This document shows, one piece after another, positions 1 to 36,270 of a stretch of 36,270 bases of DNA (positions are counted from its first letter, which is position 1; each line of letters opens with the position of its first letter). The position numbers were made by a program, and so were the translations under genes. The notes beneath the pieces are model-generated. The model was not told where the DNA came from. It searched no databases and saw nothing but the letters and a program-made list of their open reading frames with translations. Origin of the DNA: an uncultured Rickettsiales bacterium (GTDB taxonomy: Bacteria; Pseudomonadota; Alphaproteobacteria; Rickettsiales; UBA8987); the NCBI GenBank assembly GCA_964352365.1, contig CAYGRX010000002.1:1-36270 (forward strand), given 5' to 3'.

Positions 1-327
1 TTCAGACTCCGTTTCTCCGTAGAAGTTTTTTATTTTTTGTTGTAATAAATTAACTTCTTTATAAGCGTTATCTATAATTTCCAATATACTTGGATTATCT
101 TTGTAATTTTTCTTACTAGTTTCTAAGGCTTCTTTTAACTCATTAACTGGATAGTGATCAATCATAAACTGTCTAATTTCTTCTCTTGCAGTAACGAATT
201 CTTCTGGCTCTCGTTTACTCAAGTCAAAACCTAAATATTTTTCTATAAAGAGATTGGTTTTTGGGTGCTTGCTATAGTCAATTCTTTCTATCTTGAAGCC
301 TTCATCGTATCCGTTTTTTGTGGTCAT
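1..327 (-). CDS. hypothetical protein, N-terminal part (gene runs off the left edge)
   Basis: Open minus-strand frame from ATG (complement of 325-327) to the window edge. It is preceded by an AGGAGAT Shine-Dalgarno-like sequence (complement of about 331-338). Translation begins MTTKNGYDEGFKIERIDYSKHPKTNLF. Absent from the supplied track, probably because it is truncated. No family recognised. Confidence 0.45.
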   Translation of the reverse strand, partial: MTTKNGYDEGFKIERIDYSKHPKTNLFIEKYLGFDLSKREPEEFVTAREEIRQFMIDHYPVNELKEALETSKKNYKDNPSILEIIDNAYKEVNLLQQKIKNFYGETESE

Positions 328-381
328 TATAATCTCCTATCTCCTTATCAAGGTATTATAATATTATTATAAACGAAAATA

Positions 382-398
382 GTTAACAAAGTGTTAAC
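382..398. promoter_or_regulatory. palindromic GTTAAC-N5-GTTAAC box (TTAA-N7-TTAAC geometry), variant of the recurrent 16-nt box
   Basis: GTTAACAAAGTGTTAAC lies directly after the oxyR stop codon and about 55-70 nt upstream of the ATG of the minus-strand gene at 1-327. It differs from the TTAACAAAAGGTTAA core only at two spacer positions. Confidence 0.45.
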
Positions 399-1262
399 CT
401 AAATAATCTTATCAGTAATGCTTCTGAATAAATCTTCTCTATGGCTATTTTTTCTATAAATAAGGCCGATTTTCCTATAGGCAGCAGTGTCTTTTTCAAA
501 CTTTATATAAACTAGTCCGTCATCTTTTTTTGCTATTTCAGGCATTAAAGTTATCCCTACTTCTGCTAATACCATTTGCCTTAAAGTTGCTAAGCTAGTT
601 GCTCTAAAGCTTTTATCTTCTTTAACCCCAGTGGCCTCGCAAAAGCTGATAGCTTGATCACGCAGGCAATGTCCATCCTCAAGCAAAAGCAAGTCTTCAC
701 CTTCTAAATCACTCGGCTTAACAGATTTATGCTTAGCTAGTTTATGGTTTTCTGGGACGGCTAAATAAAACTGTTCTTCAAAAATCTCTATTGATTCAAA
801 TTCAGTTTCTTTAATTGGTAGTGCTAAGAATGCTATATCAATTTTTCCTTCCTTGAGCATTTTAGTAAGGATTTCAGTTTTTTCTTCAATTAAATATAAT
901 TTTAATTCGGGGAAATGCTTTCTAATAGTTGGTATAATTTTAGGGAAATAATATGGTGCTAGTGTTGGGAAGCCGCCAATCTTAATTTCTCCACTTAGTG
1001 GGTTGCTATATGCTTTAGCAATATTTAAGATGCTTTGCTCATGTCCTAAAATTATTTTCGCTTCTTCTAAAACCTCTTTGCCTGCTCGGGTCAAAAGAAT
1101 GTTATTATTGTTTCTTTCAATTAGTTGAACTTGTAAAAACTCTTCAAGTTTTTTTATTTGCATGCTCAAGGTCGGCTGGCTTACAAAGACTGCATCAGCT
1201 GCCTTTCTAAAGCTTTTATAGTTGTCTAATGCAACAAGATATTTTAGGTCACGTAAATTCAT
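399..1262 (-). CDS. oxyR: LysR-family hydrogen peroxide-sensing transcriptional regulator OxyR
   Basis: N-terminal LysR HTH (FRKAADAVFVSQPTLSMQIKKLEEFL). The redox-switch segment LLLLEDGHCLRDQAISFC matches the E. coli OxyR Cys199/Cys208 region almost residue for residue. Divergent from ahpC. Confidence 0.93.
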   Translation of the reverse strand: MNLRDLKYLVALDNYKSFRKAADAVFVSQPTLSMQIKKLEEFLQVQLIERNNNNILLTRAGKEVLEEAKIILGHEQSILNIAKAYSNPLSGEIKIGGFPTLAPYYFPKIIPTIRKHFPELKLYLIEEKTEILTKMLKEGKIDIAFLALPIKETEFESIEIFEEQFYLAVPENHKLAKHKSVKPSDLEGEDLLLLEDGHCLRDQAISFCEATGVKEDKSFRATSLATLRQMVLAEVGITLMPEIAKKDDGLVYIKFEKDTAAYRKIGLIYRKNSHREDLFRSITDKII

Positions 1263-1287
1263 TATCTTCCTTATATTTATTGTTATG

Positions 1288-1324
1288 ATAGGTATAGACT
1301 ATCACATTCATAAAATCAATTGAT
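1288..1324. promoter_or_regulatory. candidate OxyR operator in the oxyR/ahpC divergent promoter region
   Basis: ATAG-N7-CTAT-N7-ATAA-N7-TGAT follows the four-element spacing of the OxyR consensus ATAG-N7-CTAT-N7-ATAG-N7-CTAT. The first two elements are perfect and the last two degenerate. It lies between oxyR (start 1262) and ahpC (start 1431). Confidence 0.55.
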
Positions 1325-1430
1325 TGTACAAATTAATTTAAAATAGGTATAAACTTAACTTGTAAACAGAAATTAAATAATTAACTTCTACTTACTATAA
1401 TTTAACAACTAACAAAATGGAGAAAATTAA

Positions 1431-1970
1431 ATGTTAGGAATAGGTCAAAAACTACCAGAATTTAAAGTAACTGCTACAACAACTAATGATATAAAAGATT
1501 CATTTGTAGAAATAGACAACAATACATATGAAGGTAAGTGGTTAGTGTTATTTTTCTACCCGAAAGATTTTACATTTGTTTGCCCAACTGAGATTGCAGA
1601 ATTTGGCAAATTAACTGGTGAATTTGCAGATAGAGACGCGCAAGTTTTAGGTGCTTCTGTTGATAGTGAATTTGTTCACATGGCTTGGAGAAACTCTCAT
1701 GATGATTTACGTGAGCTTCCATTTCCACTAATAGCTGATGTAAAGCGTGAGCTTTCTGAGTCTTTAGGTATTCTAGATCCAGAAGCAGGTGTTTCGCAGC
1801 GTGCAACTTACATCATTGACCCTCAAGGAATTATCCGCTTCGTATATGTAACTGATCTTTCTGTTGGTCGTAGCCCTAAAGAAGTTTTACGTGTTCTTGA
1901 TGGTCTACAATCCGATGAGCTTTGCCCATGTAACTGGAATAAGGGCGAAGAAACTATAAAGGTAGCATAG
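1431..1970 (+). CDS. ahpC: peroxiredoxin AhpC (AhpD-dependent, mycobacterial-type)
   Basis: Peroxidatic Cys motif FFYPKDFTFVCPTE and C-terminal DELCPCNW with two Cys, as in AhpC enzymes that pair with AhpD. AGGAG-like RBS (tggagaaaattaaATG). Confidence 0.93.
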   Translation: MLGIGQKLPEFKVTATTTNDIKDSFVEIDNNTYEGKWLVLFFYPKDFTFVCPTEIAEFGKLTGEFADRDAQVLGASVDSEFVHMAWRNSHDDLRELPFPLIADVKRELSESLGILDPEAGVSQRATYIIDPQGIIRFVYVTDLSVGRSPKEVLRVLDGLQSDELCPCNWNKGEETIKVA

Positions 1971-1985
1971 TTTAAATTTTTTCTT

Positions 1986-2069
1986 TTGGGCTTCGTTACC
2001 CTGTGGATAATTATTTTATCATGTATTTATAATACGCTTAAAAATAATTACCTTGGTTGCCTAGCCCAA
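1986..2069. repeat. long imperfect inverted repeat in the ahpC-ahpD spacer
   Basis: Outer arms TTGGGCT (1986-1992) and AGCCCAA (2063-2069). Inner arms TAATTATTTT (2008-2017) and AAAATAATTA (2041-2050). The 23-nt loop carries TATAAT (2028-2033). A consensus DnaA-box 9-mer, TGTGGATAA, sits in the left arm (2002-2010). Confidence 0.5.
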
Positions 2070-2113
2070 TTCAAAAAATAATATTAAACTTCTAGACCTA
2101 ATAAAATTAGTCC

Positions 2114-2131
2114 TTCCCACGAAGGTGGGAA
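2114..2131. other. perfect 7-bp stem-loop TTCCCAC-GAAG-GTGGGAA
   Basis: Seen directly, 34 nt upstream of the ahpD ATG. There is no U-tract on the plus strand, so it is not a classical terminator. Confidence 0.5.
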
Positions 2132-2164
2132 TCTAAATAACAACAATAATAACGGGAGGTTTTT

Positions 2165-2692
2165 ATGTCTATAGATAACTTAAAATCACAAATTGGTGAT
2201 TATGCAAAAGATATTCGCTTAAACTTAGGTTCGGTTTTAACTACTGGCTATGAAGGTTTGACTGATTCTCAGGTTGCGCAAATTGCAATTGCTTCAGCAT
2301 ATACAACGCAAAATGAAGTGGTAATTTCTGAAATTGTTGATGAATTTCAATCTAAAATCTCAGAAGCGGAATTTGAGGCAGCGAAATCTTCTGCGACAAT
2401 TATGGCAATGAATAATGTTTATTATCGTACTATCCATTTTACTGGTGATGATGAATATATGAAATTATCCGCGGGTCTACGTATGCAAGTAATAGCAAGT
2501 CATGGCATTAGCGGTGTTGATTTTGAGCTTACTTCAATTGCTGTGTCTGCAATTAATGGGTGTGAATTTTGCGTTAAATCCCATGTTGCAAAAGTAACAA
2601 AAGAAGGCTTAAGTAAGCAAGGTGTCCAATCTACAATTAAAATTGCGGCAGTTCTAAAAGCGGTGGCGCAAGCTATAGTTATTGGAAAATAA
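2165..2692 (+). CDS. ahpD: alkylhydroperoxidase AhpD (carboxymuconolactone decarboxylase family)
   Basis: CxxC-H active-site motif NGCEFCVKSH. Size about 175 aa, position after ahpC, RBS GGGAGG. Confidence 0.9.
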   Translation: MSIDNLKSQIGDYAKDIRLNLGSVLTTGYEGLTDSQVAQIAIASAYTTQNEVVISEIVDEFQSKISEAEFEAAKSSATIMAMNNVYYRTIHFTGDDEYMKLSAGLRMQVIASHGISGVDFELTSIAVSAINGCEFCVKSHVAKVTKEGLSKQGVQSTIKIAAVLKAVAQAIVIGK

Positions 2693-2718
2693 TTAGAAAC
2701 AAAAAATAGGATTAGAAA

Positions 2719-3153
2719 ATGGCGAACAAAACAGCAGAAAATCTAAAGCAAGTACTAGCAGATAGTTATGCTCTTTATGTGAAAACTCAAAACTTCCACT
2801 GGAATGTTACGGGGCCTAGCTTTAGGTCATTACATTTACTATTTGAAGAGCAATATACTGACCTTGCCGCAGCAATTGATGAAATAGCGGAGCGTATTAG
2901 AACTTTAGGTGAAAAAGCTCCAGGTTCGTTTAAGTCATATACCTCTAGAACAAAAATTTCTGATGGTGATGAAAATACTGAAGCCTCAGAAATGGTTAAG
3001 CAATTAGCCGAAGACCAAAAAAAGATTGTTGAATCTTTAAAAGTGGCTTTTGATTCGGCGTCTGAAGCAGGTGACGAAGCAACTGTTGACTTAATGGTTG
3101 GTAGAATCACCGTTCACGAAAAAAACGGCTGGATGCTAAATAGCAGTATTTAA
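2719..3153 (+). CDS. dps: Dps-family DNA-binding ferritin-like protein
   Basis: Dps ferroxidase-site region YVKTQNFHWNVTGPSFRSLHLLFEEQY...DEIAERIRTLG. Length 144 aa. Confidence 0.9.
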   Translation: MANKTAENLKQVLADSYALYVKTQNFHWNVTGPSFRSLHLLFEEQYTDLAAAIDEIAERIRTLGEKAPGSFKSYTSRTKISDGDENTEASEMVKQLAEDQKKIVESLKVAFDSASEAGDEATVDLMVGRITVHEKNGWMLNSSI

Positions 3154-3167
3154 AGCTTGAGTAAAAA

Positions 3168-3205
3168 GGAGGAGGGATGCAGTAATCTGCCAATCTCCCT
3201 CCTCC
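3168..3205. terminator. GC-rich stem-loop, probable bidirectional terminator (dps on plus; small ORF on minus)
   Basis: GGAGGAGGGA (3168-3177) pairs with TCCCTCCTCC (3196-3205). It is preceded by an A-run on the plus strand, which reads as hairpin plus TTTTT on the minus strand. Confidence 0.55.
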
Positions 3206-3212
3206 CGGCCAC

Positions 3213-3368
3213 CTACTTTATGTCTATGGAAGATTCAATAAATCCTTCCACATCCATAATCTCTACACTGCCCAACCACAATAATATTGCGAACAGTAAT
3301 AGAGAAGCGATGATGAACAATAATGTTCCATCGCTGCAGGCTCTTTTGGCCTGGTTAAATAATGCCAT
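3213..3368 (-). CDS. candidate 51-aa single-TM small protein (not in ORF track)
   Basis: Minus-strand ATG..TAG encodes MALFNQAKRACSDGTLLFIIASLLLFAILLWLGSVEIMDVEGFIESSIDIK, with one clear hydrophobic helix. It ends 8 nt before the hairpin plus T-run at 3168-3205. No obvious Shine-Dalgarno. Confidence 0.3.
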   Translation of the reverse strand: MALFNQAKRACSDGTLLFIIASLLLFAILLWLGSVEIMDVEGFIESSIDIK

Positions 3369-3450
3369 ATCTTAAATCTAGAAAAATTAATTTTTCTAGG
3401 GAAATTTTCATTGAAAATTATTTTTGCAAAAGAATTATATCATAAATTAG

Positions 3451-3466
3451 TTAACAAAAGGTTAAT
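3451..3466 (+). promoter_or_regulatory. recurrent 16-nt box TTAACAAAAGGTTAAT upstream of pyrB
   Basis: The TTAACAAAAGGTTAA core is identical to the box at 16506-16522 (opposite strand). It differs from the RTX boxes only at position 3 of the box (A here, G there). It lies 81 nt upstream of the pyrB ATG. Confidence 0.55.
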
Positions 3467-3531
3467 TGCTTTAAAATAACTTGCATTGAGGATAGACATG
3501 AGATATATGATAGCTCTAAAATAGCTGTAAA

Positions 3532-4470
3532 ATGAGCAAATATAAATATCCTCACAAACATTTGATAGATATAAAATCTTTATCACCGGAAGATATTTCC
3601 CACATTTTAGACTTATCCGATAAATATATTGACCTAAACCGTAGTGATATAAAAAAATCTGATATTCTATACGGTAAAACTCTAATTAATCTTTTCTTTG
3701 AAAACTCAACACGTACCCGCACATCTTTTGAGTTAGCAGGAAAAAGACTTTCAGCTGATGTGGTTAATATGGATACAGAAACATCCTCCACTAAAAAGGG
3801 GGAGACACTTCTTGATACAGCCTTAACGCTTAATGCGATGAATCCTGATTTTATTGTAATTAGGCACGGTGAAAGTGGTGCGGTTGAGCTTTTATCTCAG
3901 AAGGTAAAGTGTAGCGTGATTAATGCTGGTGACGGATGGAACTCTCACCCAACTCAAGCTTTACTTGATGCACTAACAATCAAGAAAAAAATTGGCAATT
4001 TCAAGGGGCTGAAGGTCACTATATCTGGTGATATTAAGCATTCAAGGGTCGCACGATCAAACATTCAGCTACTAAATAAAATGGGTGCAGATATAAGTGT
4101 TGCTGCGCCTAACACATTGTTACCTGCTGAAATAGAACAAATGGGTGTTAAAGTTTTTAACAACCTTGAAGATGCAATTAAGGGTGCGGATATTGTGATG
4201 ATGCTGAGGTTGCAAAAAGAGCGTATGAAGGGAGGCTTCTTTCCTAGTGAAAGGGAGTATTTCCACTATTTCGGCCTTAATCGTAAAAAGCTATCTCTGG
4301 CATCTAAAGATGTATTTGTAATGCATCCAGGGCCAATAAACCGTGGTTTAGAAATTGAGTCAGATATTGCTGATGATATTACAAAAAGTTTGATACTGGA
4401 TCAGGTGGAAATGGGTGTGGCGTTGCGTCAGGCGATATTGGAAGCTTTATTAAAAGGGAGATCTGAGTAA
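3532..4470 (+). CDS. pyrB: aspartate carbamoyltransferase catalytic chain
   Basis: Carbamoyl-phosphate binding STRTR ([11 protein letters not shown]), HPTQ and HPGP motifs. Length 312 aa. Confidence 0.95.
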
Positions 4471-5789
4471 TGTCGAAATTTTCTTACCCAAATACTGAAG
4501 TTAAAAATGTGGTTCTTTTTAAAAATGCTATTTTAGTTGATCCTGAAAATGGAACTGAGCAAAAAGGTGAACTTTTGGTAAAAAATGGGATTATAGATTC
4601 CGTTGGTTCACTGGAAAAATCAAACATAACTAGTGGTGCAAAAATTATTGATTGTGAAGGTATGCATTTAGCGCCAGGTTTAATTGAGGTTCAGGCGCAT
4701 ATAGGTGAGCCAGCTGGTGAGTATAAAGAAAATTTGAACGAAACTACAAAATCAGCTGTTGCAGGTGGAGTAACTACTATTAACATAATGCCAGATACTA
4801 CTCCAGCTATAGATACTACAACAATTTTAGAGTTCATTAAAAATAGAGCAAAAGAAAAATCTTATTGTAACGTAACAATATTTGGCTCAGTCACCAAAAA
4901 TATTGAAGGTAAAGAACTATCGGAAATTGGCCTGTTAAAAAAAGCAGGAATTAAAGGTGTTTCAGATGGGTCTGCAAATGTTCAAGATTCTATGATATTT
5001 AGAAGGGCATGCGAGTATGCGGCAAACTTTAATCTTTTAATTGCTCACCAGCCAAATGATAATTATTTGTCTAGTGGTGGGGTTGTTAATGAGGGGTTAA
5101 TATCTAGTAGGCTTGGCGTTGAAGGCATACCAAACATTGCTGAGAAGATTGGCTTAGAAAGAGATTTGGCGATAGCAACTTTGATTGGTGTTAGGTATCA
5201 CGCGCTTAACGTTTCTACAAAAGAATCAGTGCAGACATTAGAAAAATATAAAGAGACCAACTCAAAAATTTCTGCGAGTGTTACCCCGCATCATATTTCA
5301 TTAACGGATGTTGAGGCGAATAACTACAGGACATTTGCAAAAACAAGCCCACCCCTTAGGTCTGAAGATGATAGGCGGGAATTAGTTAAATCATTGAAAA
5401 ATAATATTATTGATTTTATCTCATGTAATAATATGCCCCGTTCGGAAGATCAAAAGCGCCTTCCTTTATCAGATGCTAAATTTGGCGTAATAGGCTTGGA
5501 AACTATGTTTTCTGCTACTATCACATCATTAATGTCTGAAGGGTTCTCAATTTCTGAGATCATAAAATTGCTGTCTTTAAGGCCTGCGCAGTTTTTAGGC
5601 TTGAAAAATAAAGGTAAATTGAGTAAAGGCAGTGTTGCAGATTTGTTTTTATTTGATATAAACAAAGAACGAAAAGTAAATCCTGAAGAGTTTTCTGGTA
5701 AATCAGTAAACTCGCCTTTTGATGGTAAAAGGCTTAAGGGTAAGATACTTAAAACATTTATATCTGGGGAGCTGGTATATGAGAACTAA
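4470..5789 (+). CDS. dihydroorotase-like protein, probably non-catalytic PyrC-prime
   Basis: The amidohydrolase fold aligns with type I DHOase (PGLIEVQAHIGEPAG, VTPHH), but metal and catalytic ligands are replaced. HxH is QAH, the HVxHVST-type motif is HALNVST, and DHAPH is NNMPR. Its ATG overlaps the pyrB stop (TAATG). Confidence 0.8.
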   Translation: MSKFSYPNTEVKNVVLFKNAILVDPENGTEQKGELLVKNGIIDSVGSLEKSNITSGAKIIDCEGMHLAPGLIEVQAHIGEPAGEYKENLNETTKSAVAGGVTTINIMPDTTPAIDTTTILEFIKNRAKEKSYCNVTIFGSVTKNIEGKELSEIGLLKKAGIKGVSDGSANVQDSMIFRRACEYAANFNLLIAHQPNDNYLSSGGVVNEGLISSRLGVEGIPNIAEKIGLERDLAIATLIGVRYHALNVSTKESVQTLEKYKETNSKISASVTPHHISLTDVEANNYRTFAKTSPPLRSEDDRRELVKSLKNNIIDFISCNNMPRSEDQKRLPLSDAKFGVIGLETMFSATITSLMSEGFSISEIIKLLSLRPAQFLGLKNKGKLSKGSVADLFLFDINKERKVNPEEFSGKSVNSPFDGKRLKGKILKTFISGELVYEN

Positions 5790-8211
5790 AAATAGCAGAA
5801 AATTTATTGTGGCATTAACGCTTGCGGCTTGTGTTTCACCAATAGCTGTTGCTGCTCAAACTTCTAAAGCGGTATATGAAGATTATAGTGGTGTTCCAAA
5901 GTCACTACGTAACGCATTGGAAAGTGGGGATGTTTACGATAATGGTTATGCTAGAAAAACACGTAACCCTGCAATTTCTGATTATTCAAGAAATCTGAAT
6001 GCAGCTAAGCAAGTTGTTTATGAAGAATCCATTCCAGTTATTACTGCTGAAACCAAAGTTGTTGTTGATGAAAACCCTGCTGTGGTAAAGACTACAACTA
6101 TGCATCAGCAAGAAACATTTACTAGACCTGGTGCCACAGTTGATAAGCCTGAGGTTTTAAACTCAGTATTTAGAGATCCATATTCAGGCTACACTTATAG
6201 TGAAGCCGAGGCAAAAGATGCTGGAAAATTAGGTATGCACGCCCTTGCGCAAGATGCAATTGTTGGTGCTTCTCCTACACTTCCTGTTCGTTCTATTGAA
6301 ATTAAAAGAGATAAGTTCTACAAGGAACAAGAAGGTAAAAGATATATTCTTGATGATGATGGTTCAAAATTTGAGCTGAAAGGTCAAAAAGTTAATATTT
6401 ACGATGGTAGCTTGCTTCCTGAAGGCTATGAAGTTGAAAAGAAGCCTATTAAAATTCCTTCTTATCAGTTGAAAGGTCTTTATAAGGAAGATTCTACAAA
6501 CACAAAAAAAAACTCTAAAGAATACCTTAAACTAAATTTTTTAAAGAAACATCTTGATAAAACACCTGAGTCGTACGCTTTTTCGCATTTTCAACCATTT
6601 CAGTTGGCAAATGAAGGTGACGTATTCACCTTTCCTGATGAGGCAAGTGTAACTACTCCTTCTGAAAAGCTTTCTAGAAGACCTGTTACTAATAATGCTA
6701 GAAGGCCAGCGAATACAGATTCTAATTTAACAATTGATGCATCAAATATTAAGAATACAGCATCATCAAGGTCATTTGAATTTGTTGATGAAGAGGCTAA
6801 ACCCAAAACCTTGAAGGAAAAAAAAAGCCCATCATCTCTCTCTAAGAGGCAGCAAAAGCGTCCTATAAATCCGCAATCCAAAGTTTACGATCAGCAATCT
6901 ACATATATGAACCCTCTAAGTCAAAATTTAGAGGCCACTTCAATGGAAGAGGTTCTTGCGGTTGCTTATAAAGAAAATCCAAATTTAAATTCATCTAGAG
7001 AGGCGTTGAAGGCGTCTGATGAAACTATTCCACAAGCTTTCTCAGGATATTTACCAAGAATAAGTGCTAATATTTCCAATGCATATACAAAGTCAGAAAA
7101 TGAAGATGGTGATAGTGGCAAGTTTTATCCGGACACTCAAAGTTTAGATATACAGCAAAGTATTTTTGGTGGTGGGGAAACCTACTATGCATTGAAGGCT
7201 GCAAAGAATAGGGTGCTAGCTGCTAGAAACGAACTTCGTTCAGTTGAGCAAGATTTCCTTTTAGAGGGTATAAACGCATATATTGATCTTATTTTTACAA
7301 AAAAGGTTCTTATTCTTTCTGAAAATAACGAAAATGTTTTATCTCAACAGTTAGAGTCTGCAAAGGAGCGTTTTATAATTGGTGATGCTACAAGAACTGA
7401 TGTTGCTCAATCAGAGGCAAGGTTGGCAAATGCTGTATCTAACAGAGTTATTGCAAATGGTGATTATATAAATGCAAAATCCAACTATCGTAGGGTTTTT
7501 CAAATGGATCCACCAGAAAATATGTTAATGCCAACAGCTTTACCTGAAATACCATTGAATTTTGATGATGCTATGAGTGCGGCAATTTCTGTTAGTCCTA
7601 ATATCAATAGAGCAAAATATTTACTTGAAGCTAGTGAATCTGAAATAGATCAAAGAACTTCTCAGTTATATCCTCAGTTGGATTTAGATGCTGATATTAC
7701 TAGAAGAGATAGCGTTTCAGGAAATAGCTTGTTTGAAACAAACTCTGAATCAGTGAGTCTAAATCTAACAATACCTCTTTACACGCAAGGTACTAATTTT
7801 TCAAGAGTTAGAGAAGCTGAAAATAGAAAGTCTCAGTCTAGGTTTGAGTATCAAAATGCGCTTAATCAACTTAGGGATAGAATGCAGCAATCTTGGCAAA
7901 ATCTAACAGTTACTGCATCAAATATAGAGGCGACAAAAGCAAGCTTAGTTGCTTCGGAATACGCGCTTGAAGGTGTTAAAGAGGAGCAGAAAGAAGGTGC
8001 TAGAACCATTCTGGACGTGTTAGATGCTGAGCAAGAAAGGTTCCAATCGGAAATTTCTCATGCGAGGGCAATTAAGGATAGTGTTCTTGCCGTTTATCAG
8101 TTAAAATCTGCAATGGGTGAGTTGAATCCGGAAAGCCTATCTCTTCCTGTTAGGAGTTATAATCCAGAAATTCACTACAATGAAACAAAGAATAAATTGT
8201 TCGGTTTTTAA
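5779..8211 (+). CDS. tolC: TolC-family outer membrane efflux/secretion protein with long N-terminal extension
   Basis: Start taken at the internal Met, giving a signal peptide MRTKNSRKFIVALTLAACVSPIAVAAQ. The track ORF starts at 5719. The C-terminal 428 aa or so (from about 6928) show the duplicated TolC repeat pattern (AYKENPNLNSSREALKASDE..., later SVSPNINRAKYLLEASESEI...). Confidence 0.85.
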   Translation: MRTKNSRKFIVALTLAACVSPIAVAAQTSKAVYEDYSGVPKSLRNALESGDVYDNGYARKTRNPAISDYSRNLNAAKQVVYEESIPVITAETKVVVDENPAVVKTTTMHQQETFTRPGATVDKPEVLNSVFRDPYSGYTYSEAEAKDAGKLGMHALAQDAIVGASPTLPVRSIEIKRDKFYKEQEGKRYILDDDGSKFELKGQKVNIYDGSLLPEGYEVEKKPIKIPSYQLKGLYKEDSTNTKKNSKEYLKLNFLKKHLDKTPESYAFSHFQPFQLANEGDVFTFPDEASVTTPSEKLSRRPVTNNARRPANTDSNLTIDASNIKNTASSRSFEFVDEEAKPKTLKEKKSPSSLSKRQQKRPINPQSKVYDQQSTYMNPLSQNLEATSMEEVLAVAYKENPNLNSSREALKASDETIPQAFSGYLPRISANISNAYTKSENEDGDSGKFYPDTQSLDIQQSIFGGGETYYALKAAKNRVLAARNELRSVEQDFLLEGINAYIDLIFTKKVLILSENNENVLSQQLESAKERFIIGDATRTDVAQSEARLANAVSNRVIANGDYINAKSNYRRVFQMDPPENMLMPTALPEIPLNFDDAMSAAISVSPNINRAKYLLEASESEIDQRTSQLYPQLDLDADITRRDSVSGNSLFETNSESVSLNLTIPLYTQGTNFSRVREAENRKSQSRFEYQNALNQLRDRMQQSWQNLTVTASNIEATKASLVASEYALEGVKEEQKEGARTILDVLDAEQERFQSEISHARAIKDSVLAVYQLKSAMGELNPESLSLPVRSYNPEIHYNETKNKLFGF

Positions 8212-8230
8212 TTTTTGGTAAGTTTAAGCT

Positions 8231-9175
8231 ATGGCAAAAAGTAATCAAAAAGATTCTGTGGAATCGGTTGAAGATATTTTAAGTGAAATAAAGAATGTCA
8301 TTTCTGGTGACTCTATTGAAGTTAAAGAACCTATGAATCAAGATGCTGAAGAAGACGATGATGTGATGGAGTTAACTGAAATAGTTGAATTGGAAGATGA
8401 GCTTGACATACAGTTTGAAGAGGAAGTAGCTGATACATCTGAAAATGATAATGTTGACATTGAAGCTATAGAAGATGACGAAGATGAAGAATTTATTGAT
8501 GTTTTGCAAGAAATTGATGACTCTATAAAAGATGCTGATAATATTAAAGCAGAGAAATTAGAAAAGGTCGAGCTAGATAATATGGCTGTTGAAGATAATA
8601 AAAATGTTGAAGAAGAGGCTCTTGATTTAGACTCAATGCTAGAGTTAGAGGATGAATCAGAAGAAGCTAATACTGAAACTGATGATGACGTTATGGAATT
8701 GGATGCTATGATGGAGGAAATCGTAGCAGAAGATGGCGCATCAGAAGTAATGGAAGATGAAGCTCTTGAACTTTCTTCTGAAGCTGATGCTTCCTCTGAA
8801 GATGTGCTTATGCCTTCTGAGGATGAAGATCCAGCAAAAGTTCTTGAAGATATTAAAAATAGTATAGAGGGCAAAGAGCCCCTCGTGCAGTTTGATGATG
8901 AAGAAGTTTCTCAAGCAGAAAGCCCTTCTGAAGATGATAAAAACATAATATCACCTGAAAATGCAGCCAAATCCTCTTCGGCAATTAAACATCTTATGGA
9001 GTCAATACCAAAGACTAAAATTGATTCACCTGAATTTCGTTCTGGTACATCATTAGAAGATGTTGTTAGGGAAGCTATTTCACCAATGTTGAAAGAGTGG
9101 TTGGATGCAAACCTTGAAATAATTGTTAAAGACATCGTTCAAAAAGAGATTAAAAAAATCTTACCTGATGATTAG
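8231..9175 (+). CDS. popZ: polar organising protein PopZ homologue (DUF2497)
   Basis: N-terminal SVEDILSEIKNVISGD and C-terminal SLEDVVREAISPMLKEWLDANLEIIVKDIVQKEIKKI closely resemble the Caulobacter PopZ termini. They are joined by a long Asp/Glu-rich linker. Position next to tolC matches known alphaproteobacterial synteny. Confidence 0.82.
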   Translation: MAKSNQKDSVESVEDILSEIKNVISGDSIEVKEPMNQDAEEDDDVMELTEIVELEDELDIQFEEEVADTSENDNVDIEAIEDDEDEEFIDVLQEIDDSIKDADNIKAEKLEKVELDNMAVEDNKNVEEEALDLDSMLELEDESEEANTETDDDVMELDAMMEEIVAEDGASEVMEDEALELSSEADASSEDVLMPSEDEDPAKVLEDIKNSIEGKEPLVQFDDEEVSQAESPSEDDKNIISPENAAKSSSAIKHLMESIPKTKIDSPEFRSGTSLEDVVREAISPMLKEWLDANLEIIVKDIVQKEIKKILPDD

Positions 9176-9183
9176 TTCTACTT

Positions 9184-9555
9184 ATGCAAAATAAAAAGCT
9201 ATTAAGTTATAAATTTGGCTTTTACGCAGAATATTTCTCAATTTTACTACTTACACTAAAGGGTTATAGACCTTTGCATCATAGGTATAGGTCGAAGTTA
9301 GGAGAAATTGACTTAATATTTAAGCATTTATTTTCAAAAAACATAATATTTGTAGAAGTTAAAGCTAGAAAAGATATTTCTATGAATGAAGTTCTTTCAA
9401 ATTCACAAAAAAATAGAATTTCTAAATCTGCTAGTTTTTTTATTGCAACAAACCCTAAATATTCAGAATGTAACTATAGGTTTGACTTGATAATTTATAA
9501 TAACCCTTTATCAATTAACCATATTAAGAATGCTTGGTTTGCAAATGATATATAA
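9184..9555 (+). CDS. yraN: YraN family (UPF0102) endonuclease-like protein
   Basis: About 120 aa with the GEIDLI...FVEVKAR motif typical of UPF0102. Confidence 0.8.
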   Translation: MQNKKLLSYKFGFYAEYFSILLLTLKGYRPLHHRYRSKLGEIDLIFKHLFSKNIIFVEVKARKDISMNEVLSNSQKNRISKSASFFIATNPKYSECNYRFDLIIYNNPLSINHIKNAWFANDI

Positions 9556-10306
9556 ATTTTCAAAAATCGTAATTTTATCGGCTTCAGCTTTAACTCTTTC
9601 ATCGTGTGTTGCTTTAGCAGTCGGTGGTGCAGGTTTAGCTGGATATACTTTGGTGCAGGAAAGATCTGTTGGTGCTGCAATTGATGATGTGGCAATTGAG
9701 GCGGAAGTGAACGCGCTACTTTTAAGAGAGGAGAATAAGCACTTATTTTCTCATGTAGATGTTGATTCCGTTGAAGGTAGAGTGCTTTTGACTGGTACTG
9801 TACCTAGTAGACAGGCGAAGATTGATGTTTATAAACTTGCTTGGCAACCTGATCCCGTTAAAGAAGTTATAAATGAGCTTAATGTTTCGAGTGAAAATGA
9901 GTTTTCTGCAAAGAAATATGCCAGTGATGCTTGGATTTCAACGCAGATAGAATCAAAACTACTTTTTGCAAAAGATATTGCCTCAGTTAACTATTCAGTT
10001 GAAACTATTGATGGTGTTGTATACCTAATGGGTGTTGCTAGAGACAAGGAGGAGCTTCAAAAAGTAGCTGAAACTGCAAGTACTATTAGTGGCGTTAAAA
10101 GGGTGGTTAGCCACACTAGAATTAAAGGTAAAAAATACCCTAAAATTTCAAGGCCTAATGACTATCAAAGAAAAGTTGATGCAGGTTCTAATGTAGGTAA
10201 TGAAATTGAAGAAACTGAAATGGAAAATTTAGAAGTTGAAAATACATATAACACAGAACCAAAATATCTGGGGCCAGAATCCAGAATCGACGATAACGGC
10301 TATTAA
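9530..10306 (+). CDS. BON-domain lipoprotein (OsmY-like)
   Basis: Lipobox LTLSSC after a hydrophobic leader. The start could be 9530 or the Met at 9545. Two BON-like segments (VDVDSVEGRVLLTGTVPS; VETIDGVVYLMGVARD). Confidence 0.78.
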   Translation: MLGLQMIYKFSKIVILSASALTLSSCVALAVGGAGLAGYTLVQERSVGAAIDDVAIEAEVNALLLREENKHLFSHVDVDSVEGRVLLTGTVPSRQAKIDVYKLAWQPDPVKEVINELNVSSENEFSAKKYASDAWISTQIESKLLFAKDIASVNYSVETIDGVVYLMGVARDKEELQKVAETASTISGVKRVVSHTRIKGKKYPKISRPNDYQRKVDAGSNVGNEIEETEMENLEVENTYNTEPKYLGPESRIDDNGY

Positions 10307-10721
10307 TAATTCGGCTCTGGCAGCCATAGATTATTTTGATAAAACATCAGAGTTAAAATCAAAAGAGCTTTCAGTTCTGTTGACTAACGATAAATTCATT
10401 CAAGATATTAATATGCAAACTAGGGCTAAGAACAGTCCGACAAATGTTCTTTCATTTCCCCACATGGAGTATGATAAGTCTAAACTAGTTGAGAAAAGTT
10501 ACTCCGATGTTTTCGGTGAAATGATTTTGGCATATGAAACAATTAAAAAAGAGGCTGAAGATCAAAATAAGAACTTTTTAGATCATTTGAGTCATTTAAC
10601 CGTTCACTCTGTTTTGCATCTTTTAGGCTATGATCATATCAATGATATTGAAGCTGAAGAAATGGAATCCATCGAACTAGAAATTTTAGAGAAACTAAAC
10701 ATCAAAAACCCATATATATAA
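10236..10721 (+). CDS. ybeY: rRNA maturation endoribonuclease YbeY
   Basis: Zinc motif HSVLHLLGYDH. A TTG start at 10236 overlaps the preceding gene by 71 nt. No in-frame ATG, GTG or TTG would keep the N-terminal strand otherwise. Confidence 0.85.
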   Translation: MKIHITQNQNIWGQNPESTITAINNSALAAIDYFDKTSELKSKELSVLLTNDKFIQDINMQTRAKNSPTNVLSFPHMEYDKSKLVEKSYSDVFGEMILAYETIKKEAEDQNKNFLDHLSHLTVHSVLHLLGYDHINDIEAEEMESIELEILEKLNIKNPYI

Positions 10722-10733
10722 GGGAATATTTAA

Positions 10734-11528
10734 ATGAAAATAGCTACTTGGAATATTAATTCAGTAAGGCTTAGGCGCGAGATAGTTTCTAAGTTTTTGT
10801 TAGAAAATAATATTGATATATTATGTTTGCAAGAAACAAAAACCGAGGATGCTACTTACCCTAAAGAGTTTTTTGATGATATTGGTTATGGTCATCAGCA
10901 TTTTTCAGGTCAAAAATCATATAATGGGGTTGCAATAATTTCAAAAATACCATTTGAGACACAAGATATTATCGGCCATATAAATGATGATAAACGCGAT
11001 ATTTCAGTTAGCTTTCAGCTTGAAAATGATGAAATAGTTGAGCTGCATAATTTTTATATACCTGCTGGTGGTGATGAGCCAGATGTTGATATAAATCCAA
11101 AGTTCAAGCATAAGCTAGAATATATTGATTCAGTAAAAAACTGGTTTAAGAAAAACCGTACTCCTAAAAATAATATAATTATTGTTGGTGATTTTAATAT
11201 TGCGCCATATGAACACGATGTTTGGAGTCATAAACAGCTTTTAAAAATAGTTTCGCATACTCCAATTGAAGTTGAAAAACTTAATGATATGAAGTCTTCA
11301 ATTGGTTTTGTTGATGTAGCTCGTGAGTTTATTTTAGAGAGTCAAAAACTTTATAGTTGGTGGAGCTATCGCAACCGAGATTGGCGAAAGTCGAATAGGG
11401 GGAGAAGGCTAGACCATATTTGGGTGACTGAACCTTTAAAATCAAAAGTGAAAAACTTTGAAATTACAACTGATTTAAGAGATTGGGAAAAACCCTCGGA
11501 TCACGTTCCTGTAATAATTGAAATATAA
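10734..11528 (+). CDS. xth: exodeoxyribonuclease III
   Basis: MKIATWNINSVR...LCLQETK...SDHVPV, the EEP nuclease hallmarks. Confidence 0.9.
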   Translation: MKIATWNINSVRLRREIVSKFLLENNIDILCLQETKTEDATYPKEFFDDIGYGHQHFSGQKSYNGVAIISKIPFETQDIIGHINDDKRDISVSFQLENDEIVELHNFYIPAGGDEPDVDINPKFKHKLEYIDSVKNWFKKNRTPKNNIIIVGDFNIAPYEHDVWSHKQLLKIVSHTPIEVEKLNDMKSSIGFVDVAREFILESQKLYSWWSYRNRDWRKSNRGRRLDHIWVTEPLKSKVKNFEITTDLRDWEKPSDHVPVIIEI

Positions 11529-11568
11529 TAAAGTTGTAAAACCTAATAGATTAATATACTAAAATCCC

Positions 11569-13281
11569 ATGAATATTTTTGCTAAATATAAAGAACTTAT
11601 TTCATCAATATGCTCTGAACTATACGGTTTTGATGAATCTGATTTAAATAACATTGTGGCTGAACCTCCTAAGGAGGCAAAGCATGGCGATATTGCAACA
11701 AATGCTGCAATGGTTTTAGTAAAAAAACTAGGCAAAAGCCCTAAGCAAATAGCTGAAGAAATTAAATCAAAGCTAGAAGTTTTAGCGGATGTAAATAAGG
11801 TTGAAATTGCAGGTCCTGGCTTCATTAATATAACCTTGAATAATTCAGTTTGGGTTGAATTTTTAATTGAGTTAAATAAAAATCCTGAAACTTTTGGTGA
11901 TAACAATGTTGGTAACGGTGAAAAAATAAATGTAGAATATGTATCTGCAAACCCAACGGGACCGATGCATGTAGGTCATGCTAGGAATACGGTTTTAGGT
12001 GATGTTACTGCAAACTTACTTGAAAAATCTGGTTTTGACGTAACTCGTGAATATTATATAAATGACGCTGGTGTTCAGATTGGTGTTTTGTGTGATTCTG
12101 TTTTAATCAGATACAAGCAAGCTTTGGGGCAAGATATTGCTGAAATACCTGAGGGGCTATATCCAGGTGAATATTTGATTCCGATAGGGAAAAAAATTGC
12201 TAAAAAATATGGAAAAGAATTTGAAAATTCTGATTCATTCAATGATGAAATTCGTCAGTTTATTATTGATCAAATGATGGTGCTTATTAAAGCAGATTTA
12301 GCTGATATGGGAGTTAAGCATGATGTGTTTTCTTCTGAGAAAAAACTTCATGATGATAAGGCAATTGAAAAATCAATTGATCATTTAGAGTCTCTTGGCC
12401 TTTTATATCGTGGTGTTCTTGAGCCACCAAAGGGTAAACAGCTTGATGATTGGGAGCCGCGTGAGCAACTATTGTTTAGGTCTACGGATTTTGGTGATGA
12501 TGTTGATAGAGCTTTGCAAAAATCAAATGGTGAATACACCTATTTTGCAAGTGATATTGCATATCATAAATATAAATATGATCGTGGTTTTAACAAAATG
12601 GCAATTACACTCGGTGCAGACCATGGTGGTTATTTTAAGCGTTTGAAGGCGGTTGTAAAAGCAATATCATCTAACAAGGCGGAAATTGAAATTTTACCAT
12701 ATCAGCTAGTTAATTTGATGGAAAATGGTGAACCAATTAAAATGTCAAAGCGTTCTGGCAACTTCATTACACTTAGAGATGTTTTGGATGCAGTTGGTAA
12801 AGATGTTCTTCGTTTTATAATGTTAACTCGTAAGTCTGATGCGGGGATAGATTTTGACTTGAAAAAAGTTCTCGAGGCTACTAAGGAAAATCCAGTTTTT
12901 TATGTTCAATATGCATGTGCTAGAATTTCTTCTGTTGGTAGACAATTAGATGAAAAAAATATCACATTAACACATTCTCCAGATTTAACTTTGCTAAAAC
13001 ATGAAGCGGAATTATCTCTAATTAAAAAAATTGCTGAATACCCTAGGGTTGTTGAATCTGCGGCATTGTCATTCGAGCCGCATAAAATAACTTTCTATCT
13101 TTATGACCTAGCTAGTCACCTTCACCAATTATGGAATTTGGGTAAGGATGAAGGCTTGAAATTTATAGATGAAAGTGACTTGGAAGTTTCTGCTGCAAGA
13201 GTTTACCTCATTAACTCATGTAAAATAGTGTTGAAATCTGGTTTAGAGTTGCTTGGTGTTGAACCAGTTGAAAAAATGTAG
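11569..13281 (+). CDS. argS: arginine--tRNA ligase
   Basis: Class I HIGH variant (PTGPMHVGHARN), KMSKR loop (IKMSKRSGN), 570 aa. Confidence 0.95.
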   Translation: MNIFAKYKELISSICSELYGFDESDLNNIVAEPPKEAKHGDIATNAAMVLVKKLGKSPKQIAEEIKSKLEVLADVNKVEIAGPGFINITLNNSVWVEFLIELNKNPETFGDNNVGNGEKINVEYVSANPTGPMHVGHARNTVLGDVTANLLEKSGFDVTREYYINDAGVQIGVLCDSVLIRYKQALGQDIAEIPEGLYPGEYLIPIGKKIAKKYGKEFENSDSFNDEIRQFIIDQMMVLIKADLADMGVKHDVFSSEKKLHDDKAIEKSIDHLESLGLLYRGVLEPPKGKQLDDWEPREQLLFRSTDFGDDVDRALQKSNGEYTYFASDIAYHKYKYDRGFNKMAITLGADHGGYFKRLKAVVKAISSNKAEIEILPYQLVNLMENGEPIKMSKRSGNFITLRDVLDAVGKDVLRFIMLTRKSDAGIDFDLKKVLEATKENPVFYVQYACARISSVGRQLDEKNITLTHSPDLTLLKHEAELSLIKKIAEYPRVVESAALSFEPHKITFYLYDLASHLHQLWNLGKDEGLKFIDESDLEVSAARVYLINSCKIVLKSGLELLGVEPVEKM

Positions 13282-13318
13282 TAGCTGTGCGTGAAAGCAA
13301 GATTAAATTAGGCGTAGC

Positions 13319-14497
13319 ATGGCACTCAAGAAAAAAACAACTAAAGTTTCAAAGAAAAAAGATCTTATAGACGATAATAGTGGCGTTTATGGTCTTATAT
13401 TTGCCATTATAAGTGCATTTCTTTTTATTACACTTTGTTGGTATGCTTATATTTATTTTGTTGAGCAAAGCACTGACAAAGGAATAGTTTACATCAAGGC
13501 AGATAAAACCCCTTTTAAAATTATTACTGATGATCCAGGTGGAATGAAAAATGATTATACTGAAAAAAAGGTTTTTAACCGAATAACTGGTCAAAAAGAA
13601 AACTTATCGAAAAATGTAAATATCCTTGAGCAGGAAAGGCCTGTAGATAAGGAAGAAATTGCTAAAATTGCTCAGCAAAACTCTCTTTTAAAAGAGGAGG
13701 AGTATCAAGATGCGGCAAAAACCATTCTAACCCCAATTATTAGGCTATCTCAGGAAGAAGATGAGAAGGAAGAAATTGAACAGGTTGAAACATTTGATGA
13801 TCTTGTTGCCTTGGTAAATGACGATCAAAATGATGAAGCTGATCCACAAATTTTTGAGGGTTATGGAGATGATGATGAGGATGATGTGGCAAAGGAGGAA
13901 GTAAATCAAGATAGACCAGCAGATAATGCCCTTGAAATTAACCAAGTATTTGCATCTATATCAAATAAAATTGCGGGAAATGACAATAAAAGCCTTCAAG
14001 AAAAAGAGGAGGTAAAATCATCTTCAAAGCCTTCAAAAAACATTCCCCAGAATGTAAAGGTTGCTTTAAAACCTGATAGCCTTCTTCTAGCACCGAGACA
14101 AAATATTATTGAGGATGCAAAAGTTGAAGTTGAAAAAAATGATAAAACTGGCTCTAATAAAACCACGATCACTTTTGCTAAAGCTCCTAAATCATTAAAA
14201 AAATCATCTTCCCCTAGTAAAGTTGAGGTTTCTGATTCTTCAAAAACACTACCGGGTTTTTATGTGCAAGTATCTTCTCACACAAAATTACAAGATTTAG
14301 AGACTGCTTGGTCAACATTTAAAAATCGCTTTTCTAATATTGTTAGTGGTGCAAATAAAAATGTTAATGAGGCAAATATTAATGGTACAAAATTTTATAG
14401 GCTAAGCTTTGGGCCATTTTCTGATAAGACTCAGGCGCAATCTAAATGTTCATCGATAAAAGTACAGGGGCGCGATTGCTTAATTAAATTCTATTAG
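13319..14497 (+). CDS. SPOR-domain membrane-anchored protein
   Basis: N-terminal TM (YGLIFAIISAFLFITLCWYAYIYFV), a low-complexity acidic middle and a C-terminal SPOR-like domain (GFYVQVSSH...FYRLSFGPFSDKTQAQSKC). Follows argS, as is common in Alphaproteobacteria. Confidence 0.78.
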   Translation: MALKKKTTKVSKKKDLIDDNSGVYGLIFAIISAFLFITLCWYAYIYFVEQSTDKGIVYIKADKTPFKIITDDPGGMKNDYTEKKVFNRITGQKENLSKNVNILEQERPVDKEEIAKIAQQNSLLKEEEYQDAAKTILTPIIRLSQEEDEKEEIEQVETFDDLVALVNDDQNDEADPQIFEGYGDDDEDDVAKEEVNQDRPADNALEINQVFASISNKIAGNDNKSLQEKEEVKSSSKPSKNIPQNVKVALKPDSLLLAPRQNIIEDAKVEVEKNDKTGSNKTTITFAKAPKSLKKSSSPSKVEVSDSSKTLPGFYVQVSSHTKLQDLETAWSTFKNRFSNIVSGANKNVNEANINGTKFYRLSFGPFSDKTQAQSKCSSIKVQGRDCLIKFY

Positions 14498-14559
14498 TAT
14501 CTCTTTGCGATGCTTAAAAAGCTACCACTCAATTCAGTTTACGTTTATGTGGTTTAAAC

Positions 14560-16443
14560 CTAGGCAGCTCTTTCAAGCTTTTTTATGTGAATCATTATTG
14601 CTGCAGTCGCGGCTGGTGTAATCCCAGGAATTCTACCTGCAGCACCTATTGTTGCTGGCTTATGGAAAGTTAATTTTTCACGAACCTCATTGGATAAGCT
14701 AGAAACACTCCAATAATCTAGGTCATTAGGGATTTGTGAATGCTCATCTTTTCTAAATTGTTTAATTTCCAGCTCTTGGCGCTCTAAATAGCCTTTATAT
14801 AAGCCTTGAATTTCAATTTGCTCAATAACTGCTTTACTTACTTCACCAAGCTCTTTAGGCCAAATTTCCTGTAAACCCTTAAAGTTAATATTGGGGAGGG
14901 CAATTAAATCCAGCCCGTTTCTTCTAATACCATCTTGATTGATTTTTATGCCGTGTTTTTCCGCTTCAAAAGGTGTTAGTTTTAACTTTAAAAGTTTTTC
15001 TTTTAACTCGCTAAATTCTTTTAATTTTTGACTAAACTTTTCAGCTCTGTTTTTGCTTACAAAACCTGCATCAACTGCACGCTGTGTTAATCTCAAATCT
15101 GCGTTATCAGCTCTTAAAACTAAGCGATATTCCGCACGGCTGGTGAACATTCTATATGGTTCGCTTGTGCCGAGTGTAATTAGGTCGTCTATCAAAACGC
15201 CGATATATGCTTCACTTCTATCAATAGTAAATTTTTCCTTACCTTGTGCTTTTAAACCCGCATTAACGCCAGCTACCAAGCCTTGCGCACCAGCCTCTTC
15301 GTAGCCAGTTGTACCATTAATTTGCCCTGCCAAAAACAAGCCTTCTGCACGTTTAGTCTCTAATGTGTTTTGCAATTCTCGCGGGTCAATATAGTCATAT
15401 TCAATTGCGTAGCCATATTGCGTAATTTTTGCATTTTCTAAGCCTTTTATGCTTTTAACATAAGCCTCTTGAACATCTTCTGGTAAGCTAGTTGAAATAC
15501 CATTTGGATAAATTAAATCACTTTCCAAACCTTCTGGCTCTAAGAAAATCTGGTGACGTTCTTTATCTTTAAATCTGCTTATTTTATCTTCGATTGAAGG
15601 GCAGTATCTAGGGCCAACACCAGTTATGTTACCGCTATACATTGCGGATTTACTCAAATTTTCTTCAATGATTTTATGAGTTTTTGGGTTGGTATAAGTT
15701 ATAAAGCATTTGATTTGTGGAACTTCTACACTTTCATTCAAATAGCTAAATGGTATTGGTGTATGGTCTCCAGCTTGCTCTTCACATTCTTTAAAATCTA
15801 TTGAGCTTGCCAAAATTCTCGGTGGTGTACCAGTTTTTAGTCTTCCTAGTTTGAAACCTATTCTTTCCATAGTTTCTGAAAGCTTTATTGCTGGTTTTTC
15901 ACCAACTCTTCCAGCTGGTTGCGTCTTGGTGCCTATGTGAATAACTCCACGTAAAAATGTTCCTGTAGTTAAAACTACAGCAGATGTTTCAAATCTAGTT
16001 CCATTTTCTGTTACAACTGCTTTAACTTTGTTATTTTTATCAACTTCAATATCGTCAACTGCATCTTCAAAGACATCTAGATTTTCATAATTCAAAATTT
16101 CTTCTTGCATAGCTTTTGCATAAAGCTCTCTATCTGCTTGTGCTCTTGGGCCCCAAACTGCGGGGCCTTTGCTCTCATTTAAAATGCGATAGTGAATTCC
16201 TGATTTATCTATTACTCTTGCCATTACACCGTCAAGAGCGTCAATTTCTTTAACCAAAGTTCCTTTCGCAACGCCACCTATTGCCGGATTACAGCTCATT
16301 TGACCAATAGTATGCTTTTTGTGGGAAATTAGCAAAGTGTTAGCGCCAGTTCGCGCAGAGGCAGTCGCTGCCTCGCAGCCAGCATGACCACCACCTATAA
16401 CTATAACGTCATATTTACTTTTGATGTTGTTAACTTCGCTCAT
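14560..16443 (-). CDS. mnmG: tRNA uridine 5-carboxymethylaminomethyl modification enzyme MnmG (GidA)
   Basis: FAD-binding [16 protein letters not shown] and full-length GidA architecture (627 aa). Confidence 0.97.
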
Positions 16444-16505
16444 TAGAATCTGCTAAACCCTTAAATTTTAAGGTCTTATAACGATTTTTACTAAAAATTT
16501 CAAGC

Positions 16506-16522
16506 GTTAACCTTTTGTTAAT
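16506..16522 (-). promoter_or_regulatory. recurrent 16-nt box (reads TTAACAAAAGGTTAAC toward mnmG), canonical TTAA-N7-TTAAC
   Basis: Lies in the 118-nt divergent spacer between mnmG (ATG 78 nt away) and the orphan ORF at 16562. A TTGAAA-17-TATAAG sigma70-like promoter follows it on the minus strand. Confidence 0.55.
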
Positions 16523-16561
16523 TAAATTGGGTTATAATGACACAAACTGGGGTATATAATT

Positions 16562-17047
16562 ATGAGATCAAATCAAATTAAAAGTTTGGAATCTTTTATG
16601 AGCGCATTTAGAGCTTATATCATGTCTAGTCCATCTAAATATAACCAGCAAATTACTGATTATGAAGTCATAGACTTTTCCTACACTAACAGGGTGGAAG
16701 GACTTTCAGATTTAAGGGATCAAATTATTGATTTAGTTGCTGATGTAACTGGGGCTAGTAAAGTGGAAAGCCTTTCTACCTCCCTTCCTGATTTACTATT
16801 CCCTAATGATTATAACAAAAAATCTGATTTTAATAAATGTTTTGATGATTTTGCAGTTAGGATAAGTCAGGTTAGTAGATTTGCTTCTAATCTTAACCAG
16901 TCTCATGTAAAGAAGAATAAAAGAGTAAACACACCAGTTGAAGAGCAAAACTTATCTAAAGCTGAATTAAAGCAAAACAGGAGCGAAAGTATTCAAATTC
17001 TTAAACTCCAAAGGGCTAAAAGACAGTCTAATGAAATGCTATTATAA
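16562..17047 (+). CDS. hypothetical protein (orphan, hydrophilic, basic C-terminus)
   Basis: 161-aa ORF in a clean intergenic slot, with TATAAT-like elements upstream. No family recognised. Confidence 0.5.
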   Translation: MRSNQIKSLESFMSAFRAYIMSSPSKYNQQITDYEVIDFSYTNRVEGLSDLRDQIIDLVADVTGASKVESLSTSLPDLLFPNDYNKKSDFNKCFDDFAVRISQVSRFASNLNQSHVKKNKRVNTPVEEQNLSKAELKQNRSESIQILKLQRAKRQSNEMLL

Positions 17048-17061
17048 ATAATATGAAAAAC

Positions 17062-17463
17062 CTAATTTGGTCTTCTAACTTGTTCGTTGCTATCAAGTGA
17101 AAACACAGGGGTATTTGCTTCAAAGTTTTCACCATCGGTAGTTTTAAACTCATATGAGCCGTACATTATTCCACTTGGGGTGTTTAAATTAACTGATGAC
17201 GAATATTCAAAGCTTTCAAAGGGCTGAATAACAGGTTGTAAGCCAATAACTCCAGGGCCTTTAACTTCTTTTACAACACCATGTCCGTCAGTAATATTCC
17301 AGTATCTGTTTAAAAGTTGAACGGCGTCCTTGCCCTTATTCTCAATCTTTATATGATATGCCCAAAGGTAAAAACCTTCTGTGATAGATGATTCCGACTC
17401 AATAAACTCTGGTTGAGTGTGAATTGAAATTCTTTCGCTTTTTAATGTATATAAATTGGGCAT
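17062..17463 (-). CDS. apaG: ApaG (DUF525) protein
   Basis: Typical ApaG length and motifs (YLWAYHIKIENKGKDAVQLLNRYWNITDGHG...VKGPGVIGLQPVI). Confidence 0.9.
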   Translation of the reverse strand: MPNLYTLKSERISIHTQPEFIESESSITEGFYLWAYHIKIENKGKDAVQLLNRYWNITDGHGVVKEVKGPGVIGLQPVIQPFESFEYSSSVNLNTPSGIMYGSYEFKTTDGENFEANTPVFSLDSNEQVRRPN

Positions 17464-36094: not shown

Positions 36095-36170
36095 TATAAT
36101 ATAAATAACATTGTTATGTCTCCAGTTATTTATAATTATAATATAAATAACTAGAAAATTCAGTTATTTA
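36095..36170. repeat. duplicated operator-like unit TATAATATAAATAAC-N-CAGTTATTTA
   Basis: Exact 15-nt direct repeat at 36095-36109 and 36137-36151. Each copy is followed by the inverted partner GTTATTTA (36125-36132 and 36163-36170). Located in the divergent spacer between the GCS2-like gene and the ORF starting at 36183. Confidence 0.55.
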
Positions 36171-36182
36171 AAAAAATATTAT

Positions 36183-36270
36183 ATGGAAAAAGGCCAATAC
36201 ACTCACCTTATAATCGTAGATAAAATTAACGATTTTATTATGCCTGATGATTCTAGGTATATAGTTAGTG
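36183..36270 (+). CDS. hypothetical protein, first 29 codons only (runs off the right edge)
   Basis: ATG at 36183 with the frame open to the window end (MEKGQYTHLIIVDKINDFIMPDDSRYIVS). Too short to classify. Confidence 0.3.
   Translation, partial: MEKGQYTHLIIVDKINDFIMPDDSRYIVS

Follow-up and report, generated by a model that had tools for sequence, protein, structure and literature searches.

A 16-nt box that recurs between genes in the DNA of an uncultured, AT-rich alphaproteobacterium is, with a probability that we put at about 0.7, a near-consensus full site for a CtrA-type response regulator (OmpR family) at a predicted promoter. In particular, the box probably takes the place of the -35 in a small class of promoters, TTAAC-N6-TTAA(C)-N11-TATAAT, in which the start of transcription was placed by means of the -10 hexamer. 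This predicted bipartite architecture is present far beyond chance and recurs in relatives of the organism. We hold with greater confidence than the CtrA-type reading itself that the orientation of the predicted -10 elements assigns the sites to a gene cut by the contig end (minus strand), a 51-codon ORF (minus strand), an orphan ORF (plus strand) and two RTX genes, and not to pyrB or mnmG (Table 1).

The window (that is, the whole stretch of DNA that was analysed) is a complete contig of 36,270 nt with a GC content of about 35%. Marks of the Alphaproteobacteria in the window include PopZ/DUF2497 and a Caulobacter-type FtsN/SPOR protein, and the closest relatives of its mnmG and pyrB genes are labelled Alphaproteobacteria or Rickettsiales. 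The gene order is oxyR (minus strand), ahpC, ahpD, dps, pyrB, pyrC, tolC, PopZ/DUF2497, yraN, a BON protein gene, ybeY and xth, followed by argS, a SPOR/FtsN-like gene, mnmG (minus), the orphan (plus), apaG (minus), yejF, secA, glmS (minus) and rimK, and finally the two RTX genes, a CN-hydrolase gene and a carboxylate-amine ligase gene. Neither a tRNA nor an Rfam family was found in the window. Relatives (77–79% amino-acid identity for mnmG and 86% for pyrB) were found by protein searches and their contigs were then fetched; a search of species-representative genomes with an mnmG peptide pattern returned no close relative. The genes ctrA, cckA and chpT are present neither on the 36-kb contig nor at the fetched loci of the relatives. 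Because CtrA is widely conserved in Alphaproteobacteria (PMC9437464, PMC9791040), the presence of the regulator in the host was assumed.

Table 1 Coordinates of the boxes, promoter elements and genes in the window
Feature	Coordinates	Strand	Description
Site 1, 16-mer match	383-398	+	
Site 2, 16-mer match	3451-3466	+	
Site 3, 16-mer match	16506-16521	-	
RTX-1, 16-mer match	29228-29243	+	
RTX-2, 16-mer match	31335-31350	+	
Site 1 box	383-397	-	TTAACACTTTGTTAA, TTAA-N7-TTAA; directly after the oxyR stop codon
Site 1 -10	366-371	-	Perfect TATAAT, 11 nt downstream of the box
Site 1 bipartite match	366-397	-	Perfect TATAAT exactly 11 nt after the second TTAA
Site 1 predicted target	1-327	-	5' part (109 codons) of a gene cut by the contig end; AGGAG ribosome-binding site
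Site 2 box	3451-3465	-	TTAACCTTTTGTTAA
Site 2 -10	3434-3439	-	Perfect TATAAT, 11 nt downstream of the box; directed away from pyrB
Site 2 bipartite match	3434-3465	-	Perfect TATAAT exactly 11 nt after the second TTAA
Site 2 predicted target	3213-3368	-	51-codon ORF, one hydrophobic helix; possibly a small RNA instead; no family known
Site 2 intrinsic terminator	3163-3205	-	GGAGGAGGGA...TCCCTCCTCC, then a U run
Site 3 box	16507-16521	+	TTAACCTTTTGTTAA
Site 3 -10	16533-16538	+	Perfect TATAAT, 11 nt downstream of the box; toward the orphan ORF
Site 3 bipartite match	16507-16538	+	Perfect TATAAT exactly 11 nt after the second TTAA
Site 3 predicted target	16562-17047	+	Orphan ORF, 161 codons (149 from the second ATG at 16598)
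mnmG own promoter	16475-16503	-	Sigma-70-like TTGAAA-N17-TATAAG; begins 3 nt beyond the site 3 box
RTX-1 promoter	29228-29259	+	TTGACAAAAGGTTAATTTTTAGTTAATATTAT; TATTAT 11 nt after the box
RTX-1 gene	29303-31198	+	RTX calcium-binding repeat protein, 631 aa
RTX-2 promoter	31335-31366	+	Paralogous copy of the 31-nt block; TATTAA at N11; TTGACA-N17-TAATAT
RTX-2 gene	31409-33103	+	RTX calcium-binding repeat protein, 564 aa

The degenerate 16-mer TTRACAAARKGTTAAY has exactly five matches in the 36,270-nt window and none in 100 dinucleotide-preserving shuffles, which bears out the count of five sites made in the initial annotation of this DNA; three of the ranges given there were correct, and two (382-398 and 16506-16522) were each one base too long. 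On the opposite strand the box has the sequence [GA]TTAAC[CA][TC]TTTGTTAA, that is, TTAA-N7-TTAA. All five sites are intergenic, as had been claimed, and each is oriented toward some gene; for site 1 the orientation toward the truncated gene that the annotation gave agrees with that of the -10. Note that the boxes of RTX-1 and RTX-2 represent one duplicated promoter, so that the window contains four independent sites. Half-sites of the form TTAACCAT occur in the window at chance frequency, with no enrichment.

What sets the box apart is its partner. The pattern TTAA-N7-TTAA-N11-TATAAT has three exact matches in the window when 0.01 are expected; thus TATAAT lies 11 nt after the box at all three of sites 1–3, and it does so at all three of the sites found in relatives. 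The RTX sites have the same 11-nt spacing in the forward orientation, to TATTAT (RTX-1) and TATTAA (RTX-2). No sigma-70 -35 element is present at a spacing of 16–18 nt at sites 1–3, where the hexamer at 17 nt is ACACTT or ACCTTT (0/6 matches), and these promoters therefore look activator-dependent. When six promoters of the lineage were aligned, TTAA, TTT (spacer positions 8–10), TTAA and TATAAT were invariant and conservation was confined to the box and the -10. The annotation had named a longer dispersed repeat as a finding that would speak against the box; such a repeat was looked for and not seen, and it is excluded because the flanks are unrelated outside these two elements. The only copies in the window with shared flanks are the two at the RTX genes, as part of the gene duplication. 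The box-to-ATG distances reported earlier (81, 78, 75, 74 and about 70 nt) are numerically correct, but the fixed distance to a start codon that they appeared to define is incidental: the constant spacing is that to the -10 hexamer, 11 nt beyond the box, and with the targets corrected the box-to-ATG distance ranges from 55 to 97 nt. With the predicted TATAAT at -12 to -7, the 5' T of the box would fall at about -38.

Two other stretches of the window resemble the pattern. The sequence TTAACTTAAAATTAAC upstream of secA (20008-20023), which had also been pointed out, does exist but has no -10 at the spacing of the class and so falls outside it. At 25944-25975 (minus strand), TTAATTTGGAGTTAA-N11-TTTAAT differs from the bipartite pattern by one mismatch and lies antisense inside an aminotransferase-class-IV gene; this may mark a promoter, internal or antisense, or be a chance match.

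The box agrees closely with what is known of CtrA. The established consensus sequences are TTAA-N7-TTAAC and TTAACCAT (PMC9791040; PMC9437464), and global 5' RACE in Caulobacter showed that full CtrA motifs at activated promoters have their 5' base near the -35 (PMC4287350), with 31 of the 44 full motifs listed in dataset S5 starting at -38 to -40 (PMC4287350). Sites 1–3 are perfect TTAA-N7-TTAA with TTAAC, and their 5' T, at about -38 when the start is taken from the -10, lies within that Caulobacter reference range of -38 to -40. These results support the CtrA geometry seen in the annotation; in addition, the -35 region is overlapped and the host is alphaproteobacterial. Its remark that a conserved spacer is not expected for CtrA did not hold up, since the spacer matches the majority of the 31 mapped Caulobacter sites and recurs in other Alphaproteobacteria. 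In particular, the majority base at each position of those 31 sites gives TTAACCATT(C/T)GTTAA, as compared with TTAACCTTTTGTTAA here, and the box equals this majority sequence at all positions but position 7. At spacer positions 8–10 of the Caulobacter sites T makes up 35–42%, and there is hardly any A at positions 8 and 10. The Caulobacter genome has a GC content of about 67%, against which 35–42% T is an enrichment. Because the spacer fits the Caulobacter majority, the conserved spacer can be read as that of a consensus CtrA site, sharpened by an AT-rich genome.

Individual CtrA-activated promoters of Caulobacter crescentus (ctrA P2, fliQ, ccrM and divK, among others; PMC4287350) have the same dyad at the same spacing, the same C5, C6, T-rich centre and G11, and a 5' base at -38 to -40 that overlaps the -35 region; promoters in that organism use both orientations of the motif, as the RTX sites do here. 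Unlike those of Caulobacter crescentus, the promoters described here have a perfect TATAAT and an almost invariant spacer in a genome of 35% GC, and whereas the Caulobacter targets are flagellar, chemotaxis and division genes, those in the window are orphans and RTX genes for which CtrA control is predicted from the sequence. Consensus boxes before non-conserved genes of unknown function are also a feature of CtrA-binding sites in phages of Alphaproteobacteria (PMC9437464), and heterologous Caulobacter CtrA shifted probes of such phage sites in EMSA (PMC9437464). Unlike the phage sites, nothing in the window looks phage-derived and the genes here are single chromosomal insertions. At class II promoters of the OmpR/PhoB family (Pho box), the -35 gives way to a pair of half-sites spaced by one helical turn, and a good -10 is retained. 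The mechanism would be alike, but the half-site sequence differs from that of the box.

The same box occurs in other genomes. The exact 15-mer was found at no fewer than 119 loci in species-representative genomes, at least 55 of them alphaproteobacterial by title (median GC 0.59). Among the matches listed, the next base is C at 42 of 55 alphaproteobacterial sites as compared with 14 of 58 sites in other taxa, the next three bases are CCA at 16 of 55 as compared with 1 of 58, and 45 of 62 alphaproteobacterial or probably alphaproteobacterial sites have no spanning ORF of 150 aa or more. In the TTAACC orientation the downstream genes include at least four minC genes, at least two flagellin genes, at least one MipZ-like gene and at least three genes for OmpR-family regulators; a housekeeping mix lies downstream in the opposite orientation, among the matches listed. 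In an AT-rich Rickettsiales metagenome-assembled genome (L068) the 15-mer is followed by C, with TAGGAT after 11 nt, and the downstream gene, one of those for OmpR-family regulators, encodes a CtrA ortholog (367.8 bits; NCBIfam cut-off 350). Thus an identical, intergenic and gene-directed box, TTAACCTTTTGTTAA(C), stands before ctrA (L068), minC (Shinella, Ciceribacter and Mesorhizobium) and flagellin (Rhizobium), usually followed by C or CCAT, and those genes are known members of the CtrA regulon. Most of these genomes, unlike the one described here, are GC-rich and are without a TATAAT -10. (In a further uncultured Rickettsiales genome, L192, TTAAC-N6-TTAACCTTTTTGTGGTATAAT occurs at 2614-2645 on the minus strand and at 7312-7343 on the plus strand, with identical downstream halves, before genes for two proteins of 194 aa and about 465 aa without a Pfam family; the pair may represent the same promoter class in another AT-rich alphaproteobacterium.)

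In neither the window nor the relatives did any of the non-RTX targets have a Pfam family or a real homolog. For the product of the truncated gene at site 1, the sole match of the 109-aa N-terminus in an exhaustive search was a 4007-aa repetitive protein, which pairwise BLAST marked as spurious. Site 2 heads a compact unit of predicted promoter, 5' hairpin, ORF and terminator, whose transcript has a far more stable predicted fold than shuffled sequences (z = -6.65). A perfect 22-nt palindrome, CTAGAAAAATTAATTTTTCTAG, at 3378-3399 in the predicted 5' UTR of the 51-codon ORF could act as an RNA hairpin or as an operator. (The 51-aa product was compared with proteins of 60–63 aa encoded behind equivalent promoters in relatives and was not homologous.) For the orphan at site 3, a set of 5.8 billion proteins contained no homolog, and syntenic relatives do not have the gene; exact-protein look-ups of the orphan and of AhpC gave no record either. 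Together with its promoter (16504-17061) the orphan occupies, in antisense orientation, the interval from apaG to mnmG, where it faces apaG tail to tail at 14 nt from the stop codon of that gene, and this segment looks, from its sequence and position, like a lineage-specific gene insertion. The box region has a weak likeness to the apaG-mnmG spacer of one relative (L126), within chance for AT-rich sequence.

Several further features of the contig were seen. The oxidative-stress cluster next to site 1 (399-3153; oxyR on the minus strand, ahpC, ahpD and dps) is conserved in the relative L127 and absent from L128. Between a 100-aa ORF (18983-19285) and secA lie about 840 nt (19286-20124), a distance of 81 nt in the syntenic relative L122; this extra DNA, which looks like a second insertion, contains a 102-aa orphan ORF on the minus strand (19472-19780), terminator-like hairpins at 19418-19448 and 19623-19641, and the TTAA-N7-TTAAC upstream of secA. 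We also considered a replication origin, given mnmG (gidA) together with CtrA sites, and rejected it: DnaA boxes are at chance level and there is no GC-skew switch, the cumulative GC skew climbing across the window with small local dips only (from -0.03 to 2.17, ending at 2.12).

The two RTX promoters differ from those at sites 1–3. Each consists of TTGA-N7-TTAA and an overlapping perfect TTAA-N7-TTAA, so that in RTX-1 three half-sites are in phase (TTGA-N7-TTAA-N7-TTAA); the same stretch can be read alternatively as TTGACA-N17-TAATAT, and the third in-phase TTAA overlaps the TAATAT -10 region at both sites. Of the five sites, these two alone have the plain sigma-70 arrangement of a TTGACA-like -35 and a TATAAT-like -10 at 16–18 nt, and they could function as plain sigma-70 promoters. 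The good TTGACA, together with the third half-site over the -10, implies that CtrA may modulate these promoters and not be strictly required. RTX-1 and RTX-2 share a block of roughly 90% identity that begins some 5 nt ahead of the box and takes in the 5' UTR and the first ~30 codons, whereas the proteins are 36% identical overall. The near-identical 5' regions (29223-29395 and 31330-31500) encode N-termini of the form MLxKNQNTKNNxxNSLLKNDxSLL, and their identity as against the 36% elsewhere points to gene conversion or to strong selection on the 5' end. In the relative L252 a TTAA-rich stretch at 5480-5573, before a gene for an RTX protein of 330 aa, contains several TTAA-N7-TTAA and TTAA-N7-TTGA arrangements in 11-bp phase; it resembles the three in-phase half-sites of the RTX promoters in the window, with no clear -10 assigned.

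The annotation had assigned the boxes at sites 2 and 3 to pyrB and mnmG and had proposed a regulon joining pyrimidine synthesis, tRNA modification and RTX secretion. That the box serves pyrB, mnmG and the RTX genes, perhaps through bidirectional use of a nearly symmetric site, now appears very unlikely. Similar box-to-ATG distances (74–81 nt), a weak TAACTT at N11 on the pyrB side of site 2 and a site 3 box that abuts the -35 of mnmG are what speak for such use, but at both sites the perfect TATAAT is on the opposite strand, and the hexamer at N11 on the mnmG side is TTTAGT. In relatives, moreover, the genes and the box come apart. Four relatives have neither the orphan nor the box, and in two of these a sigma-70-like mnmG promoter homologous to that in the window can still be seen (TTGAAA-N16-TATAAA in L126 and TTGTGT-N17-TATAAA in L122). 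In L122, L126 and L251, apaG and mnmG are adjacent and co-directional, 65–68 nt apart; in L252 and L123 an MCP gene is in place beside mnmG, again with no box. Since the relatives without the orphan are also without the box, the box is found only where the orphan gene is. Upstream of pyrB, two relatives have a box that lies close to a divergent gene and about 350 nt from pyrB, namely TTAAGATTTTTTTAA-N11-TATAAT, 50 nt from a divergent gene for a 364-aa protein (L127), and TTAACCATTTATTAA-N11-TATAAT, 71 nt from a divergent gene for a 60-aa protein (L128); L129 and L130, which have no divergent gene before pyrB, have no box there. A further copy in L127, TTAACAATTTATTAA-N11-TATAAT, precedes a gene for a 63-aa homolog of the 60-aa protein of L128, so that the relatives contribute three more exact bipartite promoters, all before genes for uncharacterised proteins (60, 63 and 364 aa). 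Since 3 nt separate the end of the site 3 box from the mnmG -35, mnmG may be affected as well; secondary effects of the box on pyrB or mnmG may occur, yet the arrangement is not conserved in the relatives.

If the box does serve the orphan and RTX genes, the protein that reads it could still be a dimeric regulator other than CtrA that recognises the palindrome TTAAC-N5-GTTAA with a T-rich spacer and governs a regulon of orphan and secreted proteins particular to this lineage, whether it stands in for the -35 as an activator or blocks it as a repressor. The targets do lie outside the classical CtrA regulon (flagella, chemotaxis, division and cell cycle), for which none of the three orphans and two RTX genes of the window qualifies; the invariance of TTT at spacer positions 8–10 in the six lineage promoters is tighter than in Caulobacter; and neither the contig nor the fetched loci carry a ctrA gene. 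We nevertheless consider such a regulator unlikely, given that the box has the consensus sequence of CtrA sites, with C5, C6, T-rich centre and G11 alike, that the identical 15-mer precedes ctrA, minC and flagellin genes in other Alphaproteobacteria, and that its position fits that in CtrA-activated promoters; a pure repressor, in addition, fails at sites 1–3 because these have no usable -35. Classical targets are in any case not strictly defining, since the content of the regulon varies between lineages, and they should exist elsewhere in this genome: the relative L128 has fliL, fliM and a gene for a single-domain response regulator at 210-3501, and the flagellar genes and the MCP genes beside mnmG in L123 and L252 indicate that the lineage is probably motile. 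It is far less credible, indeed extremely improbable, that sites 1–3 are remnants of repeats or mobile elements, or ordinary strong promoters of recent insertions, with a likeness to CtrA sites that is a by-product of AT-rich DNA. The orphan at site 3 and its box do sit between genes that are adjacent in relatives, and in AT-rich genomes, whatever the phylum, many matches to a bipartite pattern of comparable AT content arise by chance. This base rate was taken from a control pattern, TTAANNNTTTNTTAA-N11-TATAAT, whose matches in representative genomes were overwhelmingly chance hits from AT-rich phyla (for the most part Firmicutes, Campylobacterota, Bacteroidota and the like, with 6 alphaproteobacterial among the 80 loci listed). 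However, C5 and G11 are both present in 1 of 122 control matches, among the matches listed, as compared with all three window sites (C5 is present in all six lineage sites except that at L127 9652); no similarity between the flanks reaches past the box and the -10; three matches in the window stand against 0.01 expected; and no sigma-70 -35 is present at a usable spacing.

Under the CtrA-type reading that we favour, phosphorylated CtrA would bind as a dimer, its 5' edge near -38, to two TTAAC half-sites that are separated by one helical turn. The bound CtrA~P would overlap the -35 region and recruit RNA polymerase as a class II activator, as at Caulobacter promoters, and expression of the accessory genes would accordingly follow CtrA activity. 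At the RTX promoters, TTGACA and the third half-site could allow basal transcription with modulation by CtrA.

The mechanism is well known, and what is new is the further instances in an alphaproteobacterium that is uncultured and AT-rich. The regulon first proposed is tempting but is corrected here as wrong, pyrB and mnmG being bystanders whose spacers are shared; once a nearly symmetric site is read along with its -10, it becomes clear which of two divergent genes is served. TTAAC-N6-TTAA(C)-N11-TATAAT provides a clean signature for likely CtrA-dependent promoters in AT-rich uncultured Alphaproteobacteria. Every instance found in the lineage serves an orphan or accessory gene, and one such gene is absent at the same position in relatives. 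The promoter sequences suggest that in this lineage CtrA-type control extends to lineage-specific orphans and RTX exoproteins, genes that are otherwise without a functional lead. As a tentative and rather doubtful extension, a consensus CtrA-type box with a perfect -10 might constitute a portable expression module that plugs new genes into one master regulator, or the box might belong to a distinct, undescribed regulator of accessory genes; if the portable-module idea is true, its users would be orphans, small membrane peptides and RTX proteins that were newly acquired or have newly arisen.
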